DNA of 13,645 nucleotides, taken from a virus. Taxonomy: Duplodnaviria; Heunggongvirae; Uroviricota; Caudoviricetes. Positions within the stretch are counted from its first letter, which is position 1. Each line of letters starts with the position of its first letter. The position numbers and the translations under genes were made by a program. The notes under the pieces were generated by a model. The model saw only the letters and a list, made by a program, of their open reading frames with translations, ran no database searches and had not been told where the DNA came from. Below are positions 1 through 13,645 of this stretch, one piece after another. The stretch lies in IMG/VR virus record IMGVR_UViG_2541047884_000005; one strand, written 5' to 3'.

Positions 1-92
1 CAGAAAAAGCTTATTATGCTTCCATCGGAAACGATGATCTGGCAGCCTGAGTTCACAGATAAAACACTCTCCAGGAAACCCGGGGCGGTTCA
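1..92 (+). mobile_element. IS629-like right end, partial copy truncated by the window edge
   Basis: Positions 1-92 are identical to 6475-6566, the last 92 bp of the complete IS copy including the terminal ...CCCGGGGCGGTTCA inverted repeat. Confidence 0.85.
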
Positions 93-330
93 CTTTGCCT
101 CCCCAGCCGCCGACCATGCCAGATTGAGAGAGTACGGGAAATGCCTCGATAACGATCTTGATCGCTTCGTTGAGACGTTCAATATCGACATCGGAACCCA
201 TATTAGGTGGGCATCCCTGATAGCAGACTCGACCATTTTGGATGCTAACAAGGCTCTTGAGCATGGCATAATTAATTCCATAAAAACTGCAAGGCTGGCA
301 TCCAATCAGGCAAACTGGTGGGTTGTTTGA
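93..330 (+). pseudogene. Possible 3' remnant of an unknown gene cut by the IS insertion (reading frame continues out of the IS end)
   Basis: Open frame from inside the IS end to a stop at 328-330, converging on the terminator at 352-380. No recognisable family, so it may be non-coding. Confidence 0.2.
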
Positions 331-351
331 TGGGTAAATCATGATTACTCC

Positions 352-380
352 TTATAAAAAACCCACCTGACGGTGGGTTT
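352..380 (-). terminator. Rho-independent terminator of the 1403->379 operon
   Basis: Perfect 7-bp stem ACCCACC (361-367) / GGTGGGT (372-378) with a TGAC loop. On the minus strand it is followed by a T-run (reverse complement of 351-360) and sits directly after the stop at 379-381. Confidence 0.7.
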
Positions 381-828
381 AGTCAAACATAGTGTTTCTA
401 AAGTCTCTCGCATACCCTGCTAACACTCTCATTCTATTATGATTGTTAGCAGACATGTGAGCTACAGGATGAAAAAGAGCAATCAATGAATACCTGTTCT
501 CATCAAAAAGATTTTGTGCATAAACGAGAGCGGTATTGGATGTTTTATGCCACTGCAACTTTTGCGGTGTGCTGATATCTGTGCCATTTTTTATTGGCTC
601 AAATTTATTTTCACCAATTGCTAAATGAAGGTGCATAAGGCCTGCATCTTCAATATCAGGAGGTCGATGATAAGAGGTGTCTCTGCCAAAATAGCTGGGC
701 AACGTTCCCGTAGACTTGTAGATGATAAAATCATCTACAAGTGTTTGTTTTAAATCAGGAAACTCAACAAAAACCGGGGAGAAAAAATAGTCAAAACTAT
801 CCTGATTATATTCCACGGTTACTTGCAT
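379..828 (-). CDS. Hypothetical 149-aa protein, second gene of accessory pair; no family recognised
   Basis: ORF with GAGG Shine-Dalgarno overlapping the upstream gene's stop, 8-bp gap to ATG (826-828), and terminator immediately downstream. Hand-counted 60-nt sample (541-600) had 25 G+C. Confidence 0.7.
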   Translation of the reverse strand: MQVTVEYNQDSFDYFFSPVFVEFPDLKQTLVDDFIIYKSTGTLPSYFGRDTSYHRPPDIEDAGLMHLHLAIGENKFEPIKNGTDISTPQKLQWHKTSNTALVYAQNLFDENRYSLIALFHPVAHMSANNHNRMRVLAGYARDFRNTMFD

Positions 829-836
829 GTTTTACC

Positions 837-1403
837 TCAGTGGAAGTTACCAGAGTGAAACACACGAGTCCCGTGCTCAGCAAGCGCACGCAAACCAGCC
901 ATATCTACGGAACTATCAAAAACAACCGGAACACATGAGCGTTGTTTAATAAGACTATTCAGGTTGGTTACGGCAGATCTGGCATCAGCAACAACGATAT
1001 AGATATCTCTTGCGATCTCTTTAAAATCAGCAGAAGCTTCTTTGAATACCGATTTCATTGCCCCTTCAAGTCCTCTCAATTGATGCTCTATCAATCGAGA
1101 CTTTTCTGGTTCAATGATAGACAACACATTGTCTACATTCTCATCGGTAGCGTTTGCAAGAACACGATAAGCGTATTTCAGCATTCGAGACAATTCTTTA
1201 ATCGAAGACACCGCCTCATGAAGCTCATCATTAGCCCGTTCACTGCTGAATGAGGATTGATGGTAAGCGTGCTGAACGTTATCAGTAACAACCACCTCAC
1301 AACTGAACGCAGAAGCTTGCTGTAATAGCAAACCTATTGCGACTCCAGCTTTGGCAGCGTTCAAGCTAAACATTTCATCAATCCCATTAGTCTCATTGCT
1401 CAT
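837..1403 (-). CDS. Hypothetical 188-aa acidic, mostly helical-looking protein, first gene of accessory pair
   Basis: ATG at 1401-1403 preceded by AAGGAGG (reverse complement of 1409-1415) at 5-nt spacing. The ORF-track start at 1433 is a TTG without an RBS, so the 1403 start is preferred. Confidence 0.7.
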   Translation of the reverse strand: MSNETNGIDEMFSLNAAKAGVAIGLLLQQASAFSCEVVVTDNVQHAYHQSSFSSERANDELHEAVSSIKELSRMLKYAYRVLANATDENVDNVLSIIEPEKSRLIEHQLRGLEGAMKSVFKEASADFKEIARDIYIVVADARSAVTNLNSLIKQRSCVPVVFDSSVDMAGLRALAEHGTRVFHSGNFH

Positions 1404-1578
1404 ACAAACCTCCTTCTTATCGGAGATTATCAATAGCTATGCATCCATTGAATACACGCTATGCGCAATAAGTTTACGTCACGTGATATCATTATGCAAC
1501 CACCGTTCTATCACCGACTAACTTTACTCCCACTCCTATACATCATCTGGTATCCTGCGCAAAACTAAGGAGGTTGGT

Positions 1579-1929
1579 GTGAATGCTCAGTCTGTCATCA
1601 TGGTTTTCCTTGGGCTGATTGTCGCAAAACTATATCCAGACTGGTGGAAAGGGGCATTAGCTACTGTCGCCATCTATTTGCTTTTATCCATCGTTAAGCG
1701 ATCACTCGCTGAGACCGTAAATCAAGCAAAACGTTTCTCATTTAAGAGTTTAATAAACTATGTTACTGGGCTTATTTTTTGCCTTTCAATTCTGATCGCT
1801 TCGGCTTTTTTGCCCGTATCAATAGCTAATTTTTTTGGCGCACCATATGAGGTAGGTTATCTATTCTCTGTTTCCTGTCTTGCCATTGCTCTTCTTTACC
1901 TGTGGACGAGATCAAAGAATAAAAATTAG
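1579..1929 (+). CDS. Small polytopic membrane protein, 116 aa, about four hydrophobic segments
   Basis: GTG start with AAGGAGG (1567-1573) at 5-nt spacing. Hydrophobic stretches such as VIMVFLGLIVAKLY and LIFCLSILIASAFLPVSIANFF. Hand-counted sample 1741-1800 had 18 G+C in 60 nt. Divergent from the 1403->379 operon. Confidence 0.65.
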   Translation: MNAQSVIMVFLGLIVAKLYPDWWKGALATVAIYLLLSIVKRSLAETVNQAKRFSFKSLINYVTGLIFCLSILIASAFLPVSIANFFGAPYEVGYLFSVSCLAIALLYLWTRSKNKN

Positions 1930-1946
1930 CCATCCGTGGCTGCCAG

Positions 1947-3962
1947 TTATTGAGCTTCTTTTTGTGATGCCTGTGCGACTCTGGTGAGCGATTGTGTGAC
2001 CGTACTGATCGCTCTGTCATATGCTGTGCTACCTTTTGGCGTATTTGCCAGACGTAACAAGGCATTTCGTATAACAGGGCTTTCGTATGCCTTCGCAGCT
2101 CCTCCTACGACACCAGCAGCAGGAACAACAAACGCAGCCGTTTTTAGCATCCCCGCTAATACTGCTGCGTTTATGATGCCACCACCAACTAACAATCCAT
2201 AAAGCTGCTGACCATTTAAGTTTTGAACGTTCGCTTTTGCCGCGTGTCTTGTATCGTTGAGGTATTTAATAACGCCGTCCAGTTCCTTTCCATGTACGCC
2301 TTTAAAGAAAGTTGCTGATTGCTTCCTGTTCCGGTGTAACGCATTAATAAACTTTTCAACACTAATATTTCCAGACGGATCAGTCGCCTTATCTACAGCA
2401 TTCTGAACTATGGCTGCTCGTGCGTTTTGCCTACCATTGTCATCCAGAAGCCTGTAAAGCTGAGAACGTTCTGATGGGTTTTGGCTAAAAACGAGTTTTG
2501 TTACATCCTCAGGTGTAGCCTTGCCGCTGGCTATTGCCTTTTGAACGCGCGTTCTTCCCATCATGTCATTGAATCTAGCCCATGAGCGATCAACCCTAGA
2601 CATATTGGCAGCTTCTTCTGAGCCTAGTTTTTGGGATACTGCTTTTTTCATATCCGCTGTATATGCCTTGTAGACAATATCGCTGGCTTTCTGGAGCGTG
2701 TCTTTATCAACAGTCTCGTTTGAATTCATGAACCGCTTTCGAAGGTCAGTTCTGTTTTCTCTCGCCAGACGCAGGTCATTGGGTCCGCTGGTGATATCGT
2801 CTTTAAATTGCTGCAAGACTTTTACCGCGGCTCTATCCTGAGATTTGCCCGGGCGGCTTAACACGGCAATCTGATTGTCGATAGCTTTTACCGTGTTTGA
2901 GAGATCGACAGGGGTATCCCCCATAGCGTCAATTATGCGGTTATATCGCTTTCCTGCTGCCTCAATGAATTTTTGTTGCCCTTTAGTCGCAGATTCATAA
3001 AGCTGTTTATCAGAAATGCCACCCAGACCATCGCTAAATGTTCTGACTAAATTTTCTCGTGCTTGTTGTTGATTCAGCCGATTCTTACCGGTTCCAAAAA
3101 AAGGAACTCTTTCGCCTAATGTCTGAGCCTGACTCTGCATAAAGGTTTTATCTTTCAGCGTGTCACTGGTCATTAACGGCAGGTTTCTTTCCGACGCAAA
3201 ATCGACAGCAGCCTTTGCTTCCGGTGACATCTCACCGCGAACAGCCCTGGAAACCGCACTAACTGTATTTTCCAGCCCCTTGCCAACACCACCAATGCCA
3301 GCAGAAATTACCGTTTGTGCAGGATCAATATCTTCTCCGCCAGCAAGGCTGGTGCCACCCTGTAGTGCTAAATCTGTAGCAGCTGATTTCCCTATGGCAC
3401 CAAGCACCGTTCCAGCCCTGCCCGCTGGTGTGAACGCTAACGCATTAGCAAGAAACGAAGTCAGGTCTTGCGGTGATAAACCTGGCTTGTTCAGGGCATA
3501 ATCACCGGATGGCAGGGAAACGATAGTGTTACCCTTCTCATCCTGCCTTAATTTCGCCCCCATACTCTGAAGAATCTTTTCCTGAGACGCGTCGGAGCCG
3601 AAAAGTTGAGACCATCCAGCCTTCAGGGCATCCATGCTTAGTGAGTTCAACTCAGGGGCAGCCCCAACATTTTGCAGTCTCTCCATTTCTGGTGTCATTC
3701 GGCTTTCACCGGTAACGGCATCGCGCATTGCAGCACCTAAAACAGCCCCTTGCTCAGCAGAGCGATCTAGTCCTTCCTTCTGCTGAGTGGCAAGCTGTGC
3801 ATATCCTGATGCAAGTGAGTTGTCTGCTGGCGATTGCTGAACACCTTGTTGTGTTGGCGCTGACTGACCAGCAAAATACTCATCAATGGCGGACCCAATA
3901 TCTTCCGTGCTCGTACCATCAGGAAAGGTAAATGTCTTACCATTTGCAGTTACTTTCATCAT
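1947..3962 (-). CDS. Virion internal / DNA-ejection protein-like, P22 gp16-class, 671 aa
   Basis: Long Ala/Gly/Gln/Ser-rich ORF whose ATG overlaps the upstream gene's stop (ATGA at 3959-3962), in late-gene orientation. Family assignment is by context and composition, not a verified alignment. Confidence 0.6.
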   Translation of the reverse strand: MMKVTANGKTFTFPDGTSTEDIGSAIDEYFAGQSAPTQQGVQQSPADNSLASGYAQLATQQKEGLDRSAEQGAVLGAAMRDAVTGESRMTPEMERLQNVGAAPELNSLSMDALKAGWSQLFGSDASQEKILQSMGAKLRQDEKGNTIVSLPSGDYALNKPGLSPQDLTSFLANALAFTPAGRAGTVLGAIGKSAATDLALQGGTSLAGGEDIDPAQTVISAGIGGVGKGLENTVSAVSRAVRGEMSPEAKAAVDFASERNLPLMTSDTLKDKTFMQSQAQTLGERVPFFGTGKNRLNQQQARENLVRTFSDGLGGISDKQLYESATKGQQKFIEAAGKRYNRIIDAMGDTPVDLSNTVKAIDNQIAVLSRPGKSQDRAAVKVLQQFKDDITSGPNDLRLARENRTDLRKRFMNSNETVDKDTLQKASDIVYKAYTADMKKAVSQKLGSEEAANMSRVDRSWARFNDMMGRTRVQKAIASGKATPEDVTKLVFSQNPSERSQLYRLLDDNGRQNARAAIVQNAVDKATDPSGNISVEKFINALHRNRKQSATFFKGVHGKELDGVIKYLNDTRHAAKANVQNLNGQQLYGLLVGGGIINAAVLAGMLKTAAFVVPAAGVVGGAAKAYESPVIRNALLRLANTPKGSTAYDRAISTVTQSLTRVAQASQKEAQ

Positions 3963-5256
3963 TCCACCGTAAATTGAATGCCTGATTTTGACGTGTAGCT
4001 ACCTCCTGCTGATTGCTGAGTAGCTGGCTGTTGCCTTGATGATTTCTTCCCGCCATTACCAACATTAACGTTATATTGCTGGTTGTAATTGTCGGTATAT
4101 TGCTGAATGTCGCGCATTGATTGTTGCAGCGCTTCAGGACTTGAGAAATCAGGCTTTGGCATACCCTGAAAATACCTATTGGCCTCTGCTTCGGTGTTGA
4201 TGCCAGATGCCCCCATATCTCGGGCTGCTGCAATCCCCTGATTTTGCATTTTGCCCATGATTCGCTGTGCAGCGTTGTATAGCCTCCTCTCCTCAACACC
4301 AGATGCCCTGCTACGAATATCTGCACCAAGAGCAAAAGAACCTGAAGAACCTGTAATACCTGTCATGAAGCCAAGATCGTCAATTGATGCGCCAGAAATT
4401 GCATCAAGATCTTTCTTCATTTCGTAATTCTGTGCATTAGCTGCCGATGTAGCCGGAGCAGCAATAGAACTGGCGGGGACGCGAATCATATTGCCCTCGT
4501 TGTCTATTCCTTCGTAGAACGCATTAGCACCAGCGCCGTGAAGCTTCCTACCAACCGTTACCGTTCTGCCATCTGCCAGTTGCACAACATTCTCCCCGCC
4601 AGCATCAGGACGACCTCGAACACGAAGATATGTCTTTTGTTGCTCTGGAGACAGGCTGTTGAAATATTGATATTCTTTAACAGATGCAGGAACAGCACCT
4701 CCAGCAGTGCGCAGGGAGTTTTCACGGCTAACAGCAATGCTTTGCGCCTTTAAACCTTCCCCAGCTTTATTGCTGCGAATCGTCTCTGCCAACTTGCCAC
4801 GCTCAATATCCCGACCTTCCATTTGATCTTTGATATCGAAATACTTCTCATGACCGAGAGAAAATAGTGCCAGATTACCTGCGAAGTGCTGGAAGCCCTG
4901 CGGGTCATTAACCTGCATTTCCGCAATAGTTTCTGGAGGGATACCTAAACGACGCATCTCCTTTTCGTTATCCATCATGAACCTGCCAAATGCACCCGGA
5001 CCAAGCGACGAAGCGACCTGAGCCTTAAGCGCCAGATTGCCAAAATCATCCCGCTGGGCGTCATCGACATACCCCATGCCTTTACGGACTTCCTCAAACT
5101 CTTCGGGGAATGCTGTAATAAGATTACGCATCTGCTCCCTGTCGCCGGACGCATAAGCATCCGCATAACCTTTCTGGAATGCCGCTTTACGCTCCTGCTT
5201 TTGCTGCTGCTTATAAATATCAGCAACTCCAGCCAGACCACGAAGACCTGTCAGAG
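3959..5256 (-). pseudogene. 5'-truncated ejection-protein-like gene (P22 gp20-class), decapitated by IS629
   Basis: Frame is open without a stop from the ORF-track Met (5131) all the way up to the IS boundary at 5256, so the original start and promoter are gone. Gly/Ala/Gln-rich; coupled to the downstream gene. Confidence 0.6.
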
Positions 5257-5310
5257 TGAACCGCCCCGGGAATCCTGGAGACTAAACTTCCTGAGAAAGA
5301 GGTAAACAGG

Positions 5311-5637
5311 ATGACTAAAAATACTCGTTTTTCCCCCGAAGTCCGTCAACGGGCAGTCCGTATGGTTCTGGAAAGTCAGAGCGAATATGACTCACAATGG
5401 GCGACAATTTGTTCCATTGCTCCAAAGATTGGCTGTACGCCGGAGACTCTGCGTGTCTGGGTTCGCCAGCATGAGCGGGATACCGGGGGCGGTGATGGAG
5501 GGCTCACCACCGCTGAACGTCAGCGTCTGAAAGAGCTGGAACGTGAAAATCGTGAACTGCGCCGCAGTAACGATATCCTTCGCCAGGCTTCCGCTTATTT
5601 TGCGAAGGCGGAGTTCGACCGCCTCTGGAAAAAATGA
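5311..5637 (+). CDS. IS629 transposase OrfA (HTH / leucine-zipper part)
   Basis: 108-aa [23 protein letters not shown]... matches my memory of IS629/IS1203 OrfA. Ends at TGG AAA AAA TGA, the A6 run (5629-5634) typical of IS3-family -1 frameshift windows. Confidence 0.9.
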
Positions 5638-6524
5638 TGCCACTGCTGGATAAGCTGCGTGAGCAGTACGGGGTCGGACCGCTATGCAGCGAACTGCATA
5701 TTGCCCCGTCAACGTATTACCACTGTCAGCAACAGCGACATCATCCGGATAAACGCAGTGCCCGTGCGCAGCGCGATGACTGGCTGAAGAAAGAGATACA
5801 GCGCGTATACGATGAAAATCACAAGGTATACGGTGTGCGTAAAGTCTGGCGTCAGTTGTTACGGGAAGGTATCAGAGTGGCCAGATGCACTGTGGCACGT
5901 CTCATGGCGGTTATGGGACTTGCCGGTGTTCTCCGGGGTAAAAAGGTCCGTACGACCATCAGCCGGAAAGCCGTTGCCGCAGGCGACCGCGTAAACCGTC
6001 AGTTCGTGGCAGAACGACCTGACCAGCTGTGGGTGGCTGATTTTACTTACGTCAGCACATGGCGGGGCTTCGTCTATGTGGCGTTCATCATTGATGTGTT
6101 TGCCGGATACATCGTGGGGTGGCGGGTCTCATCGTCCATGGAAACGACATTCGTGCTGGATGCACTGGAGCAGGCGTTATGGGCCCGTCGACCGTCCGGC
6201 ACGGTCCATCACAGTGATAAAGGTTCTCAGTATGTATCGCTGGCCTACACACAGCGGCTTAAGGAAGCCGGATTACTGGCATCAACAGGAAGTACAGGCG
6301 ACTCGTATGACAACGCGATGGCGGAGAGCATCAATGGTCTTTACAAAGCGGAGGTAATACACCGTAAGAGCTGGAAAAACCGTGCAGAAGTGGAACTGGC
6401 CACACTCACGTGGGTGGACTGGTATAACAATCGACGATTGCTGGAAAGGCTGGGCCATACTCCTCCGGCAGAAGCAGAAAAAGCTTATTATGCTTCCATC
6501 GGAAACGATGATCTGGCAGCCTGA
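5634..6524 (+). CDS. IS629 transposase OrfB (DDE/rve catalytic domain), expressed as OrfAB fusion by -1 frameshift
   Basis: -1 frame relative to orfA, overlapping at the A6 run. Contains DDE-type motifs ([30 protein letters not shown]). Confidence 0.9.
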
Positions 6525-6566
6525 GTTCACAGATAAAACACTCTCCAGGAAACCCGGGGCGGTTCA

Positions 6567-6600
6567 CGGCGGGAATGAGGACCATGACTGTTAAAGAGCA
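6567..6600 (-). promoter_or_regulatory. nutR remnant: intact boxA plus the 5' half of boxB, cut by the IS629 junction
   Basis: On the minus strand: TGCTCTTTAACA (reverse complement of 6589-6600), a 14-nt spacer, then TCCCGCCG (reverse complement of 6567-6574), identical to the first 8 nt of the nutL boxB hairpin at 7714-7731. The next base is the IS terminus. Confidence 0.5.
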
Positions 6601-6606
6601 ATTTGC

Positions 6607-6792
6607 TTATGCCGCTTTGCGGTAAGCGCTTTCTTGATACTTCAGGGCGCCAGCTGTAACGACTTCCAGTCGATAGGCGTCTTTCTCTGGGATGACTTCC
6701 TTCCACTGAGAGACTGCTGCGTCGCTAATGCCTAACGCTTTAGCTACAGCACGCTGGGTTCCGAAGTGGTCGATAACATCTTTCTTGTACAT
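6607..6792 (-). CDS. cro: Cro repressor, P22-type
   Basis: 61-aa MYKKDVIDHFGTQRAVAKALGISDAAVSQWKE... with HTH; matches remembered P22 Cro. GGAG RBS upstream; divergent from the repressor gene across the operator region. Confidence 0.9.
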   Translation of the reverse strand: MYKKDVIDHFGTQRAVAKALGISDAAVSQWKEVIPEKDAYRLEVVTAGALKYQESAYRKAA

Positions 6793-6872
6793 AGACTCGC
6801 TCCGAAATTAAAGAACACTTAAATTATCCACTAAAGGAATCTTAAGTCAAGTTTATTTAAGATGTCTTAACT
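6793..6872. promoter_or_regulatory. OR operator region with PR/PRM; three 18-bp operators
   Basis: Three matches to the P22-type operator pattern ANTNAAG-N4-CTTNANT at 6807-6824, 6830-6847 and 6855-6872. The last abuts the c2 ATG with no RBS, consistent with a leaderless PRM transcript. Confidence 0.65.
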
Positions 6873-7523
6873 ATGAAAACTCAATTGATGGGAGAGCGCA
6901 TTCGCGCTCGGAGAAAAGAACTCAAGATCAGGCAGGCCGCACTTGGAAAGATGGTCGGCGTGTCTAATGTTGCCATATCTCAGTGGGAACGCTCTGAGAC
7001 AGAGCCAAATGGAGAGAATCTTCTCGCCCTGGCTAATGCGTTGAAGTGTTCCCCTGACTATCTGATGAAAGGAGAGGAAAGTCTTTCAAACATTGCCTAT
7101 CACAGTAGGCATGATCCAAGAGGGTCATACCCTCTGATTAGCTGGGTGAGCGCAGGATGCTGGATGGAAGCTGTAGAACCATATCATAAGCGTGCAATAG
7201 ATAACTGGTACGATACAACCGTAGACTGTTCAGAAGATTCGTTTTGGTTGGACGTGAAGGGAGACTCAATGACGGCTCCGGCCGGTCTCAGTATCCCTGA
7301 AGGAATGATAATACTCGTCGATCCTGAAGTAGAGCCGCGTAACGGGAAACTGGTAGTTGCAAAGCTCGAAGGAGAAAACGAGGCAACTTTCAAGAAGTTA
7401 GTTATTGATGCAGGCAGGAAGTTTCTAAAACCACTTAACCCACAATATCCGATGATCGAGATCAACGGAAACTGCAAAATCATCGGCGTAGTTGTCGATG
7501 CAAAACTAGCAAACCTTCCATAA
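6873..7523 (+). CDS. c2: Prophage repressor C2 (CI-type: HTH plus S24 LexA-like autopeptidase domain)
   Basis: 216 aa, near-identical to my memory of P22 C2 (MxTQLMGERIRARRK...GVVVDAKLANLP). Ala-Gly cleavage site (VSAGCWM) and GDSM serine motif present. Confidence 0.93.
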   Translation: MKTQLMGERIRARRKELKIRQAALGKMVGVSNVAISQWERSETEPNGENLLALANALKCSPDYLMKGEESLSNIAYHSRHDPRGSYPLISWVSAGCWMEAVEPYHKRAIDNWYDTTVDCSEDSFWLDVKGDSMTAPAGLSIPEGMIILVDPEVEPRNGKLVVAKLEGENEATFKKLVIDAGRKFLKPLNPQYPMIEINGNCKIIGVVVDAKLANLP

Positions 7524-7547
7524 GGGGGCATTCGCCCCTTTTTTTTT
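7524..7547 (+). terminator. Rho-independent terminator after c2
   Basis: GGGGC (7525-7529) / GCCCC (7534-7538) stem with ATTC loop, followed by nine T (7539-7547). Confidence 0.7.
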
Positions 7548-7550
7548 ATT

Positions 7551-7650
7551 TCCTTTAAAAATCAAAGCCAAACTTAAGTTACGAAAGAAAATTTAAGTTT
7601 TCTTCAAAAATGCTCTTGACCATTAATTAAAGAGATCTTAAATTTAAGCC
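7551..7650 (+). promoter_or_regulatory. OL operators and PL promoter
   Basis: Operator matches at 7626-7643 (ATTAAAGAGATCTTAAAT, perfect to the pattern) and 7591-7608 (one mismatch). TTGACC at 7616-7621 and TAAATT at 7639-7644 with 17-nt spacing, reading toward N. Confidence 0.55.
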
Positions 7651-7689
7651 ATCAGCAGGACGCTGGAAGCCAAACGGAACAGATTGGCA

Positions 7690-7731
7690 GGCTCTTTAAC
7701 ATTGATGGGATTGTCCCGCCGAAATGCGGGA
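7690..7731 (+). promoter_or_regulatory. nutL: boxA GGCTCTTTAACA plus boxB hairpin
   Basis: BoxA-consensus match at 7690-7701. After a 12-nt spacer, stem CCCGC (7715-7719) / GCGGG (7726-7730) with a CGAAAT loop. About 40-80 nt downstream of the predicted PL start, and the same boxA/boxB sequence recurs after cro. Confidence 0.55.
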
Positions 7732-8044
7732 ACCAAAGAGTAGTTGGCTTTGGGGTGACGTGAAGTGCAGCTGCACGACGGCAACCGGAAGATAAGCACC
7801 CGGCGCGTCACCGCCAAAGTCAATTCCATAGGCGTTATGCAGCCGCCACCATATTCAAGAAAGCTGCACAAGAGGTAGGAGGATTTATGTGAATGCATAA
7901 CTTCAAAACCGAGGTTAATTAAATCTCTCGATCCGAGCATCGACCTATTAGGTGGCGAGATGCTCTTTCTGCCCCTCAGTTCGAGGGGCCAGAAACCACT
8001 TTGCAATCACTATCAATTCCAAAGTTGTTTCATCGGAGGTCAAC

Positions 8045-8343
8045 ATGACAGTAGTCATTACATATCTGGCTGACGATAACGCCAGAAATCGCCGCAGAGC
8101 ACGCAGACAGGCTCAACGTGAACAGGCGATGCAAGACAGCGACTGGCGCGAAAAATTGCGCTAAAGCTCTCTGGTTGCGTCAGAGCGGATAAAGCAGCAT
8201 CACTCGGAATCCTTCGCTGCAAGAAGGCAGATGAAGTCGAGAGTAAACAGAATCGTATTTACTACCGCAAGCCACGCAGTGAAATGGGTGTGACTTGTGT
8301 TGGTCGCCAGAAAATGAAATTAGGCAGCAAACCACTTATTTGA
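8045..8343 (+). pseudogene. N: Antitermination protein N, interrupted by a 1-nt frameshift at an A5 run (8151-8155)
   Basis: Frame 2 from ATG 8045 (GGAGG RBS) gives MTVVITYLADDNARNRRRARRQAQREQ... (Arg-rich motif) and stops at 8162-8164. Frame 1 is open from 8122 to the TGA at 8341-8343 and ends ...RKPRSEMGVTCVGRQKMKLGSKPLI, resembling the lambda N C-terminus ...SKPGERGITCSGRQKIKGKSIPLI. Confidence 0.6.
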
Positions 8344-8351
8344 GGTGATAT

Positions 8352-8822
8352 ATGACAAAATCATGGAGCGTACCTTTTCCTGAATCAGAAACTGAACATG
8401 ATGGAATGCCTGTTTTCTGGAGATTCCAAGCGACAGTTGAAGAAGATGGAATCAAAATATTCGCACTTCAATATATAGCTTTTCATCAGACAGAGCATTA
8501 TGCATGGTTGGTTCCTGCGCATTGGATTGTTAATTTTAAACCAGCACCAAATCAGTGGTTACAGGAATGGAAACAAAGGAGAAATAGATATGCAATTAAG
8601 AAAGTAGCAAAAAATGCAGAAAGATCTTTTGCATTCCCGACGAAGAAACTTGCCATTGAAAGTTTATTGCGCCGGAAGAAATACCATTTGATGAGAATCA
8701 AACAAGATTTGGCTGTTGTATCAACTCTTGTTGATGGGATGAAGAATATTGATACATCAACACCAGGTATTGAATATAACTTTGGACACAACCAAGAAAC
8801 AGAAAACTGGGTGTTTTATTAG
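8352..8822 (+). CDS. Hypothetical 156-aa protein, low-GC gene between N and tL1-like terminator; no family recognised
   Basis: ATG at 8352 with GAGGTGA RBS, 8 nt after the N stop. Hand-counted sample 8352-8411 had 24 G+C in 60 nt versus 34 in a c2 sample (6901-6960). No transmembrane segments; basic central region. Confidence 0.75.
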   Translation: MTKSWSVPFPESETEHDGMPVFWRFQATVEEDGIKIFALQYIAFHQTEHYAWLVPAHWIVNFKPAPNQWLQEWKQRRNRYAIKKVAKNAERSFAFPTKKLAIESLLRRKKYHLMRIKQDLAVVSTLVDGMKNIDTSTPGIEYNFGHNQETENWVFY

Positions 8823-8926
8823 TACGAATAAGCACTGTGTATTCATTCCAACGAGTGAATACACGGAGCAATGTCGCTCGTAACTAAACAGGAGCCGACT
8901 TGTTCTGATTATTGGAAATCTTCTTT

Positions 8927-8951
8927 GCCCTCCAGTGTGAGGGCTTTTTTA
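8927..8951 (+). terminator. Rho-independent terminator, tL1-like
   Basis: GCCCTC (8927-8932) / GAGGGC (8939-8944) stem with a 6-nt loop, then TTTTTT (8945-8950). Confidence 0.7.
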
Positions 8952-9016
8952 TATGCATACCAATAACGCTTCACTCGAGGCGTTTTCGTTATGCAATCAA
9001 ACAGAAGGAGCATCCT

Positions 9017-9187
9017 ATGCAACAGTTCGCTATTGCAGGGGCGGCATCGGTTCGCCCTTTCAACCCGATTTTATCGGTACAGCATTCACGAAAAAACATT
9101 TTAACCGGAGCAGACTTTAAACAACCAAGAATGAAAAGCTTGCTCGAAAAGCTTTGGGATATTTTGAAACAACAAGGCCGTCCATGA
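9017..9187 (+). CDS. cIII: CIII-like protein (FtsH inhibitor, protects CII)
   Basis: 56 aa. MQQFAIAGAA...KSLLEKLWDILKQQGRP resembles lambda CIII (MQYAIAGWP...ESLLERITRKLRDGWKRLIDILNQPGVP). AAGGAG RBS at 6-nt spacing. Confidence 0.75.
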   Translation: MQQFAIAGAASVRPFNPILSVQHSRKNILTGADFKQPRMKSLLEKLWDILKQQGRP

Positions 9188-9342
9188 GTTTTACGGATAA
9201 CTGGTCAGACGAAGAATTCATTCGTCAGATAAAAGAATTAATCGGTAACGAAGGAGATATTCATGTCACTTGCAACCACAGTGAAGGAGAGCAAGTTACA
9301 GAGACGCATGTACACGCAGAAAGCTCTCTGGTATCGCCATAA
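9184..9342 (+). CDS. Small hypothetical protein, 52 aa, in the position kil occupies in lambda
   Basis: ATG overlaps the cIII stop (ATGA at 9184-9187). Positional analogy only; the sequence is not recognised. Confidence 0.45.
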   Translation: MSFTDNWSDEEFIRQIKELIGNEGDIHVTCNHSEGEQVTETHVHAESSLVSP

Positions 9343-9443
9343 TGGTGACCGCGAAGGAATGCGGGTATGCCTTAATTTGTCCCGAGTCGAAGTATTAAAT
9401 CAGCGTTATTTCCTTGGGCCGTGTCCATTCTGAGAGCAATCAT

Positions 9444-10049
9444 ATGAGCAAAGAATTTTACGCAAGACTGGCAGCTATTCAGGAGAATCTGAACGCGCCA
9501 AAGAATCAGTACAACTCATTCGGAAAATATAAATACAGAAGCTGCGAAGATATTCTTGAAGGCGTTAAGCCGTTACTGAACGGTCTGTTTTTATCAATCA
9601 GCGATGAAGTTGTGTTGATTGGTGATCGGTATTACGTGAAAGCCACGGCAACTATTACCGATGGCGAAAACAGTCATACGGCAACCGCTCTTGCACGAGA
9701 GGAAGAAAGCAAGAAAGGAATGGATTCTGCACAAGTTACGGGAGCTACAAGCTCTTATGCACGCAAGTATTGCCTCAATGGTTTGTTCGGCATTGATGAT
9801 GCGAAAGATGCAGATACAGACGAGCATAAACATCAGCAGAACGCAGCAGCAAAGCAATCAAAACCATCACTTACACCTGAACAGGTTCTAAAAGCATTCA
9901 CTGACGCAGCAATGCAGAAAAACACCGTAGAAGAGCTTAAACAGGCGTTCGCCAAAGCGTGGAAGATGCTCGAAGGGACGCCGGAGCAGCACAAAGCGCA
10001 GGACGTTTACAACATCAGACGAGACGAATTAGAAGGGGCAACTGCTTAA
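9444..10049 (+). CDS. erf: Erf, essential recombination function protein (single-strand annealing)
   Basis: MSKEFYARLAAIQENLNAPKNQYNSFGKYKYRSCEDILEGVKPLL... matches remembered P22 Erf. The ORF-track start at 9414 is an upstream alternative; ATG 9444 is preferred. Confidence 0.9.
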   Translation: MSKEFYARLAAIQENLNAPKNQYNSFGKYKYRSCEDILEGVKPLLNGLFLSISDEVVLIGDRYYVKATATITDGENSHTATALAREEESKKGMDSAQVTGATSSYARKYCLNGLFGIDDAKDADTDEHKHQQNAAAKQSKPSLTPEQVLKAFTDAAMQKNTVEELKQAFAKAWKMLEGTPEQHKAQDVYNIRRDELEGATA

Positions 10050-10432
10050 TGGCACATTCGATTACAGTAAGACTAAACAAACCCGCAAGAGAGTTTCAGG
10101 GCGGGGAAAATATCGGATTCAACATCCGTGCTGGCGTTCAGTATTACGATCGCCAGACAAAAAAGAAAGAATGGACAAACTACAGCGCCGTTGTATTTGC
10201 CAAGCCGGGAGCGCAAGCGGATTACTATCGTAGCGTTCTGGTTGAAGGAGGCATTGTAGAAATTACCGGAGAAAACATCAGGGTTGATGTTTATCAGGGG
10301 CAAAATGGTCAATCAATCACTCTTGAATTACTGAATGCAAAGATTGGATTTGCAACTTCAGGAAACAGCCAACAGCAGCAAAGTAGCAATCATCAAAATA
10401 ATCCTGAATACGACGATTCCATCCCATTCTGA
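10049..10432 (+). CDS. Single-stranded DNA-binding protein-like, 127 aa
   Basis: ATG overlaps the erf stop (TAATG). Gln-rich linker and acidic C-terminal tip ...PEYDDSIPF, resembling the SSB ...DDDIPF tail. Confidence 0.55.
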   Translation: MAHSITVRLNKPAREFQGGENIGFNIRAGVQYYDRQTKKKEWTNYSAVVFAKPGAQADYYRSVLVEGGIVEITGENIRVDVYQGQNGQSITLELLNAKIGFATSGNSQQQQSSNHQNNPEYDDSIPF

Positions 10433-10455
10433 TTTAGAAAAATAAGGATTTAATT

Positions 10456-10752
10456 ATGCCAGCGCCTTTGTATGGTGCGGATGACCCGCGCCGCTGTTCC
10501 GGCAATTCCGTATCGGAGGTGCTGGATAAATTCAGAAAAAACTACGATCGAATAATGTCTCTACCGCAGGAAACGAAAGAGGAAAAGGAATTTCGCCACT
10601 GTATATGGCTTGCAGAGAAAGAAGAACGCGAGCGAATTTACCAGACATCAATCCGACCATTCCGCAAAGCCACATATACCCACTTCCCTGAATATATCGA
10701 CCCGCGCCTGCGTAATTACCGCTCACGCTATGGCGCTATCAGTAATGACTGA
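10456..10752 (+). CDS. Hypothetical 98-aa early protein (abc-position gene; identity unverified)
   Basis: AAGGA RBS then ATG at 10456. Sits after erf/ssb where P22 carries abc genes, but the sequence is not recognised. Confidence 0.6.
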   Translation: MPAPLYGADDPRRCSGNSVSEVLDKFRKNYDRIMSLPQETKEEKEFRHCIWLAEKEERERIYQTSIRPFRKATYTHFPEYIDPRLRNYRSRYGAISND

Positions 10753-10846
10753 GGAATTTACCATGAGAGGACTTGCTTAAGAGAAAGAGTTTCGGTTCTG
10801 TTAATGACAACAAATATCTGAATGCGATGTGGCGGAGTGGGAAGAA

Positions 10847-11365
10847 ATGAAACAAATGTCACTAATTGAGATGGATGGTTTTCTGAAAGGTAAATGCATC
10901 CCAAGTGATTTAAAGGTTAACGAAACAAACGCTGAATACCTTGTCCGTAAGTTCGGTGAACTTGAATCAAAACTGGAAACGGCGTTGCGGGAGTGTAGTT
11001 CTGCTGGAATCACGATTGATAACCTTGAGGCTAAATGCGCGAAGATGGCTGCTGAAAATACCTCACTTAAGCAATCTGAGAAGGAATTTAATGACTTTTG
11101 TCGTGAGGAGTTTAGCGAATGGGAAGATGATGTTACTGAAACCCCAGCCACCGATGCTTTTCTGGCTGAAGTGCGGGCGCAGGGGGTGGATGCTGCTATA
11201 GAAGCTGCAAAAAATCTGGTGGCCCAAGAATATGAGTATAAGGATTTCAAAGCGGCGCAGAGTGATTGCTGTATGCACCCTGGTTCAGACCTGGTAGGGA
11301 AGGTTGAAATGACTGAGTGGTTAGTTGACTTTGCTGCCCAGCTTCGCAAAGGAGGCAACCAGTGA
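10847..11365 (+). CDS. Hypothetical acidic coiled-coil-like protein, about 172 aa; start ambiguous (GTG 10829, ATG 10847 or 10856)
   Basis: Long ORF in the PL operon direction; the downstream gene's RBS overlaps its 3' end. Confidence 0.6.
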   Translation: MKQMSLIEMDGFLKGKCIPSDLKVNETNAEYLVRKFGELESKLETALRECSSAGITIDNLEAKCAKMAAENTSLKQSEKEFNDFCREEFSEWEDDVTETPATDAFLAEVRAQGVDAAIEAAKNLVAQEYEYKDFKAAQSDCCMHPGSDLVGKVEMTEWLVDFAAQLRKGGNQ

Positions 11366-11661
11366 CTGTATGTCTTATTGATAAACGTCGACGTGGGCAA
11401 CAAATACCATCTGTTGAAATGCCGAATCACACATGGTTTTGCGTACTTGATATCGATGGTATGGATACGTTGGTTGACACTCGTCATTACTGCGATACCG
11501 CAACAGCTACTCCGGCGAAAGCAAAGAAAATGGCTGCTCTGATAGAAAACTGGACTCCACCTGATGGTTGGTGCAATGGGAATGATCGAGATTGGCACGA
11601 AAAAATGAAGGGCTATATCTGCGATTTTTTACGTAAATGCAACGGCTTCAGGGGGATGTGA
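11362..11661 (+). CDS. Hypothetical Cys-rich 99-aa protein
   Basis: GTG start with AAAGGAGG (11348-11355) at 6-nt spacing, overlapping the upstream stop. Confidence 0.55.
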   Translation: MTVCLIDKRRRGQQIPSVEMPNHTWFCVLDIDGMDTLVDTRHYCDTATATPAKAKKMAALIENWTPPDGWCNGNDRDWHEKMKGYICDFLRKCNGFRGM

Positions 11662-11662
11662 T

Positions 11663-12235
11663 ATGACCAAAATTAACTATCAGGCACTGCGTGAGGCGGC
11701 AGAACGTGCAATTCCGGCAATGGAACGCCTGTTAATGTTGCCAGTTGATGATGATTTGTTAAGTGAACAGGAACTTAAGGATTACGGTGTGGATATTGAT
11801 GCGCTCAACGCCTTCAAATTTCTGACCGGACCAGAAACCGTGCTGGCGCTGCTGGATGAACGGGAAAGAAACCAGCAATACATCAAACGCCGCGACCAGG
11901 AGAACGAGGAAATTGCGCTAACGGTAGGGAAGCTGCGCGTTGAGCTGGAAGCTGCAGAGAAGCGCATTGCAGAACTGGAAGCCGAACCTGTAAGCCAAAC
12001 TTACAAGTTGAACGAGCTGTCGGGCAACTATCCGGTAACTCCGGATGGTTGGATAAGCTGTAGTGAGCGAATGCCCGCTCAAGATGATTGGATTTTAATT
12101 TATTCAAAGCACGGCGAGTATATGGCAGGACAGGTACAAGGGGAATACGTGGAGTTGAGCGACGGCACTTTATCGTGGTTAGGGAACGCCTTGTACTGGA
12201 TGCCTCTACCGGAACCGCCGCAGGAGGTTAATTGA
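11663..12235 (+). CDS. Ead/Ea22-like prophage protein with C-terminal DUF551-type motif
   Basis: C-terminus ...PDGWISCSERMP...YWMPLPEPP matches the remembered DUF551 signature common in enterobacterial prophage early-left regions. Confidence 0.7.
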   Translation: MTKINYQALREAAERAIPAMERLLMLPVDDDLLSEQELKDYGVDIDALNAFKFLTGPETVLALLDERERNQQYIKRRDQENEEIALTVGKLRVELEAAEKRIAELEAEPVSQTYKLNELSGNYPVTPDGWISCSERMPAQDDWILIYSKHGEYMAGQVQGEYVELSDGTLSWLGNALYWMPLPEPPQEVN

Positions 12236-12519
12236 TGGTCTCCTTCGCGAAATATACGATTATTGACTGGATAGCATTCATTCAGGTTTTGCTCATCTGG
12301 TTTTATATGGCTTACAGGAGTGGACAGTGGATTGTCAGTGTAGCCTGTAGCAATGGATGGCGTTGGTGGAACCGAAAGAATAAAAAAGCGCTGGCCTTGG
12401 CTTCGTTTTACGAAGCATTCAATCTTAACAGTCTTCAGCCTGGTTTTGTCGTTGTAGTCACCACTCAAAGCGGCATGACGATACAAATTCACAAGCCAAA
12501 GGAGGAAGGTCGTGGCTAA
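12235..12519 (+). CDS. Small hypothetical protein with hydrophobic Trp-rich N-terminal segment, 94 aa
   Basis: AGGAGG (12223-12228) then ATG 12235, overlapping the upstream stop (TGATG). Confidence 0.5.
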   Translation: MVSFAKYTIIDWIAFIQVLLIWFYMAYRSGQWIVSVACSNGWRWWNRKNKKALALASFYEAFNLNSLQPGFVVVVTTQSGMTIQIHKPKEEGRG

Positions 12520-12796
12520 CCTGCAACTTGCCGTTAAAGGTGAATACTTCGATGCCATGATTCGCGGAGAGAAAACGGAAGAGTATCGCCTGTGTAATGA
12601 CTACTGGAATAAGCGAATTATGTTCCGCGAGTATGACCGCCTGATTATCACAAAGGGATATCCGAAGCGCGACGATTCCAGCCGCAGAATTGACGTCCCG
12701 TATGACGGATATGAAATCAAGACAATCACACATCCGCACTTCGGCGATAAACCGGTAAAGGTGTTCGCTATAAAGGTGAATATCGACAATGAATGA
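12512..12796 (+). CDS. ASCH-domain-like small protein
   Basis: GTG start with AAAGGAGG (12498-12505). IRGEKTEEYR fits the GxKxxExR motif of ASCH domains. Confidence 0.55.
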   Translation: MANLQLAVKGEYFDAMIRGEKTEEYRLCNDYWNKRIMFREYDRLIITKGYPKRDDSSRRIDVPYDGYEIKTITHPHFGDKPVKVFAIKVNIDNE

Positions 12797-12868
12797 TAAT
12801 CCTCGCACTCGCGGGGATTTCTTTTATCTGAACTCGCTACGGCGGGTTTTGTTTTATGGAGATGATAA

Positions 12869-13036
12869 ATGCACTTCCGAGTCACAGGTGAATGGAATGG
12901 AGAGCCATTCAACAGAGTTATCGAAGCAGAGAACATCAACGACTGCTATGACCACTGGATGCTGTGGGCGCAGATAGCACATGCAGACGTAACTAATATT
13001 CGAATTGAAGAACTGAAAGAACACCAAGCCGCCTGA
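12869..13036 (+). CDS. Small hypothetical protein, 55 aa (MHFRVTGEWNGEPF...)
   Basis: GGAGATGA RBS then ATG 12869; ends in a stop that overlaps the 13028-13050 terminator. Preferred over the overlapping 12789-12977 ORF, which has no RBS. Confidence 0.5.
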   Translation: MHFRVTGEWNGEPFNRVIEAENINDCYDHWMLWAQIAHADVTNIRIEELKEHQAA

Positions 13037-13050
13037 TGGCGGTTTTTTAT
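13028..13050 (+). terminator. Rho-independent terminator
   Basis: CCGCC (13029-13033) / GGCGG (13038-13042) stem with TGAT loop, then TTTTTT (13043-13048). Confidence 0.6.
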
Positions 13051-13093
13051 TGCCTGATTTGCAGGTTCGATTCCCTATTCGGAGATAGCACTC

Positions 13094-13294
13094 ATGCAAC
13101 ACGAACTACAACCTGATTCACTGGTTGATTTGAAATTCATCATGGCCGATACTGGCTTCGGTAAAACCTTCATCTATGACCGGATTAAGTCCGGCGACCT
13201 GCCAAAAGCCAAAGTTATCCACGGGCGAGCAAGATGGTTATATCGTGACCATTGTGAATTCAAAAATAAGCTCTTAAGCCGCGCCAATGGGTAA
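13094..13294 (+). CDS. AlpA/Xis-family small DNA-binding protein (excisionase-like)
   Basis: 66 aa. ...LVDLKFIMADTGFGKTFIYDRIKSGDLPKAKVIHGRARWLYRD... follows the AlpA/excisionase HTH pattern, in the position of xis at the end of the PL operon. Confidence 0.65.
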   Translation: MQHELQPDSLVDLKFIMADTGFGKTFIYDRIKSGDLPKAKVIHGRARWLYRDHCEFKNKLLSRANG

Positions 13295-13484
13295 AATAGC
13301 GGGTAAAATATTTCTCACATCTAAAAAACACCATTCCAATCAATCCCCTGCCGCCTCAAGTAGATGTCTGCAGGGGACACCATTCTTGTGTTTATCCCTA
13401 AAACCACGTAAAAACCGTAAATTATTAAATTCGCACTAGCAATGCCGAATAAGGCACACCAGGAACTCGTGGTCTTATTCATTA

Positions 13485-13645
13485 TGAAGTGGTTTTTACC
13501 TGTTCTCTTAACCAGGTAATAAATGCCTCAATTTTTGGCCACTGCCTGCCCGGTAATGTAGTGATGTAATAATGCTGATGGCATTTCACCGTCATATCGC
13601 CAAACGGCGCGACGAGCTCACCACTGGCAAGCCTTTTTTGTACCA
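13485..13645 (-). CDS. 3' end of a convergent gene running off the window; LysR-type regulator-like C-terminus, probably chromosomal
   Basis: Minus-strand frame open from the window edge to a TAA at 13482-13484: ...GELVAPFGDMTVKCHQHYYITTLPGRQWPKIEAFITWLREQVKTTS. C-terminal pattern resembles LysR substrate-binding domain ends. Confidence 0.4.

Follow-up and report, generated by a model that had tools for sequence, protein, structure and literature searches.

Features of the locus

The window is the whole stretch of DNA that was analysed, 13,645 nucleotides from a virus (IMGVR_UViG_2541047884_000005), with positions counted from its first letter. It begins in an end of the insertion sequence IS629 and carries accessory genes, two genes for P22-like ejection proteins, a complete IS629 and a phage immunity region. 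The following features were assigned:

1–92, plus strand: right (IRR) end of IS629, truncated where the contig ends, identical to 6475–6566
93–330, plus strand: 3' fragment of a ClpP-like protease gene, last 79 codons (PF00574 on the full-length protein of strain S88)
16–330, plus strand: in-frame hybrid open reading frame that starts inside the IS end
379–828, minus strand: YafO-family toxin gene, 149 aa, accessory cassette (PF13957, 3.4e-22)
837–1403, minus strand: gene of a hypothetical 188-aa protein, upstream of yafO (phrog_8416)
1600–1929, plus strand: gene of a hypothetical 109-aa protein, no family match
1947–3959, minus strand: P22 gp16-like DNA ejection protein gene, intact, 670 aa (PF26808; phrog_770, 1.3e-172)
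3959–5256, minus strand: P22 gp20-like ejection protein gene, first 154 nt missing (PF16928 from profile position 83)
5257–6566, plus strand: complete IS629, 1,310 bp
6567–6606, minus strand: nutR remnant with boxA GCTCTTTAACA (6589–6599) and a boxB hairpin reduced to its 5' half
6607–6792, minus strand: cro gene, 61 aa (PF14549, P22_Cro)
6823–6850, minus strand: PR-like promoter (TTGACT, 16-nt spacer, GATAAT; promoter scan)
6873–7523, plus strand: cI/C2-type repressor gene, 216 aa, with HTH and S24 peptidase domains
7691–7732, plus strand: nutL with boxA and intact boxB (GTCCCGC-CGAAAT-GCGGGAA)
8045–8164, plus strand: N-like antiterminator gene with a frameshift, 39 aa in place of 99 aa

No record was found when the hybrid reading frame (16–330) was looked up. 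A ZorA-like reading of the accessory proteins (PADLOC) was marginal (E = 0.004) and was judged not meaningful. The truncated gp20-like gene, termed gp20' below, has a longest remaining reading frame of 390 aa (start at 5131). That this gene has lost its start had been stated in an earlier note on this DNA and was borne out by the comparison with S88.

Source contig and scaffold

The window is a single contig of a gapped short-read assembly. An exact look-up of the 390-aa reading frame of gp20' led to its source: it is 100% identical to scaffold KE701659.1 of draft assembly GCA_000460295.1, in which 1,865 N lie directly to its left and 3,585 N directly to its right. The intact prophage of strain S88 served as reference for all comparisons. 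At the place of the right N-run S88 has 3,218 nt (difference ~11%), and the N-runs were therefore taken as size estimates, not as placeholders.

Along the scaffold, yfdC - argW - intS - neuO' - (gap) - IS end - ClpP' - yafO are followed by two hypothetical genes - gp16 - gp20' - IS629 - cro - cI - nutL - N' - erf and, beyond erf, by torI - dsdC' - (gap) - 'dsdA - emrYK - evgAS. The contig to the left of the left gap terminates in the GAGTCTT heptanucleotide repeat of neuO.

The 92-nt IS629 end at the window start is a contig edge inside a repeat, at which the assembler stopped. A k-mer assembly of run SRR786007 yielded a contig of 5,219 nt that corresponds exactly to window 66–5284 and ends at both IS edges. 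It independently confirms, at read level, the junction between the IS end and ClpP' (J1, 92/93) and that between gp20' and the complete IS (J2, 5256/5257). The earlier note had described two directly oriented IS629 copies: the 92-bp identity, the orientation and the complete copy at 5257–6566 stood, whereas the left copy turned out to be visible only up to a contig edge. Extension to the left, proposed there as a check, ended at this edge and the 1,865 N. A practical lesson is that where a window opens with a piece of an IS, this piece may reflect nothing more than the point at which a short-read contig ends.

Identity of the prophage

The right part of the window, comprising the immunity and early-left regions, is 98.9% identical to phage CUS-3. 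Positions 93–5256 are 100% identical to the uninterrupted prophages of S88, APEC O1 and ATCC 11775; among the matches listed, every uninterrupted copy of this segment showed 100% identity and lay inside a CUS-3 prophage. The scaffold is collinear with the intact S88 prophage, and the integration site is the same: argW and dsdC border the prophage, which carries intS and neuO on the one side and torI on the opposite side. The full P22-like set of structural, lysis and replication genes is not present, as 20,725 bp are replaced by an IS, which makes the locus a defective remnant.

The same integration site (argW-intS ... torI-dsdC), a neuO gene with heptanucleotide repeat and P22-like gp16 and gp20 genes are found in CUS-3 of E. 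coli K1 RS218, the prophage to which the work of King (2007) reportedly refers. Its decayed derivatives occupy this site, too. CUS-3-like phages between argW and dsdC have been described as decaying readily: structural and replication genes are lost, and the distance between neuO and dsdC shrinks (PMC9659370). That intS, neuO, the immunity region and torI have been retained at the present locus fits the published idea that selection keeps neuO.

Altogether, we regard it as highly probable that the locus is what remains of a CUS-3-like (P22-like) prophage at argW-dsdC of an E. coli K1-type chromosome, and that IS629 is eroding this prophage. This estimate is for the explanation as a whole, which includes the IS629-marked deletion of 20.7 kb and the second IS629 end at the contig edge, both described below.

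The IS629 element

The complete element (1,310 nt) is 99.5% identical at nucleotide level to the entry "insertion sequence: IS3 family IS629" in LC567824.1 (Stx-phage records); the criterion for the name was a nucleotide identity of 95% or more with a named IS629. Its terminal inverted repeats span 26 nt and are 92% complementary (5256–5281 / 6542–6567). orfA (5311–5637) and orfB (5634–6524) overlap and match the IS3-family transposase model NF033516 (1e-93), rve domains were found in the transposase, and an ALIL frameshift pseudoknot lies at 5592–5708 (120 bits). Length and inverted repeats, the orfA/orfB pair with -1 frameshift and DDE (rve) transposase, and sequence identity are thus all those of IS629, and the element's name, orientation and coordinates given in the earlier note were correct. 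A repeat search aligned window 1–93 with 6475–6567 at 100% identity in direct orientation; the last base of this match (C, 93/6567) lies outside the IS and agrees by chance. One weak terminator-like hairpin was seen in IRR in a scan of 3900–7000 and was not relied on.

IS629 of E. coli O157 Stx prophages has the same length, orfA/orfB with ALIL pseudoknot, rve-type transposase and terminal inverted repeats, and likewise sits in prophage DNA. The present copy differs in its host, which is of K1/ExPEC-type background, and in its flanks. IS629 usually generates a target duplication of 3–4 bp (PMC3271280), and a simple insertion in strain E10 is flanked by GGT/GGT, whereas the copy at 5257–6566 is flanked by GAG and CGG. 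The search for target duplications suggested in the earlier note was hence negative for the complete copy. The missing duplication points to a rearranged copy, i.e. a recombinant or deletion junction, and not to a different IS.

Junctions and the 20.7-kb deletion

All three junctions were placed on S88. At J1, window position 93 equals position 20001 of S88 locus L005, 299 nt into a ClpP-like CDS of 537 nt. At J2, position 5256 equals S88 2505952, 154 nt into the gp20-like gene of 1,452 nt. At J3, the right edge of the complete IS, position 6567 equals S88 2526678, 40 nt past the stop codon of cro. The complete IS629 stands in place of 20,725 bp of the S88 prophage, a block that holds the 5' end of gp20, gp7, the head, portal, terminase and lysis genes, Q, nin and the replication genes up to cII. 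Since 20,725 bp are replaced and no target duplication is seen, the complete IS629 is read from the sequence as the scar of a 20.7-kb deletion or recombination, and not as a simple insertion. More generally, an IS that lacks its target duplication is better read as such a scar than as a fresh insertion.

The simplest and most likely history, in which the order of events is our inference, is an insertion of two copies followed by recombination. One IS629 copy would have entered gp20 and another, in direct orientation to it, the nutR boxB loop just past cro. Homologous recombination between them would then have removed 20.7 kb and left a single IS without target duplication.

It is less likely, though still worth considering, that a single IS629 deleted the adjacent DNA in one step, through either intramolecular transposition or an IEE-type deletion that accompanies excision. 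The missing target duplication fits this route and the two-insertion route alike. However, copy-out/paste-in transposition of IS3-family elements is not known to delete neighbouring DNA by itself, and related strains have many separate insertions of IS629 in this prophage, which offer possible substrates for recombination. The one-step route is in line with reports of IS629-mediated deletions as a source of O157 diversity (PMC3271280).

The link J2-IS-J3 is the assembler's join through a multicopy repeat of 1.3 kb in a short-read draft. An assembly artefact was accordingly considered, in which J1, J2 and J3 are real and the wrong partners were joined through the repeat, for instance in the case of three simple insertions or an inversion. 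The source is a gapped short-read scaffold, IS629 occurs in 6–27 places in related strains, and the k-mer contig halts at both IS edges, all of which would be compatible with a wrong join. Against this, the scaffold has neuO on one side of the 13.6-kb contig and dsdC on the other, and its gaps, 1.9 and 3.6 kb in size, are too small to hold 20 kb; the right gap estimate is within ~11% of S88; the arrangement is collinear with S88; and comparable IS629-mediated deletions exist in the finished genomes of E12053 and AH19K002. We therefore hold a wrong join to be improbable and retain the deletion of 20.7 kb.

J1, J2 and J3 were each searched singly in 5,426 complete E. coli genomes, with 0 matches. 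Two rows of "100%" obtained for J1 in complete genomes were matches in two parts, between which lay an additional 270 nt of ClpP sequence. The exact patterns of J1 and J3 were absent from viral contigs, and that of J3 from species-representative genomes and metagenome contigs. The three exact junctions are thus private to this strain, in which it differs from the known decayed CUS-3 derivatives.

Left IS end and left gap

The 92-nt IS end at the window start is best explained as part of a further IS629 copy, by which the ClpP-like gene is interrupted. This left copy would have been impassable for the short-read assembler, and the contig would have stopped there. A simple IS insertion in an otherwise intact prophage needs 5,377 + 1,218 = ~6.6 kb between the contigs, whereas the left gap is 1,865 N. 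After subtraction of the 1,218 nt of the unseen part of the IS, ~650 nt are left, which would accommodate the missing part of neuO plus, from the tailspike 3' end, no more than a few hundred bases. Because the gap is far shorter than ~6.6 kb, a second deletion at an IS, ~4.7 kb long and spanning tailspike, ant, arc, mnt and 5' ClpP, has probably occurred, as judged from the length of the N-run.

IS629 in the same prophage of other strains

Independent IS629 copies were found at other positions of the same prophage in further K1 strains and sequences, namely BEN5202, APEC E12053, AH19K002, E10, GCA_903975005.1 and one metagenome contig. The target duplication is missing in eight of the nine complete IS629 copies in this prophage, the window's own included. 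Scars that closely resemble the one proposed for the left gap are present in finished genomes. The finished genome of APEC E12053 reads tailspike' - IS629 - ClpP, that of AH19K002 reads tailspike' - IS629 - ant', and that of BEN5202 has two IS629 copies, in and beside the tailspike gene. This pattern is one of repeated, lineage-private erosion of the prophage by IS629, and not that of a mobile unit.

Insertions of IS629, and deletions mediated by it, are known to diversify the genomes of E. coli, O157 included (PMC3271280). The feature seen here is already known in kind, and only the exact junctions J1, J2 and J3 are new. The present locus is one more case of IS629-driven prophage erosion, of CUS-3 in particular, and carries little weight beyond annotation.

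The earlier note had proposed that the IS pair could act as a composite element carrying the cassette. As a functional composite transposon, or as a translocatable unit excised as a circle, the pair with the 5.2-kb segment would move the cassette of YafO toxin, ClpP' and gp16 between replicons. The IS ends are identical and in direct orientation, and any direct repeat pair of 1.3 kb can recombine and release a circle; homologous recombination between two direct copies is possible in principle, as for any IS pair. In composite transposons of the Tn10 or Tn5 type, two IS ends likewise flank a few kb. Here, by contrast, the second IS copy is seen as a 92-nt end only, the outer left flank of the segment falls in the N-gap and the outer right flank is CGG, with no outer target duplication visible, and the cargo consists of truncated phage genes. 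Instead of occurring as the same unit in different genomic contexts, the segment was found at no other locus: among the matches listed, 93–5256 always lay within CUS-3-like prophages, and it was on 0 of 72,556 plasmids. Elements of the IS3 family normally transpose through circles of a single IS (copy-out, paste-in) and rarely form composite transposons. With the complete copy being a deletion scar that lacks a target duplication, and with J1, J2 and J3 in 0 of 5,426 complete genomes, J1 and J3 in no viral contig and J3 missing from the species-representative genome and metagenome collections, a composite or translocatable unit is hardly credible. The bracketing of the segment by IS629 is read as a by-product of prophage decay.

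Expression of gp20' and gp16

PR (6850–6823) and cro (6792–6607) lie on the minus strand and point antisense into the IS toward gp20' and gp16, in agreement with the earlier note, which had further proposed that gp16 can be transcribed only by readthrough from PR/cro or from a promoter inside the IS. Downstream of cro, S88 has a boxA (GCTCTTTAACA) and a hairpin of 8 bp, AUUCCCGC-CGAAAU-GCGGGAAU. The same boxA and hairpin core are present upstream of the N-like gene (nutL, 7691–7732), by which the hairpin after cro was identified as the boxB of nutR. J3 lies inside the loop of this hairpin, and nutR is consequently destroyed.

The S88 N-like protein has an arginine-rich N-terminus and a weak match to PF25694 (N_peptide). 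In the window, the N-like gene carries a 1-nt deletion near 8136 and stops after 39 of 99 codons; the change is a single missing A and may be a sequencing error. Q and the late promoter fall in the deleted block. In the promoter scan of 3900–7000 on the minus strand PR was the only hit, and within the IS no promoter-like site pointed toward gp20', which speaks against an internal IS promoter for gp16. Readthrough from PR/cro is weakened as an explanation by the split boxB, the frameshifted N and the loss of Q and the late promoter. With their own late promoter and Q lost, nutR split and N frameshifted, the ejection genes gp20' and gp16 are probably silent relics, as far as can be predicted from the DNA.

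Possible excision functions and ends of the remnant

Putative excision genes are kept, one at each end of the prophage remnant:

L006 (left flanking locus on the source scaffold) 17896-19053: intS, prophage left end
window 13094-13294: torI, excisionase-like, prophage right end

Since both torI and intS are kept, the whole remnant might still be able to excise as one unit. The KplE1/CPS-53 remnant of K-12 excises as a whole.

The window contig is bounded by scaffold gaps on both sides (window 1 and 13645), facing L006 and the right flanking locus L011. The neighbouring contig on the left ends at the neuO heptanucleotide repeat. On the right, the window reaches past attR into flanking chromosome and stops within the 3' end of dsdC; the gap there spans dsdC-dsdX-dsdA. 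Two copies of the dsdC-dsdX-dsdA locus are reported for K1 strains.

Regulatory region and reading frames

The following nut sites were located in the window, and the S88 locus L017 was compared at 2640-2720:

window 6567-6599 (nutR) and 7691-7732 (nutL): boxA (GCTCTTTAACA) plus boxB hairpin with loop CGAAAT

nutL is intact, and the boxB loop of nutR is interrupted by the IS629 junction, which falls within the loop. The N-like antiterminator gene (window 8045-8164) carries a 1-nt deletion relative to S88 near 8136, leaving 39 codons before the stop versus 99 in S88. The arginine-rich N-terminus is still present in the shortened protein. The gene may be a real pseudogene, or the missing base may be an error in the sequencing. 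Two further single-base indels relative to S88, at window 11276 and 12382, restore the YfdS-family and DUF4752 ORFs, whose S88 copies are annotated as frameshifted pseudogenes. Judged by these reading frames, the window copy of both genes is the intact one, not the S88 copy.

Hybrid ORF and accessory cassette

Further coding features were found at the left end of the window:

window 16-330, + strand: hybrid ORF of 104 aa, with its ATG in the IS629 right end and in frame with the ClpP-like gene
window 379-1929: accessory cassette between gp16 and mnt, encoding a 149-aa YafO-family toxin, a hypothetical 188-aa protein (phrog_8416; its gene precedes the toxin gene) and a 109-aa orphan

The 3' part of the hybrid ORF comprises the ClpP-like gene's final 79 codons. 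Analogous IS-ClpP fusions are called by NCBI's annotation pipeline in E12053 and E10. Within the cassette, no YafN-type antitoxin was recognisable beside the toxin gene, and PADLOC gave no match except one marginal ZorA-like hit.

IS629 insertions in related prophages

CUS-3-like prophages with IS629 at other positions were found in six other sources (L001, L002, L003, L004, L007 and L010). Among these, the tailspike gene was the site of at least three insertions and gp16/gp20 of several; target duplications were absent from most. In BEN5202, a tailspike fragment appears to be inverted between two inverted IS copies.

Follow-up and report, generated by a model that had tools for sequence, protein, structure and literature searches.

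A probable phage-borne toxin-antitoxin-like operon, with a YafO-family toxin and a conserved upstream partner, beside a separate membrane-protein gene in a P22-like prophage remnant

We analysed a stretch of 13,645 nucleotides of tailed-phage DNA (Caudoviricetes; IMG/VR record IMGVR_UViG_2541047884_000005), hereafter the window, in which an initial annotation had pointed to three genes of no assignable family next to a gp16-like ejection gene. All three open reading frames were found where they had been placed (Table 1): two lie one after the other on the minus strand, encoding proteins of 188 and 149 aa, and the third, encoding a 116-aa membrane protein, diverges from them. RefSeq starts the latter gene at the ATG at 1600, which gives a product of 109 aa (WP_011703616.1). 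The position proposed for the three genes also agrees with what is seen in intact relatives, where they lie between the gp16-like gene and the immI region. Their low G+C content, estimated earlier from hand-counted samples, is real, but the contrast is smaller than those counts had suggested: the segment 352-1929 has 40.7% G+C against 46.2% for the whole window, the minimum among all segments of 1578 bp.

Table 1. Genes and signals in and around the three-gene segment (positions are those of the window).
Feature	Position	Strand	Remarks
ClpP-like protease gene, C-terminal part	93..330	+	WP_000903306.1; context only
Intrinsic terminator of the two-gene operon	352..380	-	Fold dG -14.9 kcal/mol, z -2.9
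149-aa YafO-family toxin gene	379..828	-	RefSeq WP_001198454.1; putative mRNA endoribonuclease
Coupling junction, partner stop/toxin Shine-Dalgarno	829..839	-	TGA stop at 837-839
188-aa partner gene, putative antitoxin	837..1403	-	ATG start, AAGGAGG upstream; WP_000064337.1, phrog_8416; predicted all-alpha, unannotated family
Divergent control region, 175 bp	1404..1578		Alignment of five P22-like prophages
116-aa polytopic membrane protein gene	1579..1929	+	GTG start, AAGGAGG 5 nt upstream
Weak hairpin and T-run	1928..1941	-	Downstream of the gp16-like gene, between two convergent genes

The prophage is a remnant. An IS3 end occupies positions 1-92 and truncates the ClpP-like gene, matches to E. 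coli begin at position 93, and no complete E. coli genome contained a one-piece match to this IS3 junction. The sole Rfam match in the window was the IS3 frameshift pseudoknot. In intact prophages the ClpP-like gene is co-oriented with an immI gene of the Mnt/Arc family; the protease was considered as a third component of the system and rejected, since its gene is missing from the other loci that carry the two-gene operon. The remnant is 100% identical to intact CUS-3-like prophages, which indicates that its decay is recent. Therefore, the retention of the three genes in an otherwise gutted prophage, which had been taken as a sign of host benefit, says little about selection.

Profile searches, proposed in the initial annotation as a check on the proteins that it could not assign, clearly place the 149-aa protein in a known toxin family, YafO. 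It matched Pfam PF13957 over profile positions 3-101 of 101 with 78.9 bits (cutoff 25; E 3.4e-22), was 38% identical to E. coli K-12 YafO across 120 aa (E 7e-20), and matched phrog_1651 (E 1e-47); RefSeq names it “type II toxin-antitoxin system YafO family toxin”, and PF13957 was present in all of its homologues. YafO is an mRNA-cutting toxin of the RelE/ParE superfamily (PMC11980606, PMC8546651). From these matches we take the protein to be a member of the family, though no equivalog of K-12 YafO; its activity may differ from that of the K-12 toxin, because its score lies under the NCBIfam equivalog cutoff (PRK09885; 79 vs 153 bits). No PADLOC-DB v2 model matched it, and its AlphaFold2 model (pLDDT 52) was not good enough to show whether the fold is RelE-like.

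Three motifs, FGRD, HxH and PxxH, are common to the 149-aa protein and K-12 YafO and are conserved; in the alignment with K-12 YafO, HxH matches AHIHLA and PxxH matches PEPH. The two histidine clusters that had been noticed in the protein (LMHLHL and HPVAH) do exist, but they are these conserved YafO motifs and not signs of a nuclease or metal site, as had been suggested. Together with the string PPDIED...GENK, they had raised the idea of a PD-(D/E)xK or metal-dependent DNA nuclease, to which we now give practically no credence. The supposed PD-x14-ExK arrangement does not hold among close homologues, in which E73 and K75 vary and GENK is replaced by GKNE, GSNA, DNDT, GDDV or GPNI; K-12 YafO has Leu in place of the aspartate of its PD; and the YafO Pfam model is matched end to end.

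The 188-aa protein encoded upstream had no match in Pfam, NCBIfam or PDB sequences, and a profile of its family likewise found nothing in PDB sequences and Pfam. Judged by sequence comparison, it is unrelated to YafN: a BLASTP comparison of the two gave an E of 36, and none of 20 members of the partner family had a Phd/YefM Pfam match. Pfam searches detected no HTH, RHH or AbrB domain in it. Structure prediction gave an all-helical bundle, and a fold search with the model returned generic helical bundles only. The N-terminal helix carries a conserved, moderately hydrophobic motif, IGLL[LM]QQ; the linker after it was modelled with low confidence. The only PADLOC match was a weak one to the coiled-coil tail of ZorA2 (E 0.0039), which we judged spurious, probably coiled-coil noise. 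The protein is large for an antitoxin.

The two genes are strictly linked. A YafO-family gene was found directly downstream of the partner gene in every one of the ~45 loci recovered via the partner. These loci were found in Escherichia, Salmonella, Serratia, Buttiauxella and Pseudomonas phages; the linkage persists even where partner identity falls to 23-25%, and Pseudomonas phage vB_PaeS-D14L and coliphage HK639 are among the examples. The translational coupling described earlier for the window is kept in nearly all related loci. The partner TGA overlaps a GAGG(T) Shine-Dalgarno sequence, followed by the toxin ATG after an 8-nt spacer, and the string CAC TGA GGT NNNNN ATG/TTG is conserved in every context. 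Apart from L021, every one of the ~45 scored loci has exactly 8 nt between the genes; the two most distant pairs (L052 and L053) show a 3-nt gap and a 1-nt overlap. The two proteins also diverge in concert (Mantel r 0.87, 0/5000 permutations), with the toxin more conserved than the partner in 98% of the comparisons. Proteins that interact with one another are typically encoded by genes coupled this tightly and diverge together, and in toxin-antitoxin pairs the toxin is usually the more conserved half. Like type II systems in general, the pair is bicistronic, co-oriented, tightly coupled and co-inherited, and we consider that the 188-aa protein is probably the toxin’s antidote, i.e., an antitoxin. 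In L021 the toxin gene is frameshifted and the partner gene intact, a pattern that a homopolymer sequencing error could also produce; such an error aside, this direction of decay would be the one expected for a toxin-antitoxin pair.

The pair can be compared with the YafN-YafO system of E. coli K-12, encoded in the dinB-yafN-yafO-yafP operon. The two have in common a PF13957 toxin, with the identity and the motifs described above, and a layout with the partner gene first, the toxin gene second and close spacing; the antitoxin-first order of yafNO is listed in PMC11980606 (Table 1). They differ in the partner, since YafN is a 97-aa protein of Phd/YefM type whereas the one here has 188 aa and is predicted to be all-alpha, and in the toxin, whose N-terminus is 17 aa longer in the window. 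Finally, K-12 yafNO belongs to the SOS-regulated dinB operon, whereas the pair in the window is phage-borne, is preceded by a control region of its own and ends in its own terminator.

Several “solo” YafO toxins of prophages turned out to be part of the same module: HK639 gp18, those of vB_PaeS-D14C and vB_PaeS-D14L (PMC10449497), and a gene in a tailocin cluster (PMC4684702). HK639 gp17/gp18 and vB_PaeS-D14L DBA08736/DBA08735 are homologues of the pair, and in both the genes are likewise 8 nt apart. The records and papers on prophage YafO (PMC10449497, PMC4684702) name the toxin alone and regard it as lacking an antitoxin, and we found in the literature no recognition of a conserved upstream partner family. 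The assignment of the toxin to YafO was already available from RefSeq, and what appears to be new is a conserved partner upstream that is not YafN. These prophage toxins, so far annotated and discussed without an antitoxin, come with an invariant, unannotated neighbour, which makes the neighbour's family a candidate for a new group of antitoxins to a classic toxin. A toxin-antitoxin-like prophage moron is a familiar category, and the advance is incremental rather than surprising. The pair is compact (about 1.2 kb) and carries its native signals, and can therefore be cloned and tested directly.

The pair was found in prophages and phages only, at varied positions. In P22-like prophages it is found between gp16 and immI, in siphoviruses it sits among tail genes, in a lambdoid phage it separates the Q antiterminator gene from the holin gene, and in several phages it is part of a late or tail operon. 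Given these varied insertion positions, its own terminator and its low G+C, the pair is best read as a self-contained moron that moves as a unit between temperate-phage sites.

The terminator that had been proposed after the 149-aa gene was confirmed. It consists of a 9-bp stem (AAACCCACC/GGUGGGUUU) with the loop GUCA, followed by UUUUUUAU (U6), and shares 2 nt with the toxin stop codon. Its fold (Table 1) was equalled by 1 of 200 shuffles; a consensus terminator scan made no call at 352-380. The weak hairpin at 1928-1941 was terminator-like in the consensus scan, and its fold (dG -5.7 kcal/mol, z -1.0) is indistinguishable from chance. At the other end of the operon, the control region has 75% mean column identity across the five P22-like prophages, and the divergent ORFs beside it are unrelated. 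A 7-bp hairpin at 1407-1428 (AAUCUCC/GGAGGUU) encloses the Shine-Dalgarno sequence of the partner gene, and its CTCC...GGAG pairing is also conserved in other phage contexts; the Shine-Dalgarno sequence of the opposite cargo gene, AAGGAGG, is conserved at 1567-1573. Within 1404-1578, a promoter scan gave no site at the threshold used, and a search for operators and repeats returned only the two facing Shine-Dalgarno sequences and short chance repeats. The comparison of these prophages shows what appears to be a conserved bidirectional expression slot in their gp16-distal region, where unrelated cargo is swapped exactly at the start codon.

The divergent 116-aa protein had no family match in Pfam, PADLOC (DB v2), PHROG and NCBIfam searches, and no match in phage records. 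Its homologues occur in Enterobacterales only, always encoded convergently with a gp16-like gene. The three genes had been treated earlier as one cassette, and a single functional unit of membrane protein and coupled pair, acting in exclusion or abortive infection, would agree with their adjacency, the common 175-bp divergent control region, their joint low G+C and the presence of the whole trio, intact, in 51 E. coli genomes. The distribution of the genes makes this very unlikely, however. The membrane gene was present in 229 and the pair in 55 of 5426 E. coli genomes, and in the two contexts examined beyond the window’s lineage (E. coli and Yersinia) the membrane gene lies beside gp16 without the pair. 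Conversely, in sister prophages that share the pair and the control region, the divergent position holds unrelated genes (of 297, 140, 107 and 111+75 aa), each behind this one conserved ribosome-binding site, and no comparable membrane-protein gene lies beside the pair in siphoviral, lambdoid and Pseudomonas contexts. Across related prophages, then, the pair travels together and the trio does not; the 116-aa gene is, on this comparison, an independent, swappable moron outside the toxin module.

The explanation that we consider probable is that 352-1578 is a phage-borne, non-canonical type II toxin-antitoxin-like operon, made of a YafO toxin and a helical neutraliser, beside a separate membrane moron at the sieA position. 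A toxin/antitoxin-like pair, as an accessory element at the junction of the ejection genes and immI, was among the options of the initial annotation, and is the best supported of them. The toxin, as a RelE/ParE-superfamily endoribonuclease, would stop translation by cutting mRNA, and the translationally coupled 188-aa helical protein would neutralise it in place of the Phd/YefM-type YafN. The operon, with its own control region and terminator, would move as a unit among the moron sites of temperate phages, and the divergent membrane gene would be a separate moron in a conserved expression slot at a sieA-like position. Loss or inactivation of the partner would free the toxin, either upon superinfection (abortive infection) or upon loss of the prophage (addiction), and these would be the likeliest benefits. 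It is in this sense that we infer toxicity, neutralisation by the partner, and a role in defence or addiction. Points against this explanation are that the partner is oversized for an antitoxin, that no DNA-binding domain was detected in it, and that its helical fold is generic.

A narrower version of this explanation, and one of the readings of the initial annotation, sees in the pair an abortive-infection system dedicated to defence against phages. In this version, the helical partner would be a sensor that restrains the YafO-like RNase, and would release it in response to a component of a superinfecting phage or to the shut-off of host expression. This may well be considered, although we hold it to be somewhat less than probable. 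The pair is confined to prophages and phages, at positions of morons or defence cargo near immI and in the sieA neighbourhood, and its own promoter region and terminator make expression in the lysogen plausible. Toxins of the RelE/ParE superfamily are documented defence effectors (PMC11980606), and by analogy the pair may resemble these (BECR) defence toxins, being a superfamily RNase restrained by a co-encoded protein on a mobile element. However, PADLOC models gave no convincing match, and Pfam and fold searches identified no sensing domain in the partner, which differs from its counterparts in toxin-antitoxin abortive-infection systems in having no sensor or antitoxin domain of a known type. 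We found in the literature no defence phenotype for any YafO-family member.

The N-terminus of the partner gave rise to another reading. In its most distant homologues (L052, L053 and L016), the N-termini are signal-peptide-like, with AxA-type sites, so that the 188-aa protein might be exported or anchored in the membrane. The pair would then consist of an envelope factor and an RNase for host takeover, or its YafO-fold protein would have lost toxicity; if exported, the partner could not sequester a cytoplasmic RNase. The conserved hydrophobic N-terminal helix with the low-confidence linker after it, and the location of the pair within late or tail operons in several phages, are consistent with export. 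We nevertheless find this reading unlikely, since in most partners the 19-residue Kyte-Doolittle mean is 0.7-1.6, under the usual transmembrane threshold, and the n-region of the window’s partner is acidic (net charge -2). The polar QQ of the conserved motif would fit a helix used for interaction better than a simple signal peptide, the 8-nt coupling and the co-divergence are typical of mutually binding proteins, and the three motifs shared with K-12 YafO, which may be catalytic, are conserved. To the toxin-antitoxin-like explanation we would add, tentatively, that these ~190-aa helical proteins could be an unrecognised family of antitoxins or sensors for phage YafO toxins, serving a new abortive-infection or addiction system that spreads among temperate phages of Enterobacterales and Pseudomonas; its N-terminal helix may tether the protein to the membrane, and perturbation of the envelope or of translation upon superinfection would free the RNase.

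As for the 116-aa membrane protein, analogy suggests that it most likely has an envelope-acting function, expressed from the prophage, such as exclusion, because its slot corresponds to the position of sieA in P22 and is filled by unrelated genes in sister prophages. SieA proteins are of types A-C, and P22 SieA is reported to exclude phage CUS-3 (Leavitt et al. 2024, PMC10883804). Like sieA, the 116-aa gene lies directly after gene 16, is convergent with it, presumably has its own promoter, and encodes a small polytopic protein of inner-membrane type. Unlike SieA, which has 164-200 aa, the product has 116 aa; a BLASTP comparison with P22 SieA showed no sequence similarity (E 0.29), and the SieA motif FxRYPxEAxxFNK (PMC10883804) is missing from the 116-aa sequence on reading. 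The gp16-distal slot of P22-like prophages is thus a useful place to seek prophage genes of benefit to the host.

All three ORFs of the low-G+C block at 352-1929 are present as first described, and 352-1929 has the lowest G+C among stretches of equal length (40.7%, versus 46.2% for the window), although the contrast is milder than earlier hand counts had indicated. The block had been read as one three-gene accessory cassette of no recognizable family. The finding is real, and our analysis indicates that it should be re-filed as two things: a phage-borne toxin-antitoxin-like moron, made up of a YafO-family toxin and a novel helical partner that always accompanies it, and, in the sieA position, a membrane moron independent of the pair. 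Coordinates are collected in the table below.

The failure to assign a family does not extend to the 149-aa protein. It covers the whole Pfam PF13957 model (E 3.4e-22; 78.9 bits, gathering cutoff 25), matches phrog_1651 (E 1e-47), is 38% identical to K-12 YafO across 120 residues (E 7e-20), and already carries the RefSeq name "type II toxin-antitoxin system YafO family toxin"; against the NCBIfam YafO model it scores 79 bits, under the equivalog cutoff of 153. The His clusters noted earlier exist, but they are family motifs of YafO, LMHLHL aligning with VAHIHL and HPVAH with KPEPH. The PD-x14-ExK arrangement suggested earlier was not sustained: GENK becomes GKNE, GSNA, DNDT, GDDV or GPNI in close homologues, and the aspartate is aligned to Leu in K-12 YafO. 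A review (PMC11980606) groups YafO, a toxin that degrades mRNA and whose gene comes after that of its antitoxin, with the RelE/ParE superfamily of the BECR fold; the ribosome dependence of YafO is debated (PMC8546651). A sequence search detected no solved structure of any YafO relative, and the AlphaFold2 model of the 149-aa protein (pLDDT 52) was too poor for use.

The 188-aa partner gave no credible match in Pfam, NCBIfam or PDB searches. Sequence comparison ruled out a relationship to YafN, and a weak PADLOC match to ZorA2 (E 0.0039) was judged coiled-coil noise. The family is small, with 6 clusters (90% identity) among 5.8 billion sequences, and 19 representatives, about 15 of similar length, among 1.84 billion. 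We found no paper describing it; a study of Pseudomonas prophages treats these YafO genes as solitary toxins (PMC10449497). Its genomic setting, which is decisive here, ties this orphan family strictly to toxins of the YafO type. Every locus retrieved with the 188-aa protein had a PF13957-type ORF directly 3' of the partner (seven loci from gene look-ups, phage HK639, Pseudomonas phage vB_PaeS-D14L, four bacterial genomes, 26 viral contigs and two remote members with 23-25% identity), and every locus retrieved with the toxin had a partner of ~190 aa upstream. Partner and toxin also diverge together (Mantel r 0.87; 0/5000 permutations as high), the toxin being the better conserved in 98% of comparisons.

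The two genes are translationally coupled, as had been proposed: the partner TGA overlaps the GAGG(T) Shine-Dalgarno sequence, 8 nt from the toxin ATG. Of the loci scored for spacing, only L021 (viral contig IMGVR_UViG_2537562173_000011) departs from a gap of exactly 8 nt; in the two most distant pairs the genes are 3 nt apart in one case and overlap by 1 nt in the other. L021 is an otherwise identical copy with T7 in place of T6 at about 4620, early in the toxin gene, giving a +1 frameshift at about codon 16 while the partner is intact; either the toxin has been inactivated or the extra T is a homopolymer sequencing error. The operon also has its own terminator directly 3' of the 149-aa gene, a G+C-rich hairpin with a 9-bp stem and a U6 tract after it (dG -14.9 kcal/mol, z -2.9).

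Upstream, a CTCC element pairs with the GGAG Shine-Dalgarno sequence of the partner gene both inside and outside the P22-like group. Outside that group a promoter-like element, TTGCTC-18-TA(G/A)(A/G)(A/C)T, is conserved ahead of the pair; it is followed by a hairpin-rich leader and, in some members, overlaps the palindrome TTGCTCA-N4-TGAGCAA (compared loci L008 3290-3420, L010, L013, L015 (HK639), L018, L020, L032, L034 and L036). This leader is ~100 nt long, with two hairpins whose pairing is kept through base changes, the second being terminator-like with a T-run; an Rfam search gave no match for it. The arrangement may act as an attenuator or operator.

Features of the window
Feature	Position	Strand	Remarks
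IS3 end	1-92		interrupts ClpP-like gene
ClpP-like protease gene remnant	93-330	+	related region: L001 13454-14238
149-aa YafO-family toxin gene	379-828	-
188-aa partner gene	837-1403	-	ATG at 1403, preceded by AAGAAGGAGG
Control region	1404-1578		175 bp
Hairpin containing partner-gene Shine-Dalgarno	1407-1428		7-bp stem; window case of CTCC/GGAG pairing
116-aa membrane-protein gene	1579-1929	+	GTG at 1579, AAGGAGG 5 nt upstream; RefSeq version 109 aa, ATG at 1600
Full IS3	orfA 5311-5637, orfB 5634-6524		interrupts gp20 homologue, joining gp20 to cro/c2 region

We consider it probable that the two genes form a toxin-antidote pair. The 149-aa protein would act as an mRNA endoribonuclease and the 188-aa protein as its cognate protein inhibitor, coupling would keep the two in a fixed ratio, and the operon would be expressed from the prophage, stopping at its own terminator. 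That phage defence, and not addiction or something else, is the selected role can be suggested only tentatively. The N-terminal helix of the partner (IGLL[LM]QQ..., after Met11) is conserved, moderately hydrophobic and signal-peptide-like in the most distant members, and may be an export signal, a membrane tether or a toxin-binding helix; were the partner exported, the antitoxin model would fail. Met11, the first residue of the segment 11-35, does not vary among 9 closer relatives and is the start site in some homologues. The module is cheap to examine experimentally.

This two-gene unit is a mobile moron whose site varies from phage to phage. P22-like prophages of Escherichia and Salmonella have it between gp16 and immI, and siphoviruses, HK639 (gp17/gp18) among them, have it among their tail genes. 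In one siphovirus-type contig it is inside the block of tail genes, flanked by tail-tube and tape-measure genes and adjacent to an Arc/Arc/Ant immunity region. A lambdoid phage carries it between the genes for the Q antiterminator and the holin, and in a Pseudomonas prophage it adjoins the integrase end.

The 116-aa gene does not belong to this module. The control region is common to five P22-like prophages (the window and L002, L003, L005 and L006 at about 5800-6010; mean column identity 75%), and the Shine-Dalgarno sequence of the divergent gene falls within the conserved part. On the divergent side the ORFs begin 5-7 nt past it and are mutually unrelated (116, 297, 140, 107 and 111+75 aa). 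The region looks like a fixed expression slot in which the cargo changes precisely at the start codon. The 116-aa protein has homologues in Enterobacterales only, and these converge on a gp16-like gene in every case, with no YafO pair nearby in the E. coli and Yersinia contexts examined; among 5426 complete E. coli genomes, 229 have the membrane gene and 55 the pair. The slot matches P22 sieA in place and orientation. In sequence the protein does not resemble SieA (E 0.29), and reading it through did not reveal the motif FxRYPxEAxxFNK that marks SieA proteins (PMC10883804). Its position and membrane character make it reasonable to guess, though no more than guess, at a prophage-expressed function acting at the envelope, such as exclusion. 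Three E. coli contigs (L048-L050, 5000-10390) combine gp20-/gp16-like ejection genes and a membrane-protein homologue with DUF927/Toprim primase, AlpA, PerC and Abi_2 genes, with other virion genes not in view; they may be satellite-like or heavily rearranged elements with P22-type ejection genes.

The window is what is left of a P22-like prophage of E. coli. Over 93-1946 it shows 100% identity to the CUS-3-type prophage integrated at tRNA-Arg (APEC O1, S88, ATCC 11775 and other strains), whose intact order is gp20, gp16, the 116-aa gene (opposite strand), the 188-aa and 149-aa genes, a ClpP-like protease gene and the Arc/Mnt-family gene co-oriented with it, arc, ant, tailspike, acetyltransferase and intS. 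The retained gp20'-gp16-cassette block is bracketed by two IS3 copies or ends (1-92 and about 5240-6590). None of 5426 complete E. coli genomes gave a one-piece match to the exact IS3/ClpP-like junction. The IS3 orfA/orfB frameshift pseudoknot (5592-5708) matches Rfam ALIL (RF01497, 120 bits). The ClpP-like protease is probably not a module component, because its gene is missing from the other pair-carrying loci compared. In CUS-3-type prophages it has 178 aa, and its gene is convergent with the YafO operon, co-oriented with and directly after the immI Mnt/Arc-family gene, an odd companion for an immunity repressor.

What the first reader, a model, noticed from the sequence alone, without database searches (positions are those of the whole stretch)
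6567..6606. IS629 junction lies inside the nutR boxB hairpin, immediately after cro
Reading the minus strand after the cro stop gives boxA TGCTCTTTAACA, a 14-nt spacer, then TCCCGCCG and the IS terminus. The intact nutL at 7690-7731 reads boxA GGCTCTTTAACA, spacer, boxB TCCCGCCGAAATGCGGGA, so the IS boundary cuts boxB after its first 8 nt. Everything normally downstream of nutR (cII, replication, nin, Q, lysis, head, proximal tail) is absent, and the other side of the IS abuts a decapitated ejection-protein gene. The flanking triplets GAG and CGG differ, so there is no target-site duplication, which fits an IS-associated deletion rather than a simple insertion.
Basis: seen in the sequence. Interest (0 to 1): 0.6.

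Follow-up and report, generated by a model that had tools for sequence, protein, structure and literature searches.

The report
IS629 deletion joint in prophage nutR

Summary
The observation and its interpretation both hold. A complete 1,310-bp IS629 occupies window 5257-6566. On the minus strand, the cro stop is followed by boxA TGCTCTTTAACA, a 14-nt spacer, TCCCGCCG and then the IS end. Phage CUS-3 (99.8% identical), JEP4, HK620 and two near-identical prophages (2 differences in 7,079 nt) continue with ...TCCCGCCGAAATGCGGGA, then tR1 and cII. GenBank annotates that sequence in HK620 as nutR. The window's nutL (7690-7731) carries the same boxB. So boxB is cut after 8 of its 18 nt.

The left IS end abuts a gp20-type ejection gene that lacks 51 codons plus 1 nt. 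The missing stretch is CUS-3 12282-32330 (20,049 bp), running from cII to the gp7-like gene. The flanks are GAG and CGG, so there is no target-site duplication, whereas two simple IS629-family insertions have 3-bp duplications.

The window is a scaffold piece of GCA_000460295.1. It starts at a gap inside a second IS629 copy. The gene order matches CUS-3. No read-level proof was available that both junctions flank one IS copy.

The N gene also has a 1-nt frameshift. This is known biology, so interest is low.

The parts
1..92 (+). Last 92 nt (including IRR) of a second IS629 copy, in the same orientation as the internal copy. The window begins here, directly after a 1,865-N scaffold gap.
   Evidence: 100% direct repeat of 6475-6566. 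The gap is seen in L004.
94..342 (-). 5' fragment (83 codons) of an unidentified ORF, cut at its 3' side by the first IS629 copy.
   Evidence: Sequence; no Pfam hit.
1947..3962 (-). gp16-type ejection (DNA transfer) protein gene, intact.
   Evidence: PF26808 Phage_P22_gp16 on the identical gene in L004.
3959..5256 (-). gp20-type ejection protein gene that has lost its first 51 codons plus 1 nt. This is the left deletion endpoint.
   Evidence: PF16928 Inj_translocase, profile positions 42-212. Intact relatives read ...AATAACGTTG|CTCTGACAGG across the break. Alignment to JEP4 gp20 and CUS-3 11086-12435.
5257..6566 (+). Complete IS629 (IS3 family), 1,310 bp. IRL is 5257-5281 and IRR is 6542-6566. 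orfA is 5311-5637, orfB is 5634-6524, and the frameshift pseudoknot is 5592-5708.
   Evidence: Inverted repeats. Rfam ALIL, 120 bits. rve/HTH_21 domains. 99.87% identity to a copy that PGAP labels IS629 family and 96.3% to an O157 IS1203 copy.
6567..6574 (-). Remnant of nutR boxB: the first 8 nt (TCCCGCCG) of the 18-nt hairpin. This is the right deletion endpoint.
   Evidence: CUS-3, JEP4, HK620 and L017 continue with AAATGCGGGA. The truncated RNA no longer forms the hairpin.
6575..6588 (-). nutR spacer (GTCATGGTCCTCAT).
   Evidence: Identical to HK620's annotated nutR.
6589..6600 (-). nutR boxA (TGCTCTTTAACA).
   Evidence: HK620's annotated nutR has CGCTCTTTAACA at this position.
6607..6792 (-). 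cro gene.
   Evidence: PF14549 P22_Cro, E = 8.7e-28. 100% identical to many E. coli prophages.
6873..7523 (+). cI/C2-type repressor (HTH plus S24 peptidase), intact.
   Evidence: Pfam. CUS-3 cI annotation.
7690..7731 (+). Intact nutL: boxA at 7690-7701 and boxB at 7714-7731.
   Evidence: Identical to HK620's annotated nutL. Predicted 6-bp stem with a 6-nt loop, -9.7 kcal/mol.
8045..8344 (+). N antiterminator gene with a 1-nt deletion near 8136. The 0-frame product is 39 aa and contains the arginine-rich motif only.
   Evidence: Alignment with CUS-3 and JEP4 N.
13059..13074 (+). attR core of the CUS-3-type prophage. Host DNA lies to the right.
   Evidence: Exact match to the CUS-3 att core. Window 9184-13074 is 99.9% identical to CUS-3 36317-40207.

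Best explanation
The window is the remnant of a CUS-3-like, P22-type (Lederbergvirus) prophage with an HK620-type N/nut module, in E. coli assembly GCA_000460295.1. One complete IS629 marks a deletion joint. Its right end lies inside the nutR boxB hairpin, just downstream of cro. Its left end lies at codon 52 of the gp20-type ejection gene. About 20 kb that lies between these points in intact relatives is gone. That stretch runs from the 3' half of boxB through tR1, cII, O, P, nin, Q, lysis, terminase, portal, scaffold, coat, head completion and the gp7 homologue.

The most likely route is inferred, not shown. Two IS629 copies inserted independently in direct orientation, one in boxB (duplicating CGG) and one in gp20 (duplicating GAG). 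Homologous recombination between them then removed the interval and left one IS with unmatched flanks. A transposase-driven deletion starting from a single copy would give the same end product.

The consequence is clear. pR transcripts run from cro through boxA and 8 nt of boxB, then antisense into the IS. N-dependent antitermination at nutR is impossible and there is nothing downstream left to express. The element is locked in place. It keeps repressor immunity (cI), cro, nutL and the pL recombination genes, with a frameshifted N.
For: Shown:
- The IS boundaries and both flanks are read directly from the sequence.
- The right flank is 99.8% identical to CUS-3 from the first base after the IS. 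CUS-3 continues leftward with the rest of boxB, then cII.
- HK620's GenBank record annotates the same sequence as nutR and the same boxB in nutL.
- The near-identical prophages L017 and L019 (2 differences in 7,079 nt) have intact nutR-cII-O-P.
- The left break was mapped with contigs that encode the identical 390-aa C-terminal part of gp20.
- The deleted interval is CUS-3 12282-32330, or 20,049 bp. The JEP4 equivalent is 21,015 bp.
- Simple insertions of this IS family carry 3-bp duplications: GAC in O157 and CAG in L019 gene O. PMC3271280 reports 3-4 bp duplications.
- An independent Logan assembly (L006, seen in 4 samples) shows segment 93-5256 bounded by IS629 ends at the same two positions.
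- The scaffold order int-neuO-[gap/IS]-gp16-gp20'-IS-cro-cI-N-attR is collinear with CUS-3.

Support for the two-copy route:
- A second IS629 in direct orientation lies 5.2 kb away in the same prophage.
- Relatives carry independent IS629 copies in O, gp20 and gp16.
Against: The sequence comes from a scaffolded draft assembly, and the window begins at a gap inside another IS629 copy. Assemblers can join the wrong unique flanks across a multi-copy 1.3-kb repeat. I found no second, independent assembly that contains the right-hand junction.

The route to the deletion cannot be decided from the final structure. It could be recombination between two copies or a deletion from one copy. No ancestor carrying either single insertion was found.
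Confidence: 0.87

Rival explanations
1. Misassembly. The two junctions are real but belong to two different IS629 copies. The interval of about 20 kb is present in the strain, either elsewhere or unassembled, and the assembler collapsed the repeat.
For: The source is a scaffold with an 1,865-N gap that starts inside another IS629 copy at window position 1. The right junction was not found in any other collection searched.
Against: The junction between unique DNA and the IS end is defined by reads that span it, so truncation of boxB and of gp20 stands either way. The order and orientation of all three unique segments match CUS-3. An independent Logan assembly gives segment 93-5256 with IS ends at the same positions and no longer alternative. 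The mismatched flanks are what a real deletion predicts.
Confidence: 0.08
2. The deletion came first, by some IS-independent event, and IS629 later inserted exactly at the pre-existing joint.
For: None specific. It cannot be excluded on formal grounds alone.
Against: A later simple insertion should carry a 3-4 bp target duplication, but the flanks are GAG and CGG. There is no microhomology between the two break points in intact relatives (...GAG|CAAC versus ATTT|CGG...). It would also require the IS to land exactly on the joint by coincidence.
Confidence: 0.03
3. The IS lies in the 5' end of cII rather than in a nut site, as the CUS-3 record's cII CDS (31969-32349) would imply.
For: The CUS-3 annotation starts cII at an ATG inside the spacer, 19 nt before the break.
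Against: That start is an over-extension. Gene calls in the relatives L012, L017 and L019 give a 97-aa cII that starts at ...CATATGGTTCGTGCAAAC (MVRANKRNEAL...). HK620's curated record places nutR and tR1 between cro and cII on the same sequence. The same boxA-boxB pair recurs upstream of N as nutL.
Confidence: 0.02

Closest known systems
nutR/nutL of coliphage HK620 (GenBank AF335538.1 features 'nutR; putative N-utilization rightward' and 'nutL'), shared with CUS-3, JEP4, IME10 and N7
   Same: Same position, directly after cro. BoxA is identical from its second base, and the spacer and first 8 nt of boxB are identical. The window's nutL is identical over the whole site. The N gene is of the same type (MTVVITYLADDNARNRRRARRQ...).
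   Different: Here nutR lacks the 3' 10 nt of boxB and everything downstream. BoxA starts with T instead of C. N carries a 1-nt frameshift. Even in HK620 the site is labelled 'putative'. I found no experimental N-binding data for this boxB type.
IS629-associated genomic deletions and gene inactivation in E. coli O157 and Shigella (Ooka 2009 and Kusumoto 2011, as cited in PMC9943667; PMC3271280)
   Same: Same IS family, the same habit of sitting in prophages, and the same signature of IS copies without matching target duplications. In O157, 26 of 47 sites lack them (PMC3271280).
   Different: The IS here is a non-O157 subtype, 96.3% identical to an O157 IS1203 copy. IEE-type deletions remove the IS itself, whereas here the IS is retained intact. 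That fits IS-IS recombination or a transposase-driven deletion better.
Prophage CUS-3 of E. coli K1 RS218 (CP000711.1), the neuO-carrying P22-like phage
   Same: 99.9% identity over 3.9 kb up to an identical attR core, and 99.8% over cro-cI-nutL. neuO heptamer repeats and int lie beyond the scaffold gap. The gene order is the same.
   Different: This copy lacks CUS-3 12282-32330. It probably lacks the tailspike and immI region too. It has different ejection-gene alleles (about 76% identity at the gp20 5' end) and a different accessory block between gp16 and the left IS, which includes a YafO-like toxin gene. It also carries two IS629 copies.

Membership tests
IS629 (IS3 family) | Length of about 1.3 kb with imperfect terminal inverted repeats beginning TGAACCGCCCCGGG | tested here: met
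   1,310 bp. The 26-nt arms at 5256-5281 and 6542-6567 are 92% complementary.
IS629 (IS3 family) | orfA and orfB overlapping, with a -1 frameshift signal; DDE (rve) transposase | tested here: met
   orfA 5311-5637 and orfB 5634-6524. Rfam ALIL pseudoknot, 120 bits. rve, HTH_21 and rve_3 domains.
IS629 (IS3 family) | High nucleotide identity to named IS629 copies | tested here: met
   99.87% over 795 nt to a copy that PGAP labels 'IS3-like element IS629 family'. 96.3% over 1,310 nt to an O157 'IS1203 family' copy.
IS629 (IS3 family) | 3-4 bp target-site duplication at a simple insertion | tested here: not met
   The flanks are GAG and CGG. This is expected for a deletion joint and does not argue against the identity of the IS.
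Lambdoid N-utilisation site (nutR, HK620 type) | Located on the pR transcript between cro and tR1/cII | tested here: met
   Starts 6 nt after the cro stop. Relatives continue into tR1 and cII.
Lambdoid N-utilisation site (nutR, HK620 type) | BoxA matching CGCTCTTTAACA | tested here: met
   TGCTCTTTAACA at 6589-6600 on the minus strand.
Lambdoid N-utilisation site (nutR, HK620 type) | BoxB stem-loop downstream of boxA, the same as in nutL | tested here: not met
   Only 8 of 18 nt remain, and the hairpin is absent from the predicted fold. Intact relatives have the full hairpin, identical to nutL. So this is a disrupted former member.
Lambdoid N-utilisation site (nutR, HK620 type) | Cognate N protein binds boxB and confers antitermination | not testable with these tools
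   The N gene is present but frameshifted.
CUS-3-like Lederbergvirus prophage | Shared att core, immunity region and early-left operon | tested here: met
   99.9% over 9184-13074 including the attR core, and 96.8% over 6567-8354.
CUS-3-like Lederbergvirus prophage | Complete set of replication, lysis and virion genes (a functional phage) | tested here: not met
   The equivalent of CUS-3 12282-32330 is absent. Only gp16 and a truncated gp20 remain of the late operon.

The most novel reading that the evidence does not exclude
IS629 does not hit this prophage family at random. Repeated insertions in boxB, O, gp20 and gp16 would reflect a target preference or host-level selection. The effect would be to disarm CUS-3-type prophages while keeping their immunity and accessory genes, such as neuO and the YafO-like toxin gene. 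The recurring 1-nt N frameshift would be a second, parallel route to the same locked state.
Probability: 0.1. Interest if true: 0.35.

Novelty: already known. Interest (0 to 1): 0.1.

Why it matters
It matters little beyond annotation. It shows that this locus is a defective, non-inducible prophage remnant that still encodes repressor immunity. It gives exact deletion endpoints and a strain-specific junction that could serve as a lineage marker. It also flags an over-extended cII start in the CUS-3 record. It raises no new mechanism: IS629-associated deletions and the HK620-type nut sites are both already described.

Tried and rejected
Searches for the same junction elsewhere:
- Complete E. 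coli genomes: no place covers either the right or the left junction.
- GTDB species representatives, IMG/VR and JGI metagenomes: no hit to the right junction.
- So there is no independent copy of the right junction, and no ancestor with a single insertion.

Getting a strain-private protein to pull this strain's own Logan contig across the right junction:
- The only two differences from the sister prophages are a synonymous erf site and a host-flank site.
- This route was therefore closed.

Whether the truncated boxB could pair with the IS end to rebuild a hairpin:
- The predicted fold shows none.

Whether the N frameshift is a widespread, possibly programmed feature:
- It occurs on several haplotypes.
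- It is rare, in 2 versus 169 complete genomes and 0 versus 103 IMG/VR contigs.
- It is absent from every isolated phage listed that covers the site.
- I treat it as a rare null allele.

Literature:
- The first search was wasted, because 'nutR' matched nutrition words.
- Ooka 2009 is not held.

Full report

Yes. Window 5257-6566 is a complete 1,310-bp IS3-family element.
- Its left end reads TGAACCGCCCCGGGAATCCTGGAGA and its right end reads TCTCCAGGAAACCCGGGGCGGTTCA.
- It has orfA (5311-5637) and orfB (5634-6524).
- It has the ALIL frameshift pseudoknot at 5592-5708, Rfam 120 bits.
- It has an rve-type transposase.
- It is 99.87% identical over 795 nt to a copy that PGAP labels 'IS629 family'.
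- It is 96.3% identical over its full length to an O157 copy labelled 'IS1203 family'. PMC3271280 describes IS1203 as an IS629 isoform and reports 4-5% divergence between IS629 sub-types.

Immediately to the right, the minus strand reads as follows:
- the cro stop (6609-6607), then GCAAAT;
- boxA TGCTCTTTAACA (6600-6589);
- the spacer GTCATGGTCCTCAT (6588-6575);
- TCCCGCCG (6574-6567), then the IS end.

BoxA GGCTCTTTAACA is at 7690-7701, followed by a 12-nt spacer and boxB TCCCGCCGAAATGCGGGA at 7714-7731.

**2. Does the IS really cut boxB?**

Yes. Phage CUS-3 (CP000711.1) is 99.8% identical to window 6567-7894, starting at the first base after the IS. Its sequence continues TCCCGCCG-AAATGCGGGA-ATACAACGCGCATAAGTTGATGCGCATAACTTCTTATTTG... 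and then a lambda-like cII (MVRANKRNEAL...).

CUS-3 and JEP4 each contain exactly two copies of the 18-nt boxB, in divergent orientation. The window has only one.

The curated HK620 record (AF335538.1) annotates CGCTCTTTAACAGTCATGGTCCTCATTCCCGCCGAAATGCGGGAAT as 'nutR; putative N-utilization rightward', followed by tR1. It annotates GGCTCTTTAACATTGATGGGATTGTCCCGCCGAAATGCGGGA as nutL.

The closest relatives found are two prophages, L017 (GCA_948144355.1) and L019 (GCA_000456885.1). They differ from the window at only 2 of 7,079 positions to the right of the IS. Both have an intact nutR followed by cII, O and P.

The boxB RNA is predicted to form a 6-bp stem with a 6-nt loop (-9.7 kcal/mol, z = -2.9). 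In the nutR context the stem extends to 8 bp. The truncated site joined to the IS end forms no equivalent hairpin.

That test is therefore passed.

**3. The left side of the IS**

The minus-strand ORF that runs into the IS at 5256 is a P22 gp20-type injectosome protein (PF16928, matching profile positions 42-212). It is followed by a gp16-type gene at 1947-3962.

Contigs that encode the identical 390-aa C-terminal portion read ...GGTGCAAATAACGTTG|CTCTGACAGGTCTTCG... across the break. Compared with JEP4 gp20 (454 aa) and CUS-3 ECRS218_0011, the first 51 codons plus 1 nt are missing.

In CUS-3 coordinates the retained flanks end at 12281 and resume at 32331. The missing stretch is therefore 12282-32330, or 20,049 bp. 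The equivalent in JEP4 is 21,015 bp. It holds:
- the 5' end of gp20, the gp7-like gene, and the head-completion, coat, scaffold, portal and terminase genes;
- the lysis genes, Q, the nin region, P, O and cII;
- tR1 and the 3' part of boxB.

**4. Insertion or deletion?**

The flanks are GAG and CGG, so there is no target-site duplication.

Two simple insertions of the same IS family serve as positive controls. An O157 copy is flanked by GAC/GAC. An IS629 in gene O of the sister prophage L019 is flanked by CAG/CAG. PMC3271280 reports 3-4 bp duplications at 21 of 47 O157 sites.

The two break points share no microhomology in intact relatives (GAG|CAAC versus ATTT|CGG). The IS ends are complete. 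So the joint is IS-mediated and is not an illegitimate recombination that happened to trap an IS.

Two routes give this product.
- (a) Two direct IS629 copies, one in boxB and one in gp20, recombined.
- (b) A transposase-driven deletion spread from one copy.

I favour (a), at about 55:35, for two reasons. This prophage demonstrably holds a second IS629 in direct orientation 5.2 kb away (window 1-92). Relatives also carry independent IS629 copies in O, gp20 and gp16. The gp20 cases were retrieved through a look-up that can only find disrupted gp20 genes, so their frequency means nothing.

IEE-type deletions, as summarised in PMC9943667, accompany excision of the IS. They fit less well because the IS is retained here.

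**5. Context and assembly**

The window is identical to part of scaffold KE701659.1 of GCA_000460295.1. It begins immediately after a 1,865-N gap. The far side of the gap starts in the AAGACTC heptamer repeats of neuO, followed by neuO and a 385-aa integrase. That is the CUS-3 left end.

Window 9184-13074 is 99.9% identical to CUS-3 36317-40207, including the 16-nt attR core at 13059-13074.

The whole scaffold order is therefore int-neuO-[gap with IS629]-accessory genes-gp16-gp20'-IS629-nutR'-cro-cI-nutL-N'-erf...-attR. This is collinear with CUS-3.

A Logan assembly of raw reads (L006, seen in 4 samples) independently yields segment 93-5256 bounded by IS629 ends at the same two positions.

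Each junction between unique DNA and the IS is robust. What I could not verify at read level is that the junctions at 5256/5257 and 6566/6567 flank the same physical IS copy. The right junction occurs in no other collection searched. I give misassembly about 8%.

**6. How it works now**

After repressor loss, pR would transcribe cro, boxA and 8 nt of boxB, and then run antisense into IS629. The N-binding hairpin is gone, and so is every gene that nutR-modified polymerase would normally reach.

N itself has lost one A near 8136 (CAAGAACAG to CAAGACAG). This gives a 39-aa product that keeps the arginine-rich motif but none of the downstream part.

cI (HTH plus S24 peptidase) and cro are intact. 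The element should therefore still confer immunity but cannot replicate, lyse or assemble. These functional statements are inferences from lambda and P22 biology and were not tested.

**7. Comparison with known systems and verdict**

The site is a disrupted copy of the already annotated HK620-type nutR. The IS is an ordinary IS629. IS629-associated deletions in prophages are well documented (PMC3271280; PMC9943667 and its references 9 and 10).

Novelty: already known. Interest: about 0.1.

Noticed in passing
window 8045-8344 (frameshift near 8136): The N gene has lost one A relative to CUS-3, JEP4 and HK620, giving a 39-aa product. The rest of N stays open in the -1 frame. The same 39-aa product occurs in many other prophage contexts, on 6 haplotypes that are often closer to in-frame alleles than to each other. 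The allele is rare: 2 versus 169 complete E. coli genomes and 0 versus 103 IMG/VR contigs. It is absent from every isolated phage listed that covers the site. An A5 run (GAAAAAT) just before the 0-frame stop could allow a -1 slip. This was not tested.
   Followed up: partly
window 1-342; L004 13040-15000: A second IS629 copy in the same orientation starts the window and cuts an unidentified ORF (94-342, minus strand). The scaffold gap to its left ends in neuO heptamer repeats. The CUS-3 tailspike and immI region (about 4-5 kb) cannot fit in the 1.9-kb gap, so a second IS-associated loss is likely.
   Followed up: partly
window 379-1433 (minus strand): A YafO-family toxin gene (PF13957, E = 3e-22) is preceded by a 198-aa ORF with no Pfam hit. 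They sit between gp16 and the left IS, where P22 and CUS-3 carry their mnt/ant immI region. This may be a toxin-antitoxin accessory gene pair. A similar 192-aa plus YafO pair sits next to the repressor in L015.
   Followed up: no
L019 2090-3644; L008 85-109 and 3118-3142; L005 5268-5292: Related prophages carry independent IS629 insertions in gene O (with a CAG duplication), near codon 12 of gp20, and in gp16. The gp20 cases are biased by how they were retrieved: an exact look-up of the 390-aa product, which is only called when gp20 is disrupted.
   Followed up: partly
L001 1139-1519 (CP000711.1 31969-32349): The CUS-3 record's cII CDS starts at an ATG inside the nutR spacer and reads through boxB and tR1, giving 126 aa. 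Gene calls in several relatives give a 97-aa cII that starts MVRANKRNEAL. The CUS-3 start is probably an annotation over-extension.
   Followed up: yes
window 7523-7550: A GC hairpin followed by a T-run (GGGGGCATTCGCCCCTTTTTTTTT) lies right after the cI stop. It sits where HK620 annotates tIMM, the terminator of the repressor transcript.
   Followed up: no

Follow-up and report, generated by a model that had tools for sequence, protein, structure and literature searches.

In phage lambda, the N protein binds boxB through an arginine-rich motif (ARM), NusA through its middle part, and RNA polymerase (RNAP) through its C-terminus. The N proteins annotated in phages 21, HK140, and CUS-3 are encoded by uninterrupted genes of plaque-forming phages, each of which opens the PL operon and is preceded by a nut site consisting of boxA and boxB. 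CUS-3, like HK620 and KplE1, is found at the argW-dsdC site and carries a TorI-type excisionase (PMC2951348).

The DNA analyzed here, hereafter the window, is the 13,645-nucleotide stretch of IMG/VR virus record IMGVR_UViG_2541047884_000005. It belongs to a prophage at the same argW-dsdC site of E. coli, with a TorI-type excisionase, and its gene order of cro (on the minus strand), cI, terminator, PL-like promoter, nutL, and N is as in lambda (Table 1). As in phages 21, HK140, and CUS-3, N opens the PL operon and follows a boxA-boxB site, but the gene is frameshifted and lies in a remnant prophage. Taken together, the evidence presented below indicates that this is very probably the dead N antiterminator gene of a CUS-3/P22-like lambdoid prophage, inactivated by a 1-bp deletion in codon 31. 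The allele is a genuine frameshift pseudogene, and it is already annotated in RefSeq as frameshifted.

Table 1. Features of the N locus and its surroundings, with positions given in the 13,645-nt window.
Feature	Position	Strand	Details
IS3-family element, 1310 bp	5257-6566	+	orfA 5311-5637; orfB 5634-6524
nutR remnant	6567-6600	-	boxA TGCTCTTTAACA 6600-6589; half boxB TCCCGCCG 6574-6567
cro	6607-6792	-	immunity region
cI-type repressor (LexA-family, S24 peptidase)	6873-7523	+	
cI terminator	7522-7541		between cI and candidate PL
Candidate PL promoter	7616-7644	+	TTGACC, 17 nt, TAAATT; consensus scan only
nutL	7690-7731	+	boxA GGCTCTTTAACA 7690-7701; boxB hairpin TCCCGCCGAAATGCGGGA 7714-7731
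5' part of N, 39-codon ORF	8045-8164	+	carries ARM NARNRRRARRQAQRE; TAA stop 8162-8164
3' part of N, -1 frame (frame 1)	8122-8343	+	..RLARKIALKLSGCVRADK...GSKPLI; TGA 8341-8343
Lesion, 1-bp deletion	8136	+	one A; intact alleles carry AA (GAA) or AG (GAG) in codon 31
A5 run	8151-8155	+	includes codon 37 (AAA, 8153-8155) of the 39-codon ORF
Two terminator-like hairpins	8927-8984	+	8927-8944, then T-run; 8965-8984; consensus scan only

Position of the deletion in the N gene

The original prediction that the N gene is split between two reading frames was confirmed directly on the sequence, with the coordinates given for the two parts. A GGAGG ribosome binding site (8035-8039) lies upstream of the N ATG at 8045, and the 39-codon ORF in frame 2 encodes MTVVITYLADDNARNRRRARRQAQREQAMQDSDWREKLR, in which residues 12-26 form the ARM, a predicted boxB-binding element, and the terminal DSDWREKLR is the out-of-frame tail that follows the loss of frame. 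The full readout of the -1 frame over 8122-8343 (...RQRLARKIALKLSGCVRADKAASLGILRCKKADEVESKQNRIYYRKPRSEMGVTCVGRQKMKLGSKPLI) contains the invariant LARKI motif and a C-terminus that resembles the RNAP-binding end of lambda N. When scanned for ATG, GTG, and TTG, this frame had none until 19 codons from its end; the 3' part is without a usable start codon and therefore is not translatable on its own. A 99-codon ORF results from the addition of one base at any point in 8122-8161.

The frameshift had been placed at the A5 run. Alignment with intact alleles shows this to be misplaced and puts the lesion at 8136, 15 nt upstream of the run: where the window reads CAAGACAG, an intact sibling reads CAAGAACAG and phage HK140 reads CAAGAGCAG, and GCGAAAAATTG is identical in the window, the intact sibling alleles, and HK140. 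The intact form at codon 31 is seen in ATCC 11775, HK140, and CUS-3, and the codon is GAA or GAG across 125 intact loci from IMG/VR and genomes. The A5 run, in turn, is present in intact N genes, including that of phage 21, where it is read as CGA AAA ATT (R36 K37 I38), with a synonymous AAG replacing the AAA in about one-fifth of intact alleles; the broken allele reads the same run as GAA AAA TTG and so presents an A_AA.A tetramer. Because a base is missing from codon 31 and the A5 run is unchanged in the siblings, the lesion is a 1-bp deletion at 8136. An A-run within an overlap of two frames is therefore no evidence that the frameshift lies there.

Relocating the lesion by alignment to intact alleles also changed the inferred N protein. 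The ancestral protein reads ...AMQEQRLARKIALKL... (in a fuller stretch, ...REQAMQEQRLARKIALKL...) and contains EQRLARKIALK. The expectation that one extra A would give an N of about 99 amino acids thus holds for the length of the product and fails for its sequence: the fusion obtained by adding the base at the run (...DSDWREKIALKL..., with ...DWREKIALK...) swaps out the invariant L34-A35-R36, and an exact look-up in a collection of 15 billion proteins did not return it.

The immediate surroundings of the deletion are otherwise those of intact alleles. Intact siblings match the window over 2 kb, and this 1-bp gap is the only difference. A 601-nt region around it is 100% identical in the complete E. 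coli genomes FY26 and NCTC11151 and is one base longer in approximately 45 other complete genomes that have the full-length region. In keeping with this, PGAP labels N as 'frameshifted' in FY26 and NCTC11151 (RefSeq) and annotates the 99-aa WP_000219332.1 in the approximately 45 others.

A deletion of one base raises the question of whether the genome in fact carries an intact N that was misread, and a homopolymer sequencing error had been offered as one reading of the locus. Single-base indels are the commonest assembly error, and NCTC11151 shows another 1-nt gap, in dsdA, relative to FY26. The lesion, however, lies outside the homopolymer, at a site (AA to A, or AG to A) that is not a long homopolymer, and the deletion recurs in separate assemblies from different laboratories, so that an assembly or sequencing error is, on this comparison of assemblies, very unlikely as its cause, and the probability that an intact N underlies it appears minute. 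Scaffold KE701659.1 of the Illumina-era draft GCA_000460295.1 (L015) matches the window without a difference (100%) over its full 13,645 bases, and FY26, NCTC11151, a further HVH-type draft (L018), and scaffolds from gut metagenomes likewise lack the base; PacBio, Illumina-draft, and metagenome assemblies are thus all represented. The NCTC11151 genome is presumably a PacBio assembly of the NCTC 3000 project. The 39-aa product is encoded on at least 26 contigs (60 index blocks), among them HVH drafts, NCTC records, and gut metagenome scaffolds. The deletion is also the only difference that sets the window, FY26, and NCTC11151 apart from the intact ATCC 11775 and FDAARGOS_1301. Over the 7,079 bases that the window shares with FY26 and NCTC11151, it has two private SNPs, C to A at 9524 (within the gene for the ERF recombinase) and A to G at 13515, judged against FY26, NCTC11151, ATCC 11775, and FDAARGOS_1301.

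The restored protein has a clear family. The 99-aa N matches PHROG 271, 'anti-termination protein N-like', over residues 1-98 (E=2.9e-36), and is 65-92% identical to the annotated N proteins of phages 21, HK140, and CUS-3; its score against Pfam PF25694 (N_peptide) is 19.4 bits, below the cut-off of 27.9, and Pfam searches with each N half alone gave no match. Residues 63-99 align to lambda N residues 75-110 in PDB 6GOV (E=0.0012). The DNA for this C-terminal, RNAP-binding-like region (8230-8340) lies in the -1 frame behind the stop at 8162-8164, and because of this the locus is, as read from its DNA, a pseudogene of the lambdoid N family and not a working member: ARM and C-terminus are not on one polypeptide.

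Intact single ORFs of 99-101 amino acids are the rule in this family. The original prediction had allowed that a peptide of about 39 amino acids followed by a separate downstream ORF might be the conserved arrangement, an idea for which the two overlapping frames themselves are the only argument. The probability of a short N-terminal peptide and a separately translated downstream ORF being the normal arrangement is next to nil, given that the exact intact sequence is present on at least 1000 contigs, that the 357 N homologues found are mostly 98-101 amino acids long, that the 125 intact DNA loci are uninterrupted, and that the 3' frame is startless over nearly its whole length; the split form is rare.

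The deletion (GAA or GAG to GA-) shifts the frame such that translation ends after 39 codons. The product keeps the arginine-rich, boxB-binding-type N-terminus and loses the invariant LARKIALKL segment together with the C-terminus homologous to the RNAP-binding end of lambda N. By the domain map of lambda N, a protein truncated in this way would be unable to form an antitermination complex, and the 39-aa ARM peptide should not antiterminate. Transcripts from PL would then stop at the terminators near 8927-8984. The A5 run is a bystander that falls by chance within the 40-nt overlap.

The A5 run as a candidate slippage site

A frame lost by deletion could also be regained by some ribosomes during translation. 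As first proposed, tRNA-Lys would slip by -1 from AAA at 8153-8155 onto AAA at 8152-8154, and such a compensatory or programmed slip would produce some of a 99-aa N-like protein (DSDWREKIALKL), making the allele attenuated and not null. The register of the run is right for this. Within the 40-nt stretch shared by the two N frames, a tRNA could re-pair at -1 only on the A_AA.A tetramer (8152-8155); the next codon in the 0 frame is UUG, and the stop follows two codons further. Moreover, the deletion allele is unexpectedly widespread over haplotypes and prophages (see below).

The signals that accompany efficient slippage were sought at the N overlap, against this reading, with negative results. 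No slippery heptamer of the form X_XXZ_ZZN is present, the 0 frame being CGC GAA AAA TTG, which offers the tetramer only; the 80 nt downstream of the run (8156-8235) fold at -19.4 kcal/mol, no better than shuffled sequences, which average -22 (z=+0.8), and so give no sign of a stimulator; an Rfam search returned no match at N; and no upstream SD-like element was seen by eye near the run. In E. coli, frameshifting at Z_ZZ.N tetramers that lack a stimulator averages 0.147%, compared with 0.112% at non-slippery controls; of the motifs that respond to a pseudoknot, A_AA.A responds least (PMC4066793). Any -1 slip at the A5 run should be at background level.

The comparison with homologues points the same way. 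The two-frame arrangement is not conserved, 125 of the 140 collected loci being single ORFs. The A5 run is equally present in intact siblings, where it encodes R-K-I, and therefore was not selected for slippage. Further, the slip product differs from the true N by six substitutions, three of them at invariant residues, since it puts W, R, and E in place of L34, A35, and R36, which do not vary among 18 homologues that span 66-90% identity, phage 21 N included. The allele is also absent from isolated phage records and from IMG/VR. With the run conserved in intact N, a tetramer that lacks a stimulator, and invariant residues lost from the product, programmed -1 slippage at A5 is not supported, and slippage of either kind, compensatory or programmed, is quite improbable here.

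There is a precedent for the concept. 'Saviour indels' with low-level compensatory frameshifting have been described for a G-run in the thymidine kinase gene of HSV (Atkins et al. 2016, PMC5009743). The two cases share a gene-killing indel and a nearby run that could in principle restore the frame in a few ribosomes. In HSV thymidine kinase, however, the slippery run itself contains the indel and correction restores the wild-type protein, whereas in N the indel precedes the run by 15 nt and correction would leave the six substitutions.

The IS3-family element of the window serves as an internal positive control for a genuine -1 frameshift signal. As at N, two frames, here orfA and orfB, overlap across an A-run. 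In the element, an A6 run at the orfA stop (5629-5634) lies inside a 117-nt ALIL pseudoknot (5592-5708; RF01497, 120 bits), and PGAP labels an identical copy of the element elsewhere as a programmed frameshift. In contrast, the N overlap has only an A5 run, is without such structure, and has intact single ORFs for relatives.

The early operon and decay of the prophage

The control sites around N bear on what its loss would mean. The nutL boxB has the same sequence as the nutR boxB in the FY26 sibling prophage, whose arm is intact and in which the site follows a boxA downstream of cro. A different hairpin, GCCCCTCAGTTCGAGGGGC (7971-7989), together with the boxA-like TGCTCTTTC, was first taken for the nutL boxB and was rejected, the boxB behind cro in the sibling being the one that recurs at 7714-7731 behind a better boxA. 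As an observation in its own right, the segment 7961-7989, which falls in the leader of N downstream of nutL, holds a strong hairpin (z=-2.7) after the boxA-like sequence; the hairpin has no T-run and might serve in processing or regulation of the leader, or as a second nut-like site. Downstream of N, the two terminator-like hairpins follow the first PL genes and precede the ERF/anti-RecBCD recombination genes, and these are the sites that N would have to override.

The other early arm has been destroyed. The IS3-family element joins nutR straight to P22-type injection genes (1947-5131), and its end cuts nutR in the middle of boxB, so that only the left half is left where the FY26 sibling has the full hairpin. 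The element is flanked by GAG and CGG; these are not a target duplication and therefore fit an IS-mediated deletion or rearrangement junction. The PR arm has been replaced, with cII, replication, nin, Q, lysis, head, and most structural genes gone, and positions 1-92 of the window are the end of another IS copy. Between the two IS3-family copies are a gene for a YafO-family toxin (379-828) and, beside it, an ORF of 198 aa (379-1433 region), next to the P22 gp16-like (1947-3962) and injection-translocase (3959-5131) genes.

Of the outcomes that the original prediction had listed, pseudogenization in a decaying prophage is the one borne out, both by the PGAP 'frameshifted' calls in two RefSeq genomes and by the IS damage that cut nutR and took the PR arm. 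The order of events can be read from other carriers of the deletion. In FY26 and NCTC11151 the early and lysis region still looks complete, and the second draft with the deletion (L018) bears different IS damage; the N deletion therefore came first in the lineage, and decay followed later along separate paths. IS damage and losses are also found in sibling prophages with an intact N. Because the IS element has cut nutR and replaced the PR-arm genes, the loss of N hardly matters in this strain. For biology at large the import is small, since inactivated regulators are commonplace in decaying lambdoid prophages. Literature searches for an N frameshift or pseudogene in such prophages found nothing specific.

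Spread of the deletion and relation to described N proteins

The deletion allele is rare. It is carried by 2 of approximately 490 complete E. coli records that have this N segment, by none of 50,697 phage records, and by no IMG/VR entry, against at least 120 intact copies in the latter; it should be noted that, at a frequency below 1%, absence from phage records and IMG/VR says little. A scan of metagenomes and GTDB with a 22-mer gave one true extra copy (L141); two further matches (L142 and L143) were rejected as unrelated chance matches on an alphaproteobacterial contig. Of the 140 loci collected, 15 are split, and all 15 were found through the window region or its 39-aa product. Among the 357 homologues, mostly full-length, no other truncated N alleles were listed.

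Rare as it is, the allele is spread over diverse backgrounds. Prophages with other repressors, with other N C-termini of the HK140/P22 type, and at the attachment sites sbcB, proA, and dsdC share the identical deletion, which is found on at least five flanking haplotypes (loci L011-L014, L017, L019, L020, and L141), most of which have an exact or near-matching intact counterpart. Ten other predicted single-base frameshift products, including those of A5 to A4 and A5 to A6, were also looked up, and only that of A5 to A4 was found, on 1 contig. This particular deletion is thus over-represented relative to other frameshifts. Both observations, namely the same deletion on at least five haplotypes with several prophage architectures and attachment sites, and a product far commoner than those of the ten other frameshifts, argue against a one-off dead-end mutation, although contig counts are inflated by clonal expansion and ascertainment favors the starting allele.

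Several features of the flanking DNA bear on how the allele arose. SNPs 9 nt upstream and 41-44 nt downstream of the deletion are, among deletion alleles, found only on the window haplotype and are shared by its intact sibling, so that recombinational import of the deletion would need a tract of less than 50 nt. On these SNPs, an independent origin of the deletion on the window haplotype is more likely than import by recombination. Intact alleles show all four combinations at sites 9 nt apart, and fine-scale shuffling or homoplasy is common among them. No second lesion was seen in the 3' part of N in the deletion alleles, which fits a recent origin and would also fit constraint. The occurrence of the deletion on many haplotypes may reflect a mutational hotspot, fine-scale recombination, or selection, between which clonal inflation, ascertainment, and the sites with all four combinations blur the distinction; the verdict on the window is unchanged by this. 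By way of speculation, the deletion gives AAGACAG a likeness to AGACAGG at 8105-8111, 29 nt upstream, and templated slippage might be behind it.

Three side observations come from related prophages. First, a metagenome prophage (L012) has two N-type genes in its PL operon, at 7445-7777 and 9001-9272, of which one, by the immunity region, is an intact lambda-type N (Pfam N36, PHROG 271) and the other, approximately 1.2 kb downstream, is a frameshifted N of the HK140 type. Second, in a locus with the deletion allele (L013, 8780-8822), a terminator hairpin, CCCGCTAAGGCGGG, with a T-run ends a 147-aa moron gene and abuts the right half of the nutL boxB (AATGCGGGAACCAAAG), as if an insertion had replaced the left half. 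Third, the ATCC 11775 sibling, with N intact, has an extra A in an A-run (GAATAAAAAAGC) and a DUF4752 gene that PGAP calls frameshifted (L010, 5870-6155); the DUF4752 copy of the window (A6 run, 12381 region) is intact, making this a homopolymer frameshift in another gene of another strain.

Selection on the allele could be envisioned in two ways. In one, the deletion at 8136 would be a recurrent or horizontally spreading 'taming' allele, either a site-specific deletion hotspot under repeated selection, since an N-null prophage would spare its host when induced, or an attenuated allele that trace -1 correction at A_AA.A maintains in phage populations. If true, this would explain the five or more haplotypes, the several prophages, and the near absence of other frameshift alleles, and it would be a small, testable case of hosts or prophages disarming induction. 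At present, it seems unlikely. In the other, the 39-aa arginine-rich peptide would itself be the selected product, a boxB decoy that blocks N antitermination of related superinfecting or co-resident phages, and the truncation would thereby benefit the host or the prophage. The ARM and the ribosome binding site are intact, the allele recurs or has spread over prophages, and exclusion by an ARM protein has a precedent in Nun of HK022. Against a decoy, N sits downstream of PL, a promoter that lysogens keep repressed, and a consensus scan revealed no promoter of its own; the A5 to A4 truncation, with an ARM peptide of the same length, is on only 1 contig; and the deletion is at less than 1% overall. 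A decoy function has only a very slight probability.

Several described N genes are close to that of the window. The sibling N, WP_000219332.1 (ATCC 11775, APEC O1, S88, and approximately 45 other complete genomes), has the same DNA over at least 2 kb and shares with the window the cI gene, PL, nutL, the downstream genes, and the argW-dsdC site; it has GAA at codon 31 and continues for 99 codons, whereas the window is one A short at 8136 and stops after codon 39. Relative to N proteins of isolated phages, the window N is a mosaic, its ARM half being equal to the N of HK140 and CUS-3 and its sequence from L34 on being nearly identical to phage 21 N (ARKIALKLSGCVRADKAASLG...GSKPLI). With the more distant N of lambda it shares the N-terminal arginine-rich motif and the C-terminal motif Y-x-KP-x-E-x-G-(V/I)-TC-x-GRQK-x-K-x-x-S-x-PLI. 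Unlike the lambda system, to which it has approximately 34% identity in N overall, the window has a different boxB (CCCGC-CGAAAU-GCGGG).

Follow-up and report, generated by a model that had tools for sequence, protein, structure and literature searches.

Organisation of the locus

The window analysed here, a stretch of 13,645 nucleotides, carries the early-left (PL) operon of a lambdoid prophage, in which a 156-codon open reading frame (the focal gene) directly follows the antiterminator gene N (Table 1). The PL-like promoter lies between the LexA-like cI gene and nutL/N, which is the lambdoid layout, and the nutL-like site was identified by analogy to its annotated counterparts in 933W and phi24B. 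A consensus scan of positions 6500-9600 returned PR and PL as the only promoter-like sites. The product of the gene beyond the terminators appears CIII-like, judged from its N-terminal sequence, and this gene marks the return of the conserved early-left operon.

Table 1. Features of the early-left region of the window, in order of position.
Feature	Position	Strand	Basis or remark
LexA-like cI gene	6873-7523
cI terminator	7522-7541		Upstream of the PL-like promoter
PL-like sigma-70 promoter	7616-7644	+	Promoter scan: TTGACC, 17-nt spacer, TAAATT
nutL-like site	7961-7989	+	boxA-like TGCTCTTTC (7961-7969); boxB hairpin GCCCCTC-AGTTC-GAGGGGC (7971-7989)
N antiterminator pseudogene	8046-8343	+	Three-frame translation; alignment to intact allele
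Shine-Dalgarno of the focal gene, GAGGTGAT	8342-8349	+	Read from the sequence; overlaps the N stop codon
Focal gene, gp45-like	8352-8822	+	ATG start; 156 aa; basic soluble protein, hypothetical
12-bp perfect hairpin, loop CCAA	8837-8864	+	RNA fold; start of the invariant non-coding element
PreS/LPR1 sRNA ortholog	8863-8950	+	Identity with lambda ral-ea10 DNA; fold
Intrinsic terminator, lambda tL2a homolog	8927-8950	+	GCCCTC-CAGTGT-GAGGGC, then T6
Second, weaker terminator-like hairpin	8965-8984	+	Also in HK97; not in lambda or 933W
Next gene, 56 aa (MQQFAIAG...)	9017-9187	+	ATG at 9017 within listed ORF 8912-9187; RefSeq WP_001183771.1

The earlier note on this DNA refers simply to N; in the window a 1-nt deletion (CAAGAAC to CAAGAC, at about 8136) makes it a pseudogene, split into a frame for the arginine-rich (ARM) N-terminus (8046-8164) and one for the C-terminus (8121-8343). 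The intact 99-aa allele of strain FDAARGOS_1300 served to locate the frameshift: the alignment puts the deletion near 8136, and an origin by slippage in the A5 run at ~8153 was accordingly rejected. The identical copy of N in FY26 is flagged 'frameshifted' in RefSeq.

The focal ATG stands 8 nt beyond the stop codon of the C-terminal N frame (TGA, 8341-8343), as had been noted, and the ribosome-binding site was rightly called good: GAGGTGAT is fully complementary to the 3' end of 16S rRNA, with a GAGG-to-ATG spacing of 6 nt, and is kept in HK97 and 933W. The odd composition, seen earlier in short samples, holds for the gene as a whole, with 36.7% GC (GC3 29%) vs 46.2% for the window and 49% for N; it is essentially the lowest-GC 471-nt stretch in the window (0.6th percentile). 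In comparisons with homologs from Salmonella, Pectobacterium and Brenneria, dN is 0.20-0.34 and synonymous sites are saturated, a pattern by which the reading frame is judged a genuine gene under purifying selection. It is uninterrupted here although the prophage is defective, N-negative and disrupted by insertion sequences.

No terminator is predicted on the + strand between PL (7616-7644) and 8927, and the focal gene would therefore be transcribed together with N before antitermination, in agreement with the earlier proposal. Furthermore, a simple consensus scan found no sigma-70-like promoter in 7645-8351. Taken together, the lack of a promoter-like site near the gene and of a terminator on the way from PL suggest that the focal gene is made only when PL fires. 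Such a scan can miss weak or non-sigma-70 promoters, and expression of the gene in lysogens is thus possible.

Identity and predicted structure of the protein

The reading frame had not been recognised in the first reading of the sequence; it is not novel, its product being, by sequence, gp45 of phage HK97 (NP_037731), NP_049479 of 933W, vb_24B_11c of phi24B and a member of PHROG 1636. The PHROG 1636 profile is matched over residues 1-156 of its 156 positions (E = 1.1e-111), and identity to HK97 gp45 and the 933W ORF is 98-99%; UniRef entry B7MH11_ECO45 is the identical protein. All of these entries (HK97, 933W, phi24B and PHROG 1636) are annotated as hypothetical, and a literature search by accession, locus tag and gene name returned no paper on the HK97, 933W or phi24B protein. 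Enterobacterales homologs share 55-99% identity, and 40 residues are invariant across 23 homologs.

The remote-homology check proposed for this protein led to no characterised family. Only two chance-level matches were obtained in Pfam at E <= 10 and none to NCBIfam profiles, while a PDB sequence search with two profiles gave a best E of 0.26; no solved structural relative of the gp45 family was found. Pfam scans of 68 remote members returned no match either, and PHROG matches of the protein and its relatives are of 'unknown function' throughout. With respect to known immunity functions, PADLOC-DB v2 yielded only a chance-level Cas1_II match (E = 0.018, 12 bits, 45 residues), the Pfam families SieB and Rex gave no match, and the Ral profile PF11058 did not match the focal protein, whereas a Ral control sequence did (E = 1.6e-48).

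The focal protein fits into a wider gp45-like family that comprises PHROGs 1636, 13631, 25384 and 28215, with a single-domain architecture of 130-170 aa and a conserved core (aromatic-Arg 23-24, G33, E/Q46-T47, K87, A101 and R/K-K 108-109). The remote search collected 87 family representatives at E < 1e-3; of the 68 members aligned, all match phrog_1636 and 58 match phrog_13631. Two long proteins from this search (P0056 and P0080) were considered as fusions and rejected, the extra length consisting of low-complexity repeats. Addition of the remote family sequences raised the pLDDT of the structure model from 68.7 to 93.8, and the fold predicted by the model for the 18.6-kDa protein is alpha/beta, with a long beta-hairpin sheet, short helices and a 33-residue helix.

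As had been noticed from the translation, there is no transmembrane segment (maximum 19-residue hydropathy 0.56) and the central region is basic (residues 61-97 carry a net charge of +7); the pI is 9.27 and cysteine is absent. Basic positions are conserved across the 68 family members, and R24, K75, K83, K84, K87, R91/92, K98, R108 and K109 may together form a conserved basic face.

The non-coding element downstream of the gene

The strong terminator reported 3' of the gene is present, its stem (8927-8944) having G-C in five of six pairs and being followed by six T residues, and the HK97 record marks the same site as a putative terminator. It had been called tL1-like; however, positions 8832-8944 of the window are identical to the ral-ea10 intergenic DNA of lambda, through the terminator stem, which identifies it as the homolog of lambda tL2a and as the 3' end of PreS. 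The bases after the stem read CTTTTTT here vs CGATTTTTT in lambda. On this identity, the terminator is taken to end the N-gp45 transcript and to form the 3' end of PreS. As regards a moron, an autonomous unit of promoter, gene and terminator, the low GC content of the gene is moron-like, and a terminator follows the gene but is part of the shared PreS/tL2a element.

The coordinates of PreS are estimates, obtained by counting ~88 nt back from the U tract, and the processed form of ~68 nt would begin at ~8883. The 12-bp hairpin sits just 5' of the estimated PreS start and is identical in lambda, HK97 and 933W; exact matches of the invariant hairpin element occur in at least 120 viral contigs. 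The predicted fold of the PreS ortholog consists of a 5' stem-loop, a single-stranded stretch, the terminator and U6 (z = -3.75), and it has in common with lambda PreS the predicted terminator hairpin with a U tail that is typical of Hfq-dependent sRNAs. No Rfam family matched in 7500-9500, and none exists for PreS/LPR1. In lambda, PreS/LPR1 is an Hfq-bound and Hfq-dependent RNA of ~88/68 nt that regulates dnaN; its expression and its targets (dnaN, alaS) are those shown in lambda only, and it is visible 10 min after induction and absent from lysogens (bioRxiv 10.1101/2024.10.31.621285). Since the terminator of the focal gene is that of the PreS sRNA, the N-proximal cargo genes constitute the natural mRNA context of PreS.

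Such an arrangement raises the question of whether the reading frame serves the sRNA, either as an mRNA precursor of PreS or through a protein that aids it, any separate protein function being secondary. PreS does lie in the 3' untranslated region, 41 nt past the focal stop codon, a conserved 12-bp hairpin marks the junction and a single terminator is common to both. Nevertheless, in about three quarters of the PreS-carrying E. coli genomes PreS occurs without gp45, behind unrelated genes; relatives of gp45 are also found in phages that lack PreS; and the strong amino-acid conservation shows that the protein itself is selected. Subordination of the gene to PreS is therefore considered highly improbable.

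A variable cargo slot between N and PreS

The focal gene is foreign in composition and fills, as cargo, a hypervariable slot of the lambdoid early-left operon. The 3' end of N (or Nun) forms the left border of this slot, and the invariant non-coding element of ~120 nt its right border. Between ~8290 and ~8950, identity among the window, HK97 and 933W is about 99%, while their flanks differ. Of 5426 complete E. coli genomes, 2238 contain the stretch 8832-8951, and 563 of these have it together with gp45. HK97, 933W and phi24B have the same protein in the same order (N, gp45, hairpin, terminator), whereas the N allele of the window is of a different type and frameshifted. The gene that immediately precedes the invariant element differs among the 102 distinct viral loci compared (Ral ~30, gp45 15, Nmad5 ~11, a TM protein ~9, and others including orf184-like genes), and one of the occupants, phrog_3054, is a membrane protein.

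The expectation that the N-proximal slot holds restriction-alleviation genes is well founded, as lambda Ral is its commonest occupant in related prophages and the accessory region of Silas et al. that is labelled "Ral", second in their list, corresponds to it. In lambda, ral is likewise the gene immediately before PreS/tL2a, and it is accessory and expressed early, as gp45 would be; nonetheless the two have no sequence similarity, Ral having 66 aa and a Cys-rich motif as against 156 aa and no Cys in gp45. The N-ral interval of lambda extends over ~750 nt with sieB and orf28, and also contains tL1, whereas in the window the focal gene comes directly after N. In our own sample, Ral is carried by none of 16 loci with gp45 and by 34 of 71 loci without it, and phage phi367 has both ral and gp45.

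A further occupant of the slot is a homolog of orf184 (AFM76385.1), which Silas et al. placed in the same region as ral and which triggers the gop-beta-cII abortive system, resulting in cell death. orf184 resembles gp45 in being small, soluble and accessory, but belongs to the unrelated phrog_1372, is acidic rather than basic and has the gop-beta-cII phenotype. gp45 is not among the 200 genes of the accessory library in Silas et al., nor does it appear in the supplements to the follow-up paper. Function is poorly predicted by location, given that an abortive-infection trigger (orf184) and likely membrane proteins share the slot.

The example of orf184 further suggests that the gene might bring no benefit in lambdoid phages of E. 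coli, as a hitch-hiker or even a liability sensed by host abortive systems, and in one strain the gp45 gene is indeed broken by IS3. Against this, near-identical copies of gp45 are kept in 563 complete E. coli genomes as well as in HK97 and many Shiga-toxin phages (including 933W and phi24B), and the family is conserved over distant phage groups; a cargo without benefit is accordingly very unlikely.

By rank, the slot is one of the most variable accessory regions in enterobacterial phages. Where a phenotype has been reported for an occupant, it concerns the interface of phage and immunity: Ral counters type I restriction, and orf184 triggers an abortive system. gp45 itself is common, with the full stretch of gene plus terminator in 563 complete E. 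coli genomes, HK97 and many Shiga-toxin phages.

Homologs in other phages and competing roles

The gp45 family spans temperate and virulent phages of Proteobacteria, and relatives by fold are found in Erwinia phage phiEa2809, Achromobacter phage phiAxp-3 and in Cellulophaga and Rhizobium phages. The question of whether homologs are always N-adjacent receives a divided answer: they are in HK97 and 933W, whereas in other phages the position varies. In a virulent N4-like Pseudomonas phage, the homolog adjoins rIIA/rIIB-like genes; other temperate phages have it in an early operon, where a Cro-like HTH gene or methyltransferase genes precede it or xis-int follows. Directly 3' of a Cro-like HTH gene in Vibrio phage PvVp04, the homolog takes the position of lambda cII. 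In Salmonella phage NX263, it is the first gene of a short rightward operon, with a 'DNA binding protein' and a MarR-like gene, amid leftward structural genes, and at locus L098 it is the sole rightward gene amid leftward structural genes; these two arrangements imply that the homolog there needs a promoter of its own.

The placements in PvVp04 and NX263 recall a phage-intrinsic regulator, i.e. a protein that binds DNA or RNA and tunes the lysis-lysogeny choice, transcription or replication. A basic protein with conserved Lys/Arg positions, encoded by an immediate-early gene adjoining N, would suit such a function. However, gp45 is dispensable, most lambdoid phages filling the slot with another gene, and the position of its homologs varies between phages. 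In addition, neither the focal protein nor its remote members match HTH, RHH or other DNA-binding families; a resemblance of residues ~80-115 (strand-strand-helix, RSFAFPTKKLAIESL) to the AP2-like/integrase arm-binding domain was rejected after a negative profile comparison. A regulatory role of this kind is thus regarded as unlikely, though it is the strongest competitor of the reading preferred below.

The earlier note had also considered a defence function, by analogy with rex and sieB; gp45 would in that case be made in the lysogen and block incoming phages directly or by abortive infection. Lambda RexAB and SieB belong to the same general immunity/N neighbourhood, with sieB in the very N-ral interval; Rex and SieB are membrane-associated proteins, made in lysogens from promoters of their own. 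Consistent with a defence gene, some slot occupants are membrane proteins (phrog_3054), the focal gene is AT-rich, as many morons are, it has stayed intact in a defective prophage, and the placements in L098 and NX263 are moron-like. Moreover, in ~10 related loci gp45 follows a nun-like gene encoding an arginine-rich motif and a KKWS C-terminus, as in HK022 Nun, and HK022 expresses nun in lysogens. Yet gp45 differs from RexAB and SieB in having no promoter-like site from PL to the gene (consensus scan), no transmembrane segment and no match to PADLOC, Pfam SieB or Rex. The family is found in virulent phages as well, which have no lysogen to protect, and the lambda RNA that ends at the same terminator is absent from lysogens (bioRxiv 10.1101/2024.10.31.621285). 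This half of the earlier suggestion is therefore unsupported, and protection of the lysogen appears quite improbable.

Proposed role and timing

The reading that we prefer, at a probability of roughly 0.5, is that gp45 is a host-directed immediate-early lytic factor, driven from PL, that serves counter-defence or host take-over and not protection of the lysogen. When PL fires at infection or induction, one immediate-early RNA would carry N, gp45 and PreS, placing the focal gene among the first phage products after either event. The most likely target of gp45 would then be a host component, on which it would act within minutes of the onset of lytic development, in counter-defence or in take-over; its conserved basic face would probably contact a nucleic acid or a protein partner that is acidic. 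[quoted passage not shown] A counter-defence role is plausible by analogy, judged only from location (the position of Ral) and timing, and it is reasonable to regard gp45 as a candidate aid of the phage against its host. The question can readily be addressed with the existing genetics of HK97, lambda and 933W.

A bolder extension of this proposal, which is speculative and rather doubtful as a whole, would see in the gp45 family a new structural class of immediate-early protein, one with no solved relative, that neutralises or subverts a host system and is shared by temperate and virulent phages; in about a tenth of complete E. coli genomes it would stand in for Ral. In N-defective cryptic prophages like the present one, gp45 and PreS would on this proposal be the sole remaining products of PL, a protein and an sRNA under repressor control (and presumably SOS-inducible) that the host may have retained as a module. 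As regards the amounts made in such a prophage, the frameshift in N leaves ~190 nt untranslated before the focal gene, and the Rho-dependent polarity that might result could reduce the expression of that gene.

Identity and sequence properties of gp45

The gene downstream of N encodes a 156-aa protein (ATG start) which is the same as HK97 gp45, 933W NP_049479, phi24B vb_24B_11c and PHROG 1636, shares 98-99% identity with the HK97, 933W and phi24B proteins and has the same N-proximal position. gp45 is therefore already known as an ORF, and is found in 83 phage records (mostly Shiga-toxin phages) and, as the full stretch of gene plus terminator, in 563 of 5426 complete E. coli genomes. Database entries always name it 'hypothetical' or 'prophage protein'; searches of Pfam, NCBIfam and PADLOC gave no match, and no paper was found on gp45 under any of its names.

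The earlier note, made from the sequence, had described an ORF starting 8 nt after the N stop with a good ribosome-binding site, and this is borne out by GAGGTGAT at 8342-8349, which matches the anti-Shine-Dalgarno sequence in full (the 8-nt gap being counted from the stop of the C-terminal N frame). Its remark on deviating composition agrees with a GC content of 36.7% (GC3 29%), where the window has 46.2% and N has 49%, making gp45 approximately the lowest-GC 471-nt stretch in the 13.6 kb (0.6th percentile). The protein is likewise as the note had read it, with a basic middle section and no hydrophobic segment in its hydropathy profile; its overall pI is 9.27. The gene is clearly real and under selection, since 40 residues are invariant across 23 homologs of 55-99% identity, and dN is 0.20-0.34 with synonymous sites saturated in comparisons with the Salmonella, Pectobacterium and Brenneria copies. 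Carriage of gp45 as cargo without benefit is considered highly improbable.

Prophage setting, N lesion and cassette border

The window belongs to a defective lambdoid E. coli prophage, which is adjoined by torI and dsdC in closely related genomes; the PL direction corresponds to the + strand.

Features around gp45 in the window and the basis of their assignment
Feature	Position	Strand	Basis
cro	6607-6792	-	ORF listing
LexA-like cI	6873-7523		ORF listing
Strong terminator after cI	7522-7541		Terminator prediction
PL-like promoter	7616-7644	+	Promoter scan
nutL-like boxA/boxB	7961-7989		Read from sequence
N region	8046-8343		ORF listing and frame translation
gp45 (focal ORF)	8352-8822	+	ORF listing
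Terminator after gp45	8927-8950	+	Terminator prediction
CIII-like ORF, erf, SSB-like gene (label is our own reading), abc2	from 9017		ORF listing and related genome

The antiterminator N is present as a pseudogene: loss of one nucleotide near 8136 (CAAGAAC to CAAGAC) leads to a stop at 8162-8164 and separates the arginine-rich N-terminus and the C-terminus into different frames. FDAARGOS_1300 has an intact 99-aa N in an otherwise identical prophage, FY26 carries the same lesion (flagged as frameshifted in RefSeq), and other genomes matching the region at 100% identity probably do so too. Because the frameshift leaves ~190 nt untranslated ahead of gp45, Rho-dependent polarity could occur in the window. 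In FDAARGOS_1300 (L004 8787-12102), the 3' end of gp45 is interrupted by an IS3-family element, after which comes an IS4 element; there, gp45 is disrupted and N is intact.

Two IS3-family copies are present in the window in direct orientation. One is complete (~1.31 kb, 5256-6567) and contains an ALIL frameshift pseudoknot (5592-5708); of the other, only the final 93 nt are present, at the window start (1-93). The complete copy ends 40 nt from cro, so that leftward genes at 379-5131 take the place of the early-right operon (cII, replication, nin) seen in FY26. A 66-aa ORF (13094-13294) corresponds to a TorI-type excisionase/response-regulator inhibitor, annotated at the prophage end beside dsdC in related genomes.

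On its left, the gp45 cassette begins inside the last ~50 nt of an N gene of the window's type, which we take to be phage-21/H-19B-type, and this 3' remnant moves with gp45 into phages having other N alleles or a nun-like gene. Phages with the 933W/HK97-type N gene (HK97, L001 2450-2562; 933W, L002) have ~55 nt between the N stop and gp45 that form an out-of-frame 3' remnant of the window's N type (...TCVGRQKMKLGSKPLI; compared region, window 8290-8351), indicating that the cassette spread with a piece of this N. gp45 is mobile between phages. In ten IMG/VR loci (L073 and nine others), gp45 follows a 114-aa gene after a gap of 131-133 nt; with its arginine-rich motif and KKWS C-terminus, this gene resembles HK022 Nun and not N. 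Since nun is expressed in lysogens, gp45 might be as well in these ten prophages, a point in favour of its being a lysogen-expressed defence protein.

The terminator is the tL2a/PreS element

The terminator after gp45 has a 6-bp G-C-rich stem followed by a T6 run, and no second + strand terminator is predicted between PL and 8927, so the proposed co-transcription with N from PL holds. The earlier note is right in placing a strong terminator here; this terminator is not the tL1 equivalent, because the element from 8832 to the end of the terminator stem is identical to lambda ral-ea10 intergenic DNA, i.e., PreS/tL2a. In lambda, this stretch codes for PreS (originally LPR1), an sRNA that depends on Hfq, measures ~88 nt before processing and ~68 nt after it, and has the early-left terminator tL2a as its 3' end; it increases translation of host dnaN, represses alaS, and is seen from 10 minutes post induction and not in lysogens (2024 preprint, bioRxiv 10.1101/2024.10.31.621285). 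A search with gene plus terminator placed the last ~120 nt (8832-8951) in 2238 complete E. coli genomes, four times those with gp45.

Counting back from the U tract, PreS in the window is estimated at ~8863-8950, and RNA folding predicts a stem-loop at the 5' end, then an unpaired stretch, then the terminator hairpin. Directly ahead of that start lies a perfect 12-bp hairpin with loop CCAA (8837-8864), which shows no variation among lambda, HK97, 933W and at least 120 viral contigs; it could serve to process or insulate PreS. A role of gp45 subordinate to this sRNA has very little probability. Directly past tL2a, a second terminator-like hairpin (8965-8984; AACGCTTCACTCGAGGCGTT, then a T-rich run) is common to the window and HK97 and is not present in lambda or 933W.

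Around gp45, no promoter or terminator is predicted between N and PreS. gp45 would have PL as its sole promoter and share the immediate-early RNA with N and PreS, and hence would be made within the first minutes of infection or induction; for the shared terminator, this PL timing is supported by the lambda PreS data. That gp45 is a phage-intrinsic regulator is rather doubtful.

The slot upstream of PreS as a cargo hotspot

Among 102 sampled, distinct viral loci containing the PreS-side hairpin, the slot upstream of PreS/tL2a is a hotspot in which the gene varies, confirming the N-proximal accessory slot suggested earlier. Lambda-type Ral is the commonest cargo (~30 loci), followed by gp45 (15), an Nmad5-domain protein (~11), a predicted membrane protein (phrog_3054; ~9) and a 62-aa protein (phrog_10407; 7), with less common cargos including a 293-aa protein (phrog_12139), a DUF7446 protein and two ~107-aa acidic proteins. 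PADLOC gave no match for any of nine non-Ral cargo representatives. One of the ~107-aa proteins is orf184 of the accessory-gene screen of Silas et al., who assigned it to the accessory region of ral, reported that it triggers the gop-beta-cII abortive system and placed the 'Ral' region second in their ranked list. gp45 is a cargo of this lambdoid 'Ral' accessory region; its motifs were not found in their 200-gene library or in the supplements of the follow-up paper.

In 87 distinct IMG/VR hairpin loci (L103-L222), Ral is absent from all 16 with gp45 and present in 34 of the 71 lacking it (Fisher's exact p = 1.4e-4, uncorrected for relatedness of loci), and is found together with other slot cargos. 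gp45 and Ral are therefore alternatives in the sampled loci; phage phi367 (L015) has both, ral and then gp45.

Family, structure model and proposed role

An exhaustive profile search yielded 87 representatives at E < 1e-3, which are single-domain proteins of ~130-170 aa save fragments and two repeat proteins rejected as spurious. The family core comprises aromatic-Arg 23-24, G33, E/Q46-T47, K87, A101 and an R/K-K motif at 108-109, and a set of basic positions is also kept. With a deeper family alignment, the AlphaFold model improved from pLDDT 68.7 to 93.8 (pTM 0.81); it opens with a long beta-hairpin (residues 19-30 and 33-46), which is followed by a third strand (50-55) and two short helices, and then by a fourth strand (83-86), a helix of 33 residues (98-130) and a C-terminal tail that is ordered. 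A Foldseek search of predicted viral structures returned 12 matches at E < 1e-3. None of the matched proteins is characterised, and their phages are highly diverse, among them Erwinia phiEa2809, Achromobacter phiAxp-3, Delftia RG-2014 and phages of Rhizobium, Tenacibaculum and Cellulophaga. gp45 is a soluble, basic member of a phage-wide family without known relatives.

The earlier question of whether homologs are always N-adjacent is answered in the negative, with xis-int, Cro-side and structural-gene positions found. Relatives stand last before xis-int in Pectobacterium and Brenneria prophages, after a Cro-like HTH gene in Vibrio phage PvVp04, at the close of an early operon with two methyltransferases in Pseudomonas phage Medea1, and, for a relative recognised by sequence, in a cluster directly after rIIA/rIIB-like genes in a virulent N4-like Pseudomonas phage. 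In Salmonella phage NX263, the relative is first in a short rightward operon amid leftward structural genes, and in a metagenomic phage (L098) it is the sole rightward gene between such genes. The relatives are not tied to N, and early or accessory phage regions are the common theme.

gp45 is best explained as a host-acting early factor, serving the phage through counter-defence or host take-over and probably binding nucleic acid or an acidic partner via its conserved basic residues (probability about 0.5), because it is dispensable, swaps with Ral, would be expressed first and is related to proteins of virulent phages. Counter-defence is plausible. The defence function raised earlier, with gp45 expressed in lysogens, is unlikely and less probable than the regulator: no promoter-like site was found near the gene, the protein has no membrane segment and matches no defence family, and virulent phages too carry homologs. 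It keeps some probability nevertheless, since the promoter scan was crude and there are relatives that stand first or alone in a short unit running opposite to the structural genes around it. gp45 is common, structurally unmatched, probably early-expressed and easily tested.

An Nmad5 (nucleotide-modification-associated) gene, which is an alternative cargo between N and PreS in E. coli prophages (L101 1838-2461), is found in PvVp04 as well (L009 6448-7080), where it is the third gene downstream from the gp45 relative.
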